Shown: piece by piece, positions 1-64,000 of the stretch
Layout of the letters: every line of letters begins with the position of its first letter
Position numbering within the stretch: the stretch's first letter is position 1
Assembly (NCBI GenBank): GCA_904063045.1
Contig: CAJFCJ010000007.1
Span: 3,107,404 to 3,171,403, forward strand
Reading direction: 5' to 3'
Length of the DNA: 64,000 bases
Source: Dimorphilus gyrociliatus
Lineage: Eukaryota; Animalia; Annelida
The notes under the pieces: model-generated
What the model was told of the DNA's origin: nothing
What the model saw: the letters and a program-made list of their open reading frames with translations, nothing else
Databases searched by the model: none
Translations under genes and position numbers: made by a program

Positions 1-603
1 CTGTTCTCTTATTCACCTTCATTTCAAATGGATCCTAAATGTGAAAAAAATTAGGTAATTATATTTCCCAGTTAATTGAAATTAATTTTTAAAATGTTTC
101 CGTTTGAAAAACTAATAAACTTTAATATTAGTCAACAATAAAAATACTTCTTCATATTAACTGCTATTCGTTTAACAACTTCGCGGAATAAAATATCTTG
201 ATAAGTGACCAGTTATACTTACTTCATTTCCGGCTAAGCGGGCCAAAAGTTCCCAACGTTCAGGACCAACAGAGTGGCCTAATCCATCAGGCATCGTAAC
301 AGCATCCGATACTATGAAAGAATTACGATCAATTTATTTATTTCTTTTTAAAACTTAATTTGTAAAGTAGTAAATACAAAGAATCGGTATAACAGCTCAT
401 GACTTTCAAGCGACATTGTTAAAGGGCGAGCATAATATCTTAATATAACAGAAAACTACAAAATAATGTTTTTAAAAAATTACCATACCAAGTTTTCCTT
501 TTTGTGGATCAACTACTGGACCCGCACTTGCAAATCTTAAAGAGCTGTAAGCAATACAACGACGAGAAATATTAGAAACGCTCCTGCAGAGTGCTGACGC
601 CAT
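1..603 (-). CDS. COX5B: Cytochrome c oxidase subunit 5B (5' part; runs off the window start)
   Basis: Hand-spliced exons (ATG 603; 311-223; 34-1) give MASALCRSVSNISRRCIAYSSLRFASAGPVVDPQKGKLVSDAVTMPDGLGHSVGPERWELLARLAGNEDPFEMKVNKRT: mitochondrial presequence plus the COX5B N-terminal signature. Confidence 0.85.
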
Positions 604-958
604 TTTGGAATAAGGAACGAAGAAAATTCTAATAAAAAATATTTCGATTAAATGACAGTGTCTTCTGCTGGCGCCAAAACTATATCTTTTCAAACTTGAA
701 GGAAAAAAATATACAGCTTATCGAACTTTGATTTATAATAATTTTTATCAGATGTATTATCACTTTATCTTAAGATATAAAAATCACTGTTCTGGAGGTG
801 CATTCACGTTTCAATATCAAATCACATGGCATGCTAACAAGAGATTCTTTGCGAAAACTATTGAACTTTAAGCTTTGAAGTTTTATTTTATCTATTAAAT
901 TGATTTTGACGATTGCATTAAACATATATTAAAGATTATGACAAGAAAGTTAGATTTT

Positions 959-3491
<2,533 letters not shown>

Positions 3492-3642
3492 GTTCAAAGG
3501 AATAATATTACATAATTCCCCGAATATATAATTCTAGTTTCTTGTCCTTTGCTTGCAACCTTGAAGGGTCGTAAGTGCTCAGTGGTGTCTTCTATTGATA
3601 TGGGGTAAAAGTAGTGCCATCTATCGGAGTGCCACGTTGGAT

Positions 3643-4786
3643 ATGGCGGGTTGGGCTGGTTTCTCTGAGGAGGAACTGCAAAAATTTAAAAGAGAGATAA
3701 ACTATGATGGTATGTCTTTTATAAAATATCACTTCCGAATTAACATATTTTAATCACCTTAAATGTTACATTTGCCATTCAATTATCGTATAAAATTTAG
3801 TTATAAACTACTTTTGAGCGATAATAAATTGTTATTCGTTTGATTTTAAACGCTATTTAGCCAAATCGAAAGGTCCAACAAAACCAAAAGATGTTAGTCA
3901 AAGACGACCCAGGCAACAAAGATCAGCACAGTCCAAACCTGGACCTCAGGGGAGAACAAAACAAACTGAGGACGCAGTTATTTCTAATCAGAACTTGAAA
4001 AATTCGAAAGAAGATATAAGAGCTGACGAAAAAAACAATAACGAAAGCGAAGACAAAACGCTAAATGAAGAGAAAAAGAGTTGCCCCCCTGCTCCAACAT
4101 CTCCTTCACCAAAAGAAACAGAAGAAATCTCAAAAGACGAAGGAATATCAAGAGAAATAACTGCTGTTGAACAATTTCGTATTCAACAAAAAGTTATGGA
4201 AGAACAGAACAAGAAAAAGAAACAATTGTTAGCCGAAGCGCTCATTGCTAGACAAAAAAGAACAAAGCAAGAAGCCGTCAAATTACAAAAGATTAAACAA
4301 CAATTGGAACACCTTGATCATATTTTATCAGTTGATGTCTCAATAGTTAGAGATAGAATAGAAGAAGTTAGTAGAGAGTACGTAGAAGCTCAAAAAAGAT
4401 ACGACAGAGCTGAAAAGGAGTTTATAGATGCTAAATTAGATTTACACGAAAAACATGAACAAAAAGACCAGCTAACTGAACATCTTTATACAATAATTCA
4501 TCAAAACGAACTAAGAAAGGCTAAGAAACTTACTGAACTCATGGAAAGTTTAGATTTAGAAGATTCTGAAAATATTTCAGTATCGATTGAAGGCGTACCA
4601 GGAGCTACGTTACTATTTGAACAAGGAATTGAAAAAAAAACACAGTCAAATGAGAAAATTCTAAATGAAAATACAGAAAATATAGAGAAATCAGTGGAAA
4701 CGAAACTCAGTGAAGAATCATCGGCTGAAAAATCGAAAGATACTATTGAAATAGAAAAAACTGATAGTAATTCGATTGATTGCTAA
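3643..4786 (+). CDS. GORAB: RAB6-interacting golgin GORAB/SCYL1BP1 (2 exons)
   Basis: Exon 1 MAGWAGFSEEELQKFK matches the GORAB N-terminus; exon 2 carries the conserved coiled coil (LSVDVSIVRDRIE...LTEHLYTIIHQNELRKAKKL). Confidence 0.9.
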
Positions 4787-5926
4787 AATAATAATTTGAT
4801 GTTTATTCTTTATTCTCTTTATATGATCTAATTTAAAATCTTTATGCGTAAATCAATCACTTAAAAAGTTCTACCAGTAGATGGAGTGATAGACTTTTTA
4901 GGATAAATAAATTGCATAGAACACAAACATCAACGTCACTTCCGTTTAAAAGTTAGCCCTGTGAGAAGACGCGTGTTCGATAAAAGTTTCATTTGACTAG
5001 TCGAAATCGTTCCGGTTATTATCGGCTGTCGTAATATAATCTTTGATATATTTTTATATTTTCTTCTTGGTAAGTACGTTGATATGTGTTGTTTAACGTC
5101 ACTATTGTAAACGTAAAGTATATTATTCATTAATGTATACGATAGGTGGCATCAAACTTTTTAAGTGCTCCTATTGATAAATCGAAGGCGTGTCAGATAT
5201 TAATATAAGAGTGGCAAAAGGTAGCAAATACGAGCTAGGAAATTTTCCTCAATTATTTCAGTTGACTGCTTCGAGATCTTTTATAGGCAATCTGTATATT
5301 GTACGATTTGGGCGATTACGTTACCATAGCAATGCATCACTGCCTCATTTCGCACTATAGCAAATCTCAATTCCTTTATCCATCATCAATTGCGAAACGT
5401 TTAATTATGCACGGAGAGCAAATTCACCCTATACCCTAAACGAGACTGGCACATGTTTGTCAATTGGCTGATGATGTTTGCCTGCTGTCAGCTCTTGATG
5501 TTCACATCAATAGACGCGAGTGTCGTATTTATTAAGTTTGATGCCTCAGCGATACGCGAGAATCTTATACGAATCGTGCCTAGATTTATATGCATAGTTA
5601 TCCCTGAGGATTTCGTTCAGATCGATGTATTTTTAGTTGGGATGTGTAGGAGATGGCAGATGGATTAATTTACTCAAACGTTTCATTCATATTTGATTAG
5701 CCGCACCCCTTTATGTTACCACCTGCGGTTGGATCAATTGCCGTGAAACGCGGCTTCCCCGTAGTATTGATCATAAATGACGACGTGGCTACCATTTGGA
5801 TTTACCATTATGTTACTAGTCCCGCTTAAATAATAGAAAAAGTATTTGACATTTACCAATTAAAAACTCACGCAACTGCGGAAAACTAATAGGCTGCATC
5901 TTTTCAGAATTCACCATGATTAGGAA

Positions 5927-8154
5927 ATGATGAAGAGGCGAAGGGGCCTTATTATTAAGATCATTTTAGCCATACCAATTATTTGGTTTTCGGCTATTGG
6001 TGTATCTGTTGTGTTTCACACTCCATCGGATTATGTCTCCTTGGGAAAAGATGACTTAGGAAATGGAATACAAAACTTGCAAAAGTCGGATAATTTAAAT
6101 ACAGAGAATGATAATAATTTGAGTTTCGACCAACGTGTTGAAAATGCCGAAAAACGGCTACGACTAAATCACTTACAAGCCGAAGGAGAGCCTTTAGAAG
6201 AGGGACCAAGCGACGGTATTCATACGCAAGATCCAAACGGCCCCGGGGAAAAGGGTCGACCCGTGGATATAGACAAAAATAAATTGTCGCCTGAGGAACG
6301 AGCCTTGTATGATAAAGGTTGGGAAGACAATGCATTTAATCAATACGCTTCCGATAAAATATCTATTCATCGAACGTTACCCGACGTAAGGGACCAAGAA
6401 TGCAAAAATGTAAAATATCCTAAAAGATTACCTGATACCTCTGTTATCATCTGTTTTCACAATGAAGCCTGGTCAGCACTTTTACGAACGGTTCACTCGG
6501 TATTAGACCGCTCGCCGCCTTCATTAATACGAGAAATCATACTCGTGGATGATTACTCTGACAAACCTCATTTAGGGGAACCTCTGAAAAAGTACCTTAT
6601 TGAATTTCCTAAAGTAAAGGTTGTTAGAACGAAACGACGGGAAGGTTTGATCAGGGCTCGCCTGTTGGGCGCTTCTGTAGCCTTAGGCAAAGTATTAACT
6701 TATTTAGATTCGCACTGTGAGTGTGCAAAGGGTTGGTTAGAGCCGATGCTTGCAAGGATAGCAATTGATAAGAACAATGTCGTGACACCAGTAATCGATG
6801 TACTCGATGATAACACACTTCATTACCAACATTCGTCCGCCTCAGCTACGTCCATCGGAGGGTTTGATTGGAATTTGCAATTTAACTGGCATAGTATTCC
6901 AGAAAGAGAAAGGAAGAGGAGATCGAAGGATATCGATCCAGTAAGGTAAGAACTAGAGAAAAGGAAATGATGTTGCGTTTGAAGTAGGCTGTTCCCAAAG
7001 GAATTTTACATATTCTTTCTTTTCAGATCTCCCACGATGGCTGGTGGATTATTTGCAATTAGCCGTGAATTTTTTGAGTATCTAGGCACTTACGATCCTG
7101 GTATGGATATATGGGGAGGAGAAAATCTTGAATTATCATTTAGGACATGGATGTGCGGTGGTAAATTGGAGATTCTTCCGTGCTCTCATGTTGGCCACAT
7201 TTTTCGCAAAAGATCCCCTTACAAATGGAAAACGGGAGTAAATGTCGTCAAGAAGAATTCAGTTCGCTTAGCGGAGGTGTGGATGGATGAGTATAAGACG
7301 TACTACTATGAGAGGTTCAACCATGATCTAGGAGAGTACGGAGATGTTTCTGGCAGGAGAGCCCTTAGGGAAAAGCTTAAATGCAAATCTTTCAAGTGGT
7401 ACATAGATAATGTGTATCCTGAACTTTTTATTCCAGGAGATGCCGTAGCTTCTGGAGAGGTGAGAAATGAAAATGCACCTCAGTGCCTCGATGCCTCTGT
7501 AGAATCTTCCGCCATGCATAAACCACTCAAAATGTGGCCTTGTCATAAGCAAGGAGGCAATCAGGTAAAAATGCGACGCTTTCTAAATATTTTCTTATCC
7601 AAATGACAGATTCGCAACGAGGGTAATAGCGCATATTGCGTAGACGGTATGGCTGATCGCCGTTCCGCCGGTAAACGCATTAAAGTTTATAGATGTCATA
7701 ATCTAGGTGGCAATCAAGTGAGTGACGCTAAAATCGGATTTGGGAGTTATGAGATATTCTCTTTTATATTCTTATCTTTTTACCCCTTTGTGCGTTCTCT
7801 CGGAATATTTTTTATTGGCTTTTCATTATTCCTTTGTCAAAATAACAATTGTTGCGCATTGATAATAATTTAAAAATATCTTTGCAGTATTGGATGCTTT
7901 CTAAAAATGGGGAGATCAGACGGGATGAAGGATGTATGGATTTTTCCGGTGGAAAAGATATAATTATTTATCCGTGTCATAATATGAAAGGCAATCAAGA
8001 ATGGATTTACGGTGACGATTTGACTTTAAAACATAAAGCCACAAACCAGTGCATGCACTTAACTGCTGATAACCTATTAGCTATGCAACCTTGCGATGGT
8101 TCGCTTAATCAGAGGTGGCACTGGAAACGAAAGACGCAGAAAGCCTCAAATTGA
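5927..8154 (+). CDS. Polypeptide N-acetylgalactosaminyltransferase, PGANT9/GLY-5-like, with two alternative lectin alpha-repeats
   Basis: Type II TM anchor, DSHCE metal motif, [21 protein letters not shown] and a ricin-type lectin domain. Exons 5927-6945, 7027-7459/7564, alternative 7610-7717, 7888-8154. Confidence 0.93.
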
Positions 8155-8642
8155 CTGTGATTTTTCCTTCGCTCCGTTGACTTAACGGTGCTTTTTTTGT
8201 GCCTTTCAGTCGTTTTTTCTGCTCACTTACTAACTTTTCTATTAAAATATATCAATATAATTTTTATGGGTCATATACTTAACAGAAATATAAATTAATT
8301 CATGGTTGTTTTTATCCAGTTTGCTTTCTGTATGAATTTTGACAGCGAGAAAAAATTGATTAATGTCATCAGGTTTATAAACCTTGTTTAAATATACATA
8401 AAGTTATATAATATAATCAGACATTTAATCTATCAGTTTAGCTATTGGTTTAGTACGTGCCTAAAAAGAGCAGATAAATTGGAACTTCGCACTTTTTTTC
8501 TTAGTAGTGTTCTTGTATTCCACAATGAGAGAAATCGTAGCACGCAATAAGCGCTTTAAAAGTTTTCACTGCGAAGGAAGCTAGCATAGAAGGCAAATTC
8601 ACTTCCTTAACGCTATTATTAAAGCTAATAGGAGAGCATGGC

Positions 8643-10100
8643 TCACCGCTTCTTTTGCGTTGTTGTCTTACAAAATTTTTCGACTTTTGACTGAAAAAGG
8701 AAAAGAAGAAATTAAGAATATTAACTCCAATATCATAATAAATACAAATATACAATATATTATACCAATTATCTATCTTATATATACTGTATATGGTATT
8801 TATATGATTTCTTGACGTTCGGGAAATAACCTTGTCAAAGCCAAGACTCTCTAGTAGAAATCTCGCAGCGTTGTTTATATGCTTAAATCGGTCGGGTCCC
8901 AAATGAATTCCACCGTACCATCGAGTGACGATAACTATCAAGTTCACAACTTTCATAACTTCTAAGAGATGAAGGAGTCTAGAGCCAGCGTGAGTTTCTC
9001 CGTCATCGTCACAATCGGAAACTAAAACACCATCGTCCCTGTATGCAAATGAACTTAGTGAAGCAAACCTAATAAAAAATTGCAGAGGGTTTTTATGTGC
9101 CAAACAAACCGCCGTAATCGATAGGCGAACATATTGTGAGTTGCATTATCTATCTTTTTATTCTGTCTTAAGGTCTGAACAACCAGCGATACCTGGTGCA
9201 CATCCCTGATTTCAGCAATATGAGCCTGAAAGGTACTCTTTCTCTCTGTAAATGGTTCACCGTGAAATATTTCAGGACACGGCTGGATATTCTTTTCACA
9301 ATCTAAATCATTTTTGGCGACAGTTTGTAAATCGTCATTCTTTATTGAATCATCTATTTTTAAAGACACTGAAAGAGATTATAAGAAAAACAGTCTCATA
9401 AATTTACAGCTAGTTATAGACAACTTGAATAAACGCTTACTTAGATCGTTTTGCTGTAATTCCTCAAAGAAGCTTTTTACTTTATCGATCCACAAATAGA
9501 GTATACAATCTCCCTTATTTTTGCTGTGGAACAAAAATATCAATTGGCTAAATCTAGATAATTTATAGGAAATTGAAGCATTACCAATAGATTTCCTCTA
9601 GTGCATTTCTAAGTTTTACTCTATCATTTCTGGCCAGCCATGGTGCGCTTGGGGCAAAGAAAAGATTACTTTTCAGATTTTGACGCCGTCGTCAAATTAC
9701 CTTATTTCGTATGTAGGAGGACAGCTAGAAGGATATTCCTCTGGTAAATTAACCTATTGATTATTAAAGGGGATTAAAATTAATCTTATCCAGTTTGTCA
9801 TAGAAATAAAATATTTCAACTTGAAATTATACTAAGTAATAAAAATCTATATACGTAGAGTGTAACTGATTGATCTTGCTGTCCGCCAATGTCACTCAAC
9901 TGCAAAGAGAATCTTCGATTTATCTCATCCTCGACGCGCCATTCATCTTCATACATTGAAGAGACTACAGATAACTCTTCTAGCTATTTTGTTTTATATG
10001 TTAATTGACAAATTAGTGCATGCATACTTATAAACTATATAGACAAGTTAGTCACCTGCAGCGATAGGTTTTTTATTTCATCATTTTCCATATTTGTCAT
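8643..10100 (-). CDS. IMPACT: IMPACT (RWD domain + ancient/YigZ domain)
   Basis: Spliced N-terminus LEELSVVSSMYEDEW...LPEEYPSSCPP (RWD); C-terminal ERKSTFQAH, ATHNMFAYR, DCDDDGETHAG, RWYGGIHLGPDRFKHINN. Confidence 0.92.
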
Positions 10101-10372
10101 AAATTACCCTTAATATTAGACTTTTTTTAACAGTTAATAGCCTAAAATACATAACATTGACTTGTCTTAGATATAATACCACATGTGAATATCTTTTTTT
10201 TTTTGCCGTATACCTATGAAAACTGGTAATATTTTATCGAAGATTATCATCAGATGTCGCTGTTGATTTCTTTTAAAAAGTTAATTACAAACATTCTTAG
10301 TATCTCATTTTTATTCTGAATATTAAAAGTTTAGATAGAATCAATAAACAAACAAAACGATTATTACTTAAA

Positions 10373-11164
10373 TTAATTTTGCATATTTCGTAAACCATTT
10401 TCTTCAAGAATTTGTACAGTTTCCTTATATGCACTACCTTCTCTTACTATTTGAAAATATCCTATTTTCGACAAATCAACAATTGTAGATCCCAGCCTCG
10501 ATTCTATTGTATTTCCTATAACGCCTCCATCAAATATTTTTGATAAGTCGGGCCAAATTTCGCGGAATTCTTCTATTTTCAGAGCACTAGGTTTATCACT
10601 TAAATTGGCGCTTGTCAAAGCTATTGCGCAATTCAATTTCATACAAATTTTCCGAACAAATGGGTGATTTGGAATTCTTATTCCAACTAAATTCGTATCA
10701 GGGTTTAAATTCCGATTTAGAGTCGATTTTCTTTCAAATATAACTGTTACTGGGCCAGGTAAAAGCTTAGATAATAACGATTCTGAAATAGTAACGTTTG
10801 AGTAATAGTAAACATTATCAATATTTCCACAACTGATGGCAATAGGTTTTACTCGATTTCGATGTTTGATATCATAGAGTTTGTTAATAGCTTCATCACT
10901 ATTCACTAATGCAGCTATACCGTATATTGTATCAGTTGGTAGAGAAACAACTTTATTATTCTCTAGATCTTCGCAGGCAAGTTCAACAAGCTTGTCTTCG
11001 CTTGATTCGTTCAATTTGAACAATTTATCTTTTGCAGTTAGCGACATCATACTATCAGCACGTGTTTTAACCGATTCACTTATTATCGTTCTTTCTTGGC
11101 GTAATATCTGTTTGATCCCAGGTTTGATAATGATGTCACTCAAACTTCTCACAAGCATGACCAT
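10373..11164 (-). CDS. YRDC: Threonylcarbamoyl-AMP synthase (YrdC/Sua5), intronless
   Basis: PTDTIYG, KHRNRVKPIAI, LLPGPVT, GIRIP, TSANLS, GSTIVDL motifs. Confidence 0.95.
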   Translation of the reverse strand: MVMLVRSLSDIIIKPGIKQILRQERTIISESVKTRADSMMSLTAKDKLFKLNESSEDKLVELACEDLENNKVVSLPTDTIYGIAALVNSDEAINKLYDIKHRNRVKPIAISCGNIDNVYYYSNVTISESLLSKLLPGPVTVIFERKSTLNRNLNPDTNLVGIRIPNHPFVRKICMKLNCAIALTSANLSDKPSALKIEEFREIWPDLSKIFDGGVIGNTIESRLGSTIVDLSKIGYFQIVREGSAYKETVQILEENGLRNMQN

Positions 11165-12682
11165 ATAAAATTTTAATATTTCACCATCTTCTTCAAAATT
11201 ACGTTATTTTTCACAAATGAATAATTATAGGAGGAAATGACGAAGTAAACAAACTGTATTGCGTCAAATGGCCTTGACATTCGAGCTTATATTAACTAAT
11301 CTAAAACTAGAAATATAACGATTTAACCATTCTAATGCAAATGAAAATATAATGTAGTTTTCAATAAAAAAAAGCTATTTATATATATATAAAAAAAGAA
11401 AGAAATAAAATTTTATGACATAAATACATAACCCAAACTGTTTAAGTTATTGAACTGTATCGCTTTGTTTAGTGTTTCTTTTATTTTATTGTATTATATA
11501 AAATATATTACAAATGTATAATAAGAAATAGATCATAATGCTTAAAATCTACGAAATTTGTTCATGAATAAAGACATTCCGTTAGATTTAAAGAAAAAAA
11601 TGTTTAAATACGATTAACCTTGACTGGAACAGTTCTAATCTTTAAATCCAAAAAAAAAAACGGTTTATATATCTTTATCTGATTGAAAACTATATTACAT
11701 CATGCATTTTTTCCCTACTATATTAACTTTTCATAGTGGAATATTGTTAAAAAGACAATTATTCTAAAGTGATCTTTATTTATAAATTGTATATATACAG
11801 TATACAATATATACAGTATTTACAGTTAATTGAATAATTTCAGCAAAGAAAAGCAGATCTGAATAGGGAAATATTATTTAATTTAACTTTAATAAGATAA
11901 CAAACACGCTCTAGGTAATTTCAGTTTATTATACATAAATAGTGTATATATGTTTTTTGGAATACTTATAAAAGATCATTAAATATCGTATCCTTTTGTA
12001 AACTAGGAATAAATAATTTATATTGGTTTAGAATGAGACAAAAAATAACTCTCCTTTTGAAATATTAAACACTTGTAGTTTGTAATTTGAACAAAATAAC
12101 TAGATTCTCTTTACACAGACACTATAACTGTATGTGATGAGAAAGATAATTAATGCTTGGCTTATTAAACTTTAATGCATTGTTTTCTGTTTTTTTCTTT
12201 TTTTTATTATGTTTGTAAACATAAAACAAGTATTACAGTACACTAATATTGGTCTGAATAAACAGGATTTGAAAAAATTTTCCTACTCTTCTCCTTTAAC
12301 CGTTGTTTTTTAAAAAGCAAGGCAATAAACGATATCTTTATAGGTGTGTATAAATGTGTAAAACTTTTTGATATAAAATTATGAAGATAGATCAATGCTA
12401 TAGATAAAATGACTGGTAGTAATGAAAAAATGCTTATGCAAAACCCATACTTTTCAAGATAGCTAGCAGTGCCATCTACAGAGTAACAGAGTTTTGATTT
12501 ATGTAAAGTGTTCTTTTTTTTTACTCTCTCCTCCCTTCTCTCCTTCTCGATTATTTCATTTGAAAACAAAACAAAACAATCGATTCTTCTAATTACGAAA
12601 GTCGTGGAACAAACATTTACTAACATGCAAAAAAACAAGTACGTATAATCCATCCAAAAAAAAATCATCATAAAACTTCTAA

Positions 12683-15600
12683 TCAAGTCGGCAGTAAAGC
12701 GAAAGAACTAACAACATTGACTTTAGGTAAAGAAATGTTTGTGTTGGGAGGCCAATCGAGCTGTTGAACAGCGTAAAGAGCATCAGCTTCGTGTTTTTGC
12801 CTAGCTATCATTTGTTCTTTCCTTTTTTCAAAAATATCGTCTATATCTTGCAACCATTGAACAAACTGGCGTCTACCAGCAAATCTTCCTTTTCCCGTTG
12901 TCACTGGTGTAGCGAAACGATTCATTGTGTATGTCTCTCGGTCCTTGAGAATTGTGCAGACATTTATCGTATCAGCCTGTAAAGTTTTTAAAAAAATGAT
13001 TAACATTTTGTGCTCCTTCAATTTTATCTTGTATAAATTACCTGGTTCGTTCTCGAAGCTCTACCGTGTACTCTGAGAACTGCTTGCTCCATACACAAAC
13101 GCAATCTATCTCGTTCCACTTGATGCTCCATTCTTAATTGAATCCTTTCTTTTTCTTGTTCTTGCCAAATTTTCTTCAAATTATCAGGTAGGTCGTGCTT
13201 TACTGAACTTTCAAAATTTCTCGGTTTTCCTTCCAAAACGTAATCACAGGTAACGCTTAGATAACGATTAAAGGCGTGTGGAGCTCGTGGACGAGCCCGG
13301 GATAAATTCATGGACATCCATCGTTCGTCCATTTGTTTTCGTATTTCGTTATGTAAATCGTAGGATGACTTGTAGCAAGGGGGCGTCTTCGGTCGCGCAG
13401 GTTTCCGCCGAATGGTTTCGGTTGAATGACCTAAATTGGTATTGGTTTATTTATATATGTTGAAGAAAAACATGCCTAATCTATGGCGTTTGACCTAGAA
13501 ATTTTGTAAACGAAGAACTATTAATTGAGCATTTAAAATGGACAAATTCATCTTTTGTTAACTCAATTCCAGAAAATATAATAAGGCCTAGGCTTTATTA
13601 TTTGAGACATAATTGTGAAACAGCTAAGCCACGGATGGAGTTCATATTGACTAAATATAATAATTATTCCATATCAAGGTCAAATACACAGCACGTGGAA
13701 TATACAGTAAAAATAAACAAGAATGTTTATAGTTAATGGATTTTAACATACAAATATATATAGATATATTTATATTTAATATATAATGAAAAATTAACAT
13801 ACCAGATTGATTACTATCTTCCTCTTGCTCCCTAATTTGCTTTTCCTTGTCATCATCATCGTCCTTATTCTGCTCTTTCTGTTCTTTTTGCTGCTGCGAC
13901 CTACGCGGCATATTGGAAAACAAACTACTCATTTACAATACTCAATTACTAAACCGGTTAAAAACCGGAAATACTAACCGAAAAGCGGATCTAGTAATTC
14001 TTCGTTCCTCAACCGTTTGTGGATCTTTACTGAGGACAATGTCCTCTTTTCTACTGGTTATCGCCGTTCCAGTAGTGTCCATTGAGGTTGAAGCCTCGCT
14101 ACTTCTAACAACGTAACTAACGTCCTCCTCACTCGTCTTTTTGCTGCCCTTACTGTTCTCTCGGAATATTTTTATTGGTGGTACTTTAGGTTCCTGCTCT
14201 TCCGGTTCTTCCTTAATTTCTCGTTTTATCGCCTGGTCGTCAATCTCTTTTTTAACATCTGCGCTCTCCTCGACCTCATCAGGCAATTCTTGCTTAATTT
14301 GAACCGGTTCCGTTTTTTCTTCTTCAACTTCTTGCTTTACAGCAACCGGTTGTCCCGGAGTTAGAGGAAGAGCTGCAGGAATTCAAGTAAATAGGTAATC
14401 AAAAAAAAATTCAATATCGATTTATTTTTTTTTATACACCGATTAAACATAAAAAAACTAAATCGCTTAAACCAATTTCACTCACTTCTAAATATCCTTA
14501 AACTATAAGCCTAAAAGAGGAAAGGTTACCATTATCTTATTCTTATAGTAATAATTAAGCAGATACAATAGCACATTTAACATCTCCCCTGGTACTTTCA
14601 AATTAGTTAAAGAAATTACATTTTGATAACATACTCCCTTCCATCGTAGTCCCGCTTATAATAAAAAAAGCTTGTGACTACTGAATACGTCCAATTCACA
14701 AAATACAGGTAGATAATATTGAAAGCGTTGGTAAACTATCACATAAATTCGTTCAATAAGGATTACTGGAATTTTAGGCATTCAATAAATGTAGTATGAC
14801 AAAAAAAACGATAAATACTACGCCTAAACATATAATGTAAATGTATATATATATATACTGTATGTGTCTATATGTGAGCTATAAAATGCTGATTTGTTAA
14901 TAAAATATATTTATAGATATTAGTTTTATATATTATAATGTTATAAAAACAATATATATACATATATTAGTATATATATATATATAATATATGTATACTT
15001 ATACATGTGTAGATATTTATACCATGTTTAGACATAAACCGATATTCAGTACGAAAGATTAGATCTAAATTTAACTCATGTGTACCACACAGCTATATAT
15101 ACAATACGTATACAATATGAACAATGTAGAATACGTATGCATGGTTTACATTGTATATGTTTTACTATACAATACAAATAGGTTAAATATTGAAACCTAC
15201 TCTATATCGAAACATCTTGATAAATATAAGTATTATTCAGATTTAATCAATTAAAAAAACAATTTATGTTATACATTCTATCTCTTGTTCAAGACAACTT
15301 TACCGATATACTCTGTTCTGTTATAATATATTAATAATAAAATATATAAACTAATATATGTATATATATATGTCATATACTTAAAACTATATGTCTTCAA
15401 AGAAATGCCTATTGAAGTGAATAACCTTAAAAGATAGAATGGAATAATATTTGATTTTTTTTTTGTTTCTTTTTTTAAATAGAGCTCGCAAATTTCTAAT
15501 TTATATTAATATATATATATATATATATATAAATATATAATACATAAATCTTACCTAAAGGCTCCTCTTCTTTCTTCTCACCATCTCCTGGAGATGGACT

Positions 15601-17184
15601 ACGTTTAGTGGTTGTTGCATCGATAGCGGCTCTTAGATTACTCTCATCTTCGTCTTCTTCATCACTAATATCGGAAAACGTTGCTGGAGCAACACTTGGA
15701 GCGACAGATGAGACTAAGCGATAAGTTGTAGAATCGGAAGATGATGTAGTGACTATTTGTTGCTTTAGTTTTAGAGTTATTCTCTCCGGTTGTTGATTGT
15801 CGTCGTCTTTATCGTCTTCGTCAGAACTTTCTACGTCACCTCCCTTATTTTTTATTAGGTATATTTTAATTATTTTATTTGAAAAGTATCAGGAAACGGC
15901 ATAGGCCTATTATTAGTTCAAGAAAAAGTATACATACTTCTAATAATTTTTTAACTTTTTCACTTTTAGCGACATCAAAGGGTTTTTTAGCGTTTTTATT
16001 CACTAATTGCGGATCAGCACCCGATTTTAAAAGTAATTTGACCAGGCGTCTCCGACCGCACATAGCGGCGTCATGAAGTGGTGTATCGTTGTCGTAACCC
16101 GGTATATTGACTTCGGCGCCATTTTCTATTAAGATTTTCGCTACGTCGACGCTCCCCCTATTACAAGCTTCGTGTAGAGGCGTCCAACCGGCGTTATCTT
16201 GGGCATTTACGTTTGCGCCTATGCATAATTTAAAATAATCCGTTTATAGAGCTAGTAAAGATAACTTAATAATATATGTTTACCAAGTTTGATCAGCTTC
16301 CTTGCTTGGTTAACATCCCCTTTTATGGCAGCTATATGTAACGGAGTTTCACCCTTGTCATTTCTTCGCTCTACTTTTTTTGTTTCTGTTTTAGGGGTGA
16401 GAGAAGGAGATGATGACCTACTAAAAAAAACATGGAATAGTTGTAAATAATAGTTTTAAGGAAACCAGCAGGGAGATTAATACCTCGAACTTTCGGGAGC
16501 GGTCATTTGCATAAGTAATTGCATCTGCTTTCTCTCTGAAACAGGAGTACGTATTACACCGGATTGTTGTTGAGGTGAGGTATCGACATGTTGAGATTTT
16601 CGTCTTTTAGGAGCCGGCTTTGGTTTATCATCGTCGTCTGTTCCAGATCCAGTATTATTACTTAGTAGGCGTCTTTTAGCTGATGGTTTTCTAGTTTTAT
16701 CACCCACGGGAGTTTGAGGCCGATCAGTTTGCTGCAGGCAGTTAATATGTAATCTATCTGCACTCGGGCTACCAATATTGAATTTAATAAGATAATTTTG
16801 TATACAATATTTTTGACCTCTTCAAAGGTCAATCAAAAAATGAGGCGAATTGTAATAAACTTAAAAATTACATTGGAAATGTTTTCTATCATGCTTATTT
16901 ACTAACATAGCGTATATAACACAATATTTATAATGAAATATCCCATATTATATATACATTTAGAACCGACAAAATTATCGATTTCTGGGATTCAAGAAAA
17001 TTTTTTAGTAATAAATCAGTCAATTAAAAATTTGGCCTACATTCTCCTCCGTATTTTCTTGGTTGTTTTCACATTTATCTTCTATTCCGTCTTTATTTTC
17101 TCCCGTATTTGTAAATACTTTAGCAGGTGACGCCTCACCAGACTGAGACGCTTCCGGTTGAGACTCAACCGAATTTGCCTCCAT
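12683..17184 (-). CDS. ANKRD11: ANKRD11/ANKRD12 (ANCO) homolog, about 9 exons, about 760 aa
   Basis: SERKQMQLLMQMT motif, ankyrin repeats (RNDKGETPLH, GWTPLHEAC, DNDTPLHDAA) and the ANCO C-terminus (HQVERDRLRLCMEQAVLRVHGRA; QKHEADALYAVQQLDW). ANKRD11 versus ANKRD12 cannot be resolved by eye. Confidence 0.85.
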
Positions 17185-17324
17185 ATCAATTATAAATCAG
17201 AATATTTTGATATACGTTAGATAATCAACTGAATCTACATAATTTTATATCCTGATTGTAAATTTTATATCTCGGAATTCTTCAATGGAATAAACGTGGA
17301 TAAAGGTACTGCTCGAAAGACGGT

Positions 17325-17332
17325 ACTTCCGG
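17325..17332. promoter_or_regulatory. ETS-type motif (ACTTCCGG) upstream of the ANKRD11/12 gene
   Basis: Exact ETS core about 140 nt upstream of the ATG at 17184; function not shown. Confidence 0.35.
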
Positions 17333-18053
17333 TGTTAATGATATGCTATTGCACCAAACACTCTAAGATATTAGGATATTAAGAAAGTAGAGCCTAAATT
17401 TTAAAATAATTTTTAATGCGATTTCAAAGAGTATGCGTTGGTTTGTCATTATATTGTAAGAGTTCGATCTCCGGCGAACCAGTGTCTTCATAATCTTGAA
17501 TACTGTAACATGGAAAAAACCAGAACTAGCACTTTGTGTAAATGAACAAATAATAAATATGTATTGTTAAAAAGAGAAAAAATATTAGAGTACATGCAAA
17601 TAGATGCACTTACTTTATATTTATTTTCAAAAACAAAAGAATATCATTCAGAAAATATTGCATAATACGGTAAAGGGAGAAAGTTATTATATAACATTTG
17701 AAAAAAGTTATCTTGAGATAAAGCAATAGCTGCTATAGTTCTTAAACAGAGTACCTGTGACATTTTTGACTATTCTCCTCATAAAGAAATTTTTAAAGGT
17801 TATGGAGTACATAAAACCTTTAACCTTTAACATGTAAAGACAAACTAAAAGGGTTAAAAAAAGGATATAATGATGGTAAATTGATAGGATTAGTAAAAAC
17901 CCAATAAAATATAGTATAATACAATATAATATCAATAATTATATTCAGTGTGTAGGTATATATTAGTATATATATATATATATATATATATATTAGTATT
18001 ATGTATTTCATTTAGAAGACAAATTCATTTCAACACAGCTACATTATTCATGT

Positions 18054-18616
18054 TTAGAAAGGACTAATATGAATTCGACGGGTCGAGATGTTTTCCTGGT
18101 TGCTATAGGAAGCTATTTCATGAAAAACGTTACATCGAATCTCTTCCCACAAGTTTGTTTTGAATAATTGATGATTAGATTGACAAGATGTAACCGAAAT
18201 TGATGTATTTTTGTTACAATCCTTAATGATATCTTCCACCGGATACGATTGGGTTTCTTCTGTTGAATTTTCAACATTTGCAGAGTAATTTAACATCTCC
18301 ATCTTATCCAGTACAACCTTAAAAGATATATGTATTGTCTTTATATAGATATTAATATATTTATTAGTTTACTAAGTATAAATATGAATTGTTGGCAACT
18401 TTTTATTTATTCATATCTCTACTATGTTAGAAGAAAGTAGGTTCTTTTTACCTTAATATCATCTAAATCAAACAGATCGACATTTAACATTTTTATTATA
18501 ACTCTTTCAATAGCCTTATTGTCTTTTCTATACTCATATAAATAGTTATAAGGAAAAGGTCCGCAGCGTAGAGCCTCTTCCTCCATTACTTTCCAATAAT
18601 CCTTTTTTGAACTCAT
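18054..18616 (-). CDS. Putative 2-exon orphan protein (142 aa)
   Basis: Exon 18616-18452 (MSSKKDYW...DLDDIK) joins in phase 0 via GTAAAA...TTTAAG to 18317-18054 (VVLDKMEML...ISPF*). No family recognised. Confidence 0.35.
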
Positions 18617-18994
18617 TTTCCATGTTCTATTGTTTTTTTTCACGTTTTATTTTAATTCATCAAAACTTTTTGTTGGTAAAGTTATTTTTAAATATTGTTT
18701 AATTTATCGACTATATTTGAATTTTCATTTAGAAGATTAATTTTTGTTTAATCATTATTTGTTTACATTTTACTCAATTTTTTTTTCAAAATAAAAATAA
18801 ACAAACAAATAAACAAAAGCTTGGTTATATTTTAGTTTATGTGCTTTATTATTATTATTATTATTGTTATTATTCTTAATCGAGATTTTTGCTGTATTTT
18901 TTTTACAGGAAATATATAGTAAATTATAATAGAAAAATTTTTCTTTGAGTCTTGTGTTATTTGATTCAAAAAGAATCTGTTATCATAGAAATAA

Positions 18995-21144
<2,150 letters not shown>

Positions 21145-21608
21145 TTAAAACTTGTAAAAAGTATTTCTAAATTAACTTTATATTTATAAAAACCTTTACG
21201 CTTGCTCGGAGATTAGGAAAACTAAATTACTCAAATTAGTTTATTAATAGTAAAACGTTCGGTCAACACAGAAACGTTTTTTTTTACATCAGCGTTAACC
21301 AATTATTCCGGTTTTCAACAAAAGTTAACCGGTTCACCGGTTATGTGAACATAACATTTTTTGGATTTGTATTACACAATAAAAAAAGAATAGAACATTT
21401 TCCATCTTTAGATCACAGTTCAAGTTTAATATCTTTGGGGAAAATGATTAAACATTTAAACAAACTTTTATTGCATTTCAAAAAAGTTTTTGTCATACAT
21501 CCCTGTCTTCTGATATTGGTTTGAAATATTGGTTTCTCTTAATGTGAAATTAAATGCTATAAGTTACGTTTTTCAATTATTTTTGTTAAAATAAATTTAT
21601 TTGACGTC

Positions 21609-24352
21609 ATGCTCCATTTTTTCGATAATTTAAAGAGAATGGTATATATCACAATGTTTTTCACTAACCCAATTCTCTTTCTCTTCTTCATAAACGGTTA
21701 TTTTAATAATTACTTATATTTCTAAATTTAAAATAATTACTTACAGATTTAGATTGCCTCGAAAATTTTAAAGCTAAAAAGCTTTTTAAAAGGGAATATT
21801 CTGATTGGTTAACTTTTACTCGTCAAGAATTTATTGATATTGAAAGTGGATTCTTTTCTGGAACAAAATTAGAAGATTTAGTTCCAAATCATTCAGGGAA
21901 TAACTCAAAATGGAAATTTATGAACAAAAATATAAACGATTATTTATCCAGTTTGTGGGAAGCATGCGCCGAGAAGTATTTTCATTTGAAAAGTTCTGAT
22001 CATTTTGGAAGAACAAGAAGAACATCCTACTGTCTCTGGGATGCTATGCTCAAAACTTTCAACTTATATTCAGTGTTTAGTGATAAGGTTAACTTATTTT
22101 TTTAAAAGGTGTTCTTGCAATTAACTTTAAAGTCACGTTTAATTAGAAAGTGCTAACAAACCAACCTTGGTGGCCTTTAGACTTAGAGTTGATGTCATTA
22201 ATTTGGATTTATATGAGTTGTACACAACATACAAGAGATATTTTCTGCCCTAAGCCATGCAAGAACAAACCTTGCAAAAGAAAGATTCATAAAGATAGGG
22301 TTGACTGGTACAATCAATTCAGTTGTATTACTTCAGGGTAAGAGAAATGAAATCGAATATTTATGTGAATTTAATGCTCTTTATTTTTTTTTGTTAGAGA
22401 ATCTTTATTTAAGGATGATTATAAATGCATATGCAAAGAAAATTTTATCTGGAATAAGGAAAAGAAGTTATGTGTTGAGCAAGACTTTTGTCAAGGATCG
22501 TATTGTGTATTAGAGAACGTTGTAAATTGTACACTAGATACATCACAGAACTTTATGAAAATAAAATGTCACTGCAAAGCTGAATTTTATGGCGATAGGT
22601 AATAAATATTTACCATCTTTTGATTTAACAATATAGAATTTGGTATTGATGGAAGTTATTTACTTTAGATGCGAAATTCAATACAACGCTTGTAGTATAG
22701 AATCACATCCGATTCTAACTGAGCTAAGGAAATTAAAAGCTAACGTTCCAAAGACTGGAGATGAGTTGTGTAGATTTGGTATTATCAATCAAAACTTTAT
22801 TGCACAACAGCCTAAATGTGTTCCCCTGGAAAAGAATTTTATTTGCCAATGTCCTCAGGGTTATAGGGATAACCATACTGAAATTTATCCAAACTGCAAT
22901 ATAAGGGATCTGAAGTGCAGATTATGTTCAGAGGCGGAAGAATGTGATTTGAAAAAGACAAATAGCTGCAGATGTCATGGTCGTATCAAAGATTGCAATA
23001 AATATGTTGACAAATGGGGTCCATGGAAAGAGTGGTCGGATTGCCCTGATTCCTGTAATCAAAATATTCGCTTTGTAAGTGCTATTGATTATAATATAAT
23101 CATAACCTAGATGTTAATCTCAACTGTATTATCATTTTACGTTTACTACAGATTAGACGACGATCAAGAAAATGTGAAACTCATGATAGAAAGCAAGCGG
23201 CCATTAGTGCTTGTTCTCTTCAAGGCGGCGGAGTGGCGATTCAAGAAGAAAGTTGTCATGGTGAACCCTGTATTGAGGTACCAAAATGGGGGCCTTGGTC
23301 AAATTGGGGGAAGTGTACAAGAACATGTGGGGGCGGTTATCGAACAAAAGGAAGAAATTGTATTTTCAGTGATATTCAGAATATTACTAATTTTTGTCAT
23401 GGCTCCCATATCGTTATAGAAGTCTGTAGCTTAATAGATTGTAAGCGTTCTATTAGACCCTCTGACATCGGTTTAAAAATTCGTAAAAGCGCGCTGGAGT
23501 GGGGATTATGGCTTCCTTGGTCAAAGTGTGGATGGACTGGTAACTGTGGTAAGGATCTGGCTATCAGACTTCGATCTTGTAACGACGGTTCAGGGGCTTG
23601 CTTTGGCTCGGCATTTGATGTTATCAATTGTTATAGTGAGGCTTGTGTTTCTTCTGAAATAGATTTTACTTTATAATTATTTTATAGAGAAGTGTTCAAG
23701 ATCATATGAAGGATTTCACGCTTGGCAACCTTGGACTTCCTGCAATAAAGATCAAACTACGTGCTCAAGAGTGCGTAATTGCACTGCTGTTGGTCATAAA
23801 CAATGTAGAGGCTTTTCCAAACAAGTTGCTCAATGTCAAAATAAAATTTGCGTAGGAGGTAGTCCAAGATACCTCTCCAGAACAATGCTTGGATTATCTG
23901 GAATGAAAATGTTTGATAAAGAGATAAACTTCGATCAAACGCAATTTCTATTGGACGATGTAAAATATCATAGACCAAAGTAAGGTCGATATACTATAGA
24001 TATTCCAATGACCTTTATTTGGTCTATGAAGATGTTTAAATGGAAACATTATCGAAGAAAAATATTCATAGGAGATAAAGATTACTTTGAAAGTCTAAGT
24101 AGTAAACTTAAATCGAAACGAATGTTGAAAAATTTTATTTTGTTTGCACCACCTATATTCGAAGCTATAATGTTACTCATATTTTGTTACTATTTCTATA
24201 AGCATAGATTAACAGTACAGTGTGCAAGACGCAATATTTCATCTCTCGCTCATTCCAAAAGTACATGGATATGGACAGCCAAAGATGAAATGGAGAGGCT
24301 AAAGCATGAATTTACTAAAACACTTTTACAACAAGAAACTGAAGGTATTTAA
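21609..24352 (+). CDS. Type I membrane protein: signal peptide, unknown N-domain, EGF-like repeats, about 4 thrombospondin type-1 repeats, TM, short tail
   Basis: Spliced exons give EGF-like CHCKAEFYGDRC and CQCPQGY; TSP1 motifs WGPWKEWSDC, WGPWSNWGKC..TCGGG, WGLWLPWSKC, WQPWTSC; hydrophobic IFEAIMLLIFCYYFY. The junction near 23960-24070 is unresolved. Confidence 0.7.
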
Positions 24353-25369
24353 AACAGAATTAAGTGAACATAAATTGCTATTATTTTAACTTGGGTTTCT
24401 TATAAACTGTTATATCGTTACTAGTTGAAAAGTCTAATTTCAAAGTCTTTAAATTTGATTTTTCTTGGCTCTAGAAGTTTTAACAAGATGACGAACTTTA
24501 AAAAGTCATCGCATAGATTACAACTCCTCTTCAAGACATGTGAGGCTTTCCACTGACTCAAAATCAAGGAATGAATTCAAGCTCTTTTTCTTCAATTTAA
24601 GTTTCATGAAAGATGGCAGCTTTTGACAAATTATGAGCTGCCCATCAACATCTAGCTAACAGCCATACATCGAGCCACAACCTTAGGTTGAGCTCCTTGG
24701 AGTCATTGCTCCTCCTCTGGTCATTGATCTCTATAACAGAACTCCATCTACCGTCATCTTCAAGTATTGAAAGGTGTAACCATAACTTTAATCCTCACTT
24801 TGTTTTCTCAAAAAAGCTTCAGTCATTTAGTTAAGATGTTAATATATATTGCTAATGATGGTTTAGCTATAATATCCCCTTTAGCAAAGATCTAATTATC
24901 AATCTATAAATTTTATTGAGATTAATTTGAATAAATGTTTAACCTCTTATTTTATCAATGATCATTAGTCCTGTTTAAATTCCTCATGGCAACCAGTAAT
25001 TCGGCAATCGAATGCCAACCATGTAGCGAAATTGAAAATTTCTACTAAACCGAATATCTTTTAACACTGTTTTTTCATACTTTTTCACTTTTCTTTCCCC
25101 ACTCAAGATGTCAGTAGGGTCTTTGTAAACAAACTTCAGTTGGGCTGGTAATGATTTAAAGGTTGTGTATTTTTTCTTACTGGAAATACAAAAATGCTAC
25201 CATGAGTTCTTGGGGCACATGTGCAATTTTCAAATTCGGTCTTACTAAGTTTAGCTTATAAAAGTTTTACTTAAATTTACAATGTATATATCCTTCCTGT
25301 TTTTAGCAATACACGATTTCCAGTAATTTGAACGTTGCACTAACGTTGTTTCGAGGTATAACAAGGATC

Positions 25370-28300
25370 ATGGCTTCTAAAGATATCGATAAGCTGACCC
25401 AAAAACTAGCGGGTACAACTGTTGAAGGATCAGAGATTACTGTTTCCTTTTATAAACGTCAAATGAAGCTTGATACCGAAGACAGCGGTTCGTATCCATA
25501 CATTATACAACTATTTTAAGGCAGTTCATTAATTTCGAATTTTACTAGCTGAAGAGATTTTGAATGAATTGAATAAAAATCCGGATGTAACTGTCTTAAA
25601 CTTGGAAGGTAATACTATGGGGATTCCTGCAGCGAAAGTAATAGGAAAGCAACTTGAAAAACATCCAAAACTAGAGGTTAGTCACAACTTTTAAGCGGTG
25701 ATCGGCATGTTAAATCAATCGAAAGAAAAAGTTTGACCTTGTAAAACATGCTTTAATTATTATGAATGAATGAATGAATGTACCAAAAAAGTTATATATC
25801 TATATATATATACATACTTTATCAAAACTTTAATATACAGAGACTACTTGCTGCTGACATGTTCACCGGAAGACTAAAATCTGAAATTCCAGAATGTCTT
25901 GTAAGATTATGTTAAAGATTGCATCGTTCTCTATCTTATAGGTATTTTTTTTCACTAGATTGCCCTAGCAGATGGCATGACTAAGGCAGGTGTTAAATTG
26001 ACTGAACTTGACTTGAGTGACAACGCATTTGGACCCAACGGAATGAAAGGATTAGTTAAATTTCTTTCCAGCGAATCATGCTATTCTTTGAAAGTCTTAA
26101 AATTACATAACAATGGACTTGGACCCACTGGTGGCAAAGTATGTATTTATTAGGCACAATTACTTTTAAATTTTTCTATAATTTACTTCTTGAAATGTCA
26201 TTAGATGTTGGCTTCTGCATTAAATAACTGCTATCAAGCTAGTAAAGCCACCGGAAAGCCGTTGAGCATAACTACTTTTATATCCGGTAGAGGACGACTT
26301 GAAAATGAAGGTATTATTGATCGTAACTGTGAATGACGGTTCATTTCGATTTTTCTATCCAGGGTCGAAGGCATTATCGAAAGTATTTACTGAAATGAAA
26401 AGCTTAGAGCATGTAGAGATGCCCCAAAATGGAATCAACTTTGAGGGAATATCGGCTCTAGCCGAAGCTTTTAGTCACAATACCAATTTAAGATATCTAA
26501 ACTTAAATGACAATACTTTTACAGAAGTCGGAGCACAAGCGATGGCTAAAGTAAACAGATTATTTTAACGTGTTTAAAAATATATTATTAACACCAAAAA
26601 TTTATTTTTATAGTATGCATTACCAAAATTAAAAAATTTAGAGGTACTAAATTTTGGTGACTGCTTAATCAGAAGTGGTGGAGGTAAAGCTATAGCATCT
26701 GCTCTTAGGGAGGGAAAATTTGAAAAACTAAAAGTAAGACAAAAATATATTTATGTAAAAAATCTTAAAATCTACAATAATGATTTATCATTTTACTAAA
26801 ATAGACCGTTCACCTATCTTACGATGAACTGGATTTGGCAGCTGGAATTGCAGTTATTTCTGCTATACTAAATAAAGATCTTGATCATCTGGATTTGGAC
26901 GGTATTTACTCAATTTTTCTTTTGTTAATAATTGTAACAATACAATACATTAAAGTATTAAGTGCTACATTGAATACTAAAAGGTTTAAGAATAACTAGG
27001 CGTAGTTCTGCATACAATGTTATTAAGACGAATAATGAGACAATGACCTTAACAAATATAAGAGTGAGTTAGATAAAGAAAATTTTTTACGAATAGTAAA
27101 GACCTAGTTTGGTATTTATTAAGAAGGAAAAGATTATAATATAGTTATAGTTCTTGATGGACTACATGGACCTTAAGTTAAACTACTCATATTTTCTTGA
27201 AAGGTCTTTAACGAATAATTGAATTTACACGCAGCACTTACTTTTTTTGATTTCTATTCAATTATTACTGAAAAGTTATTTTCTTTTTTACACTCTATTG
27301 TTTTTGATCGAAATAGCTGTAGATCTGAATTTATAAAATCTATTCTATTTATATAAATTTATTATTTCTTTCAGGCAACATGTTTGGCGAAAAAGGTTGT
27401 GATAAATTACAAGAAATTATGACTAAAGCTAATAAGGGTGATGTACTTGTGCCGTTCGATAATGATGAAGATCGAAGTGATGGAGAGGTTGGCAAATTGA
27501 TATCAGTAGCAATCAATAGACCTCTAGTAATTTTCTAAACTTGCAGGACGATTGCGAAAGTGAAAAAGTAAACGATCCAAATCTTCAAGTAACTGGAACG
27601 GGATTGACTCCTAGATCAAGCTATGAAGTGAGTACAATAGAATTAATACCAATTCGGAAATTTGTGTCGATTTATCGAGAGAAATTAAACGCTATAATCA
27701 ATTACCATAATTCTATTAACATAACATATTAAAACGTCATATCGTAGTCACCAATGTCAATTTTTTTCTTTTTAAGAATTCAATATTACTTTCTATTATA
27801 ATGACTACAAAAAATCAATTATACAATTATTTATATTATATTTTATCATCACCTTTTCATCCGAAAATCTGTGAAAGCAAAAAACAACAAGCAAAGCAAA
27901 AATATATATGTAATAAGCTCTTCTAGGATAATTCCTTGCTATTGTTTTTTTTTAAACAGAGTTGAATAAGGAATCGATGGACTATTTTAAAAAAAAACCT
28001 TCGTATAATATTTTCTGTATAAAAAGCAAACAAACAAACAAAAAAAAACCAATTGATTTGAATGTCTTTTAAAAAACTTGCTTTCACACAGAGTTTAGTT
28101 TTTTTTTCCAAAATCTCACATATGTTAATTTTTTTTTATTCTCTTTTATTTATTTTTAATCTTAAATAATTTCTTCAATAGAAACTTTTCTTCTTCGTTT
28201 GTCTATTTTTGTTCTATTTGTTAAAATAGATGGAAAATCGTTTTCCAAGTCAACTTTTGACAAATTACATATATACTATATTATCTATAAATATTATAAC

Positions 28301-29166
28301 AATGAATTGGATATTATAATATAATTATTTACAATCCTATATATGTACAGTATATATGTAACTTTATAATTATTAGAAATCTATATTTATCATCTACAGA
28401 TATTAATGTTTTGAAATATTAATTTAGGTTAAGGATATTTTATTATTTCCATCTCCAACCAAACTGAAAAATGCTAAGGCACCCGAAGTTTTCGTTAAAG
28501 AGCTAGGAGTAAGTTTTTATTTACCCTTTTTATGCTTTTTTCATACTATTGATTACATTAACAGGAAAAGAAGAATGATATCAATTATGCTATCAAACAT
28601 TTGGTAAATGTTTGCAGCATTGTTGATTCGACGGATGAGAGTGTTACTAAGAATGCGAACATTTGCGCTGGTTTGTTAATTTTTTTTATTACTATTTTGT
28701 TTTTAATTAATTAACTTTTTTTAATTTTTATTAAGATGAGATATTTAAGAGTTTATTCGGCGATGCATCATCAAACGAAAAAAACATTGAAATTACGTCA
28801 AGTATACTTATTCACTTAGGTCTATTGAAGGTACAAGCCTGAATGCATTCATTAAATTCTTAAAAAAACAATGTAAGGACTGTTTTTTTGTTTATATTTT
28901 CAAGGGAGAAGAAAAGATTCAATTACCGAGAGAAATATCAGGGTTTCTGATTGTTTTAGAGCATGTTATTAAACAAAAATACTTTCCGAGGAGTTGTTTA
29001 CAAATTTTACAAGTTTTCTTAACAAGGTAAGATTTCAATATATTTAGAAATAGCTTACTTTAATTTATTATCATATATTTCTATTTTACTTTACAGACCG
29101 AACAAAAAACTTGATTCTACTGGTAACGCTCGGCACAAACTTCTACAAACCCTATACAATCTCTAG
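25370..29166 (+). CDS. RANGAP1: Ran GTPase-activating protein 1
   Basis: LRRs LNLEGNTMG, LDLSDNAFGP, FISGRGRLENEG, LNLNDNTF, LNFGDCL; C-terminal domain with LLK|GEEK and ARHKLLQTLY. Confidence 0.93.
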
Positions 29167-30433
29167 GCAGCAAAAAGTTTTCCATTATTTTTTTTAAACC
29201 TCTTTTTTTGGACTATAGTACACTTTGTAAATGTTAAGATGAAAGAAAAGAAACTACCTTGTTGCATTTTTTTTAGGCTGATTTAAATCTATGCTTTATG
29301 TACATTTCAATAAATTATATATGGTATTGTGTATAAAGAAAGAAAGAAAGAAAGGGTAATAACAAAATAAAACTGCTTGTCAGTATGATGAAAAAGAAAC
29401 TATCATTTTAAATATAAGCATGTATTTTAACTTTTTTTGAGCATTGTATACCTTAAAAAAAAGCTTTACCAGTAATTAAAGTTGCCTAAAAATAACGTTT
29501 TCCTCAAATTGGGCTAAACCGGTAGACAATTAGGTATATTTTCTTAATAATCATCCAACACTTAGGTCACCGACCGAAGGTATACTTTTTAATTATGGTT
29601 TTCTTTATACTTTCTACCTTTCAATTAAATATAATTGACAAAGAATTAAAAAATAAATACGCAATAATTAGCTTTCGTTTTCAAAATATAGATTAATTTA
29701 TCATCTACAGCAGCAATTTTAATGAGCTTAGTCGGGAACCTCATTATCGAATGTTCCAACATGGAAATATGCTAGTTTTTTTTTATAACTCGAGTCTATA
29801 TCAATACAAAATTTATATATATAGATTCTACCTTTAATATATTGTATATATTATTGTAATTAACTTTAATTAAATATATTTGGGTTACGTAAAGCGGAAA
29901 ATTTTAGATGTAATTATAAAAGAACGGTATAAATTGATAGAAATACAGTACACTATATAGAATATACTGTATATATTTAAAGGAAATCAGACTTTTGGGG
30001 AGGTTATTTTTGTTTTCTCTCTTATATTTCTTACTCTAAATATTAATATATTGTTGAATTTTCCCATAGTTAGGAAGCAATTAAGGGATTTAATGTATAA
30101 ATATTATATTTATTTACAAATGAAAGGAATTTGTAATTGGTTATTAAATGTAATTAATACATACTATTTTACGCAATAAAGAATCAGTAATCAGTTATAT
30201 TAATAACATTAATCTATTCAGGAAATAGGTAGTAATATCTAAGAAAAGAAAAATAAATATTACACTTACACAAGAAAAAGGTTATTACGTAATTGGATTT
30301 ATAGAATTGCTATGTTCTATGATAAATTCAATTTTTATAAATTTTTCGCCTGGTAGTTTCTTAGTAGGTTAAGGCTAAATATAGAATTATCTTTTGATGA
30401 TTTCTGCTTCATTTAAGAAACGTCTCTTTCAGA

Positions 30434-31123
30434 TTGAGGAAATCCTTTGCGCAAACGTCCCTCGGCGATGAGAAAATTCAAAGCATGTCCTTAGGATATG
30501 AAGATCAGGATAACCTTTTAGAGGATGCTCAAGATTTAAAATTTGGTCTGCAATCCTATAACGAAAGGGATGATTGTCGCGCTGGCAGATCGATTATTAA
30601 CAAAAGCGAAATTGATACTTGTATTCCACGCTTACAGAAAGAGGGTAATCACCTATTTAAAACTGGAGATAACGAAGGAGCTATTCTTAAATATGAAAAA
30701 GCTATTGATATACTCGAAGAGTTAACACTTAGAGAAAAACCTCGAGGTGAAGAGTGGAATAGATTAGATAATATGAAAATTCCATTTTTCCTAAGTTTAG
30801 CCCAGTGCGAATTAAATTTATTAAACTATAACAAAGCTATATCATGGTCAACCGAAGTGATCGAAAGGGATTGCAGTAAGTTCTTCTATTTCTCATCAAA
30901 CTAATCAATTACCTAAATAGATATAAATGAAATTATTTGCGTTTCAGATAATGCTAAAGCATTTTTTCGCCGTGCAAAAGCACATGTTGGGGCTTGGAAT
31001 TCAGTTCTAGCTAAATTAGACTTTAATAAGGCTTTCAGCCTTGATAATAATATATCAACAACCGTTAATAATCAATTAACGCTAATGGATAAAGCACAAA
31101 ATGGAAAAATGCCAAAAAATTGA
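30434..31123 (+). CDS. AIP/AIPL1-like TPR protein, N-terminally truncated (possible pseudogene)
   Basis: SLGYEDQD, KEGNHLFK, LREKPRGEEW, KAFFRRAKAHVGAWN match the AIP C-terminal half; no FKBP-domain exons recognised upstream. Confidence 0.65.
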
Positions 31124-31765
31124 AGATAAACGCTAATTTATAAGAACTATTAAGTCTTATACAAATAGATTAATTATAGTTATGGTTATTAGAATATATA
31201 CAGGTATATATAATGTAAAGTATACTGTATAGAATGAGAGTGGGAAAGAGAAGAAGTATATTTTTGTTTTGCCTATTAAAGCAATAGTATTTCTTTTCTA
31301 ATTTAGAATTGAACGTTTATGACAAAAGCTTGTATACAACTTCTAAATAATTTAAATTGGATTCTCATAATTTAATTAATTATATCTGTATGTTTTCCTA
31401 TTTAAGCATTAATTATTAAATTAGGTTACACAAATATGTGGGCGTCTAATAGATACCGTTTTCTTTATATAACTTTTATGCGTTATCAATTACAATAAAA
31501 TATAGCATTGAACAAAAAGGTTAATGTGTTATTTTTTTTTCTTCTCTTATCATTAAGACAAAAAAGTTTAGGTTCTTTTTTTCGCATATTTGTTAGTTCC
31601 TGATTGGTTAAAAGTTTGATTAAGAACGATGCTGTGTAGCTTGTTAATTGGATAGATATATTAAATTTTTGGATAAAAATTTCCGTATAAACCAGTAACA
31701 ACGCTTGAATAAAGTTATTTTTTCATTTGTGTTGTTCTAATTTAGTTTTTCTCATGTTTTAAATT

Positions 31766-34563
31766 ATGAATAGAAACTTAGTTTTTTGTGGTCTATTAAT
31801 AATACTTGCTTTCTCTGGTGATTATATTTTAAATTATTCACTGATTGTAATATCCTAAACAGTTGTTTTTTTGATCTAATTAATTGATATAATTATTCCC
31901 TTGATGAATACTCAGGAGAAACTTTAGAATAAAACGAATATAAAATATTAATTATTTTGTACGTAGGTGCCGTTTTGGCAAATGAAGAATCCGAAGACAA
32001 TCCTGAAATTGACGCTGATATTGGACGAAGTAGAGATGGTTCGAGAACTGACGACGAAGTTATTCAAAGGTTCGTGAAATCCTTCCATATGGCTCCATCT
32101 GCCGATGCTATCACCTGAGATTAGGTGATTGTTTGATCTAGATAACATTTATATATATACTGTTATATACATATTTTAAAATATGTTCTATATATATCTA
32201 TATATACATGCGATAACAGGGAAGAAGAGGCGATAAAATTAGATGGTTTAAATGTTGCTCAGTTGAAACATATGAGAGAAAAAGCAGAGAAACATACATT
32301 TCAGGCGGAAGTCGACAGAATGATGAGGCTCATCATTAACTCCCTTTACAAAAACAAGGAAATTTTTTTGAGAGAACTAATTTCTAACGCTTCCGACGCT
32401 TTAGATAAAATGCGCTTCCTTTCATTGACCGACAACACCGTAATGGACAGTCTTGATGAACTGTCAATTAGGATTAGGGCTGATAAAGAGAATAATATGC
32501 TTCATATTACAGATACCGGTATTGGTATGACAAAAAGCGACTTAGTTAATAATTTAGGGACAATTGCAAAGTCGGGAACGTCAGAATTTTTAACAAAAAT
32601 GGGAGAGGCCGCTAACCAACAACAAATGTCCGATATGATCGGACAATTTGGTGTTGGATTCTATTCTGCTTTCTTAGTAGCTGATAAGGTTATCGTAACT
32701 TCCAAACACAACGACGATGACCAATACATTTGGGAGTCGGATGCCCATAGCTTTTCGATTATCAGAGATCCAAGAGGTAATACTCTGAAACGTGGAACGA
32801 CCATTTCCTTACATATGAAAGAAGAAGCTCAAGATTTCCTAGAAAATAGCACAATTAAAGATTTAGTTATCAAATACTCGCAATTTATTAATTTTGAGAT
32901 ATACCTATGGGAATCTAAAATGGAAAAAGTCGAAGAAACTGTAGATACAACTGCTGAAGAAGGGCAAAGCGTTGATGAAGATGGTATTGTTGAGGAAGTT
33001 GAAGAGGGAGAAAAGACTAGATTTGTAGAGAAAGCTGTTTGGGATTGGAAGTTATTAAATAACAATAAACCGATCTGGTCTCGCAAACCCTCAGAGATCG
33101 AAGATACAGAATACGCCGACTTTTATAGATCTTTTTCGAAAGACTACACTGATCCGTTAGCACATAGTCATTTTACTGCTGAGGGAGAGGTCACCTTTAA
33201 ATCAATTTTATTCATTCCAAAGAACTCTCCACGTAATATGTTCGAAGGTTATGGGAAGAAAATGGACCAAATTAAAATGTATGTTAGGAGAGTTTTCATT
33301 ACAGATAATTTTGAGAATATGATGCCAAAATATTTGGCCTTTGTAAAGGGTGTTGTAGACAGTGACGATTTACCATTAAACGTCTCAAGAGAGACGCTAC
33401 AGCAGCATAAATTGTTGAAAGTAATTAAAAAGAAATTAATTAGAAAAACAATTGACATGATAAAAAAGATGACAGAAGACGACTTTGACGCATTTTGGAA
33501 AGAATATAGCACTAATATAAAATTAGGCGTTATTGAAGACAGCTCAAATAGAACTAGGTTATCGAAATTGTTAAGATTTCAGTCCTCAAATTCTAAGACG
33601 ATCAAAACTTCTATTACCGAATATATTGAAAGAATGAAAGAAAATCAGGAATCGATTTTTTACATAGGCGGTTCTTCTAGAGACGAAGTCGAAAAATCTC
33701 CGTTTGTAGAGAGATTATTAAAGAAGGGTTACGAAGTCCTGTTTCTTACTGAACCAGTTGATGAATATTGTATTCAAAATTTACCAGAATATGAAGGTAA
33801 AAAATTTCAAAACGTTGCCAAAGAAGGCTTGAAATTTGACGAATCCGACAAATCTAAGGAAATGCTGGCTGCTACAGCAAAAGAATACCAGTCGTTAACT
33901 GACTGGCTAAAGGAGGATGCTCTTAAGGACAAAATCGAAAAGGCGACCGTTTCTGAGAGGCTTTCTAGTTCACCTTGCGCTTTAGTCGCTTCGTCTTACG
34001 GTTGGTCTGGCAATATGGAGAGATTGATGAAAGCTCAAACTTATCAGAAATCAAATGATCCTTCCACGCAAATCTATGGCAATCAACGAAAAACCTTTGA
34101 AATTAACCCTCATCACCCCATAATTAAAGAATTGAAAAGAAGAGTCGAAGAAGATAAAGAGGATCAAACAACAAAGGAACTTGCAATAGTATTATACGAA
34201 ACGGCTATACTGAGATCTGGCTTCTCCCTTAGTGACACTTTTGACTTTGCTCAAAGAATTGAAAATGTACTCAAACTATCCATGGACCTGCCAATAGATG
34301 GGAAAGCGGAGTATTACCCGGAAGGGAATATGAAGGAAGAAGAAGAAGAAGAAGAAGAAGGAGAGGAAGTAGAAAGCGAAGATAAGGAAACCATAGAGGA
34401 TGAAAATGATAATGAAAAGGTAAATAAAAGAAAGACATAAAAGAGAAGTAATAAAATATTCATTAGCCTATCGTAATGGATATTTATTCTTTGGTTTTAT
34501 TACTTATAAAAAGAAAATCCTTTTTTTTCTCTCTCTCTACAGCGCACCAGAATAGAATTATAA
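31766..34563 (+). CDS. HSP90B1: Endoplasmin / GRP94 (ER HSP90), 4 exons
   Basis: Signal-peptide exon at 31766, exon [18 protein letters not shown], main exon with [39 protein letters not shown]; terminal 21-nt exon 34543-34563 encoding RTRIEL*. Confidence 0.97.
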
Positions 34564-35238
34564 ATATAGCAAAGGAAACACTAGCAAGGAGTATCTATAT
34601 TTACAAATCGAACCTTTTAGTTTCAACCGTTTCTATGGGACTTTTTTGTTACATACTTCATCGAACGTTCAATCAAAGACTCAGTTATTTATAATAATAA
34701 TATAAATATTTGCTATCGATATGTGTGCTGTAGGCATGCAGGAAATAATCCTATTAATTAATAAAAGAGTTCTTGTACTTCAAACACGCCAGCTGTTTGT
34801 TAATTTTTAAGCTTGACGGTAACAAAAAATTATAAAACTAACTAGTTTGTTAACTTTTTTTTTCTGCTATTTTTTTTTTTGTTTATATTAGTGGAAATAC
34901 AGGAAAAGTAAAATTCTTTTCCAAACTTTCAACACTTAAAATAACAAATAGTAATATCAAATTGCAATCAAACTTTGGTGCACATAAACTATGTTAGTCG
35001 AGTGCATTAGATAAGACCTTTTAGCTATAAAAGCATCTATTTTAAGAGTTAGCAAGCCTGTTCGGACAACCCTTATATAAACTATACATGTATTTATTGC
35101 TTGTTGAAGTATTGATAAAAGTCAAATGATGGACACTGTAAAAAAGATATTCGACCTTAATTAGAAACATTTTCGTTTAGAGTACACAAGCGTGATCGTT
35201 GCTCACGTTCGCTAGGTTCTTTTAAGTCGAATCGAACC

Positions 35239-36225
35239 ATGTCAAGATTATTACAAAAAATCATAAAAGTTACAAATGTAACTCCTACAAAGTCCATTCG
35301 TACATGCAGTACAAATTTAAGTCACCAGAAATCATTGAATGCCGAAGAAGAATTTCGCGTATTAGAAATTCCTGGCTGGACAAAAGTTGAAGAATCGACT
35401 AAAAGGTATGTTAGAAGGAAGAGGATAGCTCCACCACCGAGAGCTGACAGCTTGCCAATGGACTCGGATTGGACAGATGTCTGGCCTACTGCAAGCTCTT
35501 TTAAATGGTCTGTTGTACCCTTCCCCATTAGGCAAGGGTATATTAGGAAAATGTGCGAAAACGAAGGTATAGTCCCAGGAAAGTACGGTAATGCCGAATT
35601 GATGAAGATTCCTAATTTTCTTCACTTAACACCTGCTCATATTCGAAAACATTGCGCTGCATTGAAAGCCTTTTGTACACCTTGGCCTAATGAATTGGAT
35701 ACTGATGAGAAGTGTCAAGTAAATTTTCCTATTAAAATAACAACTCGAGATTACTGTAAAGATGGACATTCCATTCGCGATGAACGATCCCGTCTGGTAA
35801 CGATGACAGTTGCTCTTAGCGATTTGGATTTAGATGAGCATGCCAAAGATAAGATAAAACGTTTGGTTGGAAACAGATACAATGAAGTAACAGATGTAAT
35901 TACGATAGAAACTGATCAGTGCCCTACAAAGAAGCAAAATTTTGATTATGCTTTTTACTTGTTAAGCGCTTGCTATAGTGAAGCATGGAAGACTGAGCAA
36001 TGGGAAAGCGATATTACTGAAGAGGACCAAGCCGGGTTCCGGTGGAGCTCTTCTGAATCTAAGTTAGCGGTTGATAAAGCATTGTCGGGAATGAAAAACT
36101 CTGACAATCAAGAAAATATCGTAAAAAATTATGCCGACGCTGTTAGTGACATTTTTAATATCGGTGAAAGTGAAGAAAATTACGATCGAATGGAAGACGC
36201 TGCCACAAAATTGTTATTTCGATGA
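35239..36225 (+). CDS. MRPS35: Mitochondrial ribosomal protein S35, intronless
   Basis: DWTDVWPTASSFKWSVVPFPIRQGY, NAELMKIPNFLHLTP, CPTKKQNFDYAFYLL. Confidence 0.92.
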   Translation: MSRLLQKIIKVTNVTPTKSIRTCSTNLSHQKSLNAEEEFRVLEIPGWTKVEESTKRYVRRKRIAPPPRADSLPMDSDWTDVWPTASSFKWSVVPFPIRQGYIRKMCENEGIVPGKYGNAELMKIPNFLHLTPAHIRKHCAALKAFCTPWPNELDTDEKCQVNFPIKITTRDYCKDGHSIRDERSRLVTMTVALSDLDLDEHAKDKIKRLVGNRYNEVTDVITIETDQCPTKKQNFDYAFYLLSACYSEAWKTEQWESDITEEDQAGFRWSSSESKLAVDKALSGMKNSDNQENIVKNYADAVSDIFNIGESEENYDRMEDAATKLLFR

Positions 36226-36377
36226 TTTAAAGGAAACTTAATATACAGATATATAGATACAAACATACATATATACAGTATAATATAAATAAATTTATGT
36301 ATTTTTCATATTTCTAATGAGATCAATATTGTCAATTGGTGAGAAATGTCTCTTTTTTAAAGCTTTCAATTATATTT

Positions 36378-39304
36378 TCATAAAGTGGCAGTAGCCGGTC
36401 TATTCAAAACCTTCGAACCTGAATCGGATATGGAATGATGTCTCTGAGAATGAAAATGCCGACCACCAACAACGAAAGCGGCTCTTCCTCTGGCACGCTT
36501 CCGTTTAGGCATAGCAGCTGATATGGGTCGTTTATCCGCACGAACGTCTATGGATAGTGATATAACTGGTGTCTGTTTAGATTGAACTCTGCCTAATGAT
36601 GACTTAGGTCTTTGATTCCAGCTTTTTGCTGAGTTTTCACTTCTTAGCGATGTGCAAGATTTCGGTCGAGATTTGTACGTGTTATTTGTTTGTTCTATGG
36701 GAGACGGCGTTGCGCACGTTCTGCAATCGCCGACGCAAGCAGGCTGCAAACATTGATCGCAGCACTTCTTACCGCTTGAAGTAGGCCTAACAGCGGGGGA
36801 AATGCCTAATCTGAGTTTGGTTAATTGAGAAGTGACGGCTCTTTGACGAGATGCACGCGCTCTTTCCCTCCGGGCATTCTCAATTTGTGTTGTTTTTATA
36901 GTTAGTTTCTGTAGTGCTAATAACCTATTCATCAACTTTTCTTCAACTTCATCCACCGGGCGAATATTCAACTTTGACCATGGTATTTCGTTCACCGGAA
37001 GTGACGCTAAACGACTTAAATCGATAGAGCAAGCCCCTTCACTTAGAGGATCTGGAAACTTGTACAATTCTTTCTTTTTTTCCGCCCTAGTTGCATGACT
37101 ATCAAGAGAGTATTTTGAGAAATCTCGTCTCTTTACCCGGACGACTTTTTCCATTGCTGTAGGTTTGACATCTACTTCTGAATGACTTTCGTCTTGTTCC
37201 GCTCGATTATCAGTGAAGCGTTTACAAGAGGATTGAGCCCGTTGACTGTAGTAGGATTGGGGTTGAATACAGTCCACCAATTCGAACATGGCCTCTGGCG
37301 TCAATTTATCGAATTCACCAACAATATCCTCTTCAGAACAGCTACTCAGGCTATCATCGGCATCGACCGCCCCAGATGTCGTCAGCGGAGAAGGCAAGGC
37401 GGTCGATCTTTCCCTCAAGGGTCTTGATGTCGCTGAAGTAGTTGAAGGTCTATAACTAAAACGGGGTTTTGTAGATGGTCTAAAAGAGTTTCTTGACCGG
37501 GAGCAAATAGCATCTGGGTCCCGTTTGCAGGAAGACGGTGTCATACTTGTAGTATCAGAGTCATACGGGAGCCAAACTTTTGATTGAAACGCTTTTAGAC
37601 TAGACGCTAATTGAGTACGATAGATGACTGGTACGTCCTGCCCGTCGTCATTCTGATAGAATTTCTGTGCCAATTTGTAGTAAATTAAACACTCGATCGC
37701 CTGGTAACGATAATCAATCGAGCTCAATCGTGCCCATTCGAATATTTGCGGACACTAATTGTATGATACACGGGTGTTACTCTTATAAAAGTTGATATAT
37801 TTACCTTGAATCCGGAACCCCGATACTTTGCGTTGTTTACATTCAAGTCGTTATGGACGCTTCGAACTTGATCGGCCAGTTTCTTAAATTCAGCCTAAAT
37901 CGAAAGAATAAGAGAAGAATAATAAAAAAAAATCTTAAAAAGATCGTTTTACGTTTCATTTATTGACTACCGCAACCCTTGCTTTAGGCATTATTTCAAA
38001 AAACATAGTGTTTTTTCTATTTCTTTACCGTCTCTTCTGTTCTTTCTATCCCTTCTTTTTCATTATACTTTATTATCTTATATCGTTCGGTTTTTATCAA
38101 AGAAAGATCAATGAAAAAAGGTTTAAATTGAGTTCTTACTGTTGGTACAATAACAGGCCATTCATTTTTTCCTTTGGCCATTGTCTACTCTCTCTGTCTC
38201 TCTCTCTCTCTCTCTTTTCTTTCTTTCTTTACATATATATAGATATAAAGATATGTAATATATATTAATATATAGATACATATATATATATATCTAGATT
38301 TATGTCTAGATAAATATATAAATATACAATATATTTTGTTCTCTTAAGCACTCATGCAACGAATGCGGCGTGCGAATGTATTATTGAAAAAGCGGCGTCG
38401 CTCGATAAATTTTCCACAATCCTATACTCACTCTTGTCATTCTATAAGTTGCTGGCTCTGTAAAAAAAAAAACAAACAAAACATAACAAACTAAAAGAAA
38501 AAATGTAAAAGATAATCATATATTAAAGATATAATAACAATGTGGGTGAAAAGAATACCGGAGTTAGAGAAAACGATAGAGGATTGATATAAATATATTT
38601 ATTAACTATAAACATAACTATACTGATCGCTTTCAGAAGGCCTATTTGGTATAGTGTGGCAACTATACAGGTATATGATTGCTCTTATATATATATATAT
38701 ATTATATATATATATATAGTTCTATCCAAGAAAAACGGAAATGATTAAGGCGTTTCTTCTATATTCTTTCTACCTTTCTTTTCTTTCTTTCTTTCTTTTA
38801 GAACGACTTTTCACAAACTTTATCTTTTTTATTTAAAAAAAAAACTGGAAATTTTTCACCTGTGGAAAAGAACTGCATTGTGTCTGAAGAGGAACTGGCA
38901 AACTGTGTCTATGGCCAATATTAGTTGAGCATATATTTACAGAACGGTCAATGTGCGACCGAATAGAACTTTTTTTACGGCTTTTCAATCGGCTTTTAAC
39001 GTCGCCGGTGAGAAACTTGAAGAAGAAGAAAGAAATGTCAACGTGGCCATTTGTTCAAATCTTAGAAAATAACATATACAAATAGAGCGATATAGAAAAA
39101 AATACTCTATATAGTATGAAAACAACATTAAAGATCTATGAAAGAGGATGTTAATTTACTAATCAATAAGTATTATATAGGATGATGCTTATAGAACTTT
39201 TGCATACCTGAGGTACATTGATAATAAGATGTGTATAGAGGGTATATTGTTTACAAACCTTCTTCAATATTCTCGTAAAAGTCCATAGTCGATGGCGGCA
39301 ACAT
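36378..39304 (-). CDS. Uncharacterised Ser/Arg-rich protein with a FAM217-like segment (4 coding exons)
   Basis: Phase-consistent splicing MLPPSTMDFYENIEE|EPATYRMTR|AEFKKLADQV...GFK|CPQIFEW... into the 449-aa ORF; LYKFPDPL...DLSRLA...EKLMNRLLALQKLTIKTTQIE resembles FAM217 by eye only. Confidence 0.65.
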
Positions 39305-39910
39305 CGAACTGACGTCGTTGACCTGCAACATTCGAGATAAATGTAGAGAGTTCGAATTGAAAATAAAAAGAAAAAAAATGAAAATCGATCAGAATTCGAT
39401 CTATAAATTGGACACACCTCGTAGCCCAATTGACGTTTCTTTCGACTAGTAGTCAACCTGTATAGTCTGATAGCCTCAGTAGTCATTATTCTAAACTGAT
39501 AGCCTTCATGTTCTCCATCGGTTTTGTGTATTTTTTTTTATTGTTATAATCCGCAACCGACAGAACGTGATTTGATTAATAAACTTGTCCAATTCTAGCT
39601 TATCTTATCTCTATCTATACAACAGCCTATTATTTAATCCGTTAAACTAACGTTGAAAAGAGGACTCTATACTGGTCGAAGTATTGTTTAAAAATGAGCG
39701 AATTATACATGCTCTTTTATATTATATTCTAAAAAAAATTGAATTATCCATTAATCAATAATCTTTAAGCTAATTAATCCTACTAACTACAAACGATTCA
39801 AACGAATAATTTATGAATAAAGATCATAAAGCATTTAAATAAACTGTTTTTTTCAACTTTTTGTGTTTGTTTTTTATAACTCTATTACCTATTCGTAATT
39901 GATGGATGTT

Positions 39911-39912
<2 letters not shown>

Positions 39913-39952
<40 letters not shown>
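39913..39952. repeat. (TC)n microsatellite
   Basis: Directly visible dinucleotide run. Confidence 0.9.
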
Positions 39953-39954
<2 letters not shown>

Positions 39955-41066
39955 GCTCTATCTATCTATGTATCATATATACTCTATTAATAAACTATTA
40001 TCTAATAGTTTGTTATAAAAGAATGGAAAGAATTTTTCAAATATTTTAGATAGGTAAATAAAATACCCTAATCTAACATAGTGAAGCGTTTATTTAAGGG
40101 CGGTATGCTCTTTCAAAAGCGTTTTACAAAAGCAAGTTCTATTAGCTTAAGTAACAAACGTATTATTGTTACTTTTTTTCTTTTTATCAATTTCCGACGC
40201 TTCAAGTGACGCTTTTCTTTCATTCTTTCAATTCTAAACTTTCTAATCACATACACGCGTAAATGCATAATACATATATCCTTGTCTAATTAAACATCAA
40301 AAAAAAAATAACTTCAAATAGGCCTAAAAAGTTTTTTTTATTGAGGGAATGGGGGGTATAGGGTTGGGCGAAAAAAAGATATAAATAAAGAAAAAGGATA
40401 CCGGAATTCTTCCAGTTCGATTGTAGAATAACGTCGTCTCCCCCATACTTATAGACAACTCTGCCCTTGACAACGGGAAATCGACTTAATAGGCTTAATT
40501 ACTTTCAAATACCAAGTGATTAGCCTAGCGCTTTGATTTCGCACTTCTTATAGACCTATGGTAATGCGGAAATTTTCTTGTTCCCTTTTCACGGATATAG
40601 ATATCTATAGACACGTATTTATAAATATATACTTTATATTAAGGGCATAAAAATGATGAACGAGACTAGACTTTCTACGAGATTATTGGATTCGGCGTCG
40701 TTTCATTGCCTATTTAATGTAGTAAGCATGTAGCGCCATCTACAACCCTCAGAGATCTAGGCCTATTAAGGAGATTCTTCTTAACGATTCGTTGATATTT
40801 AAAAGTAAAAGGTCGACTAGAGATTATAAACATTAGCACATGCGATTGATATTGATGGAACAATCTGGCTCAGTCTATTCATTATTGAAAGAATGCCAGA
40901 ATTTTTTCAAATTCCCCGGAGGAAAGGTGTGTCATGAAAAAAAACAAGAGACGGGGCGAAAAATTCTTTTTCATTTTGTCTAAATATTTTGGCAGGTGCC
41001 AAAGGCCTGAAACTGAACAGAGTTGAAAAGATTACGGCAATAGAAAAAGATAGAGAGATGGAATAA

Positions 41067-41108
41067 GTGAGTGAGTGAGTGAGTGATAGAGCGAGTAAGA
41101 GAGAGAGG

Positions 41109-41141
<33 letters not shown>
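41067..41141. repeat. (GAGT)n/(GA)n microsatellite
   Basis: Directly visible; accounts for the RERERE stretch of the track ORF at 41083. Confidence 0.9.
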
Positions 41142-41693
41142 CAATTTTCGAGGCACTAATCAGATAATGCGTAAAAAAAACAGATTGCTCTCGCTATCTA
41201 ACCATCGAATGCATATTAAAGCAGCTGTGTTCGAAAAACGGCCCTACACTTCATATGTTCTCACTTTCCCATTCGCGCAAGTCGGTCTAATTTCCAGCAG
41301 TAGGATAAACATTTCCCCCGGGTTAAAAGCACTCTACGCTCAACTCATCGGGCAAGACACAAAACTCTTATTTTTTTGTTTTTTTCGTAGAAATACTAAC
41401 TTTGTTCAAACAATTATAAACTATAACAAATCAGACTAGATCATCTTCATCCTTTTCCTCGTAAATCGTATTATAAGTGACCTTCAATTCGTATTTCAAA
41501 GTTGAGCCACTATCATTACTTTTCCATCGTATAATCATCATCCTAGCATAAGCATCATCCTCTTTGTCTTCTTTTCAATTATTCCTCTTCTTCAATTTAA
41601 TTAAATTAAATGTATTTTTTGATTAAGACATCTTTTTTTAACTGTTTTGATTTTATAAATGGTATAATCCTATTCCTAAGTCTTTTACAGAAA

Positions 41694-43239
41694 TCAGGCT
41701 AGCAAACCTAATCGGTGTATCTTTGCTGACAGGAACGTATGTAAAATAAAAACAAATGGTTTCGGGTTTGATTGTAGATCGAGTTCATATTGTGCTGAGT
41801 CAAAGTTTAAAGTAACAGTCCGTATCGAATCATCTTTTGATGAACGCAGACTTTCGAATTGATATTGCCACAGAACATTATCGCCTTTGCAGAGATTAAA
41901 TCCATTTTCGTAATGAACCGTTAGTCGGGCGTCGCTGCCGTTCCAATTAACGGAGCAAGACACCTCTTTAGCGGCTGCCGCTGCTCCATGGGCGCCATTT
42001 ACTAGGGCTCGTATCCAAGACGACAAATGTCTCTGGTTGTCGACGCGGAAGATGTGCGACTCGACGCCGTGACGACAACCCGTCCTAGTTCCAAACTGGA
42101 GAGAGTCATTAGAGCCGGTATGAACTATTCTAGTTGCGAGGAGAGGATGGGTAAATATTGGTGAAGACCACGAATCTGCATCTAATGGTGGTTTGTCAAA
42201 TACTATAAAATCCCTTTCAGTTACAACGGCAAACATCGCTTTCCAACATTCAACGTGCGACATTTTAGCTAACCAACCAACGTGCTTAATATCAGCTACA
42301 GCACCTTCCTTGGTCTCGTTCAATTCTAATAAAGCTACATGATTAAGTTCTGACACTGCACTATGAATTGCGGTGAACCATGAGAATGCCGAATCGGAAT
42401 CTGCACAACGAAATGCGCACCAATTTAGTCCGTCTGGAGCGTGTACTTCGAACATGTTATCGGCCGGCTCAGGCCATGAAAGATTTCGAGTCACGTAGAC
42501 AAGCTTCAATGGTAAATAACGTTTATCAACCGACGCGTACGACTCGTCCCTAATGCCCCAACCCATATCGCTTAAGGCGCTCGTTTTGCGAAAGTAGGGC
42601 GTTACTTCTCGTAAGTATTTCACTGCAAAGAGCCAACTTTTAATATAAAGGTTACGAAAAAAATAGCCTACAAACCTTCCAACTCAACCACTTTTCCCGC
42701 TCGTTTCAACGCTTTAACGGCTTCATCATGCGAAGCTTCCCTTAGGTCTTCGCTATTCACAGACAAAATAGCATCTCCGACAAATAACTGCTCCGTCTTA
42801 TCTGCAGCCATTCCTTTAAAGATTTTACTGATCAAAATCGGCATTTTATTTTCTTTACCCCCCTTAATACTTATACCCAAACCATTCGTTCCCTCTTTAA
42901 CAACTCTGACGATCCGTTTCTGACCTGTATTATCAAAACAAGTTAATTATTGTTTATCAACCGAACACTGCTGACGTTTACGAACAAATAAACAATGTAA
43001 GACTAAACAGGCTCTGTTTTATTTATTCTCTTACCAGCAATATTATCCGGTAAGCCAGAGTTTTCATGTGAATTTTCAAATGTCGTTCGACCATTAACAA
43101 AGCCGCTATCCTTGCTATTCTCGTCATCTTCTAATAATAAAGTTAATGTATCCTCTGATAAGTCTGCTTGCACTTTGTACCATCTTTGCCTCAGAAAAAT
43201 CTCAAGATTCCCTGATTTCATGATACAACCAGACGCCAT
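41694..43239 (-). CDS. SNTB1: Beta-syntrophin (split PH, PDZ, PH2, SU), intact copy
   Basis: [31 protein letters not shown]...GDAILSVN; [11 protein letters not shown]; C-terminal [22 protein letters not shown]. Likely start MASG at 43239; an upstream in-frame ATG lies at 43305. Confidence 0.93.
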
Positions 43240-43392
43240 GATGTCACGTGACGAGATACGTATCATGTGATCGACGGAAATTTTAAAACTTTCGATAGAT
43301 GGCATTAATATTCAATACGATTACTATCTTGAACACAATACCTGTGTTTAATCAAAAAAACATATCAAAGAGATGAAGTTTTAATACAAGGT

Positions 43393-44263
43393 ATGACAAC
43401 AACAACAACAAAACCTAAAGGATTTTCAAATTATTATTCATTAAATAGTAATGAATATAATAGCATCGAGGCAGATGCTATGTGTTGCTATAATTCTAAC
43501 ATAGGTAAGCCTCCTGATATCCCAAATAAATGAATGACTTAATAAGTCTTACTTATATCATTCACTAAATAAAATAAATAGAACCTCAAGGTTATGAAGA
43601 TGAAGGTCCACCGTCCTCTGGGACAACGCAAAGGCAAGAACAAGAAAGGAATCTAGCTCAATTAGCCGCTTAAAGACCGAGAAAGCAGGATTTCAACAAG
43701 AACGAATGAACCAGCTAACAACACTGAACCAGCCAACATTGAACTTACGCATAGGCATGGAGCTCGAAAAGTTACTGATTTAACCATCAATAACGGTGGT
43801 GGAAATGTAAACGTTGTTGTTGGAGACCATAATGCAGTGAATATTGGCAGCAGTGGCAGCAGCAGTGTTTCCCAGTCACCCTCTACGAAGTAATCATTAT
43901 CAGTTAGAAATAACTGGTAATACTATAAGTATACACTGCAGAGTAGTAATTCTTATTAATTACTTATTTATTGGCAGACAGTGAAGAGATGGTTTCTACA
44001 GGAATGGGACAATATGTATCCTCTAATTTAAGATCTCTATGGAAGAGAGTGGGGAGAATTTTAGGTCTGACAGATGCAGATTTGGATTATATTGACTTAC
44101 ATAACGAATCAGACTTCAGAAAATATTATGACACGATAAAAAGTTCCGTGAATCTCGGGTCAGAAAAGCTTCATATAGGCCATTGGCAATGGCACTTGTT
44201 AACGCCGACCCTCGATTATACGATTTGGCAGCTAGCGTTAGCCCAAACGGAATATCTGTTTGA
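43393..44263 (+). pseudogene. Disabled copy of the IMD/RIP-like RHIM-death domain gene
   Basis: Exon 1 open; exon 2 has GCT TAA plus a +1 indel at about 43670 and CAA>TAA at 43891; exon 3 is frameshifted relative to the copy at 46812-47098. Confidence 0.85.
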
Positions 44264-44335
44264 TATTCAGGCTAATTGCTTGTTAAGACATTAATATTTT
44301 ACATACAAAAATGTATTTAAAGCATAATTAATTAT

Positions 44336-44742
44336 CTAAGATATTATTGAGTCATTTAATTTCAAAATTGGCCTGCCTCCAGTACTTAGCTTTTTGTCCA
44401 GGGCGAATAGCATCAGACCTTGCGACCAACAACACCGAGCACTTCATTATGTTTGTTCGTAACAACCAACTGTCGTAGGCCTAACGTTCTTAATAAGATA
44501 TGAGCTCTGTGGAGCGAAAATGTACTGGGAATCGACATCGCTGACAAATTAACGTAACGAGTCTGTAAGGCGTTATAATAGTCATCGTATAATATATAAG
44601 TGTATATAAATATAAAATAGATATAAATCATATATCCCTTACTAAATCAATGACGTAGTTATTCGCTTCATCTCTGTCATAGGCGTCATACGCATCTTGC
44701 AAATTTTTGTGATTAATAATCGTTTTAGATAACTGAAATATA

Positions 44743-44784
<42 letters not shown>

Positions 44785-45545
44785 CATGTATATTTATATA
44801 TTAAATAATGAATGAAGTGAAAAATTGATCATCTGACCTCTTCGTAAGAAATGTTGGAGTCGTCATCTAGCAAAGCAACATCATCTAAATAAGATGAATG
44901 TTTAATTAACAAGACGCATAATTCATGTCTTGTAATTGAACCAGCGAGAATAAAACAGTTGTTATTACCATTATTGCTAGTTTCAATAACTGGAAATACT
45001 CCGTGATTTGTCTCACGTAATATTTTCATCCAAGATAAAACATTATCTCCCTTACAAATACAAATGGCTGGTTTGGACATAATTTCTTCAATTCGTGGCT
45101 CAACTAATCGACTAGACGGCGGATCTTCGTCCAAAAATGATATACATTTTAGCTCCAAAATTGCGTGATATAGAGAGTGAGTTAATAAATTTCCAGTGCT
45201 TCTCGCCATTATTACAGCGAACATAATAGGTAATAACATTGTGACATCATTAGTTATTTCAAGCATGATAACAGTAAGAGAGACAGTCAATCTAGATACT
45301 CCAGCAAAAAATGCTGCCGCTCCAATCAAACTCCATGCACCTGCATCAACCCAATCTGTATGACTGTTTCCTACAATTAAACCCAAGACGATTCCTGTTA
45401 AACGTCCTAATAGTCCTCCAATAAAAAACATAGGAACATCGAGACCGCTAGATACAGAGCATCCTGCTGTCTAAGTTGCAAAAAAGAAATATATAGGTAG
45501 CTATAAATGAAGAGAAGTGCCAGAATTCTCTTCAGCAGATCTTCT
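44336..45545 (-). pseudogene. 3' fragment of the CLC gene (duplicated, disabled)
   Basis: Lacks the 5' exons; two TGG>TAG changes near 45471 and 45501; 1-nt deletion in the last exon (SRKDLM becomes GRKV*). Confidence 0.9.
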
Positions 45546-46085
45546 CAGGTTTGATTGCAGATCGAGTTCTTATTGTGCTGAATCAAAGTTTGAAGTTACA
45601 GTCCGTATCGAATCACCTTTTGATGAACGCAGACATTCGAATTGATATTGCCATAGAACATTATCGCCTTTGCAGAGATTAAATCCATTTTCGTAATGAA
45701 CCGTTAGTCGGGCGTCGCTACCGTTCCAATTAACGGAGCAAGACACCTCTTTAGCGGCTGCCCAAGACGCCAACTGTCTCTGATTGTCGACGCGGAACAC
45801 TGTCAACCGAACACTGCTGACGTTTATGAACAAATTAACAATGTAAGACTAAACTGACTCTGTTTCATTTATTCTCTTACAAGTAATATTATCCGGTCAG
45901 TCAGAGTTTTCATGTGAATTTTCAATTGTCGTTCGACCATTAACAAAGCCGCTATTCTTGCTATTCTCGTCATCTTCTAACGGTAAAGTTAATGTATCCT
46001 CTGATAAGTCTGCTTGCACTTTGTACCATCTTTGCCTCAGAAAAATCTCAAGATTCCCTGATTTCATAATACAACCAGACGCCAT
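45546..46085 (-). pseudogene. Internally deleted beta-syntrophin copy
   Basis: Exon 1 with TTA>TGA at 45897; PDZ exon and first half of the last exon deleted; TAT>TAA at 45570. Confidence 0.9.
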
Positions 46086-46238
46086 GATGTCACATGACGA
46101 GATACGTATCATGTGATCGACGGAAATTTTAAAACTTTCGATAGATGGCATTAATATTCAATACGATTACTATCTTGAACACAATACCTGTGTTTAATCA
46201 AAAAAACATATCAAAGAGATGAAGTTTTAATACAAGAT

Positions 46239-47098
46239 ATGACAACAACAATAACAAAACCTGAAAGATTTTTAAAGATAATTAATGAAGATAATAGCAT
46301 AGAGGCAGATGGTATGGATAGCTATAATTCTAACATAGGTAAGCCTTTGATATCTCAAATAAATGAATGAGTCATTAAGTCTTATTTATATCATTCACTA
46401 AATAAAATAAATAGAACCTCAAGGTTATGAAGATGAAGGTCCACCGTCCTATGGGACAACGCAAAGGCAAGAACAAGAAAGGAATCTAGCTCAATTAGCC
46501 GCTTCAAACCGAGAAAGAACGCTTTCAACAAGAACGAATGAACCAGCTAACAACACTGAACCAGCCAACATTGAACTTACGCATAGGCATGGAGCTGGAA
46601 AAGTTACTGAATTATCCATCAATAACGGTGGTGGAGGTATAAACCTTATTGTTGGAAACCATAATGCAGTGAATATTGGCAGCAGTGGCAGCAGCAGTGT
46701 TTCCCAGTCACCTCCTTCAAAGCAATCATTATCACCTCCAGAAATAACTGGTAATATTATAAGTATACACTGCAGAGTAGTAATTCTTATTAATTACTTA
46801 TTTATTGGCAGACAGTGAAGAGATGGTTTCTGTAGGAATGGGACAATATGTATCTTCTAATTTAGGTTCTTTATGGAAGAGAGTGGGGAGAATTTTAGGT
46901 CTGACAGATGCAGATTTGGATTATATTGACTTAGATAACCTAATAGCCTCCGAAAAAGCTTATGACATGATACGAAAGTGGCGTCAATCTCGGGGCAGAG
47001 AAGCTTCTTATAAGGCTTTGGCAATGGCACTTGTTAACGCCGACCCTCGATTATACGATTTGGCAGCTAGCGTTAGCCCAAACGGAATATCTGTTTGA
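46239..47098 (+). CDS. IMD/RIP-like adaptor: N-terminal IEAD site, PPxY, RHIM-like motif, C-terminal death domain (240 aa, 3 exons)
   Basis: Exons 46239-46338, 46415-46750 and 46812-47098 are phase-consistent and open. Death domain WKRVGRILGL...AYDMIRKWRQSRGREASYKALAMAL; RHIM-like SINNGGGGINLIVGNHNAVNI. Confidence 0.75.
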
Positions 47099-47170
47099 TA
47101 TTCAGGCTAATTGCTTGTTAAGACATTAATATTTTACATACAAAAATGTATTTAAAGCATAATTAATTAT

Positions 47171-47578
47171 CTAAGATATTATTGAGTCATTTAATTCCAA
47201 AATTGGCCTGCCTCCGGTACTAATCTTTTCGTCCAGGGCGAATGGCATCAGATCCTTACGACTAACAACACCGAGCACTTCATTATGTTTGTTCGTAACA
47301 ACCAACTGTCGTAGGCCTAACGTTCTTAATAAGATATAAGCTCTGTGGAGCGAAAATGTACTGGGAATCGACATCGCTGACAAATTAACGTAACGAGTCT
47401 GTAAGGCGTTATAATAATCATCTTATAATATATAAGTGTATATAAATATAAAATAGATATAAATCATATATCCCTTACTAAATCAATGACGTAGTTATTC
47501 GCTTCATCTCTGTCATAGGCGTCATACGCATCTTGCAAATTTTTGTGATTAATAATCGTTTTAGATAACTGAAATATA

Positions 47579-47620
<42 letters not shown>

Positions 47621-50338
47621 CATGTATATTTATATATTAAATAATGAATGAAGTGAAAAATTGATCATCTGACCTCTTCGTAAGAAATGTTGGAGTCGTC
47701 ATCTAGCAAAGCAACATCATCTAAATAAGATGAATGTTTAATTAACAAGACGCATAATTCATGTCTTGTAATTGAACCAGCGAGAATAAAACAGTTGTTA
47801 TTACCATTATTGCTAGTTTCAATAACTGGAAATACTCCGTGATTTGTCTCACGTAATATTTTCATCCAAGATAAAACATTATCTCCCTTACAAATACAAA
47901 TGGCTGGTTTGGACATAATTTCTTCAATTCGTGGCTCAACTAATCTACTAGACGGCGGATCTTCGTCCAAAAATGGTATACATTTTAGCTCCAAAATTGC
48001 GTGATATAGAGAGTGAGTTAATAAATTTCCAGTGCTTCTCGCCGTTATTACAGCGAACATAATTGGTAATAACATTGTGACATCATTAGTTATTTCAAGC
48101 ATGATAACAGTAAGAGAGACAGTCAATCTAGATACTCCAGCAAAAAATGCTGCCGCTCCAATCAAACTCCATGCACCTGCATCAACCCAATCTGTATGAC
48201 TGTTTCCTACAATTAAACCCAAGACGATTCCTGTTAAACGTCCTAATAGTCCTCCAATAAATAGCATTGGAACAACGAGACCGCTAGATACAGAGCTTCC
48301 AGCTGTCCAAGTTGCAAAAAAGAAATATAAAGGTAGCCATAAAAGAAGAGAAGTGCCAGAAATCTCTTCAGCAGATCTTCTAGTAAAGAGACGTTTTATA
48401 TTATCTTCACCAGGACCCCATAAGATAGTACTAACTGTAAACAAATGGATGGTGAAATGGCCGTAACAAAAAAAAACATAAATAAATAAATTAAAGGAAA
48501 TTCTTACTATCACTGTAGCTATTTGTCTGATTGTGACACACGGACATGGCATTCTTAGCAGATTCATCACGAGTACTTTCGTTGCCGCAAAAAGATGCGT
48601 AACCTTCTTTGCAGTCTATTTTCGTGCAAGGTATCCTTAATGGTATAAAAGTACTTGCCGTTGTAATAATAAGCTGAATTGATATAAAACTTTTATGTAA
48701 TTGAAATAGTACAAATATAGTAATCCCTTTTCATTACCAATATAAATAATGGTTCCACTACATCAAATAGAATTTGAATAAGCCGAGGTTTCAGATTATT
48801 ACGTATACAAATTCTCAATCTACGTATTTTTAAATTAACAAAAGTAAAAAATGCTCCAAGTATACCGCAAATGCACCCTAAAAGTATTGCTGGTAAAAAA
48901 GCTATCACGTTCATTGATACTTTGGTGGAGACCTATTGAATTAATTTTAATTTAGTTAATAGTAAACATGATGATGTTTTAAGCAAGTGTTACTTCAAAT
49001 AGAATATCATCACGCGATTTAAATTGTCCAAAACTGCCTACATAATTAAACCTTTTAAAAGCGGAGTCAAGAAGATCAGTTGTAAAAGTTGCTAACATAG
49101 AGCAAAAGAATATCTGCCACATTAAAGACATTGACCAAAATGACGAAACTTCTTCTAACGAAAAGAGTAGTCCTCCAATAGGGGCTCTAAATGCTGTTGC
49201 AACACCGGCAGCTGCCCCTGCACTTATAAAATTCCGCCTATTGTACAAAACAAGCTATTTATGTTAACAAACAATTCTCATTAACTAACTTATCTTCAGA
49301 ATTTCGGAATCTTTTGAAAAACGGCAAATTTAATCGCAAAGTTCTTGTTTTCATTTGACTGATACCTGCTCCGATTAGTGCTCTGGAAAAGATATAATGG
49401 TATAGTAATTAGTTCCCAGTTGTAGTTCTATTATTAGAAGCTACCCAAGATGAATCATAGGTCCTTCAGGTCCAACTGGTAAGCCGCTTGCAACAGCAAA
49501 GCAACATGAAAGAAATTTAACAATTCCTGTTCTCAGATTGAAAATGTGACGCAATTGGGTTCCATTTAAGAAGCCTATTAATTCTGGCATACCAGAACCG
49601 GCAGCACTTGGTCGCCACTAAAAGATATAACGCTGAACTTTTTCTTGATATTAAGTTAATATATATTACACTTACTAAAATTAAAGACGAAGATAATAAT
49701 ACTAACAGTGCTCCAATACCAAATAATGTTAGATAGGCTAATCCGAAGTTTCCTTCCTAATAACGAAGTTAAAAAAGAATAAATAGGAGAAATTTAAAAG
49801 CAATAATAAACATTTACTTGAATGTATTTTCCAGCGGTGTGCCACTTGATGTAAGACAATACATCAATCAATTGATGAAGAAAGAACCCGCATATACCAA
49901 CACAAATTCCAATTAAAGCTGAAATCAACCATCTGTCTATTTCATATTTCCTGGAAATAGTAAAATAATTATTGATAAATGGCAGAGAACTTTTAATTCA
50001 GAATAAATACTTGAAATAAGATTGGGCCCAGGACCGATAAACTGAGTTGTCTGGAGGTAAATAATCAAAACTGTCGAAGGAAGCTAATTTCTGCTTCTCT
50101 TGAGGGGTGTACGAATGACTTGTATTAACACTCTCGATCTCTCTTCCCTGTTTAAGAGACAAACGAGAGAAAGATTATTAGCTATATTCTCAACTCAAAG
50201 ATTAATCTTTTGTTTGTTCACCTTATCGAAGAACCCTCGACAGCATCCTTTAGAATTCTCTTGATTCAAGAGAGCACTCTCATCAAACCATTCCAAGCCA
50301 CTAGTATCATGTTTTGGCGTTGAATTTAAAATACCCAT
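47171..50338 (-). CDS. CLC-family Cl-/H+ exchanger (CLC-6/7-related) with two CBS domains, intact copy
   Basis: GSGMPE, GPEGPMIHLG, AFRAPIGGLLFSLEEVSSFW, SGLVVP, HSLYH, CBS1 and CBS2; spliced from ATG 50338. Confidence 0.93.
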
Positions 50339-50880
50339 TTATCGCTCAATTAATGTTAAAAATTTATGTAAACCGCACAAAAAAATCATAAGAAAATTAT
50401 CTCAATTGCAATAGAAAACATCCCTCCACTTAATATTTAGTAATTTTTCATAAATAAGGGCTCAATAATAAAGAATTCAATAATTTCTTTCCGAACAATT
50501 TTATCGATAATAATTCTAACAATGGAACTCTCGTTGTGATGTCTCGAAAAAAAAATAAACTTATGTCTTATGATCTGATGAAGCAATAAACTATAAAAGA
50601 CAAAAGAAATGCGAGCAGATACTGTAATAAGAATACATTCAAGTTGTGATTAGTCATATTTAGAAATATTTCGTCATGATTATTAAAATAAAAAGAATTC
50701 GAAAACGTATAAATACATTTAGATAAATTAATGTAAAACAAATACGAAAGCTCACACTTAGAGTAACTTTTACATGACTATTTTCATATTTTCTTAAAAA
50801 AAACAAATTATCTTTTATGGTTAAATAATTTCAGGCAAAAAATGGTTAAGAGTGAAAGAGAAAAACAGTCATATTTGGTA

Positions 50881-52540
50881 TTAAAAACATATCTCTCGAG
50901 CTTCGGAAGTTTGCTGCTCAACTGGACAATATGGACATTTCACCCTTGAAAATAATAAAAATATTGTTATTAATAATCATTAATCAACATATTATTAACA
51001 ATAAAAATATAAATTTATTACTTATTGACTGTAGCTAATTTAAGCAGAGCGTCGCGAGAAATAACGTGACCACAAATCAATCTAAGTGGAGGATTTGCTT
51101 CGCTTGTCTGTTGTTTTAAAATAGGGCAGGCAAAAATCGAATGATAGCGATTTTCATTTGGTAATTCTATTTCAACTGGCAATTCATCCTTATTACTCCA
51201 GACGTCGTTACATTTTCTTTGGTGCATGATGTTTTTAATATCCAATAGAGGCGGTAGGGCTCTACAGCCCGCGTTTATTCTATAGAAAAAAACAGATTAT
51301 GAAAAATTCAAGTACATTCTTCAGCTTTTCACTTACACTACTGATAAAGGACTCTCAACGCTTAGACCGTTCAAGTAGCAAGCCTCTTTTAATAATAAAA
51401 TTTCAGCGTCTCTCCAGAGTTGAGCGTCTAGGAGATGGCTGTAAGGAGAATTCTCCAATCCCTTATTTACATACATTAAACATCCTATCAGGGTCTGAAA
51501 TTCTATTCAACAAGAAAACAAAGAAAAATCAATTAGTAGATTAGGATAATAGCCTCAATAATATCATACAAACCAGAAGTATGTTCAACGGCGAATTTAG
51601 ACAAGTGCTTTGTTGCGTAGGACAAACATTCAGTCAATTGCTTCTTCTTTACTAACTTAATAAATTGGAGTTTGTGTAGCGTAAATTCTAAATGACTATT
51701 TGTATTTTGAAAGCTATTTTTACAACTCTCGGCCCATCTGATATAAGGATATTTTATTACTAGTTTTTTATAATAAGATACTAAAGGATAATTGAAAAAT
51801 TAAACAAAATTATACTCACTCAATAGCCAATTCTAGATGATGGTTTTTTAACTCTTCTAATATACAATGCAACTTTAAGAACAATTCATGGTTTTCGTCA
51901 GTAAAGAGCATTCCAGATTCTCTTGCTAGTATATCGGTAATATCAATACGTCCTTCTCTTATCAAATGCTCAGCAATTGATTTATTTAATAAGTCATTGC
52001 GACATTCAAAAGACGGATCGGTAATTATAGCTTCAAAATCAGATGTAAAATTCTGTAAAATGATTATTATAAAGATTTTTGATATTATAGTTCAGTATTT
52101 AAATATTTTATATATAATATCGTTAACGATAAATAACAGCTAAGTTCGTCTTATTCATTATATATTATTTTTAAGTGTAAGCGTACCCTATCGATTGCTT
52201 TGCCAACTTTTGAGACTTGATTATGAAGATCTTTATGATTGTTACTTATTCTTGATAAGACGTTTCTCGTAATAGAATTACATGCTAAAAAGAGCTTCTC
52301 TCCCTCTTGAAGATCTCCCCCTAAAAGAAAAACACATACCACCACCTTATTAGCAAAGCTAAAAACAACCACAAAAAACCGTATAAAGCTTTAAATTTAC
52401 TAACCATTTTCAATTTTTTTTTTGAGTTCTGCAAAAGAATTAATAACATCATCTATTTCTTTTGCAGATTCTTCTTTCATAACTGCAAATTTTGATAACA
52501 CTTTATCAATTTCTTTCTGAACAGCATTACAATTCGCCAT
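50881..52540 (-). CDS. RMND5A: RMND5/GID2, CTLH E3 ligase RING subunit
   Basis: ELPVEIEL...YHSIFACPILKQQTSEANPPLRLICGHVISRDAL and the final exon KCPYCP; N-terminus MANCNAVQKEIDKVLSKF. Confidence 0.92.
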
Positions 52541-52687
52541 TATTGTTTATCGTTTGGAGACCAGATGTACGAAAAGAACCACAAGAAAACCAACGCCATC
52601 TGGATTGTTTCATCACAATGTGAAAACATTGAGTAAAGGCTAAAGTGTCCTTTTTTCACGCTGAAATAACTGTTAATTGCTGTTAAA

Positions 52688-53784
52688 ATGAGCGGTATGA
52701 CCAATTATCATCTAACATTAAATATAAAGACTCTTAATTGAAAATAATATGCTCTAAGATGGTATTATATTAATGTTTTTATAGAAACTTCGGAAAATGT
52801 GGAATCTAGATCGATTACCCTAACGGACTTTCAGAGAGCAAAAATTGAAAGAAATCGACAAAGGGCCGTCTTACTTAGGGAATCCAGATTGGCAAGGAGA
52901 CAATGGGACGCTATTAAGTATTAAAAATAATAATTTTGCTCAGAATCTGTACTTATCCAGCCCTATTATAGGAAAGAAGGTGCAACAGTGAAGAGAACAC
53001 TGGACAGTGGTGCCGGTTTTCTCATTGAAGACGAAGATGAACAAAAACCTTCTGCCAAATTAAAAATAGTCGAAGAAGTAGCTGGTAGATTGAAAGCCGC
53101 TGACCAACCTGGTCTTTACTGCGACGACTGTGGTAAAGAGTTTGTTGACTCCTACCTTTATAAAACTTATAATGCAGATGTCTGTGATCAATGCAGGTTA
53201 TTTTTAATCTTTAATGTCTTTAATTTAGAAATAATCTATTATTAATACAAAATTATAAACAATTACAATACACTTAAAAGGGATACGGAGGAGAAACATC
53301 GTCTTATTACAAGGACAGACGCCAAGAATAGATACTTGTTAAACGATGCTGATATAGATAAACGCGAACCAAAATTAAAGTTTACTTTAAAGAAAAATCC
53401 ACACAATAAACGATGGGGTGAAATGAAACTATATTTAGAGATACAAATTGCCGAAAGAGCATTTGAAGTTTGGGGAAGTGAAGAGGCTATTGAGGAAGAA
53501 AAAGAGAAAAGACTTCAAAAGAAGGAAGATGCAAAGAAAAAGAAATTTGATAAAAAATTAACAGGTATTATTCCCGCTATATTTAGTCATACTATATCAT
53601 ACTATTAGTTTTCATTTAATTTCATTTAACAGAGTTAAAAAAGGCAGCAAGAAGTAGTCTCTATAGAAAAATTGATACAACTCATCAACATGAATTTGGT
53701 GAAGAAGTCTATAACGAAGAAACCGATGAATATACGAAATCTTGTAAATCATGTTCCCATAAACTTACTTACGAAAAGATGTAA
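52688..53784 (+). CDS. XPA: DNA repair protein XPA
   Basis: [21 protein letters not shown]4 zinc finger CDDC...[26 protein letters not shown]-terminal YEKM*. Confidence 0.95.
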
Positions 53785-53862
53785 ATTAAAAAAACAAAAA
53801 TAACGTAATATATATATTTTTAACTAAATAAAATAAAGATATATATTTTTTTTTTAAAAAAA

Positions 53863-55164
53863 ATGATATTATTAAGAAATTTTCTAATTATTAGTAATTT
53901 TCCAATTTTAGGTTATTTCTTCTATTTAAAGCATAAAATTGTAAAGGAAGACTATTTAAAGAAGTTCTGTACTAGTTATTATAGTAATTTATCGTATGAA
54001 CCTTACCTTGAAACGGATTGTTTGAAAATTAATAGTTGTTTTAGACAGTTTAACACTAAAGTTGATAGTACTCTTAAAAACGAATGCTTACTTTTAATTT
54101 CTAATCGAAAGACGAAAGAATGCGAAGCTACTTCGTCAGTTTGTCTAGGATCCATTCTAAATTCATCTAGTTTAAATATAGCTCTACCGGATGAGAGCAA
54201 AAATCCTTGTTTCGTTAAACGATTACAAGATGTTGGGGAGGAAATTCGCCAAGATATCCAATTCAGGGGACTGTTAAATGCTGACTTTTTATGGCCCTTT
54301 AGTTTAGAAAATGGTGCAAAGTACTGTTTAAAAATTATTGGTTGGAGAACATTTACAGAAGCTTTTGGAGAATGTATGGCTAATGGACTCCGATTACTTC
54401 GATTAAGCATAGGTGATCATCAAGATGAAAGTGATAGTTTGGAAATAATAGAATACCTTTCGAAATCGTTCGATTTAGATCACAATACTTTCATTTGGTC
54501 AGAAACGGATCAAGATTACACGTTTAGGGATACACTAAATCCCCAATGGAGGTCTCCACAAACGGATAATCAATATACAAATGATACAGTAAGATAAGTA
54601 GATTGAACAATAGTAAGATTACATAAAATAATCTTTCAATCATTGATGTGCGATTTAAAGAGAGTTAGGATTGATTACGAAGGCTGTCTGACTGTTAGAA
54701 TAAGACCCGGATCGATTCTTTGGAGATATGTGGATTGTCAACGAAGTATGTTGACAATCTGCATAAAATCTATAGATGGCAACTGGGGTAAATGGGGTAG
54801 CTGGATAAATTCAAAAACGACAGCCTTACAAAACCGTCATAGAATATGTATTAATCCATCAAAGAGAATACGACGAGAATCCTCTTATCAAATCAAAAAA
54901 TCTCAACAGGCTAAAATAATAGTAATAATATTATCTATCTGCCTTTGTGCGGTTTTATCTCTTACCGGTATTATTCTGCAATGGTTCTACAGCTGCTTAA
55001 AAAATGAACAGATGAAATACGAATTAATGCAGGCAAAGGTTGATCAGAAATTATGTAAATTAAAATGGAGAAAACAAAACTCGGCAATGTTAGAGTATTG
55101 GCAATCGTTACCAACTGAAAATTTAAATTCATCTATTGATTTAGAAGATTCTGCTATTCTATAA
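53863..55164 (+). CDS. Type I membrane protein with C-type lectin-like domain, TSP1-like WxxWxxW start and TM
   Basis: YCLKIIGWRTFTEAFGEC...FIWSE...GCLTV...WRYVDC...TICIKSIDGNWGKWGSW; hydrophobic IIVIILSICLCAVLSLTGIIL; intron at about 54589-54660. Confidence 0.65.
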
Positions 55165-55264
55165 ATTTAATAACAAATTTATTATGAAGATCCTCTTTAT
55201 GGTGTAAGTTGCTTTTTGCACACTCATCCCTCACAAGGAGGGAGCAGGTTGAGGGGGTTTTTTA

Positions 55265-56228
55265 TTAGTGTATTAATTCGTGGTGTAACTTTCCACAGAT
55301 AGTGCATTTCCTCGACAGGCATTTCTCCTTCTTGTGACCTGATTGCAAACAATTGAAACATAAATTTGATTCAATTATAAAATTCAACTTTTCCGATCTA
55401 GAAAGACTTTTAAATTTATTACAGTCGCTCAGAGAATGCTTAGAAGATTTGTGAAGACAGCAACTATAGGTTTTCCAACTTTTCTTTATCATTTTTTCAT
55501 TATTCCCTATCATTTCAGAGTCATTGCTTTGCAGACTATTTCCTCTCAATTCCGATACTTTATAATTATAGGCGTACCTTTCAACAAAATGTATGAGATT
55601 TAAAAAGTCTTTCTGGTCTTCTTTCCTTTCATTCCATTCGTTTCTCATTTCATTGCTGAACTTTGAAAGAGCCACGCATACTATATACGAGTAATCTGTC
55701 AACTGTTTATCCTTAACCGAAGGATTAAGATAAAATATCCGTGTAAGAGCAGAAGCAATATCGGCCGCCCTATCACTATTACCCTCAAGAATTGGTGGCT
55801 GAGTGTAAAGTTTTTCAAGGGCAAATATGTTAGAAGATTTTGCAGCTAAACTATCGTATCTGCTATCCAGAAGCACTATTGCAAAATCAAATGGCTCTTT
55901 CGTTTCAATATCATAGACAATTTCTATTAGTTTTCTAGCTTGGCCTTTTGTCCACTTCAACAAGAGTTGAAATTTATCCATTCCTTTTACGTTATGACTG
56001 AATAGAATATTCCTTATTGTTGTTCTAAACGCGTAATAACTAATGTTATAGCCATCGAATTTCTGATTTTCCTCTGGAAACCATATCTTTGAATTTATCC
56101 AAGCTGCATATTCGTTTATTGCCGTGATCTGGTGAGAATATACTTTACTTGTTCTTTTTAAAGTTATTAAGGGTTTAAAGCATATTTTGCAGATGATGTG
56201 ATTAATTACTTACCTCTAAGCCATTCAT
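55265..56228 (-). CDS. Intact spliced Gag-only gene derived from a BEL/Pao LTR retrotransposon (292 aa)
   Basis: Exon 1 ATG AAT GGC TTA GAG (56228-56214), 85-nt GTAAGT...CACCAG intron, exon 2 56128-55265 fully open. Capsid-like KFDG..SYYAFRT..DKFQLLLKWTKGQARKLIE; zinc knuckles CxxH-x4-H-x4-C, CxxC-x4-H-x4-C, CxxC-x3-H-x4-H; TAA TAA. Confidence 0.8.
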
Positions 56229-56921
56229 TATGAAAGTTTTTACCAGATTCTTTCACAATTCCTTATATTATTCAAAATAGATAAATAAAAACTTTCTACC
56301 GGAGACTTGTTAGACACAAAAAAACCAGTGATATTTGGGTAACGGTATCCTAGAATGGTATATAGGCCCTGATTGGTCATTTTTATTGGCATTGCGTCAT
56401 ATTCATCTCAAAACTTTGAAAATTAAGTAACGGTGAAATATTTGAATCGAAAACGAGACAATATTGCGTAGTTACATTTTTTTTATATCTTCAATTAATG
56501 TTTACTAATCAGAGGACATAGAAAATAGTTCAATTACTTTAGGAAAATTGGTTCATGGTTCATTTAAAGTATGCCTGGTATTAAGAGAAATAATTTTATA
56601 GAGGAATTTATCTGCATCTATGAAAGAAATGCAAATCATTATTTTAGAGATCAACCTTGGGCTAATTGCCGACGAGCTAATTGTACCCGCTGAATGCAAT
56701 ACGTAAAGATGAAAGCCTGAAGAGGTGTCTAACGAAAAATTGCCATAAAGGGCCATTATTAGTTTCTAATTTTAGAAACTTGCACGAAAAAAATAATGGA
56801 AAACATCTTCGTAAAAGCGTAATACTTTAGTTCTTTCTTTTAATTTAAATTTATCTTTAATAAAATAATTACATTATTTTGTAAAATTCATAAATAATTG
56901 GCTTTCAAGAAGATTTCGCAG

Positions 56922-59900
56922 TTACTTGTGGAGACTTTGAAGAAATTTATCCAATTCATATTCTTCGTATTGTTCCTCATCCCACAGTTCCTCTAGGTTC
57001 TCCATTACGCTTTTTGCTCCAGAGATTTGAGAAAGTTTCTTCCTTGGTGACTGTGCTTTTTCAACCGTAAACAAATCCAACAATTGATCTGTAGCCATTG
57101 ATGACAAGTTAGCATTATCGGCTGAAACAATGCTTTGCGCCACAGCCAATTTAAATTTTTGCAATCCCATTATCTTTTCTTCCAAAGTTCCTTTTGTTAT
57201 CAGTCTATAAACGTTTACTACCCTTTTCTGACCTATACGATGAGCTCTATCCATAGCCTGGGCATCTCTTGATGGGTTCCAATCGTGTTCGACAAAGATA
57301 ATCGTATTTGCTCCGGTTAAATTTAAGCCTAGCCCTCCAACGTGAGTTGTCAAAAGTAGAATATCAATTGATGGATCTGTGTTGAAGCGGTGAACAATAT
57401 TGTGGCGATTTCCAGGAGGGATACTTCCATCGAGACGAAGGTAGGTGGCATTAGGAAGATGAGTTCTGTTTTGTTTAACACAATCATAAATACAAGAAAA
57501 TATATTAATAAGTATATATTACTTTAGTAAATCCTTCTCGACAATATCCAACATACTCTTTAATTGACAGAAAATCAGAGCCCTATTCTGACCAACAACT
57601 GGTACATCGCTAAGATTTCCTTGATTTACACCAATGTCGCTATCAACAAGCAACTGTTTCAAAGCAGCCAGTTTGGGAGCGTGTTGAATATCATTAATAT
57701 TACTTCCTTCTCGCTTCATCTTTAGCATCAATTCTTCATATTTTGGATGATTTTTGTTCAATACTAACGAAGGATGACTGCATACTTTTCTTAGATACTG
57801 TAGAGCCTGGAATATATGATTGCTGGCTTTCTTGGCTGACGACTCCTGACCAAAATGAGACACATCATTTTCAACAGTTTTTAATGCCTTTGACTTTGAA
57901 AAGTCTTCGTAAAGCTCTATTTGCAAGGAGCTTAAACAACAATACATATCTTGAACAATTTTCGGGGGTAAATCTGTTAATACATCAGTCTTCATTCTTC
58001 TTAAAATAAACGGTAAAACCTGTTTATGCAAAGCCTCCATTGCTAATGCGCCCGCCTCTTGTTCTTTTGATGAACTCTTTGAATCTTTAGAAGCTGAAAT
58101 AGGTTTACCATAGCGAAGTTGAAATTGTTTTTGTGTTCCCAAATAACCAGGCATAAGAAAATCAAAAAGAGACCATAGTTCCAAAACGCTATTTTGTATA
58201 GGGGTACCGGAAAGTATCAGCCTATGCAATGATATCAGCCTCTTCATAGCTTTCCATAATTTTGTCTTGCTATTCTTTATCACGTGACCTTCATCCAATA
58301 TACAATAATTCCATTTGATTTTTCTGAAAAATAGCATGCAATTTGTTATAAATAAAATATATTATCTATATATAAGTTACGATAAAGATATTTACTCGAA
58401 AAATTCAATATCATTTCTGACAACGTCATAAGATGAAACTACAACGTTATGCTTATCAATCTCCTTTTGCAATCTATTTTTAGTGAATACACATTATCAC
58501 AAAATATTTTAATTGATTACAAGCTTATATTACACTTACAAATTCCTCTCTGTAGGAGTTCCGGTATAGTGTAATGGATTTAAATATTTTGAATCTACAA
58601 ATTTCTCCATTTCAAAAACCCAATGTCCAGTTAACGTTGGGGGACAGATAATTAACGATAATAATGGCTCACAATCTGGACCAGGATCAGTCTGAAGTTA
58701 AAAATATAAAAAAATAACTAACACAAAGCAGGTTTTAAAATTTGTAGCCAACCTTATACTTCTCTGCTCTCATAAAATGATCTCCAGCGACTATGCATAA
58801 TGTTTGCAAAGTTTTACCCAAACCCATATCATCACAAAGAGCTCCATGTAGCTTATACTTATTTAAAAATGCTAACCAATTGATCCCATCTTGTTGATAC
58901 TTCCTAGGTTCTGCTTTAATAGGAACAGGAATGTCAAAGTAATCGAGTTTCGATCCATCAAGCAATTGCTCTATGAATTTCCTCTCCTCCTCTTTCCTCT
59001 GTATAAGCTCTGTTTTCATATCAGGAGGATTTGGAATACCCTTCTCCAAAGATATCATGCGTATCAGTTGACCAAAGCATTGATTGGCCATCATTCTAAT
59101 AGATTTATCTTGATCACTCATACAGCCTAAAACGGGAACAAAGAGTAGTATACTATAAGGTGCAACATTGAATCCGACCGTTTCGATTAAATCTATAAAA
59201 TAGTGAACAAATTAAAAATTTAATAGCTATAGATGAACATGTTATTTACAATGAAGGGATGTTATTGCTCCTTGCTTAGATCTGATATTCTCGGACGATA
59301 AAATAGGAGCAACTTTCTCCAAATAGTGTTGCATAGTAGTAAGAATGTTGATATGAGTAAATTTTGCAAAGCATTTTGCTGCTGAATTGCGGACGGTCGT
59401 ATAAGGATGAAATAAGCAATTGGTAATAGAGTTTAAACGATTCAAAACCTGATATTAAAAAAATAAATTAGAAGGAACGAAAGTACATTGAAATATAATA
59501 TACTACCTCTTCATGTAAATCAGTATGTAGGTAAATAAGAATAGATTCAAGAAGCGTAAAAGAATTGATAAGACTTTTTGCTTCCGCGTTGTCCTCATTA
59601 GACTTTTCCAGATCTGATAAAAATTATAAAGTATTTAAACTATTTGAACTAAAGATGTCTTTTTAAAAATTAAATTACCGATTACTGTTTTCACTTTGTC
59701 AATAGCACCAAAAAGCAATGACCAGAGAGATTCGATATTAACCGGTAGCTGTGCTCCTTGATCGATTAATACTTGGGAGAGAGCTATTTGGGCACCCCTA
59801 CAAGAACTAGAGGATATATCCAGGTTATTATGATTTCCTATATCACATCCATTCGCCTTTTTTCCCATAGACTTCGGTGATTTTTGAAGATGTGTTTCAT

Positions 59901-62900
59901 TTAAAGCTAAAGCTAGTATTCCATAATATTTATCTAATTTTATATCACTTCCGTTATTTTCAGCCAAAAGTTCCTCTTTAATATTCTCACTGTCAATACA
60001 TATTAAATTACTTAAGTTTCTAATTATTTTCTCATTAGGCGATGATGTTCTAGTTGTAAATATTGATAACAATGCCGACAGACGGCTGGCAACTATTTTC
60101 TGTAAGTATTATTTTATTATTATTAAATATTTATTTATTTGTAGAAGATAATAGATGTCTTACTTGTAAATCAATATTAGTTTCTTTCCTTAGCGCCTCC
60201 ATTAGCGGCCTAATGACGGGATTAATTTGGTCCGGTATAGATTTCATACAAACTTTAGTACATGCCAACAGAGAACCAACTCTGTAAAATATTCAAAAGA
60301 TAAGATGATATGACGAAATAGAAAAGCAGTAAAAACACAAACCTTATATTGTAGGTCTTTTGTTCGTTTGCTGTAAAGGCTACAGTTGTTGAAAGTGAAT
60401 TTATCCGGGCTTCAATTTCATCCCGATTTCTTTTTATTTTAGATTTGATAGACGGATAGAAACTGGAGCAGAATTTCTCAGCCATTTCAATTGTCAGAAC
60501 GGGGCTACAACAAATAAAACTCATTATAATATTTGCTATACAGTAAAATGTTTATAAAAGCTTACGTTTTCTCAAATTCATTGACGTCAATTTTCATAGT
60601 TCTTAAAGAAAGTATTATATCCTTACATGATGCCTGCATTTTGGTAAATTGAACTGCAATTTCATCGTAATAAACAGGCTCGGTGAGGCATTTAAACACT
60701 AATTCATCTAGCTCCTTTGGAATGACTAAACTCTTTTTTGTAACAAAAATAATTATAACATTATTAAAGACTATTACTTGAAATAATTTAGAAAGTGTTC
60801 CTACTTCGTTATTATCACACCATTCGCCAAGAACCAATGCTGCAAACATTCTCTGCAGAGCAGATTTATTGTTCAGATGGAATATTATCATATTGGATAG
60901 GCATGTGGTTATGTCTTGACCATTTGGTACTTCAACGCAATTTACACTTAAGTTTCTGAAGACCTGACCAATTAATCTGTTATGTAATAATGAGAAATAA
61001 GACAACATTAGTGTTAAATGGTAAAGAAGTGACCTTGAAGCATATATTCTTGATCGATTAACAAATATATCTCGATTATCATTATTCTGAACTTGGGCTT
61101 CCCTTCCACCTAAATATAACTTGTCTTCGTTATCGGGTCTTTTCGATAATGTACCCTGTAAGTTAAATAGAAGCAATGTTAACAGAAAGTGAAAAACATA
61201 AATTTTAAAGTAGATCATATTACGTGTTTGGGTAATAGTAAGTTTTCGAGACTGAACGGTATGTAAACTGGTTGCATACCTAAACTCAACCATATACCTA
61301 AATGTTGGGATGTACTACAAAATATCTGATATGCAGGAGCAATATCTAGTATAGTTTGCCATATTTTTTCTGTTAGATTTAATATGTCAATTTCACTTTC
61401 TAAAAGAGATTGCTGATAAAGTAATCTCATAGTTGGTTCAAGTATCGGTAACAGCCAAGCCAAGATATGTTCCTTTTCAGCAGCTGATGTAAGTAAAATG
61501 TATAGAGTTTGGAAGCTCGATTTCCGAACAGAGGCGATATTATGCGAGAAAAATGGCCATAATCTTGGTATTAAATCCTTTAAAACATTCATATTCATTT
61601 TTCTGTTTGAGCGAGATTTAAATTTTTATCCGTTTTAATATATTATATTATAACTTACAAATTCTGATCACTGGATTCAGCAACTTTAGGCATAATTAAC
61701 GCTAACAGATTCATAAATGAATTTGTACTAGCTGTCAAATCGTCTAGAAGTACTAAAGAATCCCATAAACGTTCGACCAAAGACGGAATATAAGTATCTA
61801 ATTCCGAAGCTAAAGTATTGACAACTGGAATAAGACACATAGCCGCAACACTTCTAACATCATCTTCTTTATCACTCAAACAATTAAATACTGATTGAAA
61901 GACTATAGGTAGAGTAACTGATGTCATATCAGTTCTAACAGCCATTGTATATTTAATAGCTAATAAACCACCGTGCCTTACTTCCCATTGATCACTAATT
62001 AACATTTCTAGTAACAATTTTATACCAGTAGAAACAGTTTCCTCGGGTAAACTTTGCATAACTACACCCAAAGTTTGTGCAGCGCTCTCACGTACCGGAG
62101 CCACAACTTCATCAGATATAAAATCACCGAATCTATCCAAGACTAATAAACCTATTAAACGAACTGCAATATTCTCCAGATAGCTTTGATTGGCCAATTC
62201 CATCTGGAAATGTTATAAGTTTCTCAATAAACTTTAATTGTTAGGTATATTTTCTAATAAATACCGAATTTTTATATATTAAATTCGATTTTCCAGCACT
62301 AGAGGCATGATGCTTTAAAATATGCCTAAGGGCGACTGCACTACCGTGTCGTTTCTCCCAAGCACTATTAATTAGGTCATTCAACAACGTTTCACAAAAT
62401 TTCGATAACGGCCAATCTTCAGTCTAAGGTAGACATTGTTGTATAAGTTATTCTTATATAAATATGAAAGGATTTATAAACCTCAGTATCGAAACAAGCC
62501 GGACTGTTTGATCTAGAGTCCACACTGATGCTACTAGATCTCGATCTCTTGCCAGCTTTCGAGTCGTCATCATTGATTACATTCCCACCATGTGAGGTTT
62601 GCCTAGTGAAAGCTTTGACTTTTCTCTTCAACTTGTTCTTTTCTCTAACAGACAATGACTGATTACTCTTGAAGATAGAAGCTAGATTGTCTGATGACTA
62701 TTGTAAATCATGGTGAAAATATTATTAAATAAATATTACGTAATCTATTAAGTTAATACTATTACATTTATAGATTGCGGAGTAGAAGGCTGCTTTACTA
62801 AATCATCATCCTCTACTAAATCCGTGAGAAAATTTGAAACTGATGGTAGGCCTAACGACAAATTTTTATTCATCGCCTCTCTCTCTCTCTTAATAGCAGC

Positions 62901-63482
62901 TTCTTTACTTTCTCCTACAAGTAAGAATAGATTTATGTGTCTATCATAGATATGAAAAAAAAAGTTTTTTTAACCAGTATCATTATCAGCATCGTATTCA
63001 CATCCTTCTGATCCAACTAGAGTTTTCTGTTTCAGAACTAATGATATATTGAAATCTTTGAAGCGCAAAAAATTCTCTTGTAATTTTTCAAAGACAGCAT
63101 TAGATTCTGGAGAGCCTTCCGGATTAAAGCTCGGCACTTGAGAGACAACAGCCTCAACAGCTAAACCTGCGGCTATCCTTGTTTCCCAATTAGGTTTACC
63201 CAATATTTCATGTAACTAATAATGATTATAAATATTATGCTTTATCAAAATTAACGGGAAGAATCGGAGATTAACCTTAAATAAAATTATTTGTAAGTCT
63301 TCTGGATGATTTTTTATGACAGTTCCTATTTGTTCGGCAGCTGTTTTTCGAACAACCATTGTCGAACCAGTGTCCAACAAACAGAACAATCGATCCAACC
63401 TACTCATTGTTACACGGTAAGTGACTTTGTTGAAAAAAACTAAACCATAAAAAATGTATTTAATGATATACCTTGTAGACAT
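56922..63482 (-). CDS. BTAF1: TBP-associated SNF2 ATPase BTAF1/Mot1 (many exons)
   Basis: MSTR|LDRLFCLLDTGS, VAPVRESAAQTLG, WEVRHGGLL, DDMGLGKTLQ, ILDEGHVIKN, DQAMDRAHRIGQ-type motif VI (AQAMDRAHRIGQ), LWDEEQYEEYELDKFL. Confidence 0.97.
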
Positions 63483-64000
63483 CTTCTATCTTTTTTAACA
63501 TATCTTAACTAATGATGATCTTCTATAATGCAGTTACAATCATTGTGTAACTGTCACCTTTCGTATTTACAGTGAAATAGCGCTTTAGAAATAATATGAA
63601 TTTGCTTCTTTATTTTCTATGGAAGAATGAATTTTCTAAATTTTTATCTGGTAGAAAGCTGTATACTCTAATGTATCAGTCCACAGTAGGTCGATTTTCG
63701 GTTTGAATTAAACGCATGTAAAATGAAAAAGCCCCCTCTCAAAAGCTTAATCGTTTCACATCCGCTCATTTCCACCGCTCAATTTATAATGACGCCATCT
63801 TCACGTGAGCGAGCTCAAAACCTGGAAGATTGGCGCTGATTGGTTGATAAAAATAGACAAATCGAATTTAATTTATCTATCAAGTCGTTGCAGAGAATAA
63901 ATATGGCGCTAGTATAACAACATCTATAGGACATTTTGAAAAGTAAACTTACGTAGAATCAATTGACGTCATTATTCTATAAATTATAATAATTTGGAAT

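Follow-up and report, generated by a model that had tools for sequence, protein, structure and literature searches.

The window, by which we mean the whole 64-kb stretch of DNA analysed here, has a GC content of about 33% and carries densely packed host genes, among them methylmalonyl-CoA mutase, HSP90, syntrophin, a CLC channel and BTAF1. Its minus strand also carries a gene whose long second exon encodes a retrotransposon Gag protein (Table 1). The translation of this exon (55268-56128) is 100% identical over the shared part to one public protein, DgyrCDS6408 (CAD5117655.1, here P0001) of Dimorphilus gyrociliatus, which is located on a 4.6-Mb scaffold of assembly GCA_904063045.1. This miniature marine annelid has a compact genome, about 70 Mb in size (PMC7854359). 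The upstream neighbour of the gag gene is BTAF1, which lies on the same strand and ends at 56922; its downstream neighbour is an annotated model containing XPA, which lies on the opposite strand and ends at 54597. The position between XPA and BTAF1 that a first-pass annotation of the sequence had given for the gene is thus borne out. The same annotation had placed a host gene within the next 100 bp, which did not hold: what ends 100 nt from the gag stop is an unannotated 173-codon ORF (54643-55164, plus strand) that is part of no annotated CDS. Neither of the two plus-strand ORFs adjoining the gag gene gave a significant Pfam match.

Gene anatomy

The coding sequence opens at the first ATG downstream of a TATATA motif (start codon at 56228-56226, with A at position -3). 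The CCAAT box claimed for this region is present as CCAATC, and together with a second CCAAT and the TATATA it makes up a putative core promoter. As predicted in the first pass, a five-codon exon (MNGLE) is joined in phase 0 to exon 2 through a GTAAGT donor and a CAG acceptor; the public protein opens with MNGLE followed by ITAINEY, which is exactly this junction. Intron 1 is close in length to the median intron of the species, 66 bp (PMC7854359).

Read without further splicing, exon 2 ends in HHELIH and a double TAA, which brings the whole protein to 292 residues. An open frame of 287 codons has a chance probability of about 2e-10 at the local base composition. The frame had been described as open for 49 additional codons upstream; it in fact continues above the acceptor to 56209, 76 codons upstream of the ATG of the track ORF. 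Similarity to relatives begins only near exon-2 residue 15-22 (residue 22 by BLASTP, residue 15 for the gag-only relative P0004 discussed below). A tblastn alignment with another relative, P0016, extended to 56173, and homology within or upstream of intron 1 was considered on this account and rejected in view of those BLASTP and P0004 start points.

Table 1. Features of the gag locus, in positions of the window; residue numbers are those of exon 2 unless stated otherwise.
Feature	Position	Strand	Basis or remark
Putative core promoter	56359-56389	-	Motifs read from sequence; function putative
CCAAT	56389-56385	-	Sequence
CCAATC	56376-56371	-	Sequence
TATATA	56364-56359	-	Sequence
Exon 1, coding part (MNGLE, ATG and 4 codons)	56214-56228	-	Equals residues 1-5 of P0001
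Intron 1, 85 nt, GTAAGT...CAG, phase 0 (donor from 56213, acceptor AG 56130-56129, exon 2 from 56128)	56129-56213	-	Junction identical in DgyrCDS6408
Exon 2, unspliced, 287 codons and TAA; Gag with capsid and nucleocapsid	55265-56128	-	ORF, Pfam, HMMER, alignment
DUF1759 match, residues 25-173	55610-56056	-	Pfam, E = 2.9e-6
Predicted two-lobed helical capsid fold, N-lobe residues 31-109, C-lobe 118-198	55535-56038	-	AlphaFold2 model
Intron 2 (public model only), 239 nt, GTACGC...CAG	55339-55577	-	P0001 against genome
Zinc knuckle 1, variant, residues 223-236	55421-55462	-	61-sequence alignment
Zinc knuckle 2, canonical, C-x2-C-x4-H-x4-C, residues 257-270	55319-55360	-	Alignment
Zinc knuckle 3, C-x2-C-x3-H-x4-H, residues 275-287, protein end	55268-55306	-	Alignment
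Exon 3 (public model), 37-residue tail in another frame, TGA 55226-55224	55224-55338	-	Gene range in L001 agrees
Double stop TAA TAA (55267-55262)	55261-55267	-	AATAAA at 55266-55261 overlaps
Second AATAAA	55178-55183	-	Downstream of both candidate stops

Exon 2 encodes a BEL/Pao Gag

Exon 2 served as the query, exon 1 (15 nt) being below a searchable length. DUF1759 was the sole Pfam family returned at E <= 1, with 27.8 bits against a gathering cut-off of 25.4, and the match ran over profile positions 2-147 of 148; no Ty3-type Gag family matched at the same threshold. A HMMER search of 1.84 billion representatives recovered 3193 relatives at E <= 1e-3. The best non-self match was about 27% identical (1.84 billion representatives; about 15 billion proteins), and the identity of all relatives other than the gene's own model was at most about 29%. 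A word-indexed protein search returned the public model only. The long relatives carry Peptidase_A17 (the Pao peptidase), DUF5641, reverse transcriptase (RT) and integrase domains, pol domains of the Peptidase_A17/DUF5641 type being found in P0009, P0016, P0037 and P0054, and the family is therefore that of BEL/Pao Gag-Pol proteins. Elements of this superfamily with a DUF1759 Gag include Pao, BEL, Cer and Atlas-type elements. That exon 2 encodes a BEL/Pao (Belpaoviridae) Gag, as the first-pass annotation had proposed for the capsid region, is well supported. Within the Gag tree the worm protein sits on a long terminal branch (2.37 against a median of 1.06).

A two-lobed capsid followed by zinc knuckles

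An AlphaFold2 model built on 60 relatives (mean pLDDT 85.7) predicts four helices between residues 31 and 109, a further five between residues 118 and 198, and a disordered linker, followed by the knuckles. When this model was compared with the PDB by Foldseek, the nine best matches were all retroviral-type capsids (MLV CA, PNMA2, Arc and dArc1), with probabilities of 0.57-1.00, E-values of 6.5e-3 or worse and TM-scores, normalised by target length, of 0.31-0.52. Against viral models the best structural matches were caulimovirid coat proteins and retroviral Gag. A sequence search of the PDB gave weak matches of the knuckles to the EIAV and HIV-1 nucleocapsids; matches to coronavirus spike HR1 in the same search were discarded as spurious coiled-coil hits. 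Belpaovirus capsid domains expressed alone assemble into icosahedral particles that carry nucleic acid without the nucleocapsid (NC) (bioRxiv 10.64898/2026.03.22.711591). Since these domains assemble alone, self-assembly of the worm Gag is, by analogy, a reasonable expectation.

An alignment of 61 sequences had 52 columns with conservation of at least 60%, and the worm Gag retained 33 of these. The array of three zinc knuckles reported in the first pass stood for knuckles 2 and 3, in which all eight ligands are kept (C257, C260, H265 and C270; C275, C278, H282 and H287), each of them in an invariant or nearly invariant column. It did not stand in full for knuckle 1, which lacks the canonical second Cys: this ligand position, occupied by Cys in 57 of the 61 sequences, is a Lys. 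The first Cys, the His and the last Cys of knuckle 1 are kept. An additional Cys immediately precedes the first ligand, and a His follows that ligand at a distance of two residues, so that from the sequence these residues could provide an alternative ligand set, C-x2-H-x4-H-x4-C.

The worm protein thus resembles BEL/Pao Gag in its DUF1759 region, its predicted two-lobed fold and its three C-terminal Cys/His knuckles ending in C-x2-C-x3-HH-x-L-x-H, and differs from it in knuckle 1 and in an identity to known members of only about 25-29%. The position of the stop codon directly after knuckle 3 is a further likeness to some BEL/Pao elements. The gag ORFs of two Logan contigs end after the same motif, one reading HHYLLHL and stop (L002) and the other HHTLLH and stop (L003), each with a separate ORF downstream, which in L003 has weak similarity to aspartyl proteases. 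In a subset of BEL/Pao elements, gag therefore natively ends after knuckle 3, and a stop at this place is uninformative on exaptation. The "clean truncation" that had been taken as a sign of exaptation loses its force, as these natural relatives stop at the same place.

The rest of the element is missing from the window

We found no pol similarity anywhere in the 64-kb window by tblastn with seven Gag-Pol relatives, whose matches were confined to the gag region. This result agrees with the earlier statement that protease, RT and integrase are absent. Likewise, there was no LTR-like direct repeat of at least 25 nt within 48000-64000, no LTR pair within 8 kb and no target-site duplication at the locus, as had also been claimed. 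The match of the relatives spans about residue 110-140 to about residue 400 of their own sequence and is followed by pol. In the worm Gag, the match reaches the last residue, and only 27 residues (5 + 22) lie ahead of it. The part of Gag that precedes the match corresponds to the matrix-like domain described in the belpaovirus capsid preprint (10.64898/2026.03.22.711591), and this matrix-like N-terminal part is missing from the worm gene. No remnant of the Gag N-terminus, of a C-terminal tail or of pol was seen in the window. Unlike BEL/Pao elements, then, the worm gene has no matrix-like domain, pol or LTRs and has a spliced 5' exon.

The public gene model removes a second intron

The public protein P0001 has 226 residues. 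It follows exon 2 as far as HFVE and a split Arg codon and then continues with a tail read from 55337. Removal of intron 2 deletes the linker together with knuckles 1 and 2 and shifts knuckle 3 out of frame. It also cuts the last helix of the C-lobe (residues 175-198) at residue 185. The first-pass annotation makes no mention of this intron.

In the genome project, EvidenceModeler weighted PASA transcript assemblies ten times higher than ab initio predictions (PMC7854359). We infer that a first exon of only five codons and an intron that shifts the frame are more likely to stem from transcripts than from ab initio prediction. Short introns are removed more efficiently in D. gyrociliatus (PMC7854359). 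Because intron 2, at 239 nt, is more than three times longer than the species median (66 bp) and short introns are favoured, substantial retention of intron 2 is likely. As splicing in the manner of the public model would lead to a protein made up of the capsid and an unrelated tail, two forms may arise from the locus, one with and one without the RNA-binding part.

A co-opted Gag or a relic

We observed an intact gag-only ORF in a host gene context, as judged from the frame itself, its neighbours and the tblastn searches for pol. We propose that this is a gag-only host gene descended from an old BEL/Pao insertion, whose frame is kept by selection and whose capsid and knuckles are functional, and we consider this reading to be somewhat favoured; co-option as such we place at a little over one half. 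According to this proposal, the two LTRs, the whole of pol and the matrix-like Gag N-terminus would have disappeared from an old BEL/Pao insertion, leaving a two-lobed capsid and a nucleocapsid with three knuckles that terminates at the gag stop of the element itself. With a TATA/CCAAT promoter on the host side, a five-codon exon would be spliced to a site close to where the capsid part begins, and selection would most likely keep the frame. The product would self-associate through the capsid lobes and bind nucleic acid through knuckles 2 and 3, and the second splice of the public model would lead to a shorter capsid-only protein with an unrelated tail. The description of the gene as a domesticated, Arc-like RNA carrier is plausible, and is complicated by the public gene model: should most of the product come from the splice form that removes the knuckles, the nucleocapsid might be no more than a relic. 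The worm Gag may form capsids and package RNA.

It is possible, if on the unlikely side, that the locus is instead a dead solo-gag relic of a BEL/Pao insertion, transcribed incidentally from a promoter nearby and annotated by the pipeline, whose open frame reflects youth or luck. We addressed the frame by estimating its decay. A stop results from about 5.5% of all single substitutions in the frame. If indels are assumed to occur at 5-20% of the substitution rate, the chance that an unconstrained frame of 861 nt is still intact falls to 5% at about 1.4-3.3% neutral divergence. Yet of both LTRs, pol and the matrix-like part nothing is left. Host genes lie directly next to the locus. The codon usage of the worm gag is host-like: its GC3 (0.34) and its RSCU correlation with the pooled host ORFs (0.61) both fall within the range of the host ORFs in the window. 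The retention of every ligand of knuckles 2 and 3 likewise speaks against a relic. Finally, the genome pipeline removed predictions with transposon matches or with at least 90% repeat masking (PMC7854359); DgyrCDS6408 survived this transposon filter, and the gene model is not repeat-masked.

Several observations nevertheless speak for a relic. The stop position is simply the native gag stop, knuckle 1 is non-canonical, and the annotated splice discards knuckles and shifts the frame. The long branch and a DUF1759 score barely above threshold would fit relaxed constraint as well as they would an unsampled lineage. No orthologue or close relative is known: among the 1.84 billion representatives no protein exceeded about 29% identity. 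When the public protein and the 238-residue ATG ORF were looked up as exact sequences, either the genome record or no entry at all came back, and no transcript contig was among the results. The gene identifier gave no hits in the literature, and a literature search for DUF1759 returned no report of domestication. On the side of co-option, a low copy number is suggested by the best non-self match of only about 27% identity and by the lack of a close paralogue of DgyrCDS6408 among predicted proteins. Related genomic copies may nonetheless exist, because transposon-like models were stripped from the proteome and the genome contains 0.23% "other LTR" sequence. In favour of constraint, again, the repeat tables of the genome paper list no Pao family, only this "Other LTR" class at 0.23% (PMC7854359).

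If the gene is functional, its product could also be the annotated 226-residue form, consisting of the capsid lobes and the new tail, with the knuckle region intronic and so far undecayed. This is the structure of the public model, in a pipeline that weighted transcript assemblies ten-fold and with exon and intron features that appear transcript-derived, and the capsid domains of belpaoviruses do not need NC to assemble and to carry nucleic acid. We consider it unlikely all the same. From the intron-2 donor down to the stop the frame stays open over 104 codons, for which the composition gives a chance probability of about 3e-4, and this stretch holds all the invariant ligands of knuckles 2 and 3. 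The splice cuts into the last C-lobe helix, and the length of the intron points to substantial retention.

Fv1 and the truncated Ty1 Gag p22 co-assemble with retroelement particles and poison them. By analogy to these proteins, the co-opted Gag might be a restriction factor that poisons the particles of LTR elements by co-assembly and is not an RNA carrier, in keeping with the loss of the matrix-like N-terminus, the retention of the assembly lobes and an unusually low transposon load of the host (4.87%; PMC7854359), but we judge this quite improbable, as no BEL/Pao family is among the listed repeats of the genome, which leaves no evident target, and the dominant LTR family, Dingle, is Ty3/gypsy-like (PMC7854359), with which co-assembly of a BEL/Pao capsid is not expected.

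Comparison with known captured capsid genes

To our knowledge, all established animal capsid genes derived from retrotransposons (Arc, dArc1, PEG10, RTL and PNMA) are of Ty3/Gypsy origin. These genes would be its closest analogues in function. The worm gene resembles them in consisting of gag alone among host genes, in having an intron and a putative promoter of its own and in its predicted bilobed fold, and differs from them in its origin from BEL/Pao. For genes of the Arc/PEG10 type, orthology, selection, expression and capsids have been demonstrated; the worm gene is known here from its sequence and from a model.

Beyond animals, the statement in the first-pass annotation that known domesticated capsids derive from Ty3/Gypsy is outdated. 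Of the 14 gag co-options reported in a screen of 2,011 eukaryotes, nine were traced to Ty3/Gypsy, four to Ty1/Copia and a single one to Bel-Pao (PMC8321522). The sole Bel-Pao case, Crtg14, is fungal, and that screen includes no animal Bel-Pao co-option (PMC8321522). The worm gene and Crtg14, compared here by description only, share a Bel-Pao source and the form of a gag-only host gene. Crtg14 is conserved across fungal orders and has synteny and selection evidence, whereas the worm gene is an animal gene found in one species.

If selection maintains the worm gene, a third LTR superfamily would have been tapped for capsids in animals, and the gene, once validated, would be the first captured capsid gene of an animal to come from BEL/Pao. 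A compact capsid protein with three knuckles would then be available in a worm that is tractable and has a genome of only 70 Mb, and its alternative splice could be used to test what the RNA-binding part contributes. Were the locus only a relic, it would show how cleanly a compacting genome trims an element down to a single open frame.

A possible companion gene

The nearest neighbour of the worm protein in the Gag tree (SH-aLRT 94) is P0004, a 558-residue gag-only ORF found on four Logan contigs (SRR23372216/228/229/231). Because both branches are long, the join was flagged as unsafe and the pairing may be an artefact. P0004 lies in an AT-rich metazoan context 650 nt downstream of an acetyl-CoA carboxylase gene. 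Its contigs carry no LTR or pol, and its DUF1759 score of 18.5 bits is below the cut-off. In a word-indexed protein search with P0004 as query, the sole hit was P0004. No differences were seen between the four contigs in the ORF or upstream of it, while downstream of the ORF two of them differ at three positions; this variation is of no use for testing selection.

Like P0004, the worm gene is gag-only, lies in an AT-rich host context and has a residue other than Cys as the second ligand of knuckle 1. Unlike the worm gene, P0004 keeps a 205-residue N-terminus and a 70-residue C-terminal tail, has no intron and has a different neighbour gene. The two proteins are 28% identical. Among the 61 aligned sequences, six residues are unique to this pair, and P0004 has 19 rare residues in common with the worm protein, compared with 16 and 14 for other relatives. 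P0004 is a lead and not evidence of orthology. It is conceivable, though we would give it very little weight, that DgyrCDS6408 and P0004 go back to one old spiralian co-option of a BEL/Pao Gag, and that the worm gene, by keeping or removing intron 2, switches between a capsid form that binds RNA and a capsid-only form and builds particles that carry RNA. The acetyl-CoA carboxylase fragment next to P0004 is 60-67% identical to vertebrate, annelid and mollusc proteins alike.

Relatives of the worm Gag

In two natural BEL/Pao-like elements, on Logan contigs L002 and L003, the gag ORF terminates in a stop codon immediately 3' of the third zinc knuckle, and a distinct ORF lies 90-265 nt further 3'. 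This arrangement indicates that separate gag and pol frames occur among BEL/Pao-like elements. In the Gag tree, the closest neighbour of the worm Gag was P0004, although both branches are long and the pairing is possibly an artefact. P0004 is a DUF1759-like, gag-only ORF of 558 residues from an AT-rich metazoan; an acetyl-CoA carboxylase gene lies upstream of it, at a distance of 650 nt. Neither LTR nor pol was found on its contigs (L004-L007), and in both proteins the second ligand of knuckle 1 is not Cys.

The top-scoring relative was P0002 (4077 aa, Cordylochernes scorpioides), which contains three Gag copies (residues 129-383, 1345-1614 and 2570-2839) and looks like a gene model concatenating three elements. 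Its low E-value reflects summed hits, not closeness.

Coordinates of ORFs and gene models
Feature	Location	Strand	Remarks
gag ORF, natural BEL/Pao-like element	L002:99-1286
gag ORF, natural BEL/Pao-like element	L003:633-1517
P0004 ORF	L004:4451-6127		also on L005, L006, L007; Logan SRR23372216/228/229/231
173-codon ORF	window 54643-55164	+	not within any annotated CDS
50-codon ATG ORF	window 56240-56392	-	covers CCAAT and TATA boxes, upstream of gag start
XPA model	window 52688-54597	+	481 residues; XPA_N, XPA_C domains
244-codon ORF	window 53863-54597	+	last part of XPA model

ORFs flanking the worm gag

The annotated XPA model may be two genes fused. Its terminal 244-codon ORF showed no XPA similarity, the sole match being iSTAND at chance level. 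The 173-codon ORF, whose end is separated from the stop of gag by 100 nt, encodes a WGKWGSW motif along with a hydrophobic stretch; nothing in Pfam matched it, even with the threshold relaxed to E <= 1. Because its start is upstream of the TATA box, the 50-codon ORF probably lies outside the transcript.
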